Assembly: GCA_009886115.1 (NCBI GenBank)
Contig: VFJJ01000043.1
Span: 1 to 64,000, forward strand
DNA from: Actinomycetota bacterium
GTDB lineage: Bacteria; Actinomycetota; Acidimicrobiia; IMCC26256; VFJJ01
Direction: 5' to 3'
DNA: 64,000 nucleotides
The notes under the pieces: model-generated
Told to the model about the DNA's origin: nothing
Database searches by the model: none
What the model saw: only the letters and a program-made list of their open reading frames with translations
Part shown: positions 1 to 64,000 of the stretch, in pieces
How the letters are laid out: the number at the start of each line of letters is the position of its first letter
Numbering within the stretch: the stretch's first letter is position 1
Translations under genes and position numbers: made by a program

Positions 1-351
<351 letters not shown>

Positions 352-576
352 AAAACTGATCCCCGTCGCCACCGAGAAACTCGGGTGCGGCGTGGATTCG
401 AAGAAGAGCAACCACGTTCGCAATCCACAAGGGATTGGATTGTGGCCACCCAGCGCAGACGCTGGTCCTTCGACCCACCGAGGTGGGTCGGAACCGTTGT
501 CCTTGCATTGAGCTGTTTGGGTTCTTGAGGGTTGACCCCTCTCCTTACCCGCACTTGCTGTTGGCTGAACTATTCC

Positions 577-589
577 GTTTTCAAGGAGC
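577..589 (-). promoter_or_regulatory. boxA-like antitermination/processing element in rrn leader
   Basis: Minus strand GCTCCTTGAAAAC, resembling actinobacterial rrn boxA, lies between the promoter and 16S. Confidence 0.55.
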
Positions 590-776
590 GACTGCCATGG
601 CAGGGCCGAAGAACGGTTGCCTGGCCGACACACTGTCAGCGGTAGCGTGCTCTCGAAGGAGGCGCCGCCGCTCGTTCGTGTCAGGAGATGCTCGATCGTG
701 GAGCGCTCATGCATCGGGCGCTCGTCTGCCCGGTAGGTCCGGCTGTGTACGAATCCGGTCCGGCGGGCGGAGGGGT

Positions 777-805
777 AATCTACACTGCTTCGCTGTCGGT
801 GTCAA
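777..805 (-). promoter_or_regulatory. sigma70/SigA-type rRNA operon promoter
   Basis: Minus strand TTGACA (805-800), 17 nt, TAGATT (782-777), upstream of the 16S leader. Confidence 0.85.
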
Positions 806-890
806 CTCGGAGCCGAGATTCTCGTCCGTTTGATCCGGACGAGGTTCTCGGAGTTCCAGGCTGCGCTGACGGCGGTCAACGTAGCCGGGC

Positions 891-2123
891 TCAGGAGCCC
901 AGCTCGTACCGGGCCCACCGACGTTTTCCGACCTGGACGACCATGGTGCCGAGTGATTCGGCCGAGAGATCGTGCTCGGGGTCGGCGACACGCTCACCGT
1001 CGATCCGTACCGCTCCTCCGGTGATCTGCCGGCGGGCGTCGCCGTTGCTCGTGACCAGTCCCGCGAGCGCCAGGAGCCTCACCAGACCGATGCGCCCGTC
1101 GACGATCTCCGATGGCGCCACCACGGTGGTCGAGATCTCGTCGGGGCGCCCGCCGGCCTTGAACACCTGGTCGAACGCGGCCTCGGACGCCGCTGCGGCG
1201 TCGAGTCCGTGGTAGCGCTCGACGACGGTCCGCCCCAGGAGGCGCTTGGCGGCATTGGGATGCAGCGTGCCCGCTGCCAGCGCAGCCGTGGTGGAGGCGA
1301 TCTGGGCGGGGTGCCAGCCCGTGGCCAGCTCGAGGTAGCGGGGTAGAAGGGTGTCGGGGATGCTCATGAGCTTGCCGAACTGCTCCGCCGGCGACTCGGC
1401 GATCCCGACGTAGTTCCCCAGGGACTTCGACATCTTCTTGACCCCGTCGAGTCCCTCGAGCAGCGGCGTCGTGAGCGCGATCTGGGGGAGCTGGCCCTCG
1501 GCACGCTGGAGGTCGCGCCCGACCAGGAGGTTGAACAGCTGGTCGGTTCCCCCGAGCTCGACGTCGGCGCGGACCATCACCGAGTCCCACCCTTGCAGCA
1601 ACGGGTAGAGGAGCTCGAGGATCGAGATCGGCTGTCCGCCCGTGTAGCGGTTGTGGAAGTCGTCACGCTCGAGCATGCGGGCCACGGTGTAGCGCGAGGT
1701 GAGGGCCAGGACATCGGAGATGCCCATCGCTCCGAGCCACTCCGAGTTGCGGCGGATCTCGAGGCGCTCGGGTGCCGGGTCGAGGATCCGCTGGACCTGC
1801 TCGATGTACGTCGCTGCGTGGCGATCGACCTCCTCGGCCGAGAGCTGCGGCCTCGTCGCCGACCGTCCGCTCGGATCGCCCACGCGCGCTGTGAAGTCTC
1901 CGATGATCAGGACCGCACGGTGCCCGAGGTCCTGGAACTGGCGGAGCTTGCGCAACACGACGGCGAAACCCAGGTGGATGTCTGACGCGGTGGGGTCGAT
2001 CCCGAGCTTCACGCGCAGCGGGCGTCCCGAGGCCAGACGGTGGCCGAGCTCGTCGGCCGACACGAGTGCTGCGGACCCGGAGGTGAGGACGTGCAGCTGC
2101 TCGTCGACGCTGATCTCGGCCAT
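891..2123 (-). CDS. tyrS: Tyrosyl-tRNA synthetase
   Basis: KLGIDPTASDIHLGF (HIGH-like), GGTDQLFN, KMSKS and a C-terminal S4 domain. Start ATG 2123 lies 7 nt after TGcTACCGT. Confidence 0.97.
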   Translation of the reverse strand: MAEISVDEQLHVLTSGSAALVSADELGHRLASGRPLRVKLGIDPTASDIHLGFAVVLRKLRQFQDLGHRAVLIIGDFTARVGDPSGRSATRPQLSAEEVDRHAATYIEQVQRILDPAPERLEIRRNSEWLGAMGISDVLALTSRYTVARMLERDDFHNRYTGGQPISILELLYPLLQGWDSVMVRADVELGGTDQLFNLLVGRDLQRAEGQLPQIALTTPLLEGLDGVKKMSKSLGNYVGIAESPAEQFGKLMSIPDTLLPRYLELATGWHPAQIASTTAALAAGTLHPNAAKRLLGRTVVERYHGLDAAAASEAAFDQVFKAGGRPDEISTTVVAPSEIVDGRIGLVRLLALAGLVTSNGDARRQITGGAVRIDGERVADPEHDLSAESLGTMVVQVGKRRWARYELGS

Positions 2124-2231
2124 GGCGCCGACGGTAGCAACCGGGCACCCGACCCGGAGAACGTGTTTCGCCGCACCGAGCGCATCCGGCTGACTCCGGG
2201 GCCACGCCCGGGATCGGTACGATCGCGGGAG

Positions 2232-4817
2232 ATGCCGTCCGATCCTGCTGCTCCCTGTCGCGCCGGCGACCGCACGCCTCCTCGTCGAGGTCTGACGGCG
2301 CGACGCCTTCGAGCCACTGCCGCCCTCGCGGTCGCGGCCGTCGTGGCCACGGCGTGCGACGGGCTGTACCGCTACGACGTCGAGATCGAGCAGCAGGACT
2401 TCACGAACGCTCAGCCGTCGACCATCTTCGCTCGGGACGGCACGCCCATCATCACGCTCAAAGCCGAGGAGAACCGGGCCAAGATCGATCTCATCGAGAT
2501 GGGCGAGGATCCGCGGTGTCGTGCCGTGGTGAAGCCACCGGAGACCCAGGTCGACTGCGGGAGCGTCGTCAACGCCGTCATCGCCATCGAGGACGAGCGT
2601 TACTGGGACCACCAAGGCGTCGACGTCAAGGCCCTCCTCCGCGCCCTGGTGCGCAATGCCGAGGAGGGTGCGATCGTCGAGGGTGGCTCGACCATCACCC
2701 AGCAGTGGGTGAAGAACCAGATCCTGAGCGACGAACAGACCGCCGGACGCAAGGCGCGTGAGGCCATCACCGCCCTCCAGGTCACCCAGAAGTACCCCAA
2801 GGAGTACGTGCTCGAGAGCTACCTGAACACGATCTACTTCGGCAACGGTCAGTACGGCGTGGAGGCCGCGGCGCTCTACTACTTCGGCGAGCACGCCAAG
2901 GACCTCAGCGTGGCCCAGGCGGCGCTCATCGCCGGACTGCCCAAGTCGCCCTCGACGCTCGACCCGTACACGAACCCCGAGGACGCCCGGGCCCGCCGCA
3001 ACCTGGTGCTCGACGCCATGCTCGAGCAGGGGTACATCTCCAAGGAACGCTACGACCAAGCGAAGCTGACGCCGATCGCGGGGCCGACCCTGGCTTCGAT
3101 CGCCGGGCTCGACGGACGAGCGCACCTGCGCCCGGGCGAGCTCCTCGACCACAGCCCGTCGAACGTCGGGTACCCGGCACCCCACTTCGTCGACGCCGTG
3201 AAGCGGTGGATCCTCAACGATCCCGAGTTCGGCAGGGCCCTCGAGACCAACGGCTACGAGGACACCAAGGAGGTGCGAGAGGACCTGCTGTTCCGCCAGG
3301 GCCTGCGCATCACCACCACCGTCGACCTCGGGCTCCAAGCTCTCGCCGAACAGGCGATGGAGGGCGTCCTGCCGGACCCGGCCGAGCAGTGGCCCACCGC
3401 GGCGCTGGTGACGGTCGACCCGCTCACGGGCGAGGTGTTGGCCATGGTGGGCGGCCGGCCCGGATACTTCGGCGACGATCCTCGGGCCAAGTTCGATTTC
3501 GCCAGCGTCGGCCGCCGCCAGACGGGCTCGTCGTTCAAGACCTTCGTGCTCGCCGCCGCTCTCGAGCAGGGCATCCCGCCGCTGACCCAGGTCGACTCGA
3601 CGTCGCCGGCGCACATCCTGCTCCCCGACGGCAAGTACTGGGAGCCCCGCAACGCCGAGGGCAGCGGCCACGGCATGGTCGATCTGATCGAGTCGACCCG
3701 CTCGTCGATCAACGCTGCATATGCCAACCTGATCGTGATGGTCGGCCCGGAGTACGCGGTCTCGGTGGCCGAGAAGCTGGGCATCGAGTCACCCATGCAG
3801 CCGTTCTACTCGTCGGTGCTGGGCTCGAACGAGGTGACACCGCTCGACATGGCGACGGCCTACGCCACGCTCGCCAACGACGGTGTGCGCAACGACAACA
3901 CGTTCGTGCTGAGCGTCACGACCGCCAGCGGGCGCGAGATCTACGACCACACGCCCACGGCCGAGACGGCGGTCAGCGACCGTACGGCCCGAACAGTGAG
4001 CCAGATCATGACCCAGGTGATCTGCTGCGGTACCGCGGCCCGGCGCGGCCCGCTCCCCGACGGACGACCGGCCGCCGGCAAGACGGGCACCAACCAGGAT
4101 TACAAAGACGCCTGGTTCGTGGGCTACACCTCGTGCTTCGGAGCCGGTGAGGGCGATCGCTGCCTCTCGACTGCGGTCTGGGTCGGCTTCGGCGACCGGC
4201 CCCGGCCCATGCAGCCCCCGGCGACGCCGATCAAGGTATTCGGCGGCACCTATCCCACCCAGATCTGGCACGACTTCATGGCGGCGGCCCACGCCGGCCA
4301 CGAGATCATCCCGTTCGCCGAGATGCCGCCGTGGGCGGTTCCGGTGACGACCACGACGCAGGCCCTGCCCATCTCGCTCCCCAACGTCATCGGCCTTCCC
4401 GTCGAGGAGGCCCGGACCATCCTGCGGACGGCGGGATTCAACTCGATCACCGAACTCCAGCAGCTGGTCGGTCCCGAGACCGCCCCAGGGACGGTGCTGG
4501 CCCAGGAGCCGGCGGCCGGCCTGTTCTTCATGCCCGACACGACGATCGCCCTCGACGTGGCCACCGCCTCGCCGGTGGTGCCCAACGTGCTGGGCAAGAG
4601 CGCCGCCGAGGCCCGGGCCGCTGTGGAAGCGGCCGGGTACATCGTGCAGGTGCAGGTGGAGCTGCGCGCCGGAGCGACCGACGCCGAGGCCGGTCGGGCG
4701 TGGCGCACCGTGCCCGCAGCGGGCATCCCCACTGCCGGAGGAACGACGGTCGTGCTGAGCGTCAACCCCGAGCTGCCGGCGACGACGCCCACGCCCACCT
4801 CGTCCGCCACGGGCTGA
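2232..4817 (+). CDS. Class A penicillin-binding protein (transglycosylase/transpeptidase) with two C-terminal PASTA domains
   Basis: GT51 motifs EDERYWDHQGVD, GGSTITQQWVKN, YLNTIYFG; TP motifs SSFK, SIN, KTGT; LPNVIG and VPNVLG PASTA repeats. Start inferred 8 nt after TACGAT. Confidence 0.93.
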   Translation: MPSDPAAPCRAGDRTPPRRGLTARRLRATAALAVAAVVATACDGLYRYDVEIEQQDFTNAQPSTIFARDGTPIITLKAEENRAKIDLIEMGEDPRCRAVVKPPETQVDCGSVVNAVIAIEDERYWDHQGVDVKALLRALVRNAEEGAIVEGGSTITQQWVKNQILSDEQTAGRKAREAITALQVTQKYPKEYVLESYLNTIYFGNGQYGVEAAALYYFGEHAKDLSVAQAALIAGLPKSPSTLDPYTNPEDARARRNLVLDAMLEQGYISKERYDQAKLTPIAGPTLASIAGLDGRAHLRPGELLDHSPSNVGYPAPHFVDAVKRWILNDPEFGRALETNGYEDTKEVREDLLFRQGLRITTTVDLGLQALAEQAMEGVLPDPAEQWPTAALVTVDPLTGEVLAMVGGRPGYFGDDPRAKFDFASVGRRQTGSSFKTFVLAAALEQGIPPLTQVDSTSPAHILLPDGKYWEPRNAEGSGHGMVDLIESTRSSINAAYANLIVMVGPEYAVSVAEKLGIESPMQPFYSSVLGSNEVTPLDMATAYATLANDGVRNDNTFVLSVTTASGREIYDHTPTAETAVSDRTARTVSQIMTQVICCGTAARRGPLPDGRPAAGKTGTNQDYKDAWFVGYTSCFGAGEGDRCLSTAVWVGFGDRPRPMQPPATPIKVFGGTYPTQIWHDFMAAAHAGHEIIPFAEMPPWAVPVTTTTQALPISLPNVIGLPVEEARTILRTAGFNSITELQQLVGPETAPGTVLAQEPAAGLFFMPDTTIALDVATASPVVPNVLGKSAAEARAAVEAAGYIVQVQVELRAGATDAEAGRAWRTVPAAGIPTAGGTTVVLSVNPELPATTPTPTSSATG

Positions 4818-4888
4818 CAGCCCAGCAGCCCGGCAGCCCGGCAGCGGCCAGCCCAGGAGGGTTCGAGCCTGCGACTGCGTGGTGACGC

Positions 4889-5557
4889 TCAGCTCACGTT
4901 GGGATCGCCACTCACGTACCAGCGCCAGCTGTGCTCGACCGCCTTGCTGATGCCGATGCGCGGGCTCGCGCTCGGCCGGGCCGGCGGCGCCGTGTCGTCG
5001 TCGGCGATCCAGACCGCAGCCGATGCCGCGCAGAGATCGAGCCCGTTGTGCCGCCCGTCGAGCCCCAGGGCCTGGGTGAGCCGGGCCGGGCCCGAGCACA
5101 GGTCGCGCTCACGGCGGGCTGCGGGCCGCCGCTCGTGCATCGTTGCGCGGCCCTCGAGCGGGGCCAGGGCCCGCACCAGGACGGCCGTCCCGACGCCGTC
5201 ATCGCCGGTGACGGCGTTGGCGCACCAGTGCATCCCGTAGCTGAAGTACACGTACAGGTGACCTGCGGGCCCGAACATGACCTGCGTGCGCGGTGTCGTG
5301 CCCCGATACGAATGGCTCGCCGGATCGTCGGCGCCGAGGTAGGCCTCGACCTCCACGATGCGGCCGGCGATCAGCCCCGCGCCGGGATCGTCGTGCACCA
5401 GCACCTTGTTCAAAAGCTCGACGGCCACGACCCGACTGTCGCGGGCGAAGAACTCTCGTCCCAACCGCCGAGCCTGGCTCAGGGGCGCCGGCCCGGGACG
5501 CTCGGCGGCCTGGGCCCCGTCCCCAGACGTCGAGCCGGCCCCGGGGACGGCCGTCAC
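4889..5557 (-). CDS. mpg: DNA-3-methyladenine glycosylase (MPG/AAG family)
   Basis: GRIVEVEAY, ASHS, MFGPAGHLYVYFSYGMHWC, GPARL, RIGI; GTGA overlap with the argH stop. Confidence 0.93.
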   Translation of the reverse strand: MTAVPGAGSTSGDGAQAAERPGPAPLSQARRLGREFFARDSRVVAVELLNKVLVHDDPGAGLIAGRIVEVEAYLGADDPASHSYRGTTPRTQVMFGPAGHLYVYFSYGMHWCANAVTGDDGVGTAVLVRALAPLEGRATMHERRPAARRERDLCSGPARLTQALGLDGRHNGLDLCAASAAVWIADDDTAPPARPSASPRIGISKAVEHSWRWYVSGDPNVS

Positions 5558-6957
5558 TCGCCGAGCCACGCCTTCTGCGCCGCCAGCCGGTCGTGCACCG
5601 CGACGAGCTGGGCCGCGAGCGGACCGGGACCGGCGCCGCCCGGCGACGATCGGCGGCGCACCGCGGCACCGGGTTCGAGGTGGGTGAGGGCCTCGGGACC
5701 GAGCCGGGGCTCGGTCATCACCAGCTCATCGATCGGGATACCCCGTTCGAGGGACTGGCGCACGATGCTGCCGACGATCCCGTGGGCGTCGCGGAACGGG
5801 ACGCCCCGACGCACCAGATCCTCGGCCAGGTCGGTCGCTGACGACGAGGGCATGTCGGCGGCCTTGCGCATGCGCTCGACGTCGAACGTGACCGTGCTCA
5901 TCATGCCGGTCACGGCGTTGAGGGTGAGCGCCAGCGTGTCGAACGCGTCGAACAGCGGTTCCTTGTCCTCCTGCAGATCGCGGTTGTAGGCCAACGGGAG
6001 CCCCTTCAACGTGGCCAGGAAACCGGTGAGATCGCCGATGAGCCGACCGGCCTTGCCGCGGGCCAGCTCGGCGATGTCGGGGTTCTTCTTCTGCGGGAGC
6101 ATGGAGGAGCCCGTCGAGTAGGCATCGGCCAGCCGAGCGAAGCCGAACTCCTCACTGGTCCACAGCACGATCTCCTCGCCCATCCGAGAGAGGTGGATCT
6201 GGGTCAAGGCGCAGGTGAACAGCAGCTCGGCAACGAAGTCTCGGTCGGAGACGGCATCGATCGAGTTCTGGAAACGAGCGTGAAAGCCCAGATCGGCGGC
6301 AACCTTGTCGGGATCGAGGGGGAGGCTCGACCCGGCCAGCGCGCCGGCGCCCAACGGGGAGACGTCGGCCCGGTGCAGCGCATCGCCGAAGCGGTCGACA
6401 TCGCGTACGAAGGCCCAGACGTGCGCCAGGAGGTGGTGCGCGAGCAGCACGGGCTGGGCCCGCTGGAGGTGGGTGTATCCCGGGAGGTAGGCGTCGCCCA
6501 TCTCCACGGCCCGTTCCAGCAGCACGAGCTGGAGGCCATGGATGCGCCGGGCCAGGTCGCGGCCTTCGCGACGAACGAACAGTCGCAGATCGAGCGCCAC
6601 CTGGTCGTTGCGGCTACGACCGGTGTGCAACTTGGCCCCGGCCGGACCGGCCAGCTCGGTGACCCGCCGTTCGATGGCGGTGTGGATGTCCTCGTCGGTC
6701 GGCTGGAACACGAACGTCCCGGCCAGGAGCTCCTTCTCAGCCTGGGCCAGGGCCGCCATGACGAGTGATCGCTCCTCCTCGGTGAGCAGGCCCACGCTGG
6801 CCAGCATCGCCACATGGGCCCGGGAACCTTCGATGTCGTCGCCAGCGAGGCGCCGGTCGAAGGGCAGGCTCACCGTGAACGCCATCAGCTCGTCGGCCGG
6901 CGCCTCGGTGATCCGTCCGTGCCACAGGGTGCGGCTCTCGCCGGCGGTGTCGCTCAT
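5554..6957 (-). CDS. argH: Argininosuccinate lyase
   Basis: EDIH, HTGRSRNDQ, GYTHLQRAQP, GSSMLPQKKNPD. Confidence 0.97.
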   Translation of the reverse strand: MSDTAGESRTLWHGRITEAPADELMAFTVSLPFDRRLAGDDIEGSRAHVAMLASVGLLTEEERSLVMAALAQAEKELLAGTFVFQPTDEDIHTAIERRVTELAGPAGAKLHTGRSRNDQVALDLRLFVRREGRDLARRIHGLQLVLLERAVEMGDAYLPGYTHLQRAQPVLLAHHLLAHVWAFVRDVDRFGDALHRADVSPLGAGALAGSSLPLDPDKVAADLGFHARFQNSIDAVSDRDFVAELLFTCALTQIHLSRMGEEIVLWTSEEFGFARLADAYSTGSSMLPQKKNPDIAELARGKAGRLIGDLTGFLATLKGLPLAYNRDLQEDKEPLFDAFDTLALTLNAVTGMMSTVTFDVERMRKAADMPSSSATDLAEDLVRRGVPFRDAHGIVGSIVRQSLERGIPIDELVMTEPRLGPEALTHLEPGAAVRRRSSPGGAGPGPLAAQLVAVHDRLAAQKAWLGE

Positions 6958-7021
6958 GGAGCTCGCTGCTCTCTCTCGGGTTCGCACTGGGGCCTGAGGC
7001 CCGGGTGGGGTCGTTGGTGGG

Positions 7022-7492
7022 TCAGAGCCCGGCCAGGGTCCTGAGGTGGTTGGCGACATCGCGGCCCGGGAAGCGCTCTGCGCAGACGATCAGGATGGTG
7101 TCGTCGCCGGCGATGGTGCCCACGATCTCGGCCAGACCAGCGCGGTCGAGGGCCGAGGCCACGACGTGGGCCGAACCCGGTGGCGTGCGCAGGACGACGA
7201 GATTGTGGCTGTGATCGGCCTCGACCACGAACTCGCCCATGACCCGACGGAGATGATCTTCGGGAACCACCCGGTCGTGCGCGTGCTCGGGGATGGCGTA
7301 GGCCATGGTGCCGCCGGGGATGCGGACCTTGACCGCGCCCAGCTCCTCGAGGTCGCGACTCACCGTGGCCTGGGTGGCGACGATCCCTTCGGAGGCCATC
7401 AGCTCGAGGAGCTGCTGCTGGCTGGAGACGACCTGCTCCTCGAGGAGACGGGCGATCCGGTGCTGGCGCTGGGGCTTGCCGAGCGTTCCCAC
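7022..7492 (-). CDS. argR: Arginine repressor
   Basis: TQATVSRDLEELG, TPPGSAH, GTIAGDDT; GTG start after an AAGGAG RBS. Confidence 0.96.
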   Translation of the reverse strand: MGTLGKPQRQHRIARLLEEQVVSSQQQLLELMASEGIVATQATVSRDLEELGAVKVRIPGGTMAYAIPEHAHDRVVPEDHLRRVMGEFVVEADHSHNLVVLRTPPGSAHVVASALDRAGLAEIVGTIAGDDTILIVCAERFPGRDVANHLRTLAGL

Positions 7493-7503
7493 GTCGGGCT
7501 CCT

Positions 7504-8442
7504 TCACTGCGGTCGCTGCGGGTCGAGCAGCTCGACGAGCAACGCTCGGACGGCATGCATGCGGTTCTCGGCCTGGTTCCACACCACCGACGACGGCCCG
7601 TCGATCACCTCGTCGGTGACCTCCTCGCCCCGATGCGCGGGCAGGCAATGCAGGAACACCGCATCGGGCTCGGCATGGGCCATCAGGTCGATGTCGACGC
7701 GGTACGGGTCGAACACGGCGAGCCGATGCTCGTGCTCGGATTCCTGGCCCATCGAGGTCCAGACGTCGGTGTAGACGGCGTGCGCGTCGCGCACCGCCTC
7801 GATCGGATCGGAGGTGAGCTCGACGACGCCTCCGAGGTGGCGGGCTCGGGCCACCACGACCTCGGGGAGCTCGTATCCGGGCGGGCTGGCCAGCACGATC
7901 TCGACACCGGTCATCGCCGCCCCGAGCGCCAGCGACGCCGCCACGTTGTTGCCGTCGCCCACGTAGGCCAGGCGCCGCCCTTCGAGCTCGCCCCACGATT
8001 CACGTAGGGTGAGCAGATCGGCGAGGGCCTGGCACGGATGGGCCTGGTCGCTGAGCAGGTTCACGACCGGGACCGAGACCGCAGCCTGCATGGTCTCGAG
8101 CACGGCGTGATCGAACACCCTCGCTGCGATCGCGGTGCAGTAGCTGGCCAGGGTACGGGCGACATCGGCCGCGCTCTCGCGGGCGCCCAGGCTCACCTCC
8201 TGCTCTCGCAGGCTCACCGGATGGCCCCCGAGCGTGGCGACGGCCATCTCGAACGAGACCCGGGTACGCAGCGACGGCTTCTGGAACAGCGCAGCGATGC
8301 CCCGGCCGGAGAGCACGCCCGCCGGGACGAGGCCCGGATCGGTCTTCCACGCCGTGGCCCGATCGAGCACCGTCGTGATCTGGCCGCTCGTGAGGTCGTC
8401 GACCTCGAGCACTCCCCGGTGGCCGCCGGGACCGGCCGTCAC
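7504..8442 (-). CDS. argF: Ornithine carbamoyltransferase
   Basis: KPSLRT, HPCQALAD, GDGNNV, DVWTSMG, HCLP; GTGA overlap with argD. Confidence 0.95.
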   Translation of the reverse strand: MTAGPGGHRGVLEVDDLTSGQITTVLDRATAWKTDPGLVPAGVLSGRGIAALFQKPSLRTRVSFEMAVATLGGHPVSLREQEVSLGARESAADVARTLASYCTAIAARVFDHAVLETMQAAVSVPVVNLLSDQAHPCQALADLLTLRESWGELEGRRLAYVGDGNNVAASLALGAAMTGVEIVLASPPGYELPEVVVARARHLGGVVELTSDPIEAVRDAHAVYTDVWTSMGQESEHEHRLAVFDPYRVDIDLMAHAEPDAVFLHCLPAHRGEEVTDEVIDGPSSVVWNQAENRMHAVRALLVELLDPQRPQ

Positions 8443-9686
8443 CGGACTGCCCCCTGGTCGGGCGCTTCGAGCTGCTCGGCGAGGACGCTCCCCACGATCG
8501 CCACGGCGGCGGCGATCTCGTCGTCGGTCACGGTGAGCGGCGGCGCCAGACGCAGAGCCGTCGGCGTGACGGCGTTGACGACGAGCCCCCGTTCGAGCAG
8601 CGTGGCGGCGACCGCCTTGGCGTCGATCGGGGGTTCGAGCTCGACCGCCAGGAGCAACCCCAGGCCGCGCACATGGGCGACGCCGGCGACATCGGCCAGG
8701 GCTGCGCGGAGCGCGGCCCCGGCCCGGGCGGCCATCGCCGGGGCGTCGTCGCGTTCCATGACCGCCAGCGTGGCCAGAGCGGCCCGAGCCGCGAGGGGTT
8801 GGCCGCCGAACGTCGTGGCGTGCAGGCCGGGCACGAACGCCGAGGCCACCTCGGAGCGAGCCCAGCAGGCGCCGATGGGCATGCCGTTGCCCAGCGCCTT
8901 GGCCATGGTGACCACGTCGGGCTGAACGCCCATGTGCTCGAAGCCGAACCATCGCCCGGTACGGCCCATGCCCACCTGCACCTCGTCGCAGACGAGCAGG
9001 GCGTCGCGCTCGTCGCAGAGCTCCCTGACCGCCTGGAGGTACGCGGTGTCGGTGGGGTGCACGCCGCCCTCGCCTTGGACCGCTTCGATCATCACGGCAC
9101 AGACGCGGTCGTCGAAGGCCTTGGTGAGCTCGTCGACGTCGTTGAGCAGCACGTGCCGGAAGCCGTCGGGCAGGGGCTGGAACTGCTCCTGCTTCTCGGG
9201 CTGGCCCGTGGCGGCCAGCGTGCTCAGCGTGCGTCCGTGGAACGAGCCGTAGGCGCTGAGGACGTGGAAGCGCTCGCGGCCGTGGCGGGTCTGGCCGTAC
9301 CGGCGGGCCAGCTTGATCGCGCACTCGTTGGCCTCGGCCCCGGAGTTGGCGAAGAACACCCGTCCGCCACCCCCGAGCAGCCGGTCGAGGACCGCCGCCA
9401 ACCGGGGCTGGATGTCGTTGTAGTACAGGTTCGAGACGTGGAGCAGCGTGCGGGCCTGGTCGGCGATGGCGTCTGCCACCTCGGGATGGGCGTGGCCCAA
9501 CGCCGTGACGGCGAGCCCGCCGAGGAAGTCGAGGTACTCGCGGCCCTCGGTGTCGTAGAGCCGCGTGCCCGCACCACGGACGAACGCCACCGGGATGCGG
9601 CCGTAGGTCTGCATCACGTGGGCGGCGTCGAGGGCGCGGAGCTCGTCGAACGTCATCGGGGTGGGCGCGTCGCTCGGCCCGGTCAT
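8439..9686 (-). CDS. argD: Acetylornithine aminotransferase
   Basis: NSGAEANE, FHGRT, DEVQVGMGRTG, MAKALGNG (PLP lysine). Confidence 0.95.
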   Translation of the reverse strand: MTGPSDAPTPMTFDELRALDAAHVMQTYGRIPVAFVRGAGTRLYDTEGREYLDFLGGLAVTALGHAHPEVADAIADQARTLLHVSNLYYNDIQPRLAAVLDRLLGGGGRVFFANSGAEANECAIKLARRYGQTRHGRERFHVLSAYGSFHGRTLSTLAATGQPEKQEQFQPLPDGFRHVLLNDVDELTKAFDDRVCAVMIEAVQGEGGVHPTDTAYLQAVRELCDERDALLVCDEVQVGMGRTGRWFGFEHMGVQPDVVTMAKALGNGMPIGACWARSEVASAFVPGLHATTFGGQPLAARAALATLAVMERDDAPAMAARAGAALRAALADVAGVAHVRGLGLLLAVELEPPIDAKAVAATLLERGLVVNAVTPTALRLAPPLTVTDDEIAAAVAIVGSVLAEQLEAPDQGAVR

Positions 9687-10591
9687 GGCAGCACCATCGT
9701 TCCGATTCCCTCCCGGGTGAAGAACTCGAGCAGCAGCACATGGGGGATGCGGCCGTCGAGGATGTGGGCCCGCTTCACCCCGGCCCGCAGGGCGTCGACG
9801 CACGAACGGAGCTTGGGGATCATCCCCTCGCTCACCGAGCCGTCGTCGAGCATGGCCTGGAGACGGTCGGCGTCGACCTGGGCGAGGAGCGAGGTCTTGT
9901 CGGCGAAGTCGGCGTAGAGCCCGGCGACATCGGTGAGGTAGACGAGCTTCTCGGCCTGGAGCGCCTCGGCGACAGCGCCCGCCACCGTGTCGGCGTTGAT
10001 GTTGTAGGCCTGACCGTCGTCGTCGACGCCGACACCGGCGACCACCGGGATCAGCTCCTCCCGCAGGAGCTTCACGAGGATGCCGGGGTTGACCGATCGC
10101 ACGTCGCCGACGAAACCCAGCCGGGGATCGCGCTGGGTGACGGTGATGAGACCGGCGTCCTCGCCCGAGAGCCCCACAGCGTAGGGCCCCTGCTTGTTGA
10201 TGGCGCCGACGACCTCACGGTTGACCCGACCCACGAGGGCCATGCGCACGATGTCGACGGTCTCGGCGTCGGTGACCCGCAGCCCGTCGACGAACGTGGC
10301 CTGCTTGCCCAGGCGGTTCATGAGGTCGGTGATCTGGGGGCCGCCGCCGTGCACGACGACCGGATTGATGCCCACCAGTCGCATGAGCACGACGTCCTGC
10401 GCGAAGAGATCGGCCAGATGGGGCTCGTTCATGGCGTGGCCGCCGTACTTGATGACCACGGTGCGCCCCGAGAACTCGCGGATGTACGGGAGGGCCTCGG
10501 CCAGCACGGCCGCCTTCTCGCGGGCGGTCTCCAGACGAGCCAGGGCTGCGCTGCCGGCCGTCGTGGTGTCGGCCGTCGTGGTGCCGCTCAC
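9683..10591 (-). CDS. argB: Acetylglutamate kinase
   Basis: VIKYGGHAM, VHGGGPQI, GLRVTD, NINADT, GMIPK. Confidence 0.96.
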   Translation of the reverse strand: MSGTTTADTTTAGSAALARLETAREKAAVLAEALPYIREFSGRTVVIKYGGHAMNEPHLADLFAQDVVLMRLVGINPVVVHGGGPQITDLMNRLGKQATFVDGLRVTDAETVDIVRMALVGRVNREVVGAINKQGPYAVGLSGEDAGLITVTQRDPRLGFVGDVRSVNPGILVKLLREELIPVVAGVGVDDDGQAYNINADTVAGAVAEALQAEKLVYLTDVAGLYADFADKTSLLAQVDADRLQAMLDDGSVSEGMIPKLRSCVDALRAGVKRAHILDGRIPHVLLLEFFTREGIGTMVLP

Positions 10592-11805
10592 GACGTGCCC
10601 ATGTTCTCGTCGATGTAGCCGTGACCCAGGTCGGTGGTGAGGATGGCGCTCGCGCCGTTGCCGAGCCCCAGATCGGCGGTGACCACGATCTCCTTGGCCT
10701 CCATCGATTTTCGGGCGGCCTCGACGTCGTGGGCCGCGGCGATCCCGTGCTCGCAGACCACGATTCCGTTGTAAGCGATGCTGACCCGATCGGGATCGAT
10801 GAACGAGCCGCTGGCCCCGAGCTCCGACAGCACCCGTCCCCAGTAGGGATCCTCGCCGTACCACGAGCACTTGACGAGCAGGCTGTCGGCGACGGCCCGC
10901 GCGGCGCGCGCTGCGTCGGGCCGGGAGCGGGCGCCGACGACCTCGACCCGGACGAGCTTGGTGACACCCTCGGCGTCACGGGCGATCTGCTCGGCGAGCG
11001 AGGCGCACACGGCCCTGACCGCCTCGGCCACGGTGTGGTACCCGATCGAGGTCGTGTCGGCGATGGGCGCGTTGCCCGCCGCACCCGAGGCCAGGATCAA
11101 CACCGTGTCGTTGGTGCTCGTGCACCCGTCGACCGTGAGGGCGTTGAACGAGCGGTCGACGGCGTCTTCCAGCATCCGTTGCAGGACGACGGGCTCCACG
11201 GCGGCGTCGGTCGTGAGCAGCGCCAGCATCGTGGCCATGGCCGGCGAGATCATCCCGGCGCCCTTGGCCATGCCCCCGACCGAGAACGCGGGGCCGCCCT
11301 CGGGCAGGCTGGCCTGGGCCAGTGCCGTCTTGGCCACGGTGTCGGTGGTCATGATGGCGCTCGCAGCCCGGGCCCCGGCTGCGTCGCCGGTCTCGAGACC
11401 CGCAGCGACCAGCGGGATGCCGTGCTCCAGGTGGGCCATCGGCATGGGAATCCCGATCAGCCCGGTCGAGCAGACCAGGATCTGCTCTGCGGGCACTCCC
11501 CCGCCGAGGCCGGCGGCGGCCAGCTCGCACATGCGCTCGGCGTCGCGCCGACCCGCCGCACCCGTCGCCGCGTTGGCGTTGCCCGAGCTGAGCACGACAC
11601 CCGTGCTGCGCCCGCCGGTGGCCCGCAGGTGCTCGCGCGACACGAGGACGGGCGGCGCGGTGGCCAGGTTGGTGGTGAAGACGCCGGCCGCGGCCACGGA
11701 CCGGCCATCCGTCGTGGCCACGAACGCGAGATCGGGGTTGCCGCTCAGCTTGATCCCGCAGGCGATGCCCGCGGCCCGGAATCCCTTGGCAGCAGTGACG
11801 CTCAT
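10588..11805 (-). CDS. argJ: Glutamate N-acetyltransferase / ornithine acetyltransferase
   Basis: SGNANA, STGLIG, IMTTD, AKGAGMISPAMATML, DGCTSTND. Confidence 0.96.
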   Translation of the reverse strand: MSVTAAKGFRAAGIACGIKLSGNPDLAFVATTDGRSVAAAGVFTTNLATAPPVLVSREHLRATGGRSTGVVLSSGNANAATGAAGRRDAERMCELAAAGLGGGVPAEQILVCSTGLIGIPMPMAHLEHGIPLVAAGLETGDAAGARAASAIMTTDTVAKTALAQASLPEGGPAFSVGGMAKGAGMISPAMATMLALLTTDAAVEPVVLQRMLEDAVDRSFNALTVDGCTSTNDTVLILASGAAGNAPIADTTSIGYHTVAEAVRAVCASLAEQIARDAEGVTKLVRVEVVGARSRPDAARAARAVADSLLVKCSWYGEDPYWGRVLSELGASGSFIDPDRVSIAYNGIVVCEHGIAAAHDVEAARKSMEAKEIVVTADLGLGNGASAILTTDLGHGYIDENMGTS

Positions 11806-11840
11806 CGGCCATCCCCTCTGTTCACGGCGCGGCTGGCCCG

Positions 11841-11889
11841 CTGCTGTCGCTGCTGTCGCTGCTGTCGCTGCTGTCGCTGCTGTCGCTGC
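11841..11889. repeat. 9-bp tandem repeat (CTGCTGTCG)x5, argC-argJ intergenic
   Basis: Five perfect copies read directly. Confidence 0.95.
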
Positions 11890-11913
11890 ACCCAGTGTGC
11901 CCGTCGCCCCGGG

Positions 11914-12960
11914 TCACGGCATGATCCCGATGGCGCTCAGCCCGCAGGTTTCGGGGAGACCGAGCAGGAGGTTGGCGTTCTGAACGGCCTGCCCACTGCC
12001 CCCCTTGACGAGGTTGTCCTCGGCTGCAAGTGCCAGCACGGTGCCGGTGCGGGCGTCGTAGCGGGCGGTGACGTGCACGGCGTTCGATGCGAGTGCCGCC
12101 TTGGCCTGGGGCGGGTTCTCGCCGACGATGACGAAGGGCTCGCCGGCCCAGGCCTCGCGGAGACGATCGAGCAAGCGGGCCGTGGTGAGGCCCGACACCG
12201 CCGGTCGCGCCGTGCAGGTGGCCACGATCCCCCGGTTCATGGGCACCAGGTGCGGCGTGAACAGCACCTGCACGGGCGCGCCCGCCGGGGGCGCGACGTG
12301 CGTGAGCGCCTGCTCGATCTCGGCCGTGTGTCGGTGCGTCATGAGCCCGTAGGCCATGGCGTTCTCGTTGGCCTCGCTGTAGAGGCTGATGGTCGACAGC
12401 CCCCGACCCCGCCCCGACACGCCGCTCATGGCGTTGACGACGATCCCGGTGGGCTCGATCCATCCGGCGCTCATGAACGGCGCCAGGGCGATCGAGCTGG
12501 CCGTGGGGTAGCACCCGGGGTTGGCGACGTGGGGTCGCCCGGTGATGTCGGCGCGGTACAGCTCGACCATCCCGTACGAGAACTCGTCGAGCAGCTCGGG
12601 GGCCTGGTGGGCCTCGCCGTACCACTGCTCGTAGACGTCAGCCGGGAGTCGGAAGTCGGCACCGACGTCGACCACGTGCCGGGCCGCGGCGGTGATCGCC
12701 GCCATCTGCTTCTGCGACTCGCCGTGGGGAAGGGCACAGAAGACGACGTCGAGCCCGGCGACGGCCTCGGCGTCGAAGGCCGCCAGCGTCCGATCGCCGT
12801 AGGCCGACGTCAGCGAGGGATAGAGATCGGCGATGCGGGCCCCGGCGTTCGACTCGCCGCTGGCGTAGACCACGTCGATCTCGGGATGGCCGGCGAGCAG
12901 ACGCAACAGCTCGGCGCCCATGTACCCGGATGCACCGACGATCCCCGCGGACAAGCTCAT
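11914..12960 (-). CDS. argC: N-acetyl-gamma-glutamyl-phosphate reductase
   Basis: GASGY, ALPHG, ANPGCYPT, SGVSG, DNLVKG. Confidence 0.97.
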   Translation of the reverse strand: MSLSAGIVGASGYMGAELLRLLAGHPEIDVVYASGESNAGARIADLYPSLTSAYGDRTLAAFDAEAVAGLDVVFCALPHGESQKQMAAITAAARHVVDVGADFRLPADVYEQWYGEAHQAPELLDEFSYGMVELYRADITGRPHVANPGCYPTASSIALAPFMSAGWIEPTGIVVNAMSGVSGRGRGLSTISLYSEANENAMAYGLMTHRHTAEIEQALTHVAPPAGAPVQVLFTPHLVPMNRGIVATCTARPAVSGLTTARLLDRLREAWAGEPFVIVGENPPQAKAALASNAVHVTARYDARTGTVLALAAEDNLVKGGSGQAVQNANLLLGLPETCGLSAIGIMP

Positions 12961-12966
12961 CCCGCC

Positions 12967-12995
12967 ATCATACAGCGAACTGCATAGCTATGCAA
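12967..12995 (-). promoter_or_regulatory. arg operon promoter with overlapping ARG box; leaderless argC
   Basis: TTGCAT, 17 nt, TATGAT, 6 nt, ATG. Perfect palindrome TGCATAGCTATGCA at 12981-12994 resembles actinobacterial ArgR boxes. Confidence 0.85.
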
Positions 12996-13130
12996 GCCCC
13001 TCCGAGCACCTGTCGCTGCCACGACGTCGATGCGTGGTCAGCGACAGGTACGGGAGATCTTGGCGGCAGCATCAGCCCACGATGGCTCGAGGTCAGGCCT
13101 CAGCGGGGGGCCGAGTGCTGGTGGGTCCGA

Positions 13131-13418
13131 TCAGCCCTCGCCGAGCGCGGCGAGGTCGGCGCCGCATTCCTCAGCAGCCGCCAGCGTCACGTCGAAGGCA
13201 CGGGAGAGGAGCTCCTCGTCGGCGGTGTCCTCGGATACGGCCTTGATCTCGTCGCCGGATAACTCGGCCTCGATCTTGGTGCCGATGCAGTCGGCGGTGT
13301 CCGCGTCGACGCCAAGGCTCGACTGGATGTCGCCGCGGTCGACGGTGGTGTCCTTCGAGCAGGCCGACAGGGTCAGCATGAGGGCGGATGCAGCGATGGC
13401 AGCAAGGAACTTCTTCAT
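13131..13418 (-). CDS. Small hypothetical lipoprotein
   Basis: MKK, hydrophobic stretch and lipobox LSAC; acidic mature part with two Cys; GGAG-like RBS. Confidence 0.8.
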   Translation of the reverse strand: MKKFLAAIAASALMLTLSACSKDTTVDRGDIQSSLGVDADTADCIGTKIEAELSGDEIKAVSEDTADEELLSRAFDVTLAAAEECGADLAALGEG

Positions 13419-13545
13419 GGTTGTCTCCCAGTGTGTCCAGTGGTGACCCGGCTATCGACGCGCCACTGAGCGAGGTTGAATCAACCGCTCCAAGCAGTCG
13501 ACGTGCACCTCGGACTTGCCCGAACTTGTCGGCTCTGTCCCGTTC

Positions 13546-15945
13546 TCAGCCCCGGAGCCGGGCCCCGGTGGCGGCCAGGACGGCGTCGATCGCACCCTGG
13601 CGTAGCCCGGCCACGTCCTGGTCGGTGAGGGTGCGATCGGGTGCCCGGAACCAGATCGAGAACGCCAGCGAGACGTTGCCGGCGCCGACGGCCTCCGACC
13701 GGAAGGCGTCGAAGAGCGCGATCGACTCGACGAGCGCTCCACCGCCCGCACGCAGCGCGTCCTCGACCGAACGAGCAGGAACGCTGTCGTCGACCACGAA
13801 GGCCAGATCGATCGACGAGGCCGGAAACACCGAGACCGGCTGGAACTGGCGAGAGCGACGCCTGGAAGCCAGCAACCGGTCGAGGTCGCACTCGAAGCCG
13901 ACGATCGGGCCTCCGCCGAAACGGGCCGCGACCTCGGGATCGACCTCCCCCACCCATCCGACGGCGGCACCGTCGACCACCACGGCGGCCGAACGGGCCG
14001 GGTGCAGTCCGGGACCCGGGCCCGCCTCGATGCGCACGTCGGCGATCTCGAGCGTGTCGAGCACCGAAGCGAGCGCCGCGGTCGCGTCGTGCACGTCGAC
14101 GGGACGATCGTCGGCGTGAGGACGCTGCCGCAGCAACCCCGCCAGCACGCAGGCCACGTGCTCGCGTTCGTCGGGCAGTGGCGCTGTCGCCGCGCTCGGC
14201 GGTCCGAAGACATGCCCGAGCTCGAACAGGGCCACATTGGGCTGGCCGTGGCTGGCGTTGTAGCCGACGGCGCGCACCAGGCCGGGGAGGACGGCCGTCC
14301 GCAGGCACGACTCCTCGGCCCGCAGCGGGTTCTCGAGCTCGACGGCACCATCGGACGAGAACCCGCACCGTTCGAGATCGATCCGAGCGACGAGCGACGA
14401 GGTGAACGCCTCCGACGCCCCGACGCCGGTGAGGGCGTGACGCACGAGTCGCCGCTCCTGCTGGGCGCGGGTGAGCCCGCCCGAGGTGCCAGCCGGGCGC
14501 GGCACCGTGCGGGTGATGTTGTTGAAGCCGTGGTGGCGCCCGACCTCCTCGATCAGGTCGATCTCACGCTCGATGTCGGGCCGGAAGGTGGGGACGACGG
14601 CCGTGCGGACGTCGGGGTCGCTCGATTCCAGGCACTCGATGCCCAGGGGCTCGAGGCGCCCCACGATCTCATCGGTGCTGAGCGCGGTGCCCAGGACCGC
14701 GTTGACCCGCGACGTGCGGACCACGACGCGGGCGCGCTCGGCGGGGACGGGATGGGCGTCGAGCGGATCGCTGCCGGCGCTACCCGATGCCACGATCTCC
14801 AACAACGCCATGGCCCGCGCTGCCGCGTCGAGCGTCCCGGCCGGGTCGACACCACGTTCGAACCGGGCCGAGGCGTCGGTACGCAGGCCCAGGCGCTTCG
14901 ACGTGAGCCCGATGCCGGGCGCGCTGAAGAAGGCCGCTTCGAGCAGCAGCTCGGTGGTGGAATCGACGACCTCGGAGTCGGCGCCGCCCATGATGCCAGC
15001 GACGGCCGTCGGCTTCGAGTGCCCGTCGCAGATGAGGAGATCGTCGACCGTGAGCTGCCGTTCGACACCGTCGAGGGTGGTGAGCCCTTCACCGGCGCCG
15101 GCCAGGCGCACGACGATGCCGCGTCCCGGCAGCCGGGCCAGGTCGAAGGCATGGAGGGGCTGTCCCCGTTCGAGCATCACGTAGTTCGTGACGTCGACCA
15201 CGTTGTTGATGGGACGCATGCCAGCCATCGTGAGCCGTCGGGCCAGCCATGCCGGTGACGGCCCGACCACCACGTCGGCCGTCCAGCCCACGTAGCGGGG
15301 GCAGCGGTCGGGCGCTTCGATGCTGACGGTCGCCCGTCCGCCGACGCCGGGACCGCGCGTCGACGGTGCTACCAGCGGGATCGTGAACGGGATCCGGAAG
15401 TGGGCGGCGAGGTCGCGCGCGATCCCCACGATCGACATGGCGTCGGGGCGGTTCGGCGTGATCTCGAGCTCGAGCACGAGGTCGTCGAGGCCCAGCACGA
15501 TCCGCACGTCGGCGCCGAGCTCGGCGTCGGCCGCGAGCTGCACGATCCCCCCGTGGTCGTCGCCGAGTCCCAGCTCGCGAGCCGAGCAGAGCATCCCGTC
15601 GGAGACCTCGCCGCGGATCGTGCGCCGTTCGAGACGGAACCCGCCAGGCAGGCTCGCTCCCGAGGGAGCGAACGGCACGAGCTGCCCGGCCTCGATGTTG
15701 GGAGCGCCGCACACCACGCGGGTGGTGCCCGTCCCGAAATCGACCTCGGCCAGGCGCAGCTTGTCGGCATTGGGATGGGCGACCACGTCGAGGATGCGAG
15801 CGACGATCACACCCTCGATCTCGCGGCCGGGCTCGTCGATGGCGTCGACGATCAGCCCGATCCCGTTGCACGCATCAGCCAACCTCCCCGCATCCCGCGG
15901 CAACTCAGCAGCAAACTCCCCCAACCACGACAACGGTGCCCTCAT
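13546..15945 (-). CDS. pheT: Phenylalanyl-tRNA synthetase beta subunit
   Basis: MRAPLSWL, HPNADKL, VCGAPN, ITPNRPD, RFERGVD, DLIEEV and a C-terminal FDX-ACB domain. Confidence 0.97.
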   Translation of the reverse strand: MRAPLSWLGEFAAELPRDAGRLADACNGIGLIVDAIDEPGREIEGVIVARILDVVAHPNADKLRLAEVDFGTGTTRVVCGAPNIEAGQLVPFAPSGASLPGGFRLERRTIRGEVSDGMLCSARELGLGDDHGGIVQLAADAELGADVRIVLGLDDLVLELEITPNRPDAMSIVGIARDLAAHFRIPFTIPLVAPSTRGPGVGGRATVSIEAPDRCPRYVGWTADVVVGPSPAWLARRLTMAGMRPINNVVDVTNYVMLERGQPLHAFDLARLPGRGIVVRLAGAGEGLTTLDGVERQLTVDDLLICDGHSKPTAVAGIMGGADSEVVDSTTELLLEAAFFSAPGIGLTSKRLGLRTDASARFERGVDPAGTLDAAARAMALLEIVASGSAGSDPLDAHPVPAERARVVVRTSRVNAVLGTALSTDEIVGRLEPLGIECLESSDPDVRTAVVPTFRPDIEREIDLIEEVGRHHGFNNITRTVPRPAGTSGGLTRAQQERRLVRHALTGVGASEAFTSSLVARIDLERCGFSSDGAVELENPLRAEESCLRTAVLPGLVRAVGYNASHGQPNVALFELGHVFGPPSAATAPLPDEREHVACVLAGLLRQRPHADDRPVDVHDATAALASVLDTLEIADVRIEAGPGPGLHPARSAAVVVDGAAVGWVGEVDPEVAARFGGGPIVGFECDLDRLLASRRRSRQFQPVSVFPASSIDLAFVVDDSVPARSVEDALRAGGGALVESIALFDAFRSEAVGAGNVSLAFSIWFRAPDRTLTDQDVAGLRQGAIDAVLAATGARLRG

Positions 15946-16105
15946 GCGCTCTCCAGATCTGCTCAGGCTTGCTGATGGGTCTTGCCGGGTCTTGCCGGGT
16001 GTTGCCGTTGACCTCCGCCGAGCGCAGCGAGGTCTCGAATTCGCAGACGACGCCGAGACGCCGACGGAGTCGGTGGCTCGGCTTGGAGTCTGCACAAGCG
16101 CAGCA

Positions 16106-17152
16106 CTAGAATTGCTCCAAGAACCTCAGGTCGTTGTCCCAGAAGGCCTTGATGTGGTCGACGCCGTAGCGGGTCATGGCCATGCGCTCGAGCCCGAAAC
16201 CGAAGGCGAATCCGCTGTACTCCTCGGGGTCGTAACCAACGGCGGCGAAGACGTTCGGGTCGACCATCCCACAGCCGCCCAGCTCGAGCCAGCCCGTCCG
16301 TGAGCACACGCCGCACCCAGACCCTGCGCACATGAAACACGTCACCTCGAACTCGGCCGAGGGCTCGGTGAACGGGAAGAAGCTCGGGCGCAGCCGTGCG
16401 GTGCGACCGTCTCCGAAATAGGCCCGCGTGAAGGCCTCGATGGTGCCGGCCAGGTCACCGAAGGTGATCCCGCGATCGACGACGAGCCCTTCGATCTGGT
16501 GGAACACCGGCGAATGCCGGGCGTCGAGGGTGTCGCGGCGGTAGCACCGGCCGGGCATGACCGTGGCGATCGGCGGACGTTGGTCTTGCATGACCCGGAT
16601 CTGCACGGGCGAGGTGTGGGTGCGCAGCAGCACCTCCTCGGGCTGGCCCAGCTTCACGTACAGCGTGTCCCACATCGACCGGGCCGGATGGGCCTGCGGC
16701 ATGTTGAGCGCCTCGAAGTTGTAGAAGTCGGTCTCGACCTCGGGGCCCTCGGCCACCCGGAAGCCCAGGCCCACGAACACGTCCTCGAGCTCCTGCTGCA
16801 CCTGGGTGACGAGGTGCAGGTGCCCCCGGGGCCGGCCTCGGGGCGGCAACGTGAGGTCGACCGCGTCGCGGGTCAGACGCAGCGTCCGTTCGACGTCGGC
16901 GAGCTCGGTCCGGCGCTGCTCGACCAGCGCCGTCACGACCTGCTTGAAGGCTCCGACCGCCTTACCGAGCGCGGGGCGGTCGACCGGTGGGAACGTCTTG
17001 ATCTGCTCGTGCACGTCGGTCACGACGGCCCGGCGGCCGAGCAGCGTGCGTTCGCACCCAGCCAGCCCGTCGAGGTCGGCTGCCTGCGGCACCTCGGCCT
17101 GAGCCCGGGTGAGCTCGACATCGAGGCGGGAGAGTGCGTCAGCGAGATCCAT
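16106..17152 (-). CDS. pheS: Phenylalanyl-tRNA synthetase alpha subunit
   Basis: HPAR, LRTHTSPVQ, FHQIEG, FPFTEPS, GFAFGFGLER. Confidence 0.97.
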   Translation of the reverse strand: MDLADALSRLDVELTRAQAEVPQAADLDGLAGCERTLLGRRAVVTDVHEQIKTFPPVDRPALGKAVGAFKQVVTALVEQRRTELADVERTLRLTRDAVDLTLPPRGRPRGHLHLVTQVQQELEDVFVGLGFRVAEGPEVETDFYNFEALNMPQAHPARSMWDTLYVKLGQPEEVLLRTHTSPVQIRVMQDQRPPIATVMPGRCYRRDTLDARHSPVFHQIEGLVVDRGITFGDLAGTIEAFTRAYFGDGRTARLRPSFFPFTEPSAEFEVTCFMCAGSGCGVCSRTGWLELGGCGMVDPNVFAAVGYDPEEYSGFAFGFGLERMAMTRYGVDHIKAFWDNDLRFLEQF

Positions 17153-17261
17153 CGGGCGCTGACAGTACCGAAGCCCGGCGCTCCCACCCGGGATCATTCC
17201 CGGGTCGCGCTCTCCGGCGGTCTGTCGCCGGTCAGTCGCCGGCCATGGAGGGGCGCGGCCG

Positions 17262-18062
17262 CTACGGAAGCTGGAGGTGGCGCTGGCGACGGATCTCGAA
17301 GCAGAGGATGCCGGCCGCGACGGCCACGTTGAGCGAATCGCATCCGGCGGCCATGGGGATGGCCACCAGCTCGTCGACCCGGAGACCGTCGGGGAGCCCG
17401 TGGGTCTCGCCCCCGAGGAACAGGGCGAGGGGTCGCCGCAGATCGACGCTGTCGTAGGGCCGACCCGAGGTGTCGGCGCCCAGCATCGTGAACCCCCGGG
17501 CGGCCAGTGCGACTATCACGCCCGAGACGGGCACGTCGGCGACGCAGCGCATCCGCAGCAGCGCTCCCCCGCTCGCCCGCACGACCTTGGGGGCGTACAG
17601 ATCGGTGGTCCCGGCCAGGGCGACGACCGCACCGATCCCGGCGGCCTGGGCCGTGCGCAGGATGGTCCCGACGTTGCCGGGGTCCTGCAGCCCGGCCAGC
17701 ACCAGCACCGGCTCGCTGGCACAGGCCTCGGCCAGGCTCGTTGGGACGATCCCGACGATCGCCAGCACGGGCTGCGGGGTCACCGTGTCGGCGATGCGCT
17801 CCATCACGCCGGGCTCGAGGGTGAGGATCGCGACGCCCGCCGCCTCAGCCGCGGCCAGAACCTCGGGATGCCGGCGAGCCTCCGGAGCGACGTACAGGGC
17901 CTCGACGACCGCACCCGAGGCGATGGCGTCAGCGACGAGGGTGAGGCCCTCCACCACGAAGGCCCGTTCGGAGCGTCGCTGCGCCCGATCGCCGAGCAGC
18001 ATCCGGACGCGCCGGACGGGCGCAGACCGGAAGCCGAGCGTGCGCTCCGGAGGCTCGTTCAC
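17262..18062 (-). CDS. TrmH/SpoU-family RNA methyltransferase
   Basis: DPGNVGTILRT, LGGETHGL, IPM...SLNVAVAA; typical position between rplT and pheS. Start uncertain. Confidence 0.88.
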   Translation of the reverse strand: MNEPPERTLGFRSAPVRRVRMLLGDRAQRRSERAFVVEGLTLVADAIASGAVVEALYVAPEARRHPEVLAAAEAAGVAILTLEPGVMERIADTVTPQPVLAIVGIVPTSLAEACASEPVLVLAGLQDPGNVGTILRTAQAAGIGAVVALAGTTDLYAPKVVRASGGALLRMRCVADVPVSGVIVALAARGFTMLGADTSGRPYDSVDLRRPLALFLGGETHGLPDGLRVDELVAIPMAAGCDSLNVAVAAGILCFEIRRQRHLQLP

Positions 18063-18132
18063 CGATTCGGCATCGATCGTTGAGGGCGCGGGTTCAGCGG
18101 GTGACGGGCGCCCGGCCGCGGCCGGGCCACCG

Positions 18133-18579
18133 TCACGCTGCGTCTTCGTCGGCTCCGGCACTCCCGTCGGGACCATGCGTGCCATCGGTGCCATCGGTGC
18201 CATCGGTGCCGTCGGGGCCGGCAGCCGTGCTGGCCTGCTTGGCCGTCTCGACAAGCGCCGCGAAGGCCGGGGCGTCGGACACGGCCAACTCGGCGAGCAT
18301 CTTCCGGTCGACCTCGATCCCGGCGGCGTTCAGCCCGGCGATGAACCGGGAGTACGACAGACCATTCTCGCGACAGCCTGCGTTGATCCGCATGATCCAG
18401 AGCTTGCGGAACTCACCCTTGCGGGCTCGACGGTCGCGGTAGGCGTAGCGCAACGAGTGCATGACCTGCTCGTTGGCCTTGCGGTAGTGCTTCGAGCGCG
18501 CACCCGAGTACCCCTTCGCGCGCTCGAGGACGACCTTGCGACGCTTCTTCGAATGGACGGAACGTTTCACACGTGCCAC
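18133..18579 (-). CDS. rplT: 50S ribosomal protein L20 (with low-complexity acidic tail)
   Basis: MARVKR...YAYRDRR...FRKLWI.RINA...DRKMLAELA. Confidence 0.98.
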
Positions 18580-18622
18580 GGGAGTTCTCCTTACGACCGG
18601 GTCGGACGGGCTCTGGAACCTC

Positions 18623-18817
18623 TCAGAGACCGAGCATCCGCTTCACGGCCTTCACGTCGGTGGGGTGGACATCGGCCGGACCGCTCAGGCGGCGGCGACG
18701 TCGGCTGCTCTTGTGCTCGAGCAGGTGGCCCTTGAACGCCTTGCGCCGCCGGAGCTTGCCGGTACCGGTCGTCGTGAAGCGCTTGGCCGCGCCCCGGTGC
18801 GTCTTCATCTTGGGCAT
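18623..18817 (-). CDS. rpmI: 50S ribosomal protein L35
   Basis: [14 protein letters not shown]...HLLEHK. Confidence 0.98.
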
Positions 18818-18861
18818 CGTGGATCTCCTACGGGGTCGGGCGAGCCGACAGCGGATGGTGC

Positions 18862-19530
18862 TCAGGCGGGTGGAGTGGGGCTCTCAACGACGGGAGCCTC
18901 GGGAGGTGCAACGGCGACGGCGGGAGGCGCCGGGCTCTCGCCGTTCGTCGCTGCTGGCGGGGCCGGCCTCGGTTCATCGGTTCGCAGCGGAGCGGCTTTG
19001 GTGGGCTTACCGCCCGGCTTGCGCGATGGCGCCACCACCATGGTCATGTTACGGCCGTCGAGCTTGGGTGAGGCTTCGATCACGGCGTAGTCCCTGACCT
19101 GCTCGGAGACCTTCTCGAGGATCTTCATCCCGAGCTCCGGATGGGCGACCTCTCGGCCACGGAACATGATCGTGAGCTTGACCTTGAACCCTTCGGAGAG
19201 GAAGCGCTCGACGTGCTTCATCTTCGTGGCGTAGTCGTGCTGATCGATCTTGGGCCGGAACTTCATCTCCTTGATGATGATGTTCGTGGCCCGCTTGCGC
19301 GATTCCTTGCGCTTTTGCTGCTCGTCGTACTGGTACTTCTTGAAGTCCATGATCCGGCAAACCGGTGGAGCGGCCATGGGCGCGACCTCGACCAGGTCGA
19401 GCTGCTGCTCGCGAGCGATCTGCAATGCCTGTGGAAGCGCCTTGATGCCGAGCTGCGCTCCGTCGGACCCGATCAGACGAACCTCGCGGGACCGGATCTG
19501 ATCGTTGATCCGGGTGTCGGTGACGGCGAT
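18862..19530 (-). CDS. infC: Translation initiation factor IF-3, non-canonical ATC start inferred
   Basis: [31 protein letters not shown] at 19530 follows GAAAGGCAGG; no ATG or GTG at the conserved N-terminus. Confidence 0.95.
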
Positions 19531-19828
19531 GTCTGGACCTGCCTTTCGTCGGGGCGATGACGCCGGCACGCGAGGGACGCGCGAACGGGCGGGGAGAGAA
19601 GCGTCAGCCCGGGCACATCCCGCACGCACCATCCCGGAAGATGGCTCGGTGGTCCGTGGTGTCGTCGTGACCAACCCGCCGCACTCGACGATCACCGTGG
19701 AAACGATGTCGCGGTGGCCGGGTGGGGACCCATGACCGGTGCTCGCCGCCCGACCCACGTGACGTGGGGCTAGGTTTGCGCACCAGGCAGGAGCGGGTCC
19801 CGCTTCGTGTTTTTGCTGTTGGACGGGG

Positions 19829-19837
19829 AGGTTACCA
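19829..19837 (-). promoter_or_regulatory. Extended -10 (TGgTAACCT) for infC-rpmI-rplT, giving a ~290-nt leader
   Basis: TG-N-TAACCT on the minus strand, adjacent to the start of the divergent gene. Confidence 0.55.
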
Positions 19838-19839
19838 GG

Positions 19840-20271
19840 GTGAGCTCACTGTGGACACCATCCGGCGAGCAGCCGGTCGAATCGGCGGGATCAGGCTCGG
19901 TTCCCACGGGTTCCGGCGCGGGGCCCGTCTCGTCCCACGGCCATACAGGGCACGACGAGCACGACGAGCACGACGGGCACGATGAGGCCGCCGAGCTGGC
20001 GCAGCTCCAATCCGAGCTCAGGGCGACGCCCGCGGCCGACATCATCGCCAACCACGCCATCGGTCTGTGGCAGCTGGCCGTGTTGCACCTTGGCCTCGAC
20101 AATCCCTCGATGGCCAAGCTCGCCGAGGCCAGCCTGGCCATCGACGCCATGGGAGCCATCGTCGACAAGCTGGCCGGGCGCCTCGGTGCCCACGCCGAGC
20201 CCCTCACCGACGCCCTCACCCAACTCCGCATGGCCTTCGTGCAGCAGTCCCGCCGCATCAACGAGACCTGA
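19840..20271 (+). CDS. Conserved hypothetical protein (DUF1844-like) with His/acidic insert
   Basis: SSLWTPSGE N-terminus, LAVLHL...EASLAIDAM...LTQLRMAFVQ; divergent from infC as is usual in Actinobacteria; HGHTGHDEHDEHDGHDE. Confidence 0.7.
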   Translation: MSSLWTPSGEQPVESAGSGSVPTGSGAGPVSSHGHTGHDEHDEHDGHDEAAELAQLQSELRATPAADIIANHAIGLWQLAVLHLGLDNPSMAKLAEASLAIDAMGAIVDKLAGRLGAHAEPLTDALTQLRMAFVQQSRRINET

Positions 20272-20299
20272 ACGAGCCGACCCGCCCCCGACCTGGCGC

Positions 20300-20527
20300 T
20301 CAGCTCGGGGTGGAGCCCCGGGTGATCGCGCCGGCCTCCCAGCGCCCACCGAGTCCCGCCATGATCTCGAACCGGACGGGCGTTCCAACCAGGATCCTCC
20401 GGGTGCCGTCGGCGATCGTGACGCAGTGGAACCGCAGCCGACGACCATCGGTCGTTTCCACCTCGCCGAGACCCCGCGCCTCGTCGAACTCCACCACGAC
20501 GCCGTGAGCCCTCTGCGCCTCACCCAT
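20300..20527 (-). CDS. Cold-shock-domain-like (OB-fold) small protein
   Basis: GVVVEFDEARGLGEV...FHCVTI...ILVGTPVRFEI...EA follows the CSD beta-strand pattern; GGAGG RBS. Confidence 0.7.
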   Translation of the reverse strand: MGEAQRAHGVVVEFDEARGLGEVETTDGRRLRFHCVTIADGTRRILVGTPVRFEIMAGLGGRWEAGAITRGSTPS

Positions 20528-20556
20528 GTGCCCTCCGATCGACGGGTCGCACGCCG

Positions 20557-21432
20557 TCAGTGGATGATCTTGGCGATGGGGAGCTCGATGATGTCGGTCG
20601 CGCCGTGGTCCTTCAGGGCCGGGATGAGCGTGTTGATCTCGGTCTTTGGCACGACCGTCTCGACGGCGTAGCCGCCGTTGCCGAACAACTTCGAGACCGT
20701 GGGGGCCTTCATGGCCGGGAGGAGCGCGATGACCCGGTTGAGGTTGGCCTCGTCGACGTTGAGCTTGACGAGCACCCGGCCCCGGGCCTCGAGGGTTCCG
20801 TTGAGGAGCGTGGTCAGCTGCTCCATGGCGTGGCGCTTGACCGGGTCGGCATAGCTGGCCGGATTGGCGATGAACTCGGTGTACGAGACGAGGATGGTGT
20901 CGATCACCTTGAGCCCCGCCGCGCGCAACGCCCGTCCGGTCTCGGTGATCTCGACGACCGCGTCGGCGATCTCGGGGATCTTGGCCTCGGTGGCGCCGTA
21001 GCTGAGGGAGATGCGGGCGTCGATGCCGTGGCGCTCGAAGAACCGGCGGGTCAGCTCGGGATACTCCGTGTGCACCCGCAGGCCGGGCCGGAGGTCGGCG
21101 ACGGTCATCGCCGGCGAGTCGCCGGCCACCGCGAGCACCATGCGGATGGGCCGGGCGGTGGCCTTCGAGTAGTGGAGCTGCGCCAGCGTGTGCACGTCGG
21201 CGCTGGTCTCCTCGATCCAGTCGCGCCCGGTGATGCCGATGTCGAAGAGCCCGTCGGTCACGTACCGCGGGATCTCCTGCGGGCGCAGGATCCGCACGTC
21301 GTCGATGCGGGGATCGGCGATCGTGGCCCGGTAGTCGACGTCGGAGGCCCGCGAAACGGTGAGGTCGGCGTCCTCGAACAGCCGCATCGTCGCCGCTTCG
21401 AGGGAACCCTTGGGCAGCACCAGACGCAACAC
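20557..21432 (-). CDS. hisG: ATP phosphoribosyltransferase (long form)
   Basis: LPKGSL, RPQEIP, DIGITGRDW, GATE, ETGRAL and a C-terminal regulatory domain. Confidence 0.96.
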   Translation of the reverse strand: MLRLVLPKGSLEAATMRLFEDADLTVSRASDVDYRATIADPRIDDVRILRPQEIPRYVTDGLFDIGITGRDWIEETSADVHTLAQLHYSKATARPIRMVLAVAGDSPAMTVADLRPGLRVHTEYPELTRRFFERHGIDARISLSYGATEAKIPEIADAVVEITETGRALRAAGLKVIDTILVSYTEFIANPASYADPVKRHAMEQLTTLLNGTLEARGRVLVKLNVDEANLNRVIALLPAMKAPTVSKLFGNGGYAVETVVPKTEINTLIPALKDHGATDIIELPIAKIIH

Positions 21433-21438
21433 GGGGGA

Positions 21439-22092
21439 TCAGGCCTCGTTCGGGAGCGCGTCGGGCAGGTCGAGGACATGACCGAACTTGTCGCGCTTGG
21501 TGCGGAGGTAGCGCAGGTTGTGAGCGTTGGGGCTGGTCGCGATGGGAACCCGCTCGATCACCGCGAACCCATGGGAGATCAGGGCTTCGGCCTTGGCCGG
21601 GTTGTTCGTGAGCAGGCGCAGGCTCCGGATGCCGAGATCGGCCAGGACGGCCGCCGCAACGCTGTACTCGCGGGCATCGGCGGGGAAGCCAAGGTCGAGG
21701 TTGGCCTCGACCGTGTCGCGGCCGCGGTCTTGGAGCTCGTAGGCCTGGAACTTGTGGGCGATACCGATGCCGCGGCCTTCGTGGCCGCGCAGGTAGACGA
21801 CCACCCCGCACCCGAGCTCGCCGATGGTCTCGAGGGCCCGGTGGAGCTGGGAGCCGCAATCGCAGCGGAGCGATCCGAAGAGGTCGCCGGTGAGGCATTC
21901 GGAGTGCAGGCGCACGAGCACGTCGGCCCGCCCGACCACGTCGCCCATCACGAAGGCCACGTGCTCCTCCCCGCCGACCGTCCGGTAGGCGAGCGCCGTG
22001 AAATCGCCGTAGATCGTGGGGATTGTTGTGCCCGCGGCGCGCGTCACGATGGGGATGGCAGCGAAGCGGGGATGGCGGATGGGTTCGGTCAC
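21439..22092 (-). CDS. ribA: GTP cyclohydrolase II (monofunctional)
   Basis: VRLHSECLTGD.FGS.RCDC, EGRGIG, LLTNNP.K. Confidence 0.95.
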   Translation of the reverse strand: MTEPIRHPRFAAIPIVTRAAGTTIPTIYGDFTALAYRTVGGEEHVAFVMGDVVGRADVLVRLHSECLTGDLFGSLRCDCGSQLHRALETIGELGCGVVVYLRGHEGRGIGIAHKFQAYELQDRGRDTVEANLDLGFPADAREYSVAAAVLADLGIRSLRLLTNNPAKAEALISHGFAVIERVPIATSPNAHNLRYLRTKRDKFGHVLDLPDALPNEA

Positions 22093-23267
22093 GGGCGTGG
22101 GTCGCACTCGATCCGGAGGTCGTCGACCAACTGGGAGGCGGTGAGCGTACGCCACCGCTGCGCCGCCGCCATGGTTGCGGGCCCGGGATCGTCGAAGAGG
22201 GGCCGTCCACCGGTTCCGAGCACCACCGGAGCGACGTAGAGCACGAAGCGGTCGACGAGGCCGGCGGCGAGGAACGCCGCGTGCAGCCGGGCGCCGCCCT
22301 CGACGAGCACCTGGAGGATGCCGCGGTCGCCGAGCAGGTCGAGCGTGGCCGCCAGGTCGACACCGTGGCCGTCGGGACCGGGGGGAACGAGGGGTGGCGC
22401 GACCACGAGCGTGGGGGCCGAGCCGTCGAACATCGGGCCGGCCGTCGGGCCCGACGTCGGCACTCGCCGGCGGGCGTCGAGCACGACCCGCAGCGGCGGA
22501 TCCGACGCGACCGAACCGTGACGAACCGTGAGCGACGGGCGGTCGGCCAGGGCGGTCCCCGCTCCCACCACGATCGCCTGCGACTGCGCCCGCAGGCGAT
22601 GGGCGTCGGCCCGGGCGGCCTCCCCGGTGATCCAGCGCGAGGTGCCGTCGGCCGCGGCCGTACGTCCGTCGAGGCTCATGGCCGCCTTGGCCACCACGTA
22701 GGGCCGGCCCGTCCGCCGGTGATGCAGGTAGGGTGCCAGTGCCGCCTCGGCCAGGGCCTCGCCGACGCCCACGTCGACGGTGACACCCGCCTCGCGCAGC
22801 GCCGCCACTCCCCTGCCCGACACGCGCGGGTCGGGGTCGAGGACCGCGACGACGACTCGGCCGATCCCGGCGGCCACGAGCGCGTCGACGCAGGGTGGCG
22901 TGCGGCCGTGGTGCGAGCACGGCTCGAGGCTCACGTACAGCGTGGCGCCGCGTGCTTCGGCAGGACCGACGGACGCGAGGGCGTTGACCTCGGCGTGCGG
23001 CTCACCGGCCCGGCGGTGGTGACCGGCGCCGACGACCACACCGTCACGCACGACGACGCACCCCACCCACGGGTTGGGTGCGGCGCCGATCCGGCCCCGA
23101 TCGCCCTCCGCGAGCGCGAGGCGCATCAGCGCCAGGTCACGGTCGGGACCTTCAGGGGCGTCGGGGGCGTCGGCGGGCTCGGCGCGGGCGGGCTCGGCGT
23201 CGTCGGCGTTGCCGGCGTTGCCGTGGCCGGCGTGGTCGTTCGCGCTGTGGCCGTCGGCGGTGCTCAA
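22089..23267 (-). CDS. ribD: Bifunctional riboflavin deaminase/reductase
   Basis: PNP.VG, HAE, LEPCSHHGRTPPC, SLDG, VEGG. Start uncertain (TTGA overlap gives a low-complexity N-terminus). Confidence 0.93.
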   Translation of the reverse strand: MSTADGHSANDHAGHGNAGNADDAEPARAEPADAPDAPEGPDRDLALMRLALAEGDRGRIGAAPNPWVGCVVVRDGVVVGAGHHRRAGEPHAEVNALASVGPAEARGATLYVSLEPCSHHGRTPPCVDALVAAGIGRVVVAVLDPDPRVSGRGVAALREAGVTVDVGVGEALAEAALAPYLHHRRTGRPYVVAKAAMSLDGRTAAADGTSRWITGEAARADAHRLRAQSQAIVVGAGTALADRPSLTVRHGSVASDPPLRVVLDARRRVPTSGPTAGPMFDGSAPTLVVAPPLVPPGPDGHGVDLAATLDLLGDRGILQVLVEGGARLHAAFLAAGLVDRFVLYVAPVVLGTGGRPLFDDPGPATMAAAQRWRTLTASQLVDDLRIECDPRP

Positions 23268-23788
23268 TGTGGACGGCCGCCACCGAGCAGGTCGAGCGCG
23301 TGCGGCACGGCGTCGAGGACGGCCTCCAGGCACTCGACGGCCCCACCGGGCGATCCCGGCACATTGCAGATGAGGGCCTGGCCCCGGGTCCCGGCCACGG
23401 CACGGGAGAGGAGCCCGAACACGTTGCGGCCGTGGGTGGCCATCCGCATGGCCTCGGCGAAGCCGGGAGCCTCACGTTCGAGCACGACCCGGGTGCCCTC
23501 GGGTGTGAGGTCGCGCGGCCCGAAGCCCGTCCCGCCGGTGGTGACGACGAGCCCGTGGAACCCGTCGGTCAGGCCGCGCAAGGCCTCGGCGACGTTGTCG
23601 ACGCCGTCGGCACTGACCCGGTGCTCGACGACCTCGTACCCGGCCTCGCCGAGACGGGCGACCAGGCCCCTGCCCGAACGGTCGTCGCGCACGCCTTCGG
23701 CCACGCCGTCGGAGACCGTGAGCACCTTGGCCCGCCAGGGCGCCGGCGATTCGCCGGCCGCGGAACCCGCCTGCGCCGACGTGTTCAT
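23264..23788 (-). CDS. MogA/MoaB-family molybdenum cofactor biosynthesis protein
   Basis: LTVSD, D.SG, TTGGTGFGPRDLTPE, SRA.AG, NVPGSP. Confidence 0.92.
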   Translation of the reverse strand: MNTSAQAGSAAGESPAPWRAKVLTVSDGVAEGVRDDRSGRGLVARLGEAGYEVVEHRVSADGVDNVAEALRGLTDGFHGLVVTTGGTGFGPRDLTPEGTRVVLEREAPGFAEAMRMATHGRNVFGLLSRAVAGTRGQALICNVPGSPGGAVECLEAVLDAVPHALDLLGGGRPH

Positions 23789-24471
23789 CGCGCCTCGACC
23801 GCCACGGCCGCGGCCAGCTGCTGGAGTCGCCTCACCGCCGCCAACGGATCGGGGGCGCCGAACACGGCGCTGCCGGCGACGAAGATGTCGACCCCCGCAG
23901 CAGCCGCCTGCTCGATCGTGGCGTCGTTGATGCCACCGTCGATCTCGATCTCGACGTCGAGACCTCGAGCGTCGATGTACCGGCGGGCCGCTCGCACCTT
24001 GTCGAGCACCTCGGGGATGAACGGCTGGCCACCCCAGCCCGGGTTCACGCTCATCACGAGGAAGATGTCGGCCAGTGCGAGGTACGGCTCGGCGGCTTCG
24101 AAGGGGGTCTCAGGGTTGACGACGATCCCGACGCCGAGGCCGAGCTGGCGCATCTCGGCGATGAGCGCGTCGGTGTCGCCGAGCTCGACGTGCACGGTGC
24201 AGGAGTCGGCCCCGGCCTTGGCGAACGCCTCGAGGAGGTCGCCCGGATTGTCGATCATCAGGTGGCAGTCGAGGAACAGGTCGGTGTGGGGGCGCAGGCT
24301 CGCCACCACGGGCGGGCCGATGGTGAGGTTGGGCACGAAGTGGCCGTCCATCACGTCGACGTGGAGCACGTCGGCCCCGGGGGCGATCGTGGCCACGGCG
24401 GCTGCGAGGGCCGCGAAATCAGCCGACAGGATGGACGGGGCGATCTTCGGAGCGGTACCGGGTAAGGCCAT
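23785..24471 (-). CDS. rpe: Ribulose-phosphate 3-epimerase
   Basis: IAPSILSADF, HVDVMDGHFVPN, MSVNPG, DGGI; ATG 7 nt after TACGAT. Confidence 0.97.
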   Translation of the reverse strand: MALPGTAPKIAPSILSADFAALAAAVATIAPGADVLHVDVMDGHFVPNLTIGPPVVASLRPHTDLFLDCHLMIDNPGDLLEAFAKAGADSCTVHVELGDTDALIAEMRQLGLGVGIVVNPETPFEAAEPYLALADIFLVMSVNPGWGGQPFIPEVLDKVRAARRYIDARGLDVEIEIDGGINDATIEQAAAAGVDIFVAGSAVFGAPDPLAAVRRLQQLAAAVAVEAR

Positions 24472-24505
24472 TCCGGGGATCGTACCCAGCCCACCCCTCC
24501 CCCCG

Positions 24506-24552
24506 AAATTTGTGCGGAAACAGTCGCCACGCGACTGTTTTTGCACAAATTT
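24506..24552. repeat. AT-rich 47-nt inverted repeat (22-bp arms, 3-nt loop), REP-like
   Basis: AAATTTGTGCGGAAACAGTCGC-CAC-GCGACTGTTTTTGCACAAATTT; two G:T mismatches. Confidence 0.85.
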
Positions 24553-24565
24553 GGGACGGTGGTGG

Positions 24566-24597
24566 CCGTCAGCCCGTCAGCCCGTCAGCCCGTCAGC
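24566..24597. repeat. 8-bp tandem repeat (CCGTCAGC)x4 spanning the rsmB stop codon
   Basis: Four perfect copies read directly. Confidence 0.9.
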
Positions 24598-25930
24598 CGG
24601 TCGGCATGGCACGGCGATAGCGGACGACGAACATGCCGTCGGTGTCGGCGTCGTGGGGCAGGAGCAGGGACCCCCGTCCGTGAGCTCGCCATGGAGCGGG
24701 CAGGGGCTCCAGCGGCTCGAGCTCGGGGAGGTGCTCGGCGACGAACGCGTCGACATCGACGGTCTCCTCGCGGGCGAAGGTGCACACGGAATAGACCAGC
24801 GTGCCGCCAGGGCGCACCGCAACTGCCGCGCCGACGATCAGGCGGCGTTGGAGCGCACCGAGGGTCGCCACGGCGGTCTCCTCCAGGCGCCAGCGGGCCT
24901 CGGGACGTCTCCTGAGGGCGCCCAGGCCGCTGCAGGGCGCGTCGACCAGCACCCGGTCGAACGTGGCTGGAGGCACCGGGAGGTGATCGCCACTGGCGAC
25001 CACGGCCTCGATGCTCGTGAGGCGGAGGCGGCGCACCGCTCGCGCAAGCTGCTGCAAGCGCGCCTCACGCACGTCGAGCGCCACCACCAGCCCCCGGTCG
25101 CCCATCTGCTCGGCCAGGGCCGTGGTCTTGCCCCCGGGCGCGGCAGCCACGTCGGCGATGCGCTCCCCCGCCCGGGCGCCCACGGCGATGACGACGGCCT
25201 GGCTGGCCTGATCCTGCGGTGTCGCCCGTCCGTCCCGAACCGCTGGGAGCGCGGCAGGATCGCCGGTGCGGCGCACCACCATCGAGCCCGGCACGAGCAC
25301 GCCGGGCTCGGCCTCGACGCCCGCGGCGCGCAGCTCCATGAGCAGCGCATCGGCGGTGCCCCGCAGGGGGTTGACCCGCAGCGTCACGGGTGCAGGACGA
25401 TTGGCGATGCTGAGCGCGGCCAGGGCGTCGGTCGGGCCGAGGTCGTCGATGAAGCGGCGCACGAGCCAGTCGGGCATCGACTCGCGGACGCCGATGGCCT
25501 CGATGCTGTCGCCGTCGGGGAGCGCCCAGGATGGCCCGCCGGTCGCCAGCTTCCTGAGCACCGCGTTCACGAAACCCTTGGCACTCGTGCATCTCATGCC
25601 CACTGCACCCACCGTGGCACTGACCGCCGCGTGGGGGGCGGTGCCGGCCTTGGTGATCTGGTAGGCCCCGAGGCGGAGTGCCGCCCGCACCGGAGCGTCG
25701 AGCAGCTCGATGGGGCGGTGACTCAAGGGAGCGAGGAGATGATCGAGGGTTCGCCTCCAGCGCACCGTGCCGTACACGAGGTCTGTGACCATCGACCGAT
25801 CACGTGCGTCGAGGGCGCCAGCGCGCAGCATCGAGGGGAGAACGAGGTTGGCGAAGGCGCCGTCTTCGACCCGGACGAGCGCGTCGAGGGCGACGAGGCG
25901 GACGGGATCGACCCTGGCCTTGGCGCTCAC
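24593..25930 (-). CDS. rsmB: 16S rRNA m5C967 methyltransferase (Sun/RsmB)
   Basis: NusB-like N-terminus, QD.ASQ, AAAPGGKT, DAPCSGLG, YSVCT. Confidence 0.93.
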   Translation of the reverse strand: MSAKARVDPVRLVALDALVRVEDGAFANLVLPSMLRAGALDARDRSMVTDLVYGTVRWRRTLDHLLAPLSHRPIELLDAPVRAALRLGAYQITKAGTAPHAAVSATVGAVGMRCTSAKGFVNAVLRKLATGGPSWALPDGDSIEAIGVRESMPDWLVRRFIDDLGPTDALAALSIANRPAPVTLRVNPLRGTADALLMELRAAGVEAEPGVLVPGSMVVRRTGDPAALPAVRDGRATPQDQASQAVVIAVGARAGERIADVAAAPGGKTTALAEQMGDRGLVVALDVREARLQQLARAVRRLRLTSIEAVVASGDHLPVPPATFDRVLVDAPCSGLGALRRRPEARWRLEETAVATLGALQRRLIVGAAVAVRPGGTLVYSVCTFAREETVDVDAFVAEHLPELEPLEPLPAPWRAHGRGSLLLPHDADTDGMFVVRYRRAMPTG

Positions 25931-26904
25931 CGGGGCTCGAACACGACGGGTGCGCCCCGCCGACCAGCCAGCCACGCGGCGGCGGTCATGGCCGTACGCC
26001 CCTCGGGCTGCACCTCGATCAGCTCGAGCATCCCGGCACCGGTGGCAACCGCCACCACCGGGCCGGACCCGACACCGGACCCGACGTCGAGCCCGTCGAG
26101 CACGGTGCCCGGGGCCGGACGTGCGACCTGCGCCGGACGGTCGTCGCCAGGCGCCGGCTGAGCGTCGTCGAGGGGACGGGCCCGCAGCACCTTGAGCCGC
26201 TTGCCGTCGACGATCGCGAACGCCCCCGGGCGAGGGTTCCCGGCCCGGACCACGCGGGCGAGCTGCCCGGCCGGTTCCGCGAAGTCGAGCCGGAACTCGC
26301 CGGGATCGAGCTTCTTGGCGTAGGTGGCCTCGCCCTCCTGGGGTCGCGGCCGGCGGGTCGGAACGGCGTCGAGATGCTCAACCAGCAACTGCACGCCGAG
26401 AGCGCCGAGGCGGGTGCGCAACTCGCCAGCGGTCTCGTCGGCGCCGATCAGGGTTCGAGCTTCGGCGAAGCACCCGCCGGTGTCGAGACCCTCCTCCATG
26501 GCCATCAGCCACACCCCGGTCTCGGCGTCGCCAGCCAGCACGGCGCGCTCGACGGGAGCCGCTCCCCGCCAGCGAGGCAGCAGCGAGAAGTGCACGTTGA
26601 CGAATCCGTGGCGGGTGGCAGCGAGCAGCGGTGGCGGGAGCAGCTGACCGAACGCCACGACCACACCGAGATCGAGGTCGAGGGCCCGCACCTCGTCGAC
26701 GATCTCGCCCGATTTCACCGGCGTGCGGACCACGAGCCCCCGTGCTTGGGCCGCCAACTTCACGGGTGACGGCTCGAGCGCGCCCCCGCGACCGCGACGG
26801 CGATCGGGCTGGGTGACCACGAGCACCACCTCGTGGCCGGCCTCGACGAGCACCTCGAGGGGCGCCACGGCGTCGATGGGTGTGCCGAGATAGACGATGC
26901 GCAC
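25927..26904 (-). CDS. fmt: Methionyl-tRNA formyltransferase
   Basis: YLGTP, VTQPDR, NVHFSLLPRWRGAAP, GLDTG. Confidence 0.96.
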   Translation of the reverse strand: MRIVYLGTPIDAVAPLEVLVEAGHEVVLVVTQPDRRRGRGGALEPSPVKLAAQARGLVVRTPVKSGEIVDEVRALDLDLGVVVAFGQLLPPPLLAATRHGFVNVHFSLLPRWRGAAPVERAVLAGDAETGVWLMAMEEGLDTGGCFAEARTLIGADETAGELRTRLGALGVQLLVEHLDAVPTRRPRPQEGEATYAKKLDPGEFRLDFAEPAGQLARVVRAGNPRPGAFAIVDGKRLKVLRARPLDDAQPAPGDDRPAQVARPAPGTVLDGLDVGSGVGSGPVVAVATGAGMLELIEVQPEGRTAMTAAAWLAGRRGAPVVFEPR

Positions 26905-26931
26905 GCGTTCGGGCCGACCGGGCCGGAGCTC

Positions 26932-27504
26932 TCAGCCCAGCCCGAAAGCGGGCTTGGATGCAGCCTGAGTGACCGGCGCGCCCGGCGTGACGGGCGTGAC
27001 GGGCTCGATCTCAGCGGCGAGATCGGCCATGCGCCGCAGCTCCCGCATCACCTGCTTGCGCGTGTCGGGATCGAGGCGATCGAGCATCAGCACGCCGTCG
27101 AGGTGGTCGAGCTCGTGGAGCACCACCCGTCCGAAGAGGTCGTCGGCCTCGAAGTCGACGTCGTTGCCATCGAGGTTGCGGCCGGTCACATGCACCCGCT
27201 CGGCCCGCACGATCGGGATGTGCATCCCGGGGATCGACAGGCAGCCTTCTTCGAACTCGAGCTCGCCGTCGGTCTCGGCGATCACGGGGTTGACCATCAC
27301 CTCGGGACCGTCGCCGATGTCGTACACGAACAGCCGTTTCAAGATGCCGACCTGGGGCGCCGCCAAGCCCACGCCAGGGGCGTCGTACATGGTGACGAAC
27401 ATGTCGTCGCAGAGCCTGGCGATCTTGCCGTCGATCTCGGTGACCTCGGCCGCTCGTTGGCGCAGAACCGGATCGCCGAACGTCCGGATGGGGAGGAGGG
27501 CCAT
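26932..27504 (-). CDS. def: Peptide deformylase
   Basis: GVGLAAPQ, EGCLS, HELDHLDG; ATG 6 nt after TATCCT. Confidence 0.97.
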   Translation of the reverse strand: MALLPIRTFGDPVLRQRAAEVTEIDGKIARLCDDMFVTMYDAPGVGLAAPQVGILKRLFVYDIGDGPEVMVNPVIAETDGELEFEEGCLSIPGMHIPIVRAERVHVTGRNLDGNDVDFEADDLFGRVVLHELDHLDGVLMLDRLDPDTRKQVMRELRRMADLAAEIEPVTPVTPGAPVTQAASKPAFGLG

Positions 27505-27572
27505 CATCCGAGGATACCTGACGCGCCCGACATCTCGGGAAGCCCCGGGCCCGCGACCGAGCCCCCCGCCTC

Positions 27573-29390
27573 TCACACGCGACGAGGGTCGACCTCGATG
27601 CGCACGGGGCTCGGAGCATGGGCCGTTCCGGCGATCTGCGCCAAGGCGTCGCAGAGCATCACAACCGTCGACGCCTTGACGAGGGCCCGGTGGCTGAGGC
27701 CCCGAGCCGCGGCCAGGGGCCCGAGCACCACGATCCCGGTGATGGCTTCGAGCACCGCCGCGCTCTGGGCGACCTCGGACGGTGATCCCCTGATCTCGGC
27801 CAGCGCCGAGAACGGCGGCACGTTGCTGATGAGACGCCGCTCACGTTCGGCCTCGACGGCCAGCGACGGGTTGGCGTGCACCACGGCACGCACCACGGGA
27901 TGATCAGGCATCCGGGTCTGGAGCAGGAGCCGACCTGGGCCGGGGCGCCCCCCGACGAGGCGGGCGGCTCGGGCCATCATCCACAGCGTCTGCTCAGCGG
28001 CCCGGAACCGGGGTGCCGCGAGCTCCTCGTCGAGATCGAGGAACGCCACCAGACCCACACCCCGACCGGCCCGATGGAGGGCCGCCTCGGTGCCGACGAT
28101 CACCGCGGCGTGCGCGATCGCGCTCGGGTCGACGGGTGCGTCGCCGGTGAGCTCGATCGTGGTGCTGCGAGGAACCAGCGCCGACAGTTCCTCGACGAGC
28201 CGCTTCACTCCCGGGCGCAGCAGGGCCATTCGGATGGAGCCGCACGCGCCGCAGACCCGGGGTCGACGGGTGCCGCACAGGGGGCACACGAGTTGCTCAC
28301 CGTCGTCGCGCAGCGCGCTCGCGCAGTGCTCGCACGTGACCAGCGCTCGGCACTGACCGCAGGCCAGCAGCCGCGCCCGACCCTTGCGGTTCAGGACGCA
28401 CACGACCCGACGACCGGCCTCGACGTGGGCCCGGAGCCCGTCGACCAGCGCCGGCGAGATCAGGCCCAGTCCCGGCGGCTCTTCGCGGCGGTCGGCCACC
28501 TCGACCACGGGCCATCCGGCGCGCTCGGCGTCGCGACCGGGCACCTCCAGCGTTCCGGCCGCCAAGGCCTCAAGCGTGAAGAGGGGCCCCATCGACACCA
28601 TCGGTACCCCGAGGCGACGGGCCCGTTCCCGAACCACGTCCCGGGCGTCCCAGCTGGGGGCGCGCTCCTCTTTGTGCGACTCGTCGGGATCGTCGAAGAG
28701 AACGACCAGCGCCAGGTCGGGGACGGGCGCCCACGCGGCGATCCGGCCGCCGACCACCACCACCCCACCTCGGCGTGCCGCCGTCCACGATGCTCGGCGC
28801 TCGGCGTCGCTCTGGTCGCTGCTCCAGAGCACGGCCCGGCGGCCCTGCCGGCTCAGCATCTCGACCAACCGTGCGGCCCTGCGGCTGTCGGGGTCGATGA
28901 CGATGGCCGAACCCTCGGTGCCGGCCCCCGACCCGTCGATCAGGTGCTCGTCGAGCAGCGCCGACAGGCGGGGCAGCCGATCGACGTTCGGCGCCGTACG
29001 GATCAGCCGCGGCCCCTCCCCCGTTCTTTGCGTCCAGGACCGTGCCTGGCGCAGTTCTGGACGCAAAGAAGGCTGGGGGACGAGCCCCGGAGGCGCAGCG
29101 GCACGGAAGAACGCGACCCGGGGGCCAGCCCAGCGCCAGGCGGCCCACGCCGTGAGATCGACGATCTCGGGCGGCGGCCCGTCGCCGAGCATCGCGACGA
29201 TCGGCCGCAGTCGAGCGGGCTCGACCCCGGGCTCCACGTCGACCTCGACGACCCACCCCCGAAGGCGCCGACCGTGCAGCGCGATCCTCACGAGAGCGCC
29301 GACGCGGACCTGCTCGACGAGCGAGGCCGGCACCAGGTAGTCGAAGACGCGATCGAGCGCCGGCACGTCGGGCAGAACCCGACAGACCAA
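27573..29390 (-). CDS. priA: Primosomal protein N' (actinobacterial type, helicase motifs degenerate)
   Basis: FDYLVP 3'-DNA-binding domain, four CxxC (CRR), LLQT, PPF, IEVDP; no Walker A GSGKT. Start uncertain. Confidence 0.88.
   Translation of the reverse strand: MVCRVLPDVPALDRVFDYLVPASLVEQVRVGALVRIALHGRRLRGWVVEVDVEPGVEPARLRPIVAMLGDGPPPEIVDLTAWAAWRWAGPRVAFFRAAAPPGLVPQPSLRPELRQARSWTQRTGEGPRLIRTAPNVDRLPRLSALLDEHLIDGSGAGTEGSAIVIDPDSRRAARLVEMLSRQGRRAVLWSSDQSDAERRASWTAARRGGVVVVGGRIAAWAPVPDLALVVLFDDPDESHKEERAPSWDARDVVRERARRLGVPMVSMGPLFTLEALAAGTLEVPGRDAERAGWPVVEVADRREEPPGLGLISPALVDGLRAHVEAGRRVVCVLNRKGRARLLACGQCRALVTCEHCASALRDDGEQLVCPLCGTRRPRVCGACGSIRMALLRPGVKRLVEELSALVPRSTTIELTGDAPVDPSAIAHAAVIVGTEAALHRAGRGVGLVAFLDLDEELAAPRFRAAEQTLWMMARAARLVGGRPGPGRLLLQTRMPDHPVVRAVVHANPSLAVEAERERRLISNVPPFSALAEIRGSPSEVAQSAAVLEAITGIVVLGPLAAARGLSHRALVKASTVVMLCDALAQIAGTAHAPSPVRIEVDPRRV
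29024..29070. repeat. 47-nt inverted repeat (22-bp arms, 3-nt loop) inside the priA coding sequence
   Basis: TTCTTTGCGTCCAGGACCGTGC-CTG-GCGCAGTTCTGGACGCAAAGAA; outer 14 bp perfect. Confidence 0.8.
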
Positions 29391-29434
29391 CGCTCGATCC
29401 TGAACGGCAGACCCGTCGCCCGTGGGGACCTCGA

Positions 29435-30634
29435 TCAGGCCAAGGCTGCGGCAGCGTTTTGGAGGTCGGCTGCCTCGGCGTCGACCTGCTCCCACGTGAA
29501 CTCGGGTTCGGAGCGACCGAAATGACCGTAGGCCGCGGTCTTCTGGAAGATCGGTCGGCGCAGGTCAAGCCGCTTGATGAGCGCGGCGGGACGCAGGTCG
29601 AAGCGTTCCTGGATGAGCCCTTCGAGCTTGGCCGGATCGATCTGCGACGTTCCGAACGTCTCGACGAGGATAGAGACCGGCCGGGCCGTGCCGATCGCGT
29701 AGGCCACCTGCACCTCGCAGCGGCTGGCGATGCCGGCCGCGACCACGGCCTTGGCCACGTGCCGGGCCGCGTAGGCCGCGGAACGGTCGACCTTGGTGGG
29801 GTCTTTGCCCGAGAACGCGCCGCCGCCGTGGCGGGCGAAGCCGCCGTAGGTGTCGACGATGATCTTGCGCCCGGTGAGCCCGCAGTCGGCGTGCGGGCCG
29901 CCCTTCTCGAAGATGCCCGTCGGGTTGGCGAGCACACGGAAGTCGTCGTCGCGGAACCGCTCGGGGAGCACGGGACGGATCACGTGCTCGACGAGGTCGG
30001 GCTTGAGGACCTGGTCGACGTCGATGCCGGGACCGGTCTGGGTGGAGATCAGCACGGTGTCGAGCCGGACCGGGATGCCGTTCTCGTACACGACCGACAC
30101 CTGGGTCTTGCCGTCGGGACGCAGGTACGGAAGCACCTTCTGCTTACGTACCTCGGCGAGCCGCTCGGCCAGCCGGTGCGCGAGCCAGATCGGCATGGGC
30201 ATCAGGTCGGGCGTGTCGTCGGAGGCGTAGCCGAACATCATCCCCTGGTCGCCTGCGCCGGTGAGGTCGAAGTCGTCGCCACCACCCTCACGCAGCTCGA
30301 GGGCCCTGTTGACGCCCGCCGCGATGTCGGCCGACTGCGCGTCGATCGAGGTGAGCACGCCGCACGAATGCCCGTCGATCCCGTAGGCCGGGTCGTCGTA
30401 GCCGATCTTCAGCAGCGTGTCGCGGACGATCCGCGGGATGTCGACGTAGGCGTTGGTCGTGATCTCGCCCGCGACGACCACGAGACCCGTGGTGCACATC
30501 GTTTCGCACGCCACGCGGCCGTGGGGGTCGGCGCCGAGGATGGCGTCGAGCACACCGTCGCTGATCTGGTCGGCGACCTTGTCGGGATGGCCTTCGGTGA
30601 CCGACTCCGAGGTGAAGGTGAAACGCTGGCTCAC
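29435..30634 (-). CDS. metK: S-adenosylmethionine synthetase
   Basis: [35 protein letters not shown]. Confidence 0.98.
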
Positions 30635-30757
30635 GAAAGCCTCGCTGGGGAAGGGGATGGACGGGTCGATGTCGGGGTGCAGCACGGGCGGCGCCCGGTG
30701 GGGCGGCTCGGCGCTGGCCCGCCATCAGGGACGGGATGTTATCGCCGCACACCTGAT

Positions 30758-32005
30758 TTATCGGCGTTCGTCGAGCGCGAGGTGCGCCCGAGCGTCGACG
30801 ACGAGGTCGTAGATCCGATCGGCCAGGGCCAGCTTGGACATGAGCGTCGTCTCCTCGACCCGTCCTGAGGGGTCGAGCAGGAGCGCCCGGTTGGTCTCGA
30901 CCTCGAAGCCGGCATCGGGTGCACTCACGTCATTGGCCACCATCAGGTCGACGTTCTTGCGCAACATCTTCTCGGTGGCGTGCCCTCGCACGTCGGTGGT
31001 CTCGGCAGCGAAGCCCACGAGGATCTGCCCGGGCCGCTTCGATGCGCCGAGCGCAGCCAGGATGTCGGGGGTCGGCTCGAGCACGACCCGAGGCGGGCCG
31101 CCCGCCTTCTTGATCTTCTGCTCGGCGACGGCGACGGGCCGGAAGTCGGCCACGGCCGCGGCCATCACCACGACGTCGACAGGGCCCATCCGCGCCATCA
31201 CGGCGTCGTGCATCTCCTGCGCCGACTCGACCTTCACCACCTCGGCTAGGGCGGGAACGGGCCGCTCCACCGTCGTGACGAGCACGACCCGAGCGCCTCG
31301 GTCGGCCGCCGCGTGCGCCAGCGCGTGGCCCATCTTCCCCGATGACCGGTTGCCGATGAAACGCACCGGGTCGATCGCCTCCCTGGTGCCGCCCGAGGTG
31401 ACGAGCACCGTGACACCCTCGAGGTCGCGACGGCCCGCGCGACTGCCGAGAATCGCCGCGATCGCCTCCACGATGCTCGCCGGTGAGGCCAGCCGACCGG
31501 CGCCCACGTCGCCTCCGGCGAGGCGGCCCTCTTCGGGCTCGACCACGTGCACACCCCGACGGCGCAGGGTGGCCAGGTTCTCCTGGACCGCGGGGTGCTC
31601 CCACATCTCGGTGTGCATCGCCGGGCACACAAGCACCGGCGCACGGGTCGCCAGGAGCGTCGCGCTCAGCAGGTCGTCGGAGATGCCGGCGGCGTACTTG
31701 CCAAGCAACTTGGCCGTCGCCGGAGCCACCACGACCAGATCGGCGGTCTGGCCGAGCCGCGTGTGCGGGATGGGCTCGGCGGTGTCGAACAGCGCCATCC
31801 GCACCGGCTCCGAGGCCAGCGCGGAGAAGGTGGTCGCACCCACGAAATGGAGGGCGTCAGCCGTGAGGACCGGCGCCACGTGCACGCCCGCGTCGACGAG
31901 TCGTCGACAGATCTCGACCGCCTTGTAGGCGGCGATACCGCCGCTGACACCGAGGACGACCCGGCGGCCGGCCAGCCGAGTGTCGCCGGCCGCGGACTCA
32001 CTCAT
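30758..32005 (-). CDS. coaBC: Phosphopantothenoylcysteine decarboxylase/ligase
   Basis: GGIAAYK, APATA, PAMHTEM, T.E.IDPVRFIGNRSSGKMG, GFAAET. Confidence 0.97.
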   Translation of the reverse strand: MSESAAGDTRLAGRRVVLGVSGGIAAYKAVEICRRLVDAGVHVAPVLTADALHFVGATTFSALASEPVRMALFDTAEPIPHTRLGQTADLVVVAPATAKLLGKYAAGISDDLLSATLLATRAPVLVCPAMHTEMWEHPAVQENLATLRRRGVHVVEPEEGRLAGGDVGAGRLASPASIVEAIAAILGSRAGRRDLEGVTVLVTSGGTREAIDPVRFIGNRSSGKMGHALAHAAADRGARVVLVTTVERPVPALAEVVKVESAQEMHDAVMARMGPVDVVVMAAAVADFRPVAVAEQKIKKAGGPPRVVLEPTPDILAALGASKRPGQILVGFAAETTDVRGHATEKMLRKNVDLMVANDVSAPDAGFEVETNRALLLDPSGRVEETTLMSKLALADRIYDLVVDARAHLALDERR

Positions 32006-32040
32006 GGGAGCCGTGCCGGAGCCGGAGGGCCCGTCGCCGC

Positions 32041-32322
32041 TCAGGCAGCCGGCTCTTGGCTGCCCTCGGCGACCGCAACCGGACGCTCGAAGGTGATCTT
32101 GTGCGCCTGGATCTCTTCCAGCGCGATCGACAGCGGCTTGCGCGACACCGAGGTGACCTGAGGCGGGACGATCGAGCCGAGACCGTCGCCCAGCTGGTTG
32201 AAGTACGAGTTGATCTGGCGGGCCCGGCGAGCGCTCACCGTCACCAGCGTGAACTTGGCGTCGACGGTGGCGAGCAACTCCTCCAGCACCGGCTCCATCA
32301 ACGAGGCTCGACGGTCGACCAC
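32041..32322 (-). CDS. rpoZ: RNA polymerase omega subunit
   Basis: KFTLV..SARRARQINSY, KPLSIALEEI; gmk-rpoZ-coaBC synteny. Confidence 0.93.
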   Translation of the reverse strand: MVDRRASLMEPVLEELLATVDAKFTLVTVSARRARQINSYFNQLGDGLGSIVPPQVTSVSRKPLSIALEEIQAHKITFERPVAVAEGSQEPAA

Positions 32323-32391
32323 TCAGGTTCCTCCAGGGTCATGGCCGGGCGGTGCAGCACCGCTCCCAGCCGAGGCCGGCCGCGCTCTGAC

Positions 32392-32964
32392 TCAGGTCCG
32401 GGCGCGGCGGTACCGCTCGACAATAGTCGCAACTTCGTCCACGGCCCGATCGAGGTCGTCATTGACGACGATGGCGTCGAATTCCCGCTCGGCGATGCGC
32501 TCCTCGTCGGCGGCACGGGCCAGGCGCCGATCGATGTCGGCCGGGTCGTCGCCCCGCAGACGCAGCCGGTCGTGTTGCACCTCGCGCGACGGCGGGCGCA
32601 GGAACACGAGCAGGGCCTCGGGGTATCGGCGCCGGATGGCCTGAGCTCCCTTGACGTCGACCTCGAGCACGACGTCGGCCCCGTCGGCCAGCTGACGTTC
32701 GACCCACGGTCGCGGGGTGCCCTTCAGATCGCCGAACACCTCGAACCATTCGACGAAGCCGTCGGCGGCGATGCGCCGACGGAACTCGGCATCGTCGATG
32801 AAGAAATAATCGCGGCCCTCGACCTCGTCGGGGCGGGGTGGCCGGGTCGTGGCCGACACGCTCACGCAGAGCGTGGGGTCATGCTCGAGAAGGCGCCGCA
32901 CCACCGTGCCCTTGCCGGTCCCCGAGGGGCCGGCGACCACGATCAGCACGGCGGAGGGCGCCAC
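32392..32964 (-). CDS. gmk: Guanylate kinase
   Basis: GPSGTGKGT, SATTRPPR, EVDVKGA, FLRPPS. Confidence 0.96.
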   Translation of the reverse strand: MAPSAVLIVVAGPSGTGKGTVVRRLLEHDPTLCVSVSATTRPPRPDEVEGRDYFFIDDAEFRRRIAADGFVEWFEVFGDLKGTPRPWVERQLADGADVVLEVDVKGAQAIRRRYPEALLVFLRPPSREVQHDRLRLRGDDPADIDRRLARAADEERIAEREFDAIVVNDDLDRAVDEVATIVERYRRART

Positions 32965-32993
32965 TCGATACGGATTCCGCCGTTCGACGGGCC

Positions 32994-33317
32994 TCAGCCC
33001 TCGCCGCCGAAGCGGGCGAGCAGGGCGCGTCGCTGGTTCTGCCCGAGGCCCCGGACCCGCCGGGTGTCGCTGATCTCGAGCTCCTCCATGATGCGGCGGG
33101 CCTTGACCTTGCCCACGCCGGGCAGCGACTCGAGGACGGTCACCACCTTGATCTTGGCGACGACATCGTCGCCATCGGACCGGCCGAGCAGCTCGCTCAG
33201 GGTGATGGAACCCATCTTGAGCTTCTCCTTGAGCTCGGCACGGGCCCGACGGGCAGCCGCGGCCTTGTCGAGGGCAGCTTGGCGCTGCTCAGGGCTGAGC
33301 GTGGGCGGCAACGGCAT
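32994..33317 (-). CDS. mihF: Actinobacterial integration host factor (mIHF)
   Basis: LSPEQRQAALDKAAAARRARAELK, LESLPGVGKVKA, RRVRGLGQNQ. Confidence 0.95.
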   Translation of the reverse strand: MPLPPTLSPEQRQAALDKAAAARRARAELKEKLKMGSITLSELLGRSDGDDVVAKIKVVTVLESLPGVGKVKARRIMEELEISDTRRVRGLGQNQRRALLARFGGEG

Positions 33318-33361
33318 GGGTTTCCTCCGAGGGTTCGGTGCGGCCGGCAGGCCACACCTCC

Positions 33362-33396
33362 GTGAGATCGGTGAGATCGGTGAGATCGGTGAGATC
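33362..33396. repeat. 9-bp tandem repeat (GTGAGATCG)x4 in the mIHF 5' region
   Basis: Read directly; lies between a TATACT -10-like hexamer (33448-33443) and the mIHF start. Confidence 0.9.
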
Positions 33397-33482
33397 AATC
33401 TGCCATCGCGGGAGCGTGGTCTCGCGCCAGCACGGCGCCGCGAGTATACGCAGCGCTGCGACTTTGCCCGGTTCGGGCCCGG

Positions 33483-34199
33483 TCAGCACGGTGTGGTGCG
33501 AGCCTCGACGTCGGCGTGCACCGCGGCCGCGGCCCGGGCCGGATCGGGGGCGTGGGTCACCGTTCGCCCGATGACGAGCAGGCTCGCTCCCGCGGCGATG
33601 GCACTCGCTGGCGTGGCCACGCGGGCTTGGTCGTGCGCCTCGTCACCGGCGAGGCGGATGCCGGGCACGACCGTCGTGAGGCCGGGGGCGAGCCGGGCGA
33701 CGGCCGAGAGCTCGTGGGCGCTGCAGACCACGCCACCACAGCCGGCATCCATGGCCCAGCCGAGGCGGGACCCGAAGGCCGACGTGTCGACGTCGCTCGT
33801 GAGGACGGTGACGCCGAGCACGCAGCGATCGTCACCGAACCCATCGACCGCCGCCTCGAGCATGGCCACACCGCCGGCCGTGTGCACGGTGAGGTAGTCG
33901 GCGCCCACGTGGGCCGCCGCAGCGGCAGCCCGCCCGACGGTGGTGGGGATGTCGTGCAGCTTGAGGTCGAGGAACACCCTGAAACCCATGTCCTGCAAGG
34001 CGTGCACGGCCGTCGGACCAGCGGCCGTGAAGAGCTCGAGGCCCACCTTGGCGACGCCGAACCAGGGCTGCAGCGCGCCCGCCAAGGCGAGCGCCTCGTC
34101 GAGCGCGGTCACGTCGAGCACCAGCGCGAGGCGCTCGCTCGTGGTCGTGGTCGGTGTGGGCCTGGCCGGTGTGGGCCTGGCGGCCGAGGTGTCCGTCAT
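33483..34199 (-). CDS. pyrF: Orotidine-5'-phosphate decarboxylase
   Basis: KVGLEL, FLDLKLHDIPTTV, VTVLTS, VPGIR, IGR. Confidence 0.96.
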   Translation of the reverse strand: MTDTSAARPTPARPTPTTTTSERLALVLDVTALDEALALAGALQPWFGVAKVGLELFTAAGPTAVHALQDMGFRVFLDLKLHDIPTTVGRAAAAAAHVGADYLTVHTAGGVAMLEAAVDGFGDDRCVLGVTVLTSDVDTSAFGSRLGWAMDAGCGGVVCSAHELSAVARLAPGLTTVVPGIRLAGDEAHDQARVATPASAIAAGASLLVIGRTVTHAPDPARAAAAVHADVEARTTPC

Positions 34200-35167
34200 G
34201 GGTGCACTCCTCCGGTGAGCTCCGCTACGGACGGGAATCCTCGGTCCCGGCAGAAGCTGAGGAGCTCGGTCGTGATCTTCAACGGCGCCTTGGGGTCGCG
34301 GAAGGTGGCCGTCCCCACTCCCACAGCCGCAGCCCCCGCCAGCATCAGCTCGGCTGCATCCCGTCCCGAGGCCACACCACCGGTCCCGACGATCGGAACG
34401 CCCGGTCGTCGTGCCCAGACCTCGTGGACGGACCGCACCGCCACGGGCTTGATGGCCGGTCCCGAGAGGCCACCGCTGCGGTTGGCGATGCGGTACGAAC
34501 GCGTCTCGGGGTCGATCGCCATACCCAGCACGGTGTTGACGAGCGTGAGCCCGCAGGCGCCGGCATCGACGGCAGCCTCGGCGACATCGGGGAGCTCCCA
34601 CGTGTTGGGAGAGAGCTTGGCCAGGACCGGGAGCGGGGCAACGGCCGCGACCACGCCGGCGACCACCTCGGCCGTGGCCTCGCGTGAGTGGGCGAACATG
34701 TGGCTGGCCGATTCGAGGTTGGGGCAGCTCAGGTTGACCTCGAGCGCTACGAGCCTCCCGGCCGCCGCCGAGACGGCCTGCGCCGCAGCGACGTACTCGT
34801 CGATGCTGCGGCCCCAGATGCTGGCGATCACCCGGGCGCCGAGCGCTTCGAGGTCGGGGAGCTCATGGGCGATCCAGTAGGCCACGCCCGGGTTCTGGAG
34901 GCCGACGGCGTTGAGCATGCCGGCCGTGGCCTCGTGCACCCTCGGGGCCGGGTTGCCGGCCCAGGCGAACGACGACAGTGACTTCACCGTGACCGCGCCG
35001 AGCCGCCGGGGATCGCACAGCCGGGCCACCTCGGCCCCATGACCGAACGTCCCCGATGCCGCGATCACCGGATGGGGCAGGCGGATCGGACCGATCGACA
35101 CCGCTGGGTCGACGGACGCCGACGACCTACCCGAACGAGGACGGCGACGCCGCAGGCCCGGCATCAC
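34196..35167 (-). CDS. pyrD: Dihydroorotate dehydrogenase, family 1 catalytic subunit
   Basis: ASGTFG, GN..PR, NAVGLQNPG, NLSCPN, KLSPN, GGLSG..IKP. Start uncertain. Confidence 0.93.
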   Translation of the reverse strand: MMPGLRRRRPRSGRSSASVDPAVSIGPIRLPHPVIAASGTFGHGAEVARLCDPRRLGAVTVKSLSSFAWAGNPAPRVHEATAGMLNAVGLQNPGVAYWIAHELPDLEALGARVIASIWGRSIDEYVAAAQAVSAAAGRLVALEVNLSCPNLESASHMFAHSREATAEVVAGVVAAVAPLPVLAKLSPNTWELPDVAEAAVDAGACGLTLVNTVLGMAIDPETRSYRIANRSGGLSGPAIKPVAVRSVHEVWARRPGVPIVGTGGVASGRDAAELMLAGAAAVGVGTATFRDPKAPLKITTELLSFCRDRGFPSVAELTGGVHP

Positions 35168-35191
35168 CGGGTCGCCATCACCGGGTGGCCA

Positions 35192-38488
<3,297 letters not shown>

Positions 38489-38494
38489 CTCGTC

Positions 38495-39664
38495 TCAGGC
38501 CTTGCTCGAGGTCATCAGGTCGACGAACTCGTCGAAGAGATACGCGGCGTCGTGCGGTCCGGGACCGGCTTCGGGGTGATACTGCACGCTGAACGCCGGC
38601 ACGTCGGTGACCCGCATCCCCTCCACCGTGCGGTCGTTGAGGTTCAGGTGCGTCACCACCGCCCGCTCGGCGATGGAGTCGGGGTCGACGCAGTAGTTGT
38701 GGTTCTGGGCGGTGACCTCGACCCGTCCGCTCGCCAGGTGCGACACCGGGTGGTTGCCCCCGTGATGACCGAACGGGAGCTTGTAGGTGCGGCCACCGAT
38801 GGCACGCGACAGGAGCTGATGTCCGAGGCAGATCCCGAACACCGGAACCTCACCGAGGAGCCCCTCGATCGTGGTCACCGCTCCGGCGACCGCGGCCGGA
38901 TCACCCGGGCCGTTGCTGAGGAAGACGCCGTCCGGTCCGCGGGCCAGGATCTCGGCTGCGGTCATCGCGGCCGGCACGACCTCGACGTCGCAGCCGACCC
39001 GGGTGAGATGGCGCAGGATCGTGCGCTTGATGCCGTAGTCGACGGCCACGACGCGCAGACGACCGTCGAGCCCGGCGCCCGATCGGTAGGGCACCGTGGT
39101 CGAGACCAGCGAAGCCAGGTCGCAGCCGTCGGTGCCGCCGTCGGCCACCGCCGCGGCCTGCAGGGTTGCGGCGTCGCCCGTCCCGAAGGCGCCCGGGATG
39201 GCGCCGGCGTCGCGGAGGTGGCGCGTGAGTCGACGGGTGTCGATGCCGGTGATGGCCGGGATCCGTTGGCGCGACAGGAACTGCGCCAGGGATTCGGTGC
39301 TGCGCCAGTTGCTGGGCATGCGGGCGAGGTCGCGAACGATGGCGCCCCGCACATGGGTGCGCGATGCCTCGTCGTCGTCGGGGTTGGTTCCGTAGTTGCC
39401 GATGTGCGGATAGGTGAACGTGACGATCTGACCGGCGTACGACGGGTCGGTGAGGATCTCCTGATACCCCGAGAGCGCCGTGTTGAACACGACCTCGCCG
39501 ACCCCGGCGACCGCCGTCCCACGACCGTCGCTGCCGTCGGAGGCCGGGTCGTCGTCGACGTCGTCGCCGGGCAGCCAGCCGCACAGCTCGCCCTCGAAGC
39601 TCTCGCCGTCGGCCAGCACGAGCTGTCCCGGTACGATCCGGTTGTCGGCGGTGTACGTGCTCAT
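38495..39664 (-). CDS. carA: Carbamoyl-phosphate synthase small subunit
   Basis: GEVVFNT..SGYQE..TDPSY, SNGPGDP, GICLGHQ, QYHPE. Confidence 0.97.
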   Translation of the reverse strand: MSTYTADNRIVPGQLVLADGESFEGELCGWLPGDDVDDDPASDGSDGRGTAVAGVGEVVFNTALSGYQEILTDPSYAGQIVTFTYPHIGNYGTNPDDDEASRTHVRGAIVRDLARMPSNWRSTESLAQFLSRQRIPAITGIDTRRLTRHLRDAGAIPGAFGTGDAATLQAAAVADGGTDGCDLASLVSTTVPYRSGAGLDGRLRVVAVDYGIKRTILRHLTRVGCDVEVVPAAMTAAEILARGPDGVFLSNGPGDPAAVAGAVTTIEGLLGEVPVFGICLGHQLLSRAIGGRTYKLPFGHHGGNHPVSHLASGRVEVTAQNHNYCVDPDSIAERAVVTHLNLNDRTVEGMRVTDVPAFSVQYHPEAGPGPHDAAYLFDEFVDLMTSSKA

Positions 39665-41022
39665 CGGGTCACCTCCCCGTCGATCACGACGGCCTCGCCG
39701 AGCACGATGGTGTGGCGGACCTTCCCGGTGAGCTTGCGCCCGTGGTACGGCGTGTTCGTGGCCCTCGAAGCCAGGGCCAACGCGTCGACCTCCCATGCGT
39801 GGCTGGGGTCGAAGATGCACAGGTTGGCGGGCCGGCCCTCGGCAACCGGTCCGCCGTGGGTCTCGGCCAGTCCGGCGATGCGGGCCGGATTCCACGACAG
39901 GAGGGCCAGGGCCCGCTGCAGCGTGATCACCCCCGGCTCGACCAGCTCGGTGAGGGTCAGCGCCAACGCGGTCTCCAGTCCCAGCATGCCCGAGGGGGCT
40001 TCGTCGAACGGACGGTCCTTGGCCTCGGCCGGGTGGGGGGCGTGGTCGGTGGCGATCACGTCGATCGTCCCGTCAGCCAGGCCCCGCTTGATGGCGGCGA
40101 TGTCGTCGGCGGTTCGTAGTGGCGGGTTCACCTTGAACACCGGGTCGTAGGAGGCGCAGCATTCGTCGGTGAGCGTGAAGTGGTGCGGTGTGGCCTCGGC
40201 GGTGACCCGGCGGCCGGCGAGCTTCGCCACCCTGACGATGTCGACCGACTCGGCCGCCGAGAGGTGCTGGAAGTGCACGACCCCGCCGGTCATCCGGGCC
40301 AGGACGATGTCGCGGTGCACGATGAGCGCCTCCGCCTCCGACGGGCGCCCGCCGATGCCCAGGCGGGCCGACCAGGCTCCCTCGTGCATGTGGCCCCCCT
40401 TGACCAGGGCTGGGTCCTCGGCGTGCTGAGCGATGACCGCGCCCGGGAAGGCGGTTGCGTACTCGAGCGCCCGTCGCATCACCTGGGAATCGCCGAGGCA
40501 GGTTCCGTCGTCGGTGAAGATCCTCACCCCGATGTCGTAGAGCTCGCCGATGGGCGCCAGGTGCTCGCCCAGCCGGCCGACGGTGATCGCGGCCGCGGTG
40601 TGCACGTCGCACACCGCCCGCCGTCCCTGCTCGAGCACGTAACGGGCCGTGCCCACGTTGTCGATGGCCGGATCGGTGTTGGGCATGGCCACCACCGCCG
40701 TGTACCCGCCGCGCACCGCGGCCCGGGAGCCCGATTCGATGGTCTCGGCCTCTTCCATCCCCGGTTCGCGGAGGTGGGTGTGCACGTCGACGAGGCCGGG
40801 AGCGACCACGCAGCCCGAGGCGTCGAGGACGATGGTCGCCGCGCTCTCGGGTGCCAACGACTCGCCGACCTCGACGATGACGCCGTTGCGGACACGGACG
40901 TCGGCGCGCCGCTCCCCCGTCTCGTCGACGATCCGTCCGCCCCGCACGACGATCTCGGCAAGCTCGGCCGGCGATGAGCGTCCGAGGTCTCCTGCCCCTG
41001 CAGCGCGGGCATGCACGGTCAT
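39661..41022 (-). CDS. pyrC: Dihydroorotase
   Basis: [32 protein letters not shown]. Confidence 0.96.
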
Positions 41023-42019
41023 CGTGATGCTCCTTGTCCGGTGACGTCACGGGTTCCGGCGGCTCCGGTGGCCGTGCCGGCCCCGGCGGCTCGGGAACCA
41101 CCACCGGCACCGGCGTCGCCGGCCAGCAGCTTGAACAGGACCCCCATGCGCACGGCCACGCCGTTCGAGACCTGCTCGAGGATGAGCGAGCGGGGAGAAT
41201 CGGCGACGGCCGAGGAGATCTCCACGCCCCGGTTCATCGGGCCCGGGTGCATCACCAGCACGTCGGGCTTGAGGCGCGCTGCACGCTCGTCGGTGAGACC
41301 CCACCGGGCCGTGTACTCCCGCAGCGTCGGGAAGAGCGCCGCGTCCTGGCGCTCGCGCTGGATGCGCAGCAGGTACACGACATCGGTGTCGCACAACGCG
41401 TCGTCGAGATCGTGGGTGATCGTGACCGGCCAGCCCTCGGTCGCCCCCGGCAGCAGCGTCGGCGGTCCGCACACCGTGACCTGCGCCCCCAGCGTCGTGA
41501 GCACGTGCACGTCGCTCCGGGCGACCCTGGAGTGCTTGACGTCACCGGCGATCAGCACGCGGAGACCGTCGAGCGACGGGCCCCGGTGGCGACGCAGCGT
41601 GAACGCGTCGAGCAGGGCCTGGGTCGGATGGCCGTGCCAGCCGTCACCGGCGTTGACGACGCTGGCGTTCACCCAGCCGGCCACCCGGTGCGGCGCACCC
41701 GACGACGAGTGGCGCACGACGATGGCGTCGGCGCCCATGGCCTCGACCGTCTGCGCCGTGTCCTTCAAGCTCTCTCCCTTCTTCACCGACGACGTGCTCA
41801 CCGAGAACGACAGGGTGTCGGCCGAGAGGCGCTTGGCGGCGGTCTCGAAGGAGAGCTTCGTGCGGGTGGAATCCTCGAAGAACATCGTGGCCACCGTGCG
41901 GCCCCGCAACGCCGGGACTTTCGCGATGTCGCGCTGCGTGACCTCGAGGAAGGAGTCGGCGAGGTCGAGGAGCTCTTCGATGTCGGCCCTGGTGAGGTCC
42001 TCGACGCCCAGGAGGTGCT

Positions 42020-42023
<4 letters not shown>
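41019..42023 (-). CDS. pyrB: Aspartate carbamoyltransferase
   Basis: [29 protein letters not shown]. Confidence 0.97.
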
Positions 42024-42712
<689 letters not shown>

Positions 42713-42725
42713 GGTGGATCCTCCG

Positions 42726-42752
42726 TCGCGGTCTCTCGGGACCACCGTTAAC
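42726..42752 (-). promoter_or_regulatory. PyrR-binding RNA loop next to the pyrR RBS
   Basis: Minus strand GTTAACGGTGGTCCCGAGAGACCGCG resembles the UUUAA...ARUCCNGNGAGGYU consensus. Confidence 0.75.
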
Positions 42753-42906
42753 GGGTCGAAACAGACGAGCCGACTTTAGCGAGCGCCCGCGGCCCAGGCT
42801 CGGATCGATCCGGGGTACGCGTCCGCGTGCCCCAGACCTCACACCAGCGGAACACCTGTCGCTCAACCGCATCTCTGCCCGTTGAGCGACAGGTGCTCGA
42901 TGGGGT

Positions 42907-43509
42907 TCAGCTCATGAGGGCGTCGAGGAGGGCGCCTTGGACCATGGTGAGCCAGGCGTAGATGGCGAATGGCGCGGTCTCTGGATCGTCGGGATCGAGA
43001 TCGTCGTCGTTGCTGTCCTCGGTCACGCCGAGGACCGTTCCGAGGGCCAGGCGAGCGTCGTTCAGAACGCCCAGCCAGGCCTGCGTCTCGTCGGGGCTGA
43101 GCTCGAGCTCGACGAGGCCGCCGGGCCTGGTGATGGCCCGTTCGAGCGTCACCGACACCAGCGAGAGCGCGGCTAGGCGCTCGCGCACGAGATCCTCGTG
43201 CACGAGCCGCTGGAACTCGGTCTCGGCTTCCTCCTCGGTGGGATCGAGGTAGGCCCGGGGGAACAGGCGGGCGAAGATCGGGTCGACCGGCCGTGGCGCG
43301 TCCAGCGCGTCGGGGGTGTTCTGCGCATCAGGGTCACCCGGTGTCGCAGGGGCATCCGACCCGCCGGCCTCGTCGGGAGCAGCCGCGGCCATTGCACCGC
43401 CGACGACCTGTTGCAGCTCGCCGGGAAGGCGGTTCAGGAGCTCGCGCTCCTCCGACAGCATCCGTACCAGCACGAAACCGTTGCGGAGGAGCTTGAAGCG
43501 CCGGGCCAT
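42907..43509 (-). CDS. DUF2017-family protein
   Basis: RLFPRAY.D, WLGVLNDARL.LG..L, YAWLT..Q; directly downstream of clpS as in Actinobacteria. Confidence 0.85.
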   Translation of the reverse strand: MARRFKLLRNGFVLVRMLSEERELLNRLPGELQQVVGGAMAAAAPDEAGGSDAPATPGDPDAQNTPDALDAPRPVDPIFARLFPRAYLDPTEEEAETEFQRLVHEDLVRERLAALSLVSVTLERAITRPGGLVELELSPDETQAWLGVLNDARLALGTVLGVTEDSNDDDLDPDDPETAPFAIYAWLTMVQGALLDALMS

Positions 43510-43515
43510 GACGGC

Positions 43516-43833
43516 CTAGGAGTCCTTCTGCATCGTCGCCCACAGGCCGTGTGCGTGCAGCCGGGACACATCGGCCTCGGCCTTCTCGCGGGCGCCCGAC
43601 GACACCACGGCCTTGCCGAGGTGGTGCACGTCGAGCATCAGCTTGGTGGCCTTCTCGCGCGAGTAGCCGAACAGCTTCTGGAGCACGAAGACCACGTACG
43701 ACATGAGGTTGACGGGGTCGTTCCAGACGATGACGATCCAGGGCACGTCGGGCGTGACGACGTCGTCGACGATCGGCTCGTCGATCTCGACGGGCGCGAT
43801 CGTCGCCACCGCCTCACCCATCGGCACCGTCAC
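43516..43833 (-). CDS. clpS: Clp protease adaptor
   Basis: [27 protein letters not shown]. Confidence 0.95.
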
Positions 43834-44426
43834 CCATCCTCACCGTCACCCGCGATCTCCAACTGGGAGCCCTCCGACAGCGCACCCTCCGACAGCGCAC
43901 CCTCCGACAACACACCCTCCTGCAGCACGCCCTCGAGCACCACGCCCTCCAGCACGGCGCCCTCGGGCACCTCGACGAGGGCGGGACGAGGCAGCTCGAT
44001 CACATCCGGTACGTCGGGCAGCTCGCCCCGACCCTCGGGACGCACCTGATCGGCGATCCGGGCCAGGAGCCCGTTCACGAACCGGCCGGAGCCGTCGGTC
44101 GAGTACTGCTTGGCCAACTCGACGGCCTCGGTGATGACCACCGCGACAGGGATCTCGGGACGATGGCACAGCTCGTAGCAACCGATCCGCAACAGGTTGC
44201 GATCGACGACAGGCATCCGGTCGACGCTCCATCGCTCGGCGAAGCGCCCGATGAGCGCGTCGATCTCGACCCGGTGCTCGTCGATCCCCCTGACGAGGTC
44301 GTCGGCGTAGGGATCGGCCGCGACCGGGAGCGCGTCGAGCACCGTGGCCGCCGACGAGCTGCGGATGTCCTGCTCGTAGCACAGCGACAGCGCACGTTCT
44401 CGTGACTCTCGCCTCGTCCGCAACAC
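43830..44426 (-). CDS. nusB: Transcription antitermination factor with repetitive C-terminal extension
   Basis: [37 protein letters not shown]. Confidence 0.93.
43870..43974. repeat. About 7 degenerate 15-bp units encoding xLxEG pentapeptides in the NusB tail
   Basis: CCCTCCGACAGCGCA x2 followed by degenerate copies. Confidence 0.85.
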
Positions 44427-44539
44427 GTCGTCTCGTCTCTCTCGATGGTGTGCCCCGGCCTCGCCCGGGCGCAGGGCTGGCTCGCCCAGTGCCCGCCCAG
44501 TGCCCGCCCATGGCGGGCCCATGCCGGGCCGCTGAGCGG

Positions 44540-45103
44540 TCAGGCCCGGCTCATGTACTCCCCGGACCGGGTGTCGACCTTGATCCGCTCGCCGGGACCG
44601 ACGAACAGCGGCACCTGGAGCACCAGCCCGGTCTCGAGGGTCGCGGGCTTGCGGGCCCCCGAGACGCGGTCGCCCTGCACACCGGGCTCGGTCTGGGCGA
44701 TGTTGAGCTCGACCGACGCCGGCAGCTCGGTCCCGACGATCTCGCCGTTGTAGAACGCCATCTCGATCATCGAGGTCTCGACGATGTAGTTCACAGAGTC
44801 GCCCAGCACGGCGGCGTCGACCTCGGTCTGGTCGAAGGTCTCGGTGTCCATCATCACGAAGTTGATGCCGTCCCGGTACAGGTACTGCATCTCGCGCCGC
44901 TCGATGTGGGCCTGGTCGACCTTCTCGTCGGCCCTGAAGGTGCGTTCGATCACGGCGCCAGAGCGGAAGTTCTTGAGCTTGGTGCGCACGAACGCCCCGC
45001 CCTTGCCCGGCTTGAAGTGCTGGAACTCGACCACGCTCATGAGGCCCTCGGACAGGTTGAGGATCATGCCGTTCTTCAGGTCGTTGGTGGAGACATTGGC
45101 CAT
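44540..45103 (-). CDS. efp: Elongation factor P
   Basis: KPGKGGAFVR, PGVQGDR, KPATLETG, VPLF, DTR.GEY. Confidence 0.98.
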   Translation of the reverse strand: MANVSTNDLKNGMILNLSEGLMSVVEFQHFKPGKGGAFVRTKLKNFRSGAVIERTFRADEKVDQAHIERREMQYLYRDGINFVMMDTETFDQTEVDAAVLGDSVNYIVETSMIEMAFYNGEIVGTELPASVELNIAQTEPGVQGDRVSGARKPATLETGLVLQVPLFVGPGERIKVDTRSGEYMSRA

Positions 45104-45168
45104 GGGAGCGCTTTCTCAGGTGTGCAGACAGGACGGGATCGCATCGAGCCGGGGGCCGCTCGAACGCC

Positions 45169-46392
45169 TCAGAGACACAGCACTTTGGGGGTCCGGGTGA
45201 GGATCCGACAGCCGTCGTCGGTGACCACGACGCTGTCTTCGATGCGAACACCCCCGACACCCGGGAGGTACACGCCGGGCTCGACGGTGACGATGTCGTC
45301 GGTCGCCAAGGTATCACGGGTCCTGGGCCCGACCCGGGGGGCCTCGTGGATCTCCAGCCCGACCCCGTGCCCGGTGCCGTGGGTGAAGCGCTCTCCCCAA
45401 CCGGCGGCTTCGATGACGTCGCGACACGCTGCGTCGACCGCCACGGACTCGGTTCCCGCCCGCACAGCAGCGACCCCGGCCTCTTGGGCTTCGAGGACGA
45501 GGTGCCACAGCCGGCTGGCGTCTGGCCCCGGATCGCCGAGCGAGACGGTCCGGGTCATGTCGGAGCAGTACCCGTCGACCATGCAGCCGAAATCGAGGAT
45601 CAGCAGCTCACCGGGGCCGATGCGACGGTCGGAGACGCGGGCATGGGGACGGGCGCCGTTGGGGCCGGCCGCGATGATCGGCTCGAAGCTCGTGCCCGAC
45701 GCCCCCCGCTGGCGCATCGCGATCTCGAGCTCGAGACCCAGCTCACGCTCGGTCGGCCCGTCGACCAGTCGGGTCAGGCACCCGGCGAGCGCCTCGTCGG
45801 CGATCGCACAGGCGGCCTCGACCCGGGCGATCTCGCCAGCGTCCTTGCGACGCCGGAGGCCTTCCACCAGGCCCTCGGTGGCGACCAGCTCACACTCGGG
45901 GAACCAGGTCGTGGCGTACGAGCGCTGCTGGGCCCAGGTGACGCCGTCGGCTTCCAACCCGAGGCGCCGCACACCTGCACGGGCGACGGCGTCGGTGACG
46001 ATCGTCTGTTGGTGCTGGTTGGAGATCTCGATGGTGGCCGTCACACCCGCGGCCGAGAGCTGCAGCTCGGCCTGTTCGCCGTAACGCCCGTCGGAGACGA
46101 AGAGCGTAGCGTCGGGCGTGACCAGCACCATCGCGGCCGAGCCGGTGAACCCGGTGAGGTAGCGCACGTTGACCAGTCGGGTCACCAGGATGGCCCCGAG
46201 CGCTGCGTGCGGCGACTCGGCGGCCGCCGGATCGCCGACCTCGGTGGCCTGTTCGGTCGTGAACGCCCGCGCCCGCAGCCGATCGAGCCGGCCGGCGACA
46301 TCGCACGGGGTGAGCGAGGCCCCGTCGAGGCGAGCAGTGCGTGCGACGGGTGCCGCGCCATCCGGGCGCGACCCGCGTGTGGACGGGCTCAC
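45169..46392 (-). CDS. Xaa-Pro peptidase (M24 family)
   Basis: YLTGFTGS, DFG...DGYCSDMTRT, HGTGHGVGLEIHE, EPG.Y, RIED. Confidence 0.93.
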   Translation of the reverse strand: MSPSTRGSRPDGAAPVARTARLDGASLTPCDVAGRLDRLRARAFTTEQATEVGDPAAAESPHAALGAILVTRLVNVRYLTGFTGSAAMVLVTPDATLFVSDGRYGEQAELQLSAAGVTATIEISNQHQQTIVTDAVARAGVRRLGLEADGVTWAQQRSYATTWFPECELVATEGLVEGLRRRKDAGEIARVEAACAIADEALAGCLTRLVDGPTERELGLELEIAMRQRGASGTSFEPIIAAGPNGARPHARVSDRRIGPGELLILDFGCMVDGYCSDMTRTVSLGDPGPDASRLWHLVLEAQEAGVAAVRAGTESVAVDAACRDVIEAAGWGERFTHGTGHGVGLEIHEAPRVGPRTRDTLATDDIVTVEPGVYLPGVGGVRIEDSVVVTDDGCRILTRTPKVLCL

Positions 46393-46889
46393 CGACTCGC
46401 CGCTTGCTGGGCCAGGTCGATCGCCGCCCCGACCGCCAGCCGGTAGCCCACACCGCCGAAGCCGGCGATCGTGCCGGTGACGACCGGGGCCACGACCGAC
46501 CGGCGCCGCCATTCCTCGCGGGCCGCCGGGTTCGAGAGGTGCAGCTCGACCTTGACCCCCTCGAACGCCGCCAGCGCGTCGGTGAGCGCGTACGCGTAGT
46601 GGGTGAAGGCGCCGGGGTTGATCACGACCGCCCGGCATCGGCCCCGCGCACCGTGGATGGACTCGACCACGACCCCCTCGTGGTTCGACTGGACATCGTC
46701 GAGCGCCCAGCCCCGCTCCTCGGCGGTCGCGCGGGCGACGGCGACGTGATCGGCCAGGGTGGCGGTGCCGTAGATGGCCGGCTCGCGATGGCCGAGCAGG
46801 TTGAGGTTGGGCCCGTGCACGAGCAGCACGATGTTGGAGGCCGGGCCATGGGGGACGAGCGGGTCGGGCGATGTGGTCGGCGAGCTCAT
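46389..46889 (-). CDS. aroQ: Type II 3-dehydroquinate dehydratase
   Basis: GPNLNLLG.REP.IYG, QSNHEG, NPGAFTH, ELHLSN. Confidence 0.96.
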   Translation of the reverse strand: MSSPTTSPDPLVPHGPASNIVLLVHGPNLNLLGHREPAIYGTATLADHVAVARATAEERGWALDDVQSNHEGVVVESIHGARGRCRAVVINPGAFTHYAYALTDALAAFEGVKVELHLSNPAAREEWRRRSVVAPVVTGTIAGFGGVGYRLAVGAAIDLAQQAASR

Positions 46890-46893
46890 GACG

Positions 46894-48009
46894 TCATTCA
46901 ACACCCACGGCGGCGAATGCCACGTCGAGGGCATGCGCGGGCGGATCGTCGACGCGGGTGACACCCGACGGCCCGGGGAGGACGAACGTGAGCCCGCCCT
47001 CGGACTTCTTGTCGCGCCGCATCACCGCGACGAGCTCAGCGCGAGCGAGCCCCGGGGGCGCCACCATGGGGAGGCGCAGCGCGGCCAGCACGTCGTGCTG
47101 GCGGGCCAGCCACGCGGCGTCGACCCGTTTGAGGGCTCGGGCCAAGGTCCCCGCGAACACCAGTCCGATGGCCACGGCCTCGCCGTGGAGCACGTCGTAC
47201 TCGGCCAGGGTCTCGATGGCATGGGCCAGGGTGTGCCCGTAGTTGAGGACGGCCCGGATGCCGAGACGCTCGTGCTCGTCAGCGGCGACCACCGCGGCCT
47301 TCATCGCTGCGCACCGGGCCACGATGCTCGCGAGCACTGCGGCGTCGCGCCCGTCGATGGCCTCGGCGTCACGGACCAGCACCTCGGCCAGGTCGCCGGG
47401 CGGCTCCGGGGCGCCGTCGAGGAACGCGTACTTGGCGATCTCACCGAGCCCCGCCCGGTACTCGCGCTCGGGGAGCGTGGTGAGCGTGCTCGTGTCGGCC
47501 AGCACCGCGATGGGCTGGTGGAACGCACCCAGCAGGTTCTTGCCTTCGGGCAGGTTCACCGCCGTCTTGCCGCCGATCGCCGCGTCGACCTGGGCCAGCA
47601 GCGTCGTCGGAACCTGCACCACGGCGACACCCCGGTGGTACACCGAGGCCGCGAACCCGGCAGTGTCACCGACCACACCGCCACCGACGGCGATCACGGC
47701 ATCGCCGCGCAGCAGCCCCCACGCGGCGAACTGCCGACAGAGCGCTTCGACCGTGGTGAGGCTCTTGGCCGGCTCGCCGTCGCCGATGAGGAACAGCTCA
47801 GCGGCGATGGACCGGTCGACGAGCGAGGCCACGATGGGGGCTGCGTAGCGCTCGGCCAGGCCGGCCTGGCTCACCACCGCCACCCGGGTCCGAGCGCCCA
47901 CCACGTCGCCGACCAGGGCCGTCGCACCGGGGCCCACGACGATGTCGTACGACCGGTCGCCCAACCTGACCGGTACCCTCCGCACCGGCCGCGCCGCCGC
48001 CGGGCTCAC
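46894..48009 (-). CDS. aroB: 3-dehydroquinate synthase
   Basis: GGGVVGD, PTTLLAQVD, GGKT, LNYGHT, LHGEAV, DKK. Confidence 0.96.
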   Translation of the reverse strand: MSPAAARPVRRVPVRLGDRSYDIVVGPGATALVGDVVGARTRVAVVSQAGLAERYAAPIVASLVDRSIAAELFLIGDGEPAKSLTTVEALCRQFAAWGLLRGDAVIAVGGGVVGDTAGFAASVYHRGVAVVQVPTTLLAQVDAAIGGKTAVNLPEGKNLLGAFHQPIAVLADTSTLTTLPEREYRAGLGEIAKYAFLDGAPEPPGDLAEVLVRDAEAIDGRDAAVLASIVARCAAMKAAVVAADEHERLGIRAVLNYGHTLAHAIETLAEYDVLHGEAVAIGLVFAGTLARALKRVDAAWLARQHDVLAALRLPMVAPPGLARAELVAVMRRDKKSEGGLTFVLPGPSGVTRVDDPPAHALDVAFAAVGVE

Positions 48010-48599
48010 CGGGTGCACCTCGTGAACGCGTCGAGCACGCCCAACGCGGCCTCGTCGACCGAGCAGCCTTCGGTGTCGAGCACGACATGGGCGGCGGCCA
48101 CGTAGGCGGGGGCCCGGAGCCGGCCCAACCGGTCGAGGCGGGCCTCGATGGCCTCGACGCCGGCGAGCAGCGGCCGACCACTGCCGGACCCGACGCGCAG
48201 GACCAGGGTGGAGGTCGGCACGCGCAGCCAGACCACGCAGCAGGCGGCCCGCAGCGCCCGCCGGTTGTCAGGATCGATGACCGCTCCGCCCCCGCAGGCG
48301 ATCACCCCGGGCTCGATGCCGGCACAGGCCTCGGCCAGCGCGTCGCGCTCGAGCAGGCGGAACGCGGCCTCGCCGTCGGTCGCGAAGATCTCGGAGATCA
48401 CCCGGCCGGTGGCGAGCTCGACGACCTCGTCGACATCGACGAACGCACGGTCGAGCCGCCGGGCACAGGCTCGACCGACGCTGGTCTTGCCCGCGCCCAT
48501 CAGCCCGACGAGCGCCAGGTGCCGGGCGGGGTAGCGACCAGCGCCGGGATCGGGCCCAGAAGCACCACCGGGACCGGGCCCGGGAGCAGGACCGTTCAC
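48006..48599 (-). CDS. aroK: Shikimate kinase
   Basis: GLMGAGKT, GEAAFR..E, CGGG, RPLL. Confidence 0.94.
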   Translation of the reverse strand: MNGPAPGPGPGGASGPDPGAGRYPARHLALVGLMGAGKTSVGRACARRLDRAFVDVDEVVELATGRVISEIFATDGEAAFRLLERDALAEACAGIEPGVIACGGGAVIDPDNRRALRAACCVVWLRVPTSTLVLRVGSGSGRPLLAGVEAIEARLDRLGRLRAPAYVAAAHVVLDTEGCSVDEAALGVLDAFTRCTR

Positions 48600-49750
48600 C
48601 GGAGGTTCTGGAGGTACGAGGCGTGGTTGCGCACGAGCTCGTCGACGGTGTCGCCGCCGAACTTCCGCAGCGCTTCCGAAGCCAGCACGAGGGCCACCAT
48701 CGCCTCGGCGACCACACCCGAGGCCGGGACGGCCGTGACGTCGGTGCGTTCCTTGAACGAGACCGTCTCGGCCTTGGTCGAGACGTCGACGGTCCGCAGC
48801 ACCGGCCGGTTGAGCGTGGAGAGGGGCTTCATCGCGACGCGGGCGACGAGCAGATCGCCGGTGGTCATGCCGCCCTCGACGCCACCCGCCCGATGGGTTC
48901 CACGGACATAGGCACCGGCCTCGGCGTCCCAGAGGATCTCGTCGTGGGCCTCGCTCCCCCGTCGCGACGCGACATCGAAGCCGTCGCCTATCTCGACGGC
49001 CTTCATGGCCTGGATGCTCATCAGCGCCTGCGCGAGCAGGGCGTCGATGCGCCGGTCCCAATGGACGTGCGAGCCCAACCCGGGCGGCAGGCCGAAGCCG
49101 AGCACCTCGACAACCCCCCCGAGACTGTCGCCGTCTTTCGCCGCCGCCTTGATCTGCTCGATCATGGCCACCTCGGCCACCGGATCGAAGCACCGCACTT
49201 GGGACGCGTCGATGATCGGCAGATCGTCGCGACCCGGCCGCGAATCGGACGAGGCTCGCGCCGTGCCCATCTGCACGACGTGGCTGATCACGCTGGCGCC
49301 GAGATGGCCCAGCAACAGTTTGGCCAGCGTACCGGCAACGACACGGGCGGCCGTCTCGCGCGCCGACGCCCGTTCGAGGACGTTGCGAGCGTCGTCGAAG
49401 CCGTACTTCTGCATCCCTGCGAGGTCGGCGTGGCCGGGTCGGGGCTCGCGCAGGGGCTTGCTCGTGCGACCAGGTGCCGGCGACATCTCCTCGACCCACT
49501 TCGGCCACTCGGTGTTGCGAATCAGCACCGAGACGGGCGAGCCGATCGTGACGCCGTGGCGGACGCCCGACAGCAGCTCGATGTCGTCCTGCTCGAAGCG
49601 CATGCGGGGGCCGCGCCCGTAGCCCATCCGCCGACGGGTGAGCTCCTCCGAGAGGTCCTCGATCAGCACCGGCAGGCCAGCCGGCAAGCCTTCGACGACC
49701 GCGACGAGCGCAGGTCCGTGGGATTCGCCGGCGGTCAGGAAGCGCAGCAC
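48596..49750 (-). CDS. aroC: Chorismate synthase
   Basis: TAGESHG, RPGHAD, RASARET, MKPLSTL, ER.D; GTG 6 nt after TAACCT. Confidence 0.97.
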   Translation of the reverse strand: MLRFLTAGESHGPALVAVVEGLPAGLPVLIEDLSEELTRRRMGYGRGPRMRFEQDDIELLSGVRHGVTIGSPVSVLIRNTEWPKWVEEMSPAPGRTSKPLREPRPGHADLAGMQKYGFDDARNVLERASARETAARVVAGTLAKLLLGHLGASVISHVVQMGTARASSDSRPGRDDLPIIDASQVRCFDPVAEVAMIEQIKAAAKDGDSLGGVVEVLGFGLPPGLGSHVHWDRRIDALLAQALMSIQAMKAVEIGDGFDVASRRGSEAHDEILWDAEAGAYVRGTHRAGGVEGGMTTGDLLVARVAMKPLSTLNRPVLRTVDVSTKAETVSFKERTDVTAVPASGVVAEAMVALVLASEALRKFGGDTVDELVRNHASYLQNLR

Positions 49751-49829
49751 GAGCAGAGGTTACCGGTCGACTCGCGACGTGGGCTCACCTGGACGGGCGA
49801 ATGCTCCGGCCCGGCCGACGCTCCGACGC

Positions 49830-50603
49830 TCAGCCGCCGCGGTACCAGTCGAGCAGCGGGGCCCCCCACAGAACGGCGGTGATCGTCCCGGCGGCGAGGA
49901 ACGGGGCGAACGGGATGTGCTGCTTGCGGCCACGTTTCTTCGAGGCCATGAGGACGACGCCCACGACGGCTCCGAAGAGGAACCCGGAGAACAGGCCCAG
50001 GGCCACGTGCCCCCAGCCCAGCCAGCCCAGGTACAGGCCGAGGATTGCCGACAGCCGCACGTCGCCGAAGCCCATCCCGCGGGGTTGCACGATGTGGAGG
50101 ACGTACAAGAACGCGAAGGCGACCACGGCGCCCCCGAGGGCTCGGGGAACCTGACCCCACCGGTCGTCGAGCGCCGCCGCCAGGGCCAACAGGGGCAACG
50201 ACGCGAACCCCACGGGGTACACGATCCGGTTCGGCACGATGTAGTGCTCGAGATCGATGACCGCAATGGCCAAGAGCGCGGCAAACAGCAGGCAGAACGC
50301 CGGGATCTGCCACGACCCGTCGAAGCGGATCGCCACGGCGCCGAACAGGGCCGCCGTTCCCAGCTCGACGAGGGGATAGCGCACCCCGATCTGGGCATGA
50401 CAGCGCCGGCACCGCCCCTTGAGGAGCATCCACGACACGACGGGGACGAGGTCGCGGGGTGCGAGCACGTGGTCGCACTGCGGGCAGTGCGAGCCCGGCG
50501 ACCCCACCGATTCCTTCCGGGGAACACGCCAGATGACGACGTTGAGGAAGGAACCGACGAGCAGCCCCAGCACCGTGCACCCTATGGCGACCTCTGTGGC
50601 CAT
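49830..50603 (-). CDS. pilD: Prepilin peptidase (A24)
   Basis: GSFLNVVI.R, S.CP.C, GRC..C, YPLVE, GMGFGD, PFAPFL. Confidence 0.93.
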   Translation of the reverse strand: MATEVAIGCTVLGLLVGSFLNVVIWRVPRKESVGSPGSHCPQCDHVLAPRDLVPVVSWMLLKGRCRRCHAQIGVRYPLVELGTAALFGAVAIRFDGSWQIPAFCLLFAALLAIAVIDLEHYIVPNRIVYPVGFASLPLLALAAALDDRWGQVPRALGGAVVAFAFLYVLHIVQPRGMGFGDVRLSAILGLYLGWLGWGHVALGLFSGFLFGAVVGVVLMASKKRGRKQHIPFAPFLAAGTITAVLWGAPLLDWYRGG

Positions 50604-50676
50604 GCGTTCCTCCCCGATTCTCGACCAGGACCGATCGGGCCGGGCGGGCTGGCCCCTCCGGCACGGGCTCGTCGGA

Positions 50677-51162
50677 CTACCAGGTCGTCCCGCTGGTGAC
50701 GGTCAGGGCGTGGTTCGCGGTGCAGAGCGAGGCATCGGTGGTGGAGCCGTAGAAGGGACTGGCCTCGACCCCGACGACGTCGTGGATCACGTAGCAGGTC
50801 CCGCTGGTGGCCATCACCGCGATCCCGAGCTCCTGGTCGTTCGACGTGACCCCCACGCTGACGACCTCCACGTCGTTCGACGGAGCGGCGGGGGCCAGGT
50901 AGGTGTAGGTGGGCTCGATCGTGGGCAGCGCGGCTTCGGCGTCGCCGTAGGTGGAGGCGTCGGCGTAGAGGATCCTCGCTGCGGTCAGGACGTTGCGGGC
51001 GACCGACTGCGCCTCGCGGTTGTCGGCCCGGGTTCGGGCACTCAAGAACGTGGGCACGGCGATCACGATCAACACGCCGAGCACCAGCGCGACGACGAGC
51101 AGCTCGACCAGGGTGAACCCCCGGTCGTCGCGTCGCGTCCTGCGTCGGAGAACCTGGATCAT
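50677..51162 (-). CDS. Type IV pilin-like protein
   Basis: Basic leader followed by G|FTLVELLVV...IAVPTF (class III signal peptide); C-terminal Cys pair. Confidence 0.9.
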   Translation of the reverse strand: MIQVLRRRTRRDDRGFTLVELLVVALVLGVLIVIAVPTFLSARTRADNREAQSVARNVLTAARILYADASTYGDAEAALPTIEPTYTYLAPAAPSNDVEVVSVGVTSNDQELGIAVMATSGTCYVIHDVVGVEASPFYGSTTDASLCTANHALTVTSGTTW

Positions 51163-51232
51163 CGATGCGCCCCCTCGGCCCGGCTTGCGGAGTCGCGCGG
51201 CGGTGCCGCGGCTCCCGTGTCTGTCCCAACAC

Positions 51233-51259
51233 ATCGGAACCGGACCCGTCCAGGTTGAG
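51233..51259 (-). promoter_or_regulatory. Putative FliA/WhiG-type (sigma28-like) promoter for the pilin
   Basis: Minus strand CTCA-N17-TCCGAT, about 70 nt upstream of the pilin ATG. Confidence 0.45.
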
Positions 51260-51335
51260 CGCGTTTCGCCCTGAACGGACATATCGCTCGTGCGGCAGGC
51301 GGCCGAGGGCGGGCTCGGGCGCCTCTCAGCGACCG

Positions 51336-52193
51336 CTACACCGTCATGCCGCCGTCGACGGGGATGACCGCGCCGGTGAGGCCGCTGGCCTCGGGCGAGC
51401 ACAGGTAGGCGATGGCCGAGGCGACCTCCTGGGGATCGAGGAGGCGGCCGGTGAGGTGGTGCACGGCGAAGTCGTCGACCGAGGCCAGGTCGTAGATGAC
51501 AGCCGAGGCTGCCAGCATGGGGGTGCGCATCGACCCGGGACAGACCGCATTGGCGGTCACGCCCAGCGGCCCGAGATCGCAGGCCAGGCCGCGGACGTAG
51601 CCGACCACCGCGTGCTTGGCGGCGTTGTAGGCGCCGAGCCGGGGCATGCCGGTGAGACCGGCCGCGGAGGCGACGGCGACGAACCGTCCCCGACCCGCAG
51701 GAGCCGTGGCCACGATGGCGGGGATGGCCGCCCCGGCGAGGTGGTGGACCCCGTCGACGTTGACGGCGAACAGCTCGCGCCACAGATCGGACGGGGTCTC
51801 CCAGGCTGGTGGTCCGCCGCCCATGAGCCCGGCGCAGGCGATCGCCGCGTCGAGACGCCCGAAGCGCGCGACGACGTCGGTCACGGCCCTCACCAGGGAG
51901 TGAGCCTCGCGAACGTCAGCGACCAGGGCCATCGCCGGCGACCCCGCAGCCTCGCAGGCGTCGCGCACCGCTTCCAGCTCCGCGACCGTGGCCTGTGGGT
52001 ACGGCACGGCCGGGTTGGGCGCGCAGGCGTCGACCAGGCCGACCCGCCATCCCCGGCTGGCGAGCAGTCGAGCGGTCGCGGCCCCGAGGCCGCGTGCGGC
52101 CCCGGTGACGATGGCGACCGGGGCCGCGCCGGGGCCGCCCTCGGAGCCAGCAGCGCCCCCAGAATCGGCAGCGCCCTCAGAAGGTGATGACAC
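51336..52193 (-). CDS. Mycofactocin-coupled SDR family oxidoreductase
   Basis: TGAARGLG, the insertion DACAPNPAVPYPQATVAEL typical of mft-associated SDRs, YNAAK. Start uncertain. Confidence 0.85.
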   Translation of the reverse strand: MSSPSEGAADSGGAAGSEGGPGAAPVAIVTGAARGLGAATARLLASRGWRVGLVDACAPNPAVPYPQATVAELEAVRDACEAAGSPAMALVADVREAHSLVRAVTDVVARFGRLDAAIACAGLMGGGPPAWETPSDLWRELFAVNVDGVHHLAGAAIPAIVATAPAGRGRFVAVASAAGLTGMPRLGAYNAAKHAVVGYVRGLACDLGPLGVTANAVCPGSMRTPMLAASAVIYDLASVDDFAVHHLTGRLLDPQEVASAIAYLCSPEASGLTGAVIPVDGGMTV

Positions 52194-53283
52194 CGCGGAT
52201 GTTCTTGCCGGCCAGGAGGTCGGCGTAACCCTCGTTGATCTGGTCGAGCGTGTACGTGGTGGTGATCAGCTCGTCGAGCTTGAGGAGGCCGTCTCGGTAG
52301 AGCCCCAGCAGCTTGGGGATGTCGACACGAGGGTTGCAGGATCCGAACAGCGTGCCCCTGAGCTGCTTGTTCATGAGCGTCAGATCGAGCAGGCTGAGCT
52401 GCACGTCCATCTGCATCATCGGAGCGACGGCCGTCGCCACGCAGGTGCCGCCCTTGGCCGTGAGGGCCATGCCCGGAGCGATGAGATCGCCCGTGAGCAC
52501 CCCCGGGCACAGGATCACCGAGTTCGCCATGAGACCGTACGAGAGCTGCTGGACCAGCGGCATGGCCTCCTCCATGGAGGCGACGGCGTGGGTCGCCCCG
52601 AGGCTCATGGCGGTCTCGCGCTTGAACTCGAGGGGGTCGACGGCCACCACGTACCGAGCTCCGGCCATCCGGGCGCCCTGGACCGCGTTCATGCCGATCC
52701 CGCCGCATCCGACGACGACGACCGTGTCGCCGACCGTGACCTCGGCCCGGTTGACCGCCGATCCCCAGCCGGTGGCCACGCCGCAGCTCACCAACGCGAC
52801 CTGCGGCATCGGGAGGTCGGGCTCCACCTTGACGAGCGACATCTCACTGCACACCGTGTGCTCGGAGAACGTCCCGATGGCACACATCGAGTTGAGCTCG
52901 ATCCCCTTGGCCCGGACCCGACTCGTGCCGTCGAGCATCCGACCCGAGAGCAGCATCGCTCCGGTGTCGCAGAGGTTCTGTCGACCCGTCGAGCACATCC
53001 GGCACCGGCCGCACGACGGGATGAACGAGAACGAGACGTGATCGCCCGGAGCGAGGTCGGCGACACCCGGGCCGACCTCCATCACGACGCCGGCACCCTC
53101 ATGACCGCCGATGATGTTCGGGGCGGCGGGCATGTCACCGGTGATGAGGTGCTCGTCGGAGTGGCACATCCCTGCTGCGGCCATCTTGACCAGGACCTCA
53201 CCGGTCTTGGGCCCGTCGAGATCGACGTCCTCGACCGACCACTGCTTGGCCCCGTCCCACAGCACCGCAGCACGCGTCTTCAT
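52177..53283 (-). CDS. Zn-dependent alcohol dehydrogenase (NDMA-dependent/nicotinoprotein type, mycofactocin-associated)
   Basis: GMCHSDEH, GGHEGAG, CGRCRMC...NLC, CGVATGWGSA, GKNIRG. Confidence 0.88.
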   Translation of the reverse strand: MKTRAAVLWDGAKQWSVEDVDLDGPKTGEVLVKMAAAGMCHSDEHLITGDMPAAPNIIGGHEGAGVVMEVGPGVADLAPGDHVSFSFIPSCGRCRMCSTGRQNLCDTGAMLLSGRMLDGTSRVRAKGIELNSMCAIGTFSEHTVCSEMSLVKVEPDLPMPQVALVSCGVATGWGSAVNRAEVTVGDTVVVVGCGGIGMNAVQGARMAGARYVVAVDPLEFKRETAMSLGATHAVASMEEAMPLVQQLSYGLMANSVILCPGVLTGDLIAPGMALTAKGGTCVATAVAPMMQMDVQLSLLDLTLMNKQLRGTLFGSCNPRVDIPKLLGLYRDGLLKLDELITTTYTLDQINEGYADLLAGKNIRGVITF

Positions 53284-53637
53284 GCTCTCCACCGTTTCGT
53301 CTCGCCGACTCGGCCCGATCGTTCGCCGTACGCTAGTGCCACCGTCGACGTCGATCGACCCCGCCGACCCCGGACCGGGTCCCGTGCCGCACGGCGGCCC
53401 CGCCTCGCCGGCGACCGGCGTGCGCGCCGTGCGCGCCGAGGGCGCCGACCTCCGGCGAGCCGGCGGGCGGCAACTCGCCGTCAGTGGTCCTCGGTCCCGG
53501 TCGGACGGCCCCTGCGGTTGGCGGCGAGACGGTATCCGCCCACGCTGGCGGCGCTGACGCTCACTCTCGAGATCGCTGCGACCCTGCCGGCCATCGGCTT
53601 GCTGGTCGCAGGCATGCCACCCACGGTGATCCGACCG

Positions 53638-54606
53638 TCATGCGATCAACCCCCGGAGCGCCTCGGGCACCCGCGATGGGCCGGCCAGCTCCACACAGCG
53701 TCCCCCGCCGGCCCGGGCCAGCGCCCTGGCGTCTTCAGCGTCGCCGAGGGGTGCCACCACGTGCAACTGCTCGAGTCGCCGGGCCTCGACCACGGGATCG
53801 GTGCCTGCTGTCGGACGGCCGTCCGAGAGCAAGATCACGACCTTGCGCCGCGCCGGGCTTCGTTCGAGCTGCTCACGAGCCACGCGCAGGGCCAGCGAGA
53901 GATTCGTCGTCCCGTACCCCTTGAGCGCGAGGAGGTCGTCGACGACCTCCTCGACGTCGCGGGGCACGTCCTGGGACTTGAGGACGATGGCGTCACCGGC
54001 GAAGGCGACGACCGAGTGATCGAGGGGCGCCCGCCAGGCGACGGTGGCGGCAGCGACGGCCGCGGCCGCCAGTCGGGCCCCGCCCATCGAGCCGCTGCGG
54101 TCGACCAGCAGGCACACGGCCAGGCGAGCCTTCACCCAATCGCGCGACCGGAGCTCGTCGATGGCCGGCGCTCGACCGGCGGCGCGGGCCTCGACGAGAG
54201 CGTCGAGCGAGGCGTCGATGTCGAGATCGCCACCGTCGCTCCATCGGGCCGTGCGTAGACGCTCGATGCCCCGGCGAGCGAGCGCATCACTTCGGGCGAA
54301 GCGGACGATCACCCGCCCGGCCAGCCGGCGCGCGAGCTCCTTGAGCTGGGCGTCCGTCACGTTCGCCAGGTCGGCCAGGAGGCCGAGCGCGTCGTCGGGG
54401 GACTCCTCGAACACCTGGGCGAACGCATCGACGTCGAGCTCGCCGGTCTGGGGTGAGACCCGTTCGAACTCGGGGCGCCGGGCGAGCAGCTGCCGGGCGG
54501 TGGTGCGACGACGCTCCTGGCGGACGGCGTCTGCGGCCTCGTCGCCCTCTCGGATCAGGCCCCGTCCCGCCGAGCCTCGGCCGGGAACGGGGCTGGAGCT
54601 TTTCCC
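53638..54606 (-). CDS. VWA-domain protein; reading frame most plausibly entered by -1 frameshift from the upstream AAA+ gene
   Basis: MIDAS DRSGSM, GTT, LSDG; DLDIDASLDA. The frame is open from 54618, but the first ATG/GTG/TTG is at 54414, downstream of protein-like sequence (RRPEFERVSPQTGELD). Confidence 0.85.
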   Translation of the reverse strand, partial: GKSSSPVPGRGSAGRGLIREGDEAADAVRQERRRTTARQLLARRPEFERVSPQTGELDVDAFAQVFEESPDDALGLLADLANVTDAQLKELARRLAGRVIVRFARSDALARRGIERLRTARWSDGGDLDIDASLDALVEARAAGRAPAIDELRSRDWVKARLAVCLLVDRSGSMGGARLAAAAVAAATVAWRAPLDHSVVAFAGDAIVLKSQDVPRDVEEVVDDLLALKGYGTTNLSLALRVAREQLERSPARRKVVILLSDGRPTAGTDPVVEARRLEQLHVVAPLGDAEDARALARAGGGRCVELAGPSRVPEALRGLIA

Positions 54607-55616
54607 GCGGCCCCGGCTTCACGCTCGCCGTCGTCCCGATCGTCACCGACGTCGTCGTCGTTCCCGGTGCCGTCCCCGGCGTCGGTGTCGTCGGTGTCGT
54701 CGTCGGCGGGGAAGATGCGGTCGTAGAGCTCCTCGATCACCGACTCGGGCGTGCGCGACGAGCCCTCGTACAGGCGGATCCGACCCGACAGCGCACTCAC
54801 CGCAGCGTCGAGAGCCACCGAACGCTGGCGCGGCGGCCGGGCCCGGATCAGCCCCAGCTCGAGAGCCAGGATCTCGCAGTCGACGGCCCCCCGCACCGAC
54901 GATCCGACCCGCACCTCGGGATGCTCGCGGGTGGCTCGCACCAGCTCCACGACCCGCTGGCGCCACCGCCGGCCGGACGCGCCGACATCCTCGGCCTCGG
55001 TGTACGGCGCCACGGCCCGCCCCACGATCTCGGCCTCGTCGGCCGCGCTCTGGTAGCCCATGGCGATGCGGCAGGTCCGGTCGTAGATCGCCGCCGAGAT
55101 GCGTGCCGTCCCCACCGCGTCGAACGGGTTCATGGCTGCGACCAGCCGAAACCCGGGCGAAGCGGCGATGCGACCGACCCGGGGGACGTGCAGCTCGCCC
55201 TCGCTCATCACCGTGACGAGGACGTTGAGCGTCTCCTCGGGGATCCGGTTGATCTCCTCCAGGTACAGCAGGCCACCCTCGTGGAGGGCCACGGCCAGCG
55301 GGCCGGGCACGAAGGTCGACGGGCCGTACCCCTCGCTGAGAACCCGGGCCGGGTCGTGCGCGCCGACGAGGCGGGCCGGCGTGAGCTCGGCGTTGCCCTC
55401 GACGAACTCGAAGGGCACACCGCACCGGTGGGCCACCGAGCGCAACAGCGTCGACTTCCCGGTCCCGGGTGGGCCTTCGAGCAGCACGTGACGGCTCCCG
55501 GCCAGGGCCGCCACGACGATCTCGATCTCGCGCCGGCGACCCACGACGTCGAGCGTCAGAGCGTCGAGCAGCGCCCGACCATCGGTGAACGCGGCGGGCT
55601 GGCGGGACGGGCTCAT
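54555..55616 (-). CDS. MoxR-family AAA+ ATPase with acidic C-terminal linker
   Basis: LEGPPGTGKS (Walker A), LYLEEINR (Walker B), AAMNPFD, DR, SSVRG; tail ADDDTDDTDAGDGTGNDDD. Confidence 0.92.
   Translation of the reverse strand: MSPSRQPAAFTDGRALLDALTLDVVGRRREIEIVVAALAGSRHVLLEGPPGTGKSTLLRSVAHRCGVPFEFVEGNAELTPARLVGAHDPARVLSEGYGPSTFVPGPLAVALHEGGLLYLEEINRIPEETLNVLVTVMSEGELHVPRVGRIAASPGFRLVAAMNPFDAVGTARISAAIYDRTCRIAMGYQSAADEAEIVGRAVAPYTEAEDVGASGRRWRQRVVELVRATREHPEVRVGSSVRGAVDCEILALELGLIRARPPRQRSVALDAAVSALSGRIRLYEGSSRTPESVIEELYDRIFPADDDTDDTDAGDGTGNDDDVGDDRDDGEREAGAAGKAPAPFPAEARRDGA
54559..54606 (-). promoter_or_regulatory. Putative -1 programmed ribosomal frameshift signal
   Basis: G_GGA_AAA (54606-54600) in the correct phase, 6-nt spacer, then hairpin GCCCCG-T-TCCC-G-GCCGA-GGC-TCGGC-GGGA-CGGGGC (54593-54559). 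Confidence 0.75.
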
Positions 55617-55706
55617 CGGCGCCGGACCCTACTCGCGCCGTGGCCCGTCAGCGCTTCCCGCCCGCCAGTTCGGACCGCCGACCGCCACGCGCCAGCACCG
55701 AGCCGT

Positions 55707-56417
55707 TCACCCTTCCGGGGTCGGCGCCGTGGAGGAGAAACCCGGGCGGAGGAGCTCCAGCAGTGCATCGACGAGCCCGTCGAGCAGACGCCGACCTTCG
55801 GCGGCCGAGGCGCCGGTGGCGTCACCGAGCACCCCGTCGAGGGCGTGGGGTCGCACCCCGTCGAGGTGGAGCCCGTCGAGGAGCTCGGCCAGCGGCGTCG
55901 TGTTGCCCACCGGTCGGACGGGCCGGACGGTCTCGGGAGCGAGGGCCAGCATCAGCGAGGTCTCGGTGCGACCGGCATGGGCGTCGCCACCGGGTACCGA
56001 CGCAAACCAGGCGATCGCCGGCCGTCCCTCGCGACAGAGCTGGTCGGCGGCCTGCCTGACGGTCGGGGCGTTCCCGCCGTGGCCGCACACGAACACCGTT
56101 CGGGCGAAGGTGTGCGCCGCCGATCGGCCCAGCTCCACGAGCACGGCCCGGAGCGCGTCGTGGCCGATCGAGAGGGTGCCGGGGAAGCCCTGGTGCTCGC
56201 CCGAGGCACCGAAGACCAGCGCCGGAGCCACGACCAGGCCCGAGGCCCGACCGGCTGCGGCCCGGGCCACGCCGGTGGCCACCACGGTGTCGGTGTCGAA
56301 CGGGAGGTGGGGCCCGTGCTGCTCGGTCGCCCCCAGGGGCACGAGCAACGTCTCGTGGGCATCGGGCCCCGCTCGAACCTGGCTCAGCTCGGTCCAGGTC
56401 GCGTGCGCCAGGTCCAT
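55707..56417 (-). CDS. mftE: Mycofactocin precursor peptidase (creatininase family)
   Basis: PLGATEQHGPHLP..TD, GASGEH.GFPGT, GHGGN, DAHAGRTETS, GVLGD; mft gene context. Confidence 0.88.
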   Translation of the reverse strand: MDLAHATWTELSQVRAGPDAHETLLVPLGATEQHGPHLPFDTDTVVATGVARAAAGRASGLVVAPALVFGASGEHQGFPGTLSIGHDALRAVLVELGRSAAHTFARTVFVCGHGGNAPTVRQAADQLCREGRPAIAWFASVPGGDAHAGRTETSLMLALAPETVRPVRPVGNTTPLAELLDGLHLDGVRPHALDGVLGDATGASAAEGRRLLDGLVDALLELLRPGFSSTAPTPEG

Positions 56418-56490
56418 CAGCCGACGGCCGGCGCCGAGACCGCGTCGCGACCCGCCGGGCGAGGCCTCAGCAGCACGCGACCCGAGCGGG

Positions 56491-57459
56491 TCACGGGAGG
56501 TATCCCCAGGTCCGGAGCTGTCCGACGATCTCGGCTGCGGCCTCCTCAGGTTCGAGATGCACGAGCCGAGGGGGGCTGCGATCGACGAGCGCTCCGGTGA
56601 GGGCCAGGATGCGTTCGAGCGGCGTGAGCTCGGCGGACGGCGGCGACAGCACCCGGGGACGCGGACGATAGGGGCCGCGTCGGACGACCACGGGATCGAC
56701 ACGCTCCGACACCGTCAGCCGGGCGGCGGACGCGGCCACGACGACGCCAACGGGCTGATCGCGCGCCGCCAGCACTCCGGCGAGGCTGGCCCGACGGAGC
56801 CGGACCGGTCCGCCCTCGACCGAGATCACGACCGGCGAACCGAGACGGAGTCGCTCGCGGCGGCCCCCGTCGAGGCGACGTTCGACGACTCCGGTGGTGA
56901 CGTCGATGGTCACCACACCGAGGGCCTGCCCGACGCCGAGCTCGGCCGCCAGGAACGCCGGCACCGAGGCCGAGCCCCGGTCGAGCGACGCGTTCCCGCA
57001 CACCACCAGGTGCGATCCGTCGACCACCCCGGCGAGCTGGTGGGCCACGACCGGCGACGGAGCGTCGTCCGGGAGGCCGTCGATGCGCACCGCCGCGCTG
57101 GCACCCGAGGCCAGGGCTTCACGGAGCATCGCATCGGCCGCGGCCGGACCGACGCACACCACCGTCACGGTCGAACGCTCCAGCGGCGCCACTCCGCGAC
57201 CAGCACCCTCAACAGGGCTAACGCTTGGGCTAACGCCGTCGGCAGGACCAACGCCGTCGGAGGGCGCAACCCGGTGGGCCCGGTCAGCAGCGTCGGCGGC
57301 GTCCGCGGCGTCGGCGATCCGTAGCGCCCATTCGAGTGCAGCCTCGTCGGCGGGCGACGGTCCGAGGCTGTGACGGTCGACGGTGACCGTCCCGGTGAGG
57401 GCGTCCACCTCGAACCGCCGGGCCACGAGCTTCCAGCACACCGCCAGCGCCACGCTCAT
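56491..57459 (-). CDS. Mycofactocin-associated electron transfer flavoprotein beta subunit (FixA-like)
   Basis: SPADEAALEWAL, CGNASLDRGSASVPAFLA, RRLDGGRRE, L..WGY. Confidence 0.85.
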   Translation of the reverse strand: MSVALAVCWKLVARRFEVDALTGTVTVDRHSLGPSPADEAALEWALRIADAADAADAADRAHRVAPSDGVGPADGVSPSVSPVEGAGRGVAPLERSTVTVVCVGPAAADAMLREALASGASAAVRIDGLPDDAPSPVVAHQLAGVVDGSHLVVCGNASLDRGSASVPAFLAAELGVGQALGVVTIDVTTGVVERRLDGGRRERLRLGSPVVISVEGGPVRLRRASLAGVLAARDQPVGVVVAASAARLTVSERVDPVVVRRGPYRPRPRVLSPPSAELTPLERILALTGALVDRSPPRLVHLEPEEAAAEIVGQLRTWGYLP

Positions 57460-57764
57460 GACGCGTGGAAGACGACACCGTGGCCGCCCTCGGGGTAGCT
57501 CCAGCTGATGGCCCCTTCGGTGTCGCAGACCAGGTAGCAGGTGCCGCACTCGAAGCACTGCTCGTAGTTGAACACGATGCCCCCGTCGGACGTGGGCACG
57601 AACAGGTTGGCAGGGCAGGCCGTCACGCACGCCCGCGTCGAGCATCCCCGGCACGAGTCGCCGTCGACGACGATGTGCGGGGTCGGCGAGACACGGAACT
57701 CGACGGTGCCCATCCGGTCGTCGAACGACACCCGGGGCCAGGTTCGGGACGAGTCGTTGGTCAT
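57456..57764 (-). CDS. FixX-like ferredoxin
   Basis: PHI, CRGC...CVTACPANLF, CFECGTC.LVC, W.YPEGG.GV. Confidence 0.9.
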   Translation of the reverse strand: MTNDSSRTWPRVSFDDRMGTVEFRVSPTPHIVVDGDSCRGCSTRACVTACPANLFVPTSDGGIVFNYEQCFECGTCYLVCDTEGAISWSYPEGGHGVVFHAS

Positions 57765-59107
57765 CAGCCGTAGCTCCTGATCGCTGTCCAACCGTCGCGA
57801 GCCAGATCACGCAGACGCACCCTGGATCGGCGGGCCGACTTCCACGCGAGCCGAGCGATGCCCTGCTTGGGGGCGGGGTTGCGCACCGTGAAGAGGTCCT
57901 CGACGACGTCGCACGTGAGCTGCGGATACTGGAACTGGGCTCGCCCCGACAAGAGGAACTCGGGGACCCGGCGCAGCTTCTTGTGGTCGGCGAGCACGAA
58001 GTTGGCCTCGAGTCGGGCGCGGTAGCCGGCGAGGCCTCGCGCCGCGGTCGTGTCGCCGCTGCGGATGGCCTCGACGGCGGTCGCCCCGGCGGCCAGGCCC
58101 GAGCCGATCGCGAAGTTCACACCCTCGAGCCAGACCCCGGCCGCGAGGCACAGCCCGGCGGCGTCGCCGGCCACGAGCAGACCGTCGCCGGCCAGGGTGG
58201 GGATCTGGTCGTAGCCGCCTTCGGGGATCAGGTGGGCCGAGTACTCGACGATCTCGCCGCCGGCGACAAATGGCGCGATCGAGGGGTGGGCCTTGAAGCC
58301 AGCGAGGATCTCCTCGGGGCGGTGCTTCGACGCGGCCAGGCCCGGGAGGTGCAGCACGACGCCGACGGAGATCGTGTCGAGGTTCGTGTAGAGGAAGCCG
58401 CCCCCGGGGACGTCCATCGTGCAGCCGACGACCTCGAAGTCGGCACCCTCACGGCCCGTGAGATTGAACCGCTGTTCGATGCTCTCCCGGGGCAGTCGCA
58501 GCACTTCCTTGACGCCGAGCGTGGTGTGCTCGGCCTGCTCGCTCGCCCCCGGATACAGGCCGGCGGCCTTGGCGATGAACGAGTTGACGCCGTCGCAGGC
58601 GATGACCACGCGGGCTCGTAGCGCTGAGGTCGAAGCGCCCGTGGCGGGGTCGGGCCGGTCGGTGACCACACCGACCACCCGCCCGGACGGGTCACGCACG
58701 ACATCGGTGGCCACCGTGGAGGTGACCAGGACGCTGCCCGCGGCCTCGGCCTTGGCCGCCAGCCACGCGTCGAAGTCGGGGCGCAGCGCCGTCGCGCCGT
58801 TGTACGGGGGCCCGGCCCAGGTCTGCGATCGGAAGTCGAGGCACAGGCTCTGCGTGGGAGTGAGGATCATCGTGCCGCGTCGGGTGATCCACCGCTGGAT
58901 GGGAATCTCGTCCCACCAATTGGGAATGACCTGGTCGAGGACCCGTCCGTAGATCACGCCGCCGTACATGTTCTTCGACCCGGGGAACGGGCCGCGCTCG
59001 AGCAGGGCCACCCGGAGCCCGGCCCGGGCGACGGCCAACGCAGCCGCCGATCCCGCCGGGCCGGCGCCCACCACGATCACGTCGAACGGGTCGGGGGCCG
59101 CGGTCAT
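57764..59107 (-). CDS. FixC-like ETF-quinone oxidoreductase flavoprotein
   Basis: VGAGPAG, ERG.FPGSKNMYGG, DGVNS, GGGFLYTN, YSAHLIPEGG, GDAAG. Confidence 0.9.
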   Translation of the reverse strand: MTAAPDPFDVIVVGAGPAGSAAALAVARAGLRVALLERGPFPGSKNMYGGVIYGRVLDQVIPNWWDEIPIQRWITRRGTMILTPTQSLCLDFRSQTWAGPPYNGATALRPDFDAWLAAKAEAAGSVLVTSTVATDVVRDPSGRVVGVVTDRPDPATGASTSALRARVVIACDGVNSFIAKAAGLYPGASEQAEHTTLGVKEVLRLPRESIEQRFNLTGREGADFEVVGCTMDVPGGGFLYTNLDTISVGVVLHLPGLAASKHRPEEILAGFKAHPSIAPFVAGGEIVEYSAHLIPEGGYDQIPTLAGDGLLVAGDAAGLCLAAGVWLEGVNFAIGSGLAAGATAVEAIRSGDTTAARGLAGYRARLEANFVLADHKKLRRVPEFLLSGRAQFQYPQLTCDVVEDLFTVRNPAPKQGIARLAWKSARRSRVRLRDLARDGWTAIRSYG

Positions 59108-60375
59108 GTTCCTCCAACGCTCGGGAGTGCGTCCTGGTCGACGGGCTCGGCGGGGTCGAACGGCTCGGCGGGGTCGACGGCGATGAGCCGGGCCAGCGCA
59201 TCGAGCACGGCCCGGGCGTCGCTCACGATCGCCAGGTCGGCCAGGCCCATCATGGGGCAGCTCGGATCGGTGTTCACCGAGATCACATGGTCGGGATCAC
59301 CCAGACCGGTCACGTGCTGCACGGCGCCGCTGATCCCGAAGGCAAGGTAGAGCCGGGGGTTCACGGCCACCCCCGTGGTCCCGATCTGGCGCTCGAAGGG
59401 GAGCCAGCCGGCGTCGGTGGCGACCCTGGTTCCGCCGAGCGAGGCTCCGAAGCGGGCGCCGATGGCCGCCAGCAGGTCGAAGCGCTGCGTGCTCGCCCCG
59501 TCGTCGGGGCCGGCCAAACCCTGGCCGCCGGCGACGATCCGGCGGGCCTCGGCCAGGTCGACGGTGCTCGGGTCGGCAGCCACGAGCTCCACCAGCTCGG
59601 GATCGCCGGCCCCCATTCCGACGCTCACCACGACCGACGTGACCTCGTTCGCGGAAGGTGCCGGCGCGGCCGGGCCGGAGGTCGCGCCAGGCCCGGGCGC
59701 CCCACTCACCCCGGCCGCGATGCCTCGGGAGCCGGGGACGAGCGTCGCCACCGCCGGGCCGGCGAGGCGCACGTCGGTCTCGACCCCGCCGTGGTGGGTC
59801 ACGACCGTGGCGCCGTGGAGGTCGATGCGGACCGCGCCCGCGACCAGGGGTCGATGAAGGACATGGGCCAACCGCGGCGCGAGGTCTCGGCCGTCGGCCG
59901 AGGCCGGCAGCACCACGACCGTCTCCGATGCCAGTGCCGCTGCCAGGGCCTGCGCCCACGCCGCCGGTGCGTACACGCCGAGCTCCGAGACCCGCAGCAG
60001 GCGCGCGGGGACGGCCAGGGTCGCTGCGGCCTCGACGACGCCCGAGCCCACGAGCCACACCCGTCCGCCGGCTTCGGCGACGACCTCGTCGGCCCCGAGC
60101 GGGAGCTGACCGTCACGCACGGGCACGAGCGCCAGCATCCCGGCGTCGGGATCGCCGCTGGCGACGGTCCGGAGACCGGTGTCGGGGCCGGGATGGGCGC
60201 GGGGATCGGTGCCCCCGACCGCGTCGACGGGGGCACCAGCCGCCGGGACAGCACCAACCGCCGGAGCAGCGCCAGCGGCCGGGGCCACAAAGCGGCCGTC
60301 GGGGCCCCTTCGACGAGCCGGTCGAGGCGCGCCCCGACCGGCGTCGAGTGGTTCATCGGGTCGGCGCGCGCTCAC
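59104..60375 (-). CDS. Mycofactocin-associated ETF alpha subunit (FixB-like)
   Basis: GRDLAPRLA, DLAEARRIVAGG.G, RQIGTTG, YLAFGISGAVQH. Start is either GTG 60375 (overlap) or ATG 60138. Confidence 0.88.
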   Translation of the reverse strand: MSARRPDEPLDAGRGAPRPARRRGPDGRFVAPAAGAAPAVGAVPAAGAPVDAVGGTDPRAHPGPDTGLRTVASGDPDAGMLALVPVRDGQLPLGADEVVAEAGGRVWLVGSGVVEAAATLAVPARLLRVSELGVYAPAAWAQALAAALASETVVVLPASADGRDLAPRLAHVLHRPLVAGAVRIDLHGATVVTHHGGVETDVRLAGPAVATLVPGSRGIAAGVSGAPGPGATSGPAAPAPSANEVTSVVVSVGMGAGDPELVELVAADPSTVDLAEARRIVAGGQGLAGPDDGASTQRFDLLAAIGARFGASLGGTRVATDAGWLPFERQIGTTGVAVNPRLYLAFGISGAVQHVTGLGDPDHVISVNTDPSCPMMGLADLAIVSDARAVLDALARLIAVDPAEPFDPAEPVDQDALPSVGGT

Positions 60376-62384
60376 AACCGCTCCCCCACCCGCTGCCCCT
60401 CGACGACCGCGGCGTGGATGCGGCGCGGCGCCACGCAGTCGCCCACACGCTCGACCCGGATCCCGGCGTCGCGACAGGCCCGCCAGAGACCGTCGGCGGG
60501 CGCGGCGGGAACGCACAACACCAGCCAGTCGACCTCGCGGAGCTCGGACCCGCCGGTCGGATGGTGCACGAGCTGCAAGGCCAGGCCCGGCCGGCCGTCG
60601 GCGCACGGCCCGGCACCCATCACGAGGGTGTCGGTCGTCTGGGCGATGCCCTTGGCCGACGCTCGCATCCACCACTGCTCCAGGTCGAGCGTGATCCCGA
60701 GGTCTTGGCCCACGACCATGCCCGGGGTGATCACCTCGACCGCGCAGCCCCGATCGGCGAGCAGCTCGGCGACCGACGTGGCCTGGTGGAACCCCAGCTC
60801 GTCGAACACGGCCACCCGGCCTGTCGGTGCCGCCCGTCCGGCGAGCACGTCGGTCACATCGACGACCAGCGCCCCGGGGGCTTCGGCCAGGGACGGGTCG
60901 ACCTGCGGTACCCACCAGGGCCGTTCGGGCACCGAACCCGTGGCGACCACCACGACGTCGGGCCGCAGCGCCCGCAGCGAGTCGACCGAGGCCTCCTCGC
61001 CGTAGCGCATCGTCACGCCGGCCCGGCGGCACTCGGTGACCTGGTTGCGAATCACGTCGCCGAGCTCGGCCCGGTTGGCCACCGTGGCCGCCAGACGGAC
61101 CTGCCCGCCCGGCACCGGATCGCGCTCGATGACCGTCACGCGATGACCCCGATTCGCGGCGGCGATGGCGGCCTGCATCCCGGCCGGGCCCGCCCCGACC
61201 ACGACCACCCGTTGCGGACGGTCGACCAGGGCCACCGCCGAGGCCCACCGGCCCCGCTCGGCCTCGCGGCCCGTGCGCGGGTTCTCGATGCAGCCCAGCC
61301 AGCGGTTGAGACCCATCCGCCCGACGCACTCCTGGTTGCACGACAGGCACAGGCGCGTGTCGTCGACATGACCGGAACGGGCCTTGGCCACGAAGTCGGC
61401 GTCGGCGATCTGGCCGCGCACCACCCCGACGAGGTCGCAGTGCCCGGCATCGAGGGCCCGCTCGGCCTGCAGCGGGTCCTTGAACCGACCGACGCCGACC
61501 ACCGGCAACGAGATCGCCTTGCGAATCGCGCTCGGGATGAACATGGCGTATCCGGGCGGCACGTGCATCGACGCCTCGATCATGTACAGGGTCGCGGTGG
61601 CGACGCCGATCGAGGTGTTGACGTAGTCGACCTGCCCGGTGGCTTCGACCATCCGGGCCACCTCGACAGCATCGTCGATGGTCGTGCCGTGCTCGATCAG
61701 CTCGTCGCCGCACAGGCGCACGCCGAGCGCCAGGTCGCGCCCGATCGTCTCCCTGACTGCGGCCACGATCTCGAGCAGCAACCGAGCCCGCCGCGCCAAC
61801 GTGCCGCCGTAGTCGTCGGTCCGGTGGTTCGTGGCGAGAGACAGGAAGCCCCGCACGATCGACGAGTGCGAGCATTGGAGCTCGATGCCGTCGAAGCCGC
61901 CCTGGCGGCAGTGCCCGGCCACGAGGGCGTATCCGGCCACGATCTCGGCGATCTCGCGGACCTCGAGCTCCTTGGGCACCTCCCGGAACAGCGGGTCGGG
62001 CACGCTCGAGGGGGCCCACACCGGCAAGCGGGAGTACATCGACGATGCCTGCCCGCCGTTGTGGTTGATCTGGGCGAAGATCGGCGTGCCGTGGGCGTGC
62101 ACGGCGTCGGTGATCTGCCGGTACCCGGGGATCACCGACGGCGAGAACCCGTGGATGAGCTTCTCGTAGGGCCAGTCGGTCGGGTGCACCGAGTGCTCCT
62201 CGGTGATGATCAGCCCCGCACCCCCCGCGGCCCGGGCTTCGTAGTACGCAGCGTGCTGATCGGTCGCGTGGCCGTCCTCGGCGTAGTTCGTGAGGTGGGC
62301 GCTGAACACGACCCGGTTCTCGACGGTGACCGGTCCGAGCCGCAGCGGGCTGAACAAGCGGGGATAGCGCGCGACGGTGGGCAT
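60372..62384 (-). CDS. Mycofactocin-system FadH/OYE family oxidoreductase 2
   Basis: NRVVFSAHLTNYA, TEEHSVHPTDWPYEK, QCSHSS, CLSCNQEC (Fe-S), GAGPAG. Confidence 0.9.
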   Translation of the reverse strand: MPTVARYPRLFSPLRLGPVTVENRVVFSAHLTNYAEDGHATDQHAAYYEARAAGGAGLIITEEHSVHPTDWPYEKLIHGFSPSVIPGYRQITDAVHAHGTPIFAQINHNGGQASSMYSRLPVWAPSSVPDPLFREVPKELEVREIAEIVAGYALVAGHCRQGGFDGIELQCSHSSIVRGFLSLATNHRTDDYGGTLARRARLLLEIVAAVRETIGRDLALGVRLCGDELIEHGTTIDDAVEVARMVEATGQVDYVNTSIGVATATLYMIEASMHVPPGYAMFIPSAIRKAISLPVVGVGRFKDPLQAERALDAGHCDLVGVVRGQIADADFVAKARSGHVDDTRLCLSCNQECVGRMGLNRWLGCIENPRTGREAERGRWASAVALVDRPQRVVVVGAGPAGMQAAIAAANRGHRVTVIERDPVPGGQVRLAATVANRAELGDVIRNQVTECRRAGVTMRYGEEASVDSLRALRPDVVVVATGSVPERPWWVPQVDPSLAEAPGALVVDVTDVLAGRAAPTGRVAVFDELGFHQATSVAELLADRGCAVEVITPGMVVGQDLGITLDLEQWWMRASAKGIAQTTDTLVMGAGPCADGRPGLALQLVHHPTGGSELREVDWLVLCVPAAPADGLWRACRDAGIRVERVGDCVAPRRIHAAVVEGQRVGERL

Positions 62385-62387
62385 CGG

Positions 62388-64000
62388 TCAGGCCCCCGGA
62401 CCGTCGAGCGCCAGCGCCGCCCGTCGACCTTCGAGGATGGCCTCGTGGATGGTGCGCGGGGCGACGGCGTCGCCGGCGCGGGGATGGCGCTCGCCGGTGG
62501 CGCGCCACAGGGCGTCGTCGGGCAGGAGCGTGCCGCAATCGACGAGCGCCGCGCAGGCGATGACCGTGGTGAGGCCCGTGTACCGCTCCTCGACGACGAC
62601 CCCGGTCGTACCGAGGCTCCGCAGCACCGATCGCTTCACGAGCGCGACGCCCGCTTGGAGCAGCCGGGTGTTGGCTGGGGCCAGGTCGCCGGTGAGCGAG
62701 AGCTGGGTGCCGACGGTGAAGTCGGGGCAGACCAGCGTGACCTGCCGGCCCCGCGATGCCAGGAGCTCGGCGATCGAGACGGCGACGGGTCCTCCGACGG
62801 GGTCCCAGACCACGACCGGGCCCTCCGGCAACGCCGCGTCTAGACCCCGGACGGTGCCGGTGGGCGACCGGCGCTCGGTGGCCAGCAGGTCGGATGCGCT
62901 CCACACCACGACGCCGCTCGACCCGCTCGACGATGCCCCGCCCGACCCGCGCGCGGGGGCCCCGCCGGTCGACGGCGGCGAGGTACCGGCGTAGGGCCGC
63001 AGCCCTGGACGGGCGCCGGTGCACAGCACGACGGCGTGGTCGCCGGCGATGCGTTCGACGAGCCCCGGTTCGATCTCGCTGCTGGTCTCGATGGTGACCC
63101 CGAGGCGGCGGCACTCGGCTTCGAGCCAGTCGGCGATGAGCGCCAGCCTCGACCGACCCGAGCCCGCCGCGGCCGTCCGCACCGATCCGCCGAGCCCGCT
63201 CGACCGCTCGACGAGGCGCACCCGGTGTCCTCGGGCTGCGGCGACCCGGGCGCACTCCAGGCCGGCGACACCCGCCCCGACAACGAGCACGTCGCGTGGC
63301 GCGCCGGCTGTCCGTCCGGTTCCTTCACCGATGTCGACGCCGATGTCGACGCCGGCGCAGGGATCGGGGTCGTCGAGCTCGTGGCCCGACCGGGGCTCGC
63401 CGACACAGCTGACGATGGGGTTGCGGCCGTCGCGCACCTGGCACTTCTGGTTGCAGAGCAGGCACGGACGCACGCGGTCGGCGTGGCCGGCGGCGACCTT
63501 CGCACCCAGGTCGGGGTCGGCGATCTGGGCCCTGGTCATCTCGACGGCGTCGGCCCGGGCCGGATCGTCGAAGCCGCCGAGCGCCCACTCGGCCTGGCCC
63601 CACTCGACGATCGAGCCCTGGGCCACGACCGCGACGCCCGGTCGGACAGCCGTGACGGCTTCTCGGATCTGCGCCACGAGACCGAGGTTGAATCCGGGCT
63701 CGGTGTGGCCGTCGGGCCGCGTGGCGCCCGTCGAGAAGATCGAGCCCCGCACCACGGTGATGGCATCGACGGTCTCGGCCAGCGCGGCGGCGACCAGGGC
63801 ACCCACGTCGGCGACGATGCCAGCCCAGGGGGCGAGCTCGTCGCACGAGAGCCGGATGGCCAGAACGGCGTCGGGGCCGATCGCATCACGAACAGCGGCC
63901 AGCACGCGCTGGGCGAATCGCAGGCGGAGGCCGTCGTCATGGCCGCCGTCGGACCCCGTCCACTCGTCGCTGCGCTGGTTCGTGAGCCCGGAGAGGAACT
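62388..64000 (-). CDS. Mycofactocin-system FadH/OYE family oxidoreductase 1 (5' end beyond window)
   Basis: FLSGLTNQRSDEW, DELAPWAG, CLLCNQKC.VRD.RNP, GAGVAGLE, AGDAVAPRT; frame open to the window edge. Confidence 0.88.
   Translation of the reverse strand, partial: FLSGLTNQRSDEWTGSDGGHDDGLRLRFAQRVLAAVRDAIGPDAVLAIRLSCDELAPWAGIVADVGALVAAALAETVDAITVVRGSIFSTGATRPDGHTEPGFNLGLVAQIREAVTAVRPGVAVVAQGSIVEWGQAEWALGGFDDPARADAVEMTRAQIADPDLGAKVAAGHADRVRPCLLCNQKCQVRDGRNPIVSCVGEPRSGHELDDPDPCAGVDIGVDIGEGTGRTAGAPRDVLVVGAGVAGLECARVAAARGHRVRLVERSSGLGGSVRTAAAGSGRSRLALIADWLEAECRRLGVTIETSSEIEPGLVERIAGDHAVVLCTGARPGLRPYAGTSPPSTGGAPARGSGGASSSGSSGVVVWSASDLLATERRSPTGTVRGLDAALPEGPVVVWDPVGGPVAVSIAELLASRGRQVTLVCPDFTVGTQLSLTGDLAPANTRLLQAGVALVKRSVLRSLGTTGVVVEERYTGLTTVIACAALVDCGTLLPDDALWRATGERHPRAGDAVAPRTIHEAILEGRRAALALDGPGA

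Follow-up and report, generated by a model that had tools for sequence, protein, structure and literature searches.

The cassette described here lies on the minus strand of a 64,000-nucleotide stretch of actinomycetotal DNA, the whole of which is referred to below as the window. It consists of an AAA+ ATPase gene and, overlapping its end in the -1 frame, a reading frame that encodes a VWA domain. A gene for an alcohol dehydrogenase lies close by. The features are listed in Table 1.

Table 1. Features of the ATPase/VWA cassette and its neighbour, in window coordinates.
Feature	Position	Strand	Basis
AAA+ ATPase 0-frame ORF (AAA_5 / MoxR class), 353 aa, with acidic C-terminal linker	54555..55616	-	ORF list and Pfam
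Slippery heptamer G_GGA_AAA in the phase of the ATPase frame	54600..54606	-	Sequence
6-nt spacer between heptamer and stem	54594..54599	-	Sequence and fold
GC-rich hairpin, 35 nt, 15 bp, presumed shift stimulator	54559..54593	-	Fold and controls
0-frame stop TGA ending the 353-aa ATPase	54555..54557	-	Sequence
TGA closing the -1 frame, four codons 5' of the heptamer	54619..54621	-	Sequence
-1 frame, encoding a short linker (Pro/Gly/Arg), a helical block at the N-terminus and a VWA domain that has a MIDAS motif	53638..54606	-	Translation and Pfam
NDMA-dependent (mycofactocin-system) Zn alcohol dehydrogenase, conserved neighbour and presumed client	52177..53292	-	TIGR03989

At the site the ATPase frame reads ...GCG GGA AAA GCT..., which makes G_GGA_AAA an in-phase X_XXY_YYZ heptamer. 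The hairpin beyond the spacer contains two one-base bulges, and its 3' end lies 1 nt before the ATPase stop codon, which itself comes 14 sense codons past the heptamer. The -1 frame is open from 54618 to a TGA at 53640-53638, and the two frames overlap by 64 nt. The VWA frame has no start codon near its beginning: the earliest ATG, GTG or TTG is GTG 54414, at residue 68. The predicted products are the ATPase and a fusion of 339 + 320 = 659 residues. The fusion would have the architecture AAA+ module, acidic and proline-rich linker, VWA domain, with the acidic stretch preceding the shift site and the shift falling within the linker. Every element named in the original prediction, which put the overlap holding the slippery site at about 60 nt, is present at the coordinates given there.

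GGGAAAA occurs once in the window, counting both strands, where about 0.94 occurrences are expected, and that single copy is at the junction. By our own arithmetic, the chance of finding it within the 64-nt overlap on the right strand and in the right phase is near 1.5e-4. The 40 nt past the spacer fold with -28.3 kcal/mol, against -14.0 +/- 3.9 kcal/mol for control windows from the same two genes, none of which (0/207) is as stable. Compared with its own dinucleotide shuffles, a 73-nt stretch shows no extra stability (z = -0.55), a test that is uninformative because the G+C content alone gives strong folds. An Rfam scan of 54450-54700 returned merely two sub-threshold miRNA matches, and a scan of 51000-57000 for promoters and terminators found none between the ATPase and VWA frames.

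The ATPase matches the Pfam models AAA_5 (94.2 bits; cut-off 22), AAA_3 (47.6) and bpMoxR (34.9), all above cut-off, and its Walker A sequence GPPGTGKS is invariant. Its nearest sequences in the PDB are the AAA modules of Midasin (5e-33), followed by NorQ (2.5e-13) and CbbQ (1.4e-9). The VWA frame is over the cut-off for VWA_CoxE, VWA_2 and VWA, and the residues of its MIDAS motif (DxSxS...T...D), namely D172, S174, S176, T237 and D265, are invariant. Foldseek gives NorD in the NorQD complexes as the best match of the VWA model (E = 5.3e-11). Models for ChlI/ChlD failed by a wide distance: TIGR02031 scored 35.8 bits (cut-off 499.6), TIGR02030 26.7 (467) and TIGR02442 46.8 and 37.6 (779). The Pfam model Mg_chelatase does pass, at 47.1 bits, which is weaker than AAA_5. 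By sequence and by fold, the proteins are thus closer to NorQ/NorD and Midasin than to ChlI/ChlD. This corrects the original prediction in that the ATPase is of the AAA_5, NorQ, CbbQ and Midasin kind and falls short of the ChlI/ChlD family cut-offs.

Relatives were collected as 81 loci containing both halves. These are the window, a genome of the same genus (G001), two paralogues, and 77 loci from the best 80 of 351 ATPase matches, the other three having ended before the VWA part. The 77 were picked by ATPase match alone, and therefore none was selected for the frameshift feature. Cultured carriers among the matches include Blastococcus jejuensis JCM 15614, Nocardioides ginsengisoli JCM 16930 and Pseudonocardia spirodelae DW16-2. 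A script classed 62 of the 81 as having the -1 layout, 13 as fused, 4 as having an in-frame stop and 2 as lying at +1. Extra frame breaks, mostly in long-read MAGs, put six loci (L026, L037, L042, L048, L056 and L060) in the wrong class of this count, and these were read again by eye. The stop positions of all GGGAAAA loci, L007 among them, were recomputed, and those of L034 and L062 were checked by eye.

An in-phase X_XXY_YYZ heptamer is present at the junction in 56 of the 62 loci with the -1 layout and is GGGAAAA in 42 of them, counts which (like the Wilcoxon p) overstate independence because the loci are related by descent. Among control positions, in-phase GGGAAAA was found once in 15,863 positions of the ATPase core and not at all in 15,710 positions of the VWA part. 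Other junction heptamers include C_CCG_GGG and T_TTT_TTC, both in side branches, and C_CCA_AAA, and a run of seven A's is found at the site in one relative only (L029). Six of the 62 loci have no perfect heptamer. The homologous place in these keeps a shorter run of A or G, on which, to judge from the sequence, one tRNA might still slip. In 10 loci a single codon separates the heptamer from the 0-frame stop. In a quick tree, GGGAAAA is found on both sides of the deepest split. The conserved -1 overlap and the GGGAAAA-type heptamer that had been expected in orthologues are therefore both there.

Of 56 loci, 50 have a perfect stem of at least 5 bp that begins 4-9 nt past the heptamer; among control positions, 5,629 of 32,394 (17.4%) have such a stem. 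Its position is conserved among the loci and the sequences of its arms vary, as had been anticipated. The mean minimum free energy of the downstream windows in the 56 loci is -18.2 kcal/mol, against -13.0 kcal/mol in controls; the downstream value falls within the locus's own lowest 5% in 18 of the 56 and above its own 25th percentile in 19. When 29 cassettes were aligned without gaps, the consensus fold by RNAalifold gave 3 pairs only, one of them with 4 compensatory changes. The stems sit in shifted registers, and the per-locus stem test against control positions was used in place of the consensus.

In-frame fused orthologues, which the original prediction had also envisaged, do exist. Eleven genes are truly fused, and 8 of them keep the in-phase GGGAAAA. 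The -1 frame of these eight meets a stop after one sense codon in six cases and after 5-7 codons in two; only 2.75% of 7,890 control positions have a -1 stop that near, the median distance being 63 codons. This is the mirror image of the arrangement in the window, and the two layouts differ by one base 3' of the heptamer. Given the kept heptamer and the near -1 stop, either layout would therefore give a short and a long product. The heptamer is wholly absent from the other three fused genes (L051, L053 and L063). Among the 150 best library matches there are 14 fused proteins of 608-668 aa, in which the C-terminal half is the part that matches, and the alignment of P0015 begins at residue 2 of the -1 frame.

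We consider it highly probable, on the evidence of the sequence, that the cassette is one transcription unit that uses a programmed -1 ribosomal frameshift to make both the 353-residue ATPase and the 659-residue ATPase-linker-VWA fusion. Most ribosomes would follow the ATPase frame to its TGA (54557-54555) and release the short form. Some would pause over the hairpin (54593-54559) with GGA in the P site and AAA in the A site, and both tRNAs would slip back by one base to pair with GGG and AAA. From there the shifted ribosomes would translate the -1 frame as far as 53638, completing the fusion. Both the occurrence of the slip and its efficiency are what we infer here, and this efficiency would set the ratio of short to long forms of a single AAA+ subunit.

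It could be argued that there is no frameshift, and that the VWA protein is made alone by termination-reinitiation or from a non-canonical start (CTG 54558 or ATC 54555), the heptamer being incidental. A 4-nt NTGA stop/start overlap would likewise yield a -1 relation, and L068 has a true ATGA overlap. The gene-caller starts of three split homologues (P0002, P0004 and P0005; GTG/ATG) align to -1-frame residues 20-23, that is, to the position of CTG 54558. A start count was possible in 38 of the 56 loci (the other 18 were not evaluable), and in 7 of the 38 a canonical start comes no later than the VWA N-terminal block. Independent initiation is therefore possible in some relatives, where it could coexist with the shift. 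However, the remaining 31 have no ATG, GTG or TTG between the heptamer and the conserved block. The case for CTG 54558, which the original prediction had named as the rival start, is weakened further by its counterpart being CTA, no known start, in L005, L008 and L017. The structure model of the VWA frame (pLDDT 91.5) is structured over residues 21-70, and a start at GTG 54414 would delete the strand E21-23 and the helices H25-35, H41-44 and H48-53, which are modelled at pLDDT 88-97. Between the ATPase stop and GTG 54414, the window differs from G001 by 9 substitutions, 8 at third positions of the VWA frame and 1 a synonymous change at a first position, and selection on the VWA frame can thus be seen upstream of this GTG. 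In the overlap, upstream of CTG 54558, 2 of 3 substitutions are synonymous in the VWA frame only. A pooled test is weak, covering three close pairs only, with 4 changes synonymous solely in the VWA frame, 1 solely in the ATPase frame and 8 in neither. The 0-frame peptide past the heptamer (GKA.AP.GAT) also looks conserved, and the conservation of the overlap may stem from the hairpin rather than from either protein frame. An independent start would in addition leave three things unexplained: the in-phase GGGAAAA that 42 of the 62 loci have although control positions have it about once in 16,000, the correctly spaced stem, and the heptamer with an immediate -1 stop in 8 of the 11 fused genes. 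We regard separate initiation as the sole source of the VWA protein as improbable.

Three further explanations were weighed. RNA polymerase, and not the ribosome, might slip on the G3A4 run and add one base to a share of the mRNAs. Much longer runs are normally required for that than the four A's after three G's present here. The stem at 4-9 nt and the exact X_XXY_YYZ phase are what ribosomal -1 shifting requires, whereas polymerase slippage needs no phase, and the alternative heptamers C_CCG_GGG, T_TTT_TTC and C_CCA_AAA all preserve the two-tRNA pattern. Transcriptional slippage is a recognised alternative in the chlD cases, with their runs of 7-11 A (PMC3711429), and one relative, L029, has seven A's; overall we think polymerase slippage very unlikely. 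The shift might also be real but just rescue an old indel, with the fusion as the sole functional product and the 353-residue ATPase as a by-product. The abstract of PMC5009743 treats frameshifting as a way to rescue indels, and fused genes without a heptamer exist (the three named above). Against this, fused relatives have no need of rescue and yet keep the in-phase heptamer, followed one codon on by a -1 stop in 6 of 8, for which the sole sensible reading is that the short form is selected. GGGAAAA also spans the deepest division of the quick tree. We consider rescue alone very unlikely. Finally, the genome is a draft of 224 contigs and several long-read MAG relatives have extra frame breaks, and an indel from assembly or sequencing, or a pseudogene in decay, might be suspected. 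The indel was a concern of the original prediction as well. However, contigs from three studies that span 54403-54674 or more show neither a difference nor a gap, G001 (94% protein identity) shares the layout, the -1 layout is also found in cultured isolates and many short-read assemblies, and there is purifying selection in both frames. The chance of an artefact is negligible.

The original prediction placed the cassette in a mycofactocin cluster. What holds of this is the alcohol dehydrogenase, which matches TIGR03989 at 548 bits (cut-off 440). Of the 81 loci, 57 include a homologue of this NDMA-type enzyme (47-62% identity), usually directly upstream of the ATPase and on the same strand. 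The mycofactocin synthesis genes are a different matter: MftE adjoins the cassette only in the window and the sister genome, although the near-absence of MftE, and likewise of EtfB, from the relatives is weak evidence because both queries were cut in the wrong frame. Among the neighbour counts, those for the alcohol dehydrogenase and the SDR are sound. The conserved partner is the NDMA-type alcohol dehydrogenase and, as far as the MftE query shows, not the mycofactocin synthesis genes.

Several known systems resemble this one in part. NorQ-NorD, CbbQ-CbbO and CoxD-CoxE are pairs of a MoxR-class AAA+ ATPase and a VWA partner, encoded by separate genes with their own starts. The present pair is like them in that the ATPase matches NorQ and CbbQ in sequence, the VWA domain matches NorD in fold, and the pair is found beside its presumed client enzyme. 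It differs in that the VWA part has no start of its own and is predicted to be tethered to an ATPase subunit by recoding, and in having a nicotinoprotein alcohol dehydrogenase as its presumed client. The NorQD entries in the PDB contain six NorQ chains, with NorD as chain G, and the VWA partner is therefore sub-stoichiometric.

The shift site of the phage lambda G/GT tail chaperone is G_GGA_AAG, which is nearly identical to the heptamer found here and differs in its last base. Both would involve a two-tRNA slip on Gly and Lys codons on a bacterial ribosome, but lambda G/GT is a phage gene with no AAA+ or VWA proteins. The dnaX gene of E. coli also encodes an AAA+ protein, and a -1 shift there yields tau, the long form, and gamma, the short one, which assemble into one ring-shaped complex. 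The eight fused relatives are like dnaX in that the shift would lead to an early stop, whereas the shift in the window would extend the protein, and the protein family, the heptamer and the biological role are different. The dnaX heptamer, A_AAA_AAG, ranks first of the -1 heptamers in supplement 2 of PMC3711429.

The closest system is frameshifted chlD, in which a -1 shift in the linker allows one gene to give an AAA+-only and an AAA+-linker-VWA subunit (Antonov et al. 2013, PMC3711429; Kuznetsov et al. 2022, PMC9227772; Atkins et al. 2016, PMC5009743). The original prediction was correct in citing chlD as a published precedent (PMC3711429, PMC9227772). The present family resembles it in that both kinds of subunit would be made by a shift in the linker, in having fused homologues, and in having a stem after the site. 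In a cassette tested in supplement 2 of PMC3711429, the heptamer is followed by GCC TGA and a GC-rich stretch, which is the layout of the 10 loci here that have their 0-frame stop one codon on. The differences are equally clear. The chlD site is a run of A (A_AAA_AAR, 7-11 A), described as AT-rich; the site here is G_GGA_AAA, with C_CCG_GGG or T_TTT_TTC in side branches and A7 confined to L029. The proteins here fail the ChlI/ChlD family models, and their conserved neighbour is an alcohol dehydrogenase, where chlD has a cobN or chlH partner. Lastly, the present family includes a clade with the reverse layout, in which the 0 frame is fused and the -1 frame stops, of which we found no mention for chlD in the accessible parts of PMC3711429, PMC9227772 and PMC5009743. 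Our literature search found no report of frameshifting in this AAA_5/VWA family; Antonov 2020 (Mol Biol Evol) may cover actinobacterial fs-chlD genes.

We suggest that the short and long forms build a ring like that of NorQD or CbbQO, with a tethered VWA adaptor, and that this ring may mature or reactivate the neighbouring NDMA-type alcohol dehydrogenase. A fuller version can be offered only tentatively, and we doubt that all of its parts will prove correct together. The efficiency of the shift would be the setter of stoichiometry, giving about five short ATPases per ATPase-VWA fusion, and so a NorQD/CbbQO-like hexamer with one tethered adaptor. The hexamer would mature or reactivate the nicotinoprotein alcohol dehydrogenases of the mycofactocin system, for example by loading metal or cofactor. 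The need for two products would be old and would have been reached in three ways: by shifting to extend (the window), by shifting to terminate (the fused clade), and possibly by TGA read-through (a paralogue in the same genome as the window).

To our knowledge, only a handful of bacterial chromosomal genes that are not part of mobile elements have a conserved frameshift, among them dnaX, prfB, copA and chlD. The sister clades described here use the same site in opposite directions and form a natural experiment, which speaks for the short-to-long ratio of the AAA+ subunit as the trait under selection. There are also practical consequences. Annotation routinely gives the VWA gene an incorrect internal start or reduces it to a fragment, and the fusion merits annotation as ribosomal slippage. 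The cassette is a candidate for an uncharacterised accessory factor of NDMA- or mycofactocin-dependent alcohol dehydrogenases. The family is large and testable: its heptamer is of the GC type, its stem is simple, and Blastococcus, Nocardioides and Pseudonocardia provide cultured carriers.

The original prediction proposed a hidden -1 programmed frameshift joining a MoxR-type AAA+ ATPase to a VWA domain in a mycofactocin cluster. Its coordinates for heptamer, hairpin, stops and frames are all correct, as judged from sequence, open reading frames and fold (see table). At the site the ATPase frame, on the minus strand, reads ...GCG GGA AAA GCT..., and the -1 frame is open from the upstream TGA down to 53638. 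With the stem as stimulator, tandem tRNA slippage at G_GGA_AAA would yield two products, a 353-residue ATPase and a 659-residue (339+320) ATPase-VWA fusion.

Features of the ATPase/VWA locus in the window, its neighbours, and the Logan contigs that span the site
Feature	Position	Strand	Detail
ATPase ORF	55616-54555	minus	353 aa
TGA closing the -1 frame upstream	54621-54619	minus	
Slippery heptamer GGGAAAA	54606-54600	minus	X_XXY_YYZ, in phase with ATPase frame; from sequence
Spacer		minus	6 nt, between heptamer and hairpin
Hairpin	54593-54559	minus	35 nt, 15 bp, two single-base bulges; from fold
ATPase stop TGA	54557-54555	minus	one base past hairpin end
Logan contig X2 record 3	54350-54689		
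Logan contig X5 record 6	54350-54850		
Logan contig X6 record 11	54403-54674		
MftE		same strand	253.5 bits (cut-off 172)
EtfB and EtfA, mycofactocin-associated		same strand	
FixC and FixX		same strand	
NDMA-dependent alcohol dehydrogenase		same strand	548 bits (cut-off 440)
Mycofactocin-coupled SDR		same strand	

GGGAAAA occurs once in the whole 64-kb window, with about 0.94 expected; what is improbable is not this single occurrence but its place in the overlap, on the right strand and in phase (roughly 1.5e-4 by our own arithmetic). The 40 nt past the spacer fold with -28.3 kcal/mol, compared to -14.0 +/- 3.9 in control windows from the same two genes, none of which (0/207) is as stable. The 73-nt stretch is not unusually stable against its own dinucleotide shuffles (z = -0.55). 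A sequencing indel, for which a check had been proposed, is not seen: Logan contigs from three studies span the site with no differences and no gaps, which, to the extent that contigs can tell, rules out an assembly indel.

Within the window's order, the ATPase/VWA pair was found in 2 of 61 genomes, the window's own and a sister genome of the same genus (G001). When the -1-frame protein was searched, without a profile, against 1.84 billion representatives, 1,534 matches had E <= 0.001. The best 150 of these include split VWA proteins of about 300 residues, together with 14 proteins of 608-668 residues in which the match lies in the C-terminal half, and which are natural fusions. The alignment of one match (P0015) begins at residue 2 of the -1 frame, and its linker is therefore homologous to the overlap read in that frame.

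A scan with an ATPase alignment, using one genome per species, gave 351 relatives, of which the best 80 were kept. These were ranked by ATPase similarity, so that their selection is independent of the feature, and they span Acidimicrobiia, Pseudonocardiaceae, Geodermatophilaceae, Nocardioidaceae and others. Three of 84 loci stop short of the VWA part, and the remaining 81 were classed by script as -1 layout (62), fused (13), in-frame stop (4) or +1 (2), the fused class including two loci (L026 and L048) that really have the -1 layout plus an extra upstream frame break. Both the conserved -1 overlap and the in-frame fused orthologues that the original prediction suggested looking for are thus found, the latter as the 14 long proteins and 11 fused loci. 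Besides the junction, L026, L037, L042, L048, L056 and L060 have further frame breaks within the ATPase or linker, which mislead automatic frame classification. These breaks are probably homopolymer indel errors, because most of these loci come from MAGs with names suggesting long-read assembly.

The heptamer and hairpin likewise recur in orthologues. An in-phase perfect heptamer is present in the junction zone of 56 of the 62 -1-layout loci, and in 42 of the 62 it is GGGAAAA. In the same genes, in-phase GGGAAAA is found at 1 of 15,863 ATPase-core positions and 0 of 15,710 VWA positions. Elsewhere the heptamer is C_CCG_GGG or G_GGG_GGA (Nocardioides and allies), T_TTT_TTC (four Pseudonocardiaceae), A_AAA_AAA or C_CCA_AAA; six loci have no perfect heptamer but show a shorter A or G run at the homologous place, where one tRNA could slip. 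The 0-frame stop follows GGGAAAA after one sense codon in 10 of the 42 loci and after 4-21 codons in 32 (14 in the window). A perfect GC-rich stem of at least 5 bp, starting 4-9 nt past the heptamer, is present in 50 of 56 loci, compared to 5,629 of 32,394 control positions. Its arms vary between loci (for example GCCCC/GGGGC, GCCGC/GCGGC and CGCCTCC/GGAGGCG), so it is the structure that is conserved and not the sequence. On average the downstream window has an MFE of -18.2 kcal/mol in the 56 loci and -13.0 in controls, and in 18 of the 56 it lies within its own lowest 5%; the loci are related by descent, so these stem and MFE counts are not independent trials.

In the four Pseudonocardiaceae (L069, L072, L081 and L082), whose clade is sister to a paralogue, L004, the in-phase T_TTT_TTC lies some 43 nt upstream of the ATPase stop at a conserved ...ENHFF... 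position, with a 6-7-bp stem 6-7 nt after it and the VWA frame at -1. These loci represent a second, distinct putative slippery site within the same protein family.

The ATPase matches Pfam AAA_5 (94.2 bits), AAA_3 and bpMoxR. Its nearest solved structures are Midasin AAA modules (5e-33), with further matches to NorQ (2.5e-13), CbbQ (1.4e-9), CobS (6e-7) and BchI (4e-6). The -1-frame protein matches Pfam VWA_CoxE, VWA_2 and VWA, and its MIDAS residues (D172, S174, S176, T237 and D265) are invariant in an alignment of 28 sequences. The model built on this alignment has a mean pLDDT of 91.5: residues 1-20 are a linker (58-67), while residues 21-70 form one strand and several helices (88-97). Foldseek ranks NorD in NorQD complexes at the top (E = 5.3e-11) and also matches the Rea1/Midasin MIDAS domains. 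Both halves weakly match a 641-position 'putative cobaltochelatase' model (positions 86-291 and 411-601); scores for this model, ChlI and ChlD are far under cut-off for both halves, and no NCBIfam model reaches cut-off for either.

The VWA frame was said to lack a start codon of its own, and this holds. In the window its earliest ATG, GTG or TTG is GTG 54414, at residue 68, and a start there would therefore strip structured, conserved elements. In 31 of 38 evaluable loci there is no such codon between the heptamer and the conserved N-terminal block, the first lying at least 10 codons inside the block; in 18 further loci, not evaluable, the tblastn match ended short of it. The other seven have a start codon ahead of the block, and there the VWA part may be initiated independently. 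In the window the ATPase stop is overlapped by a CTG codon, at which the VWA protein might begin independently, but the homologous codon is CTA in three relatives (L005, L008 and L017), which is evidence against such a start. From the ATPase stop to GTG 54414 the window and G001 differ by nine substitutions, eight at third positions of the VWA frame and one synonymous at a first position; of the nine, two are D/E exchanges and seven are synonymous. Upstream of the heptamer, substitutions follow the ATPase frame, and G001 has -1-frame stops there. Within the overlap, two of three changes, a small number, are synonymous solely in the VWA frame, and a pooled synonymous test on three pairs gave a weak result.

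Eight of the 11 truly fused genes retain GGGAAAA, in phase with their fused frame. Their -1 frame reaches a stop after one sense codon in six (GKS or GKR, then stop) and after 5-7 codons in two, whereas a -1 stop that near is found at 2.75% of 7,890 control positions (median 63 codons). In these genes normal reading would give the fusion and a slip the short ATPase, the same direction as in dnaX. The two layouts are one base apart, just past the heptamer. In a quick tree one clade (SH-aLRT 99) contains all eight genes, along with L053, L060 and the long-branched L044; GGGAAAA is found either side of the midpoint root. Retention of the heptamer in both layouts is our strongest argument that short and long products are both under selection. 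The relatives' layout, heptamer, stem and fused genes together support the overall interpretation as a -1 programmed frameshift.

NorQD structure entries have six NorQ chains per one NorD, so rings of this type use their VWA part in sub-stoichiometric amount. By analogy, we infer a ring of this kind, in which the frameshift would set the ATPase to VWA ratio. The client would most likely be, judged by synteny, the NDMA-type alcohol dehydrogenase. The locus sits, as originally described, in a mycofactocin-system region, with MftE, EtfA/EtfB and an SDR on the same strand, but the partner retained across relatives is the alcohol dehydrogenase, the MftE and EtfB counts being unreliable since the query sequences were mis-cut. 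Of the 81 loci, 57 have an alcohol dehydrogenase homologue (47-62% identity), mostly immediately upstream of the ATPase and on its strand.

Frameshifting between AAA+ and VWA parts is already known from chlD, where it fuses a ChlI-like part with a VWA part at A-rich sites (Pseudomonas, Burkholderia, Delftia, Herpetosiphon and methanogens), reporters showing an efficiency of 10-63% (PMC3711429). Many phyla, actinobacteria among them, are said to use it (PMC9227772). One tested cassette (PMC3711429 supplement 2) has the layout heptamer-GCC-TGA-GC-rich, like the 10 loci here whose 0-frame stop follows after one codon, so the two sites could be either homologous or the result of convergence. Unlike chlD, the present family fails the ChlI/ChlD models, has a G/A heptamer, adjoins a dehydrogenase and includes a reverse-layout clade. 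We found no published frameshift for this family in the literature on chlD/chelatase, GeneTack, MoxR, mycofactocin, VWA/AAA+ and the heptamer (Antonov 2020 lay outside this scope).

FixC- and FixX-like genes (56491-59107, minus) lie between the mycofactocin-associated EtfA and EtfB, just upstream of mftE, an arrangement suggestive of an electron-transfer module joined to the mycofactocin system. The window also contains very long open frames on the wrong strand or frame, such as 51988-54258 (plus), a 756-residue antisense frame spanning the VWA and dehydrogenase genes, and a 1,383-residue frame (59104-63255, minus) whose match to EtfA is confined to the last ~320 residues. In this G+C-rich DNA, open frames alone are no evidence.

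The window's genome has a second AAA_5/VWA pair, the paralogue L004 (G000:C53:5334-9053, pair at 259-2226), whose VWA part is 37% identical. It lies near genes for an ABC transporter, unknown proteins and a P450, with no alcohol dehydrogenase in the wider context (L085). The ATPase stop, TGA 1225-1227, lies in the VWA frame, which is open immediately after it. Over the 111 nt past this TGA, L004 and its G001 counterpart (L003) differ by 13 substitutions, nine at third positions, and the first candidate start, TTG 1336, is CTG in L003. The stretch therefore looks translated, which makes L004 a candidate for TGA read-through.
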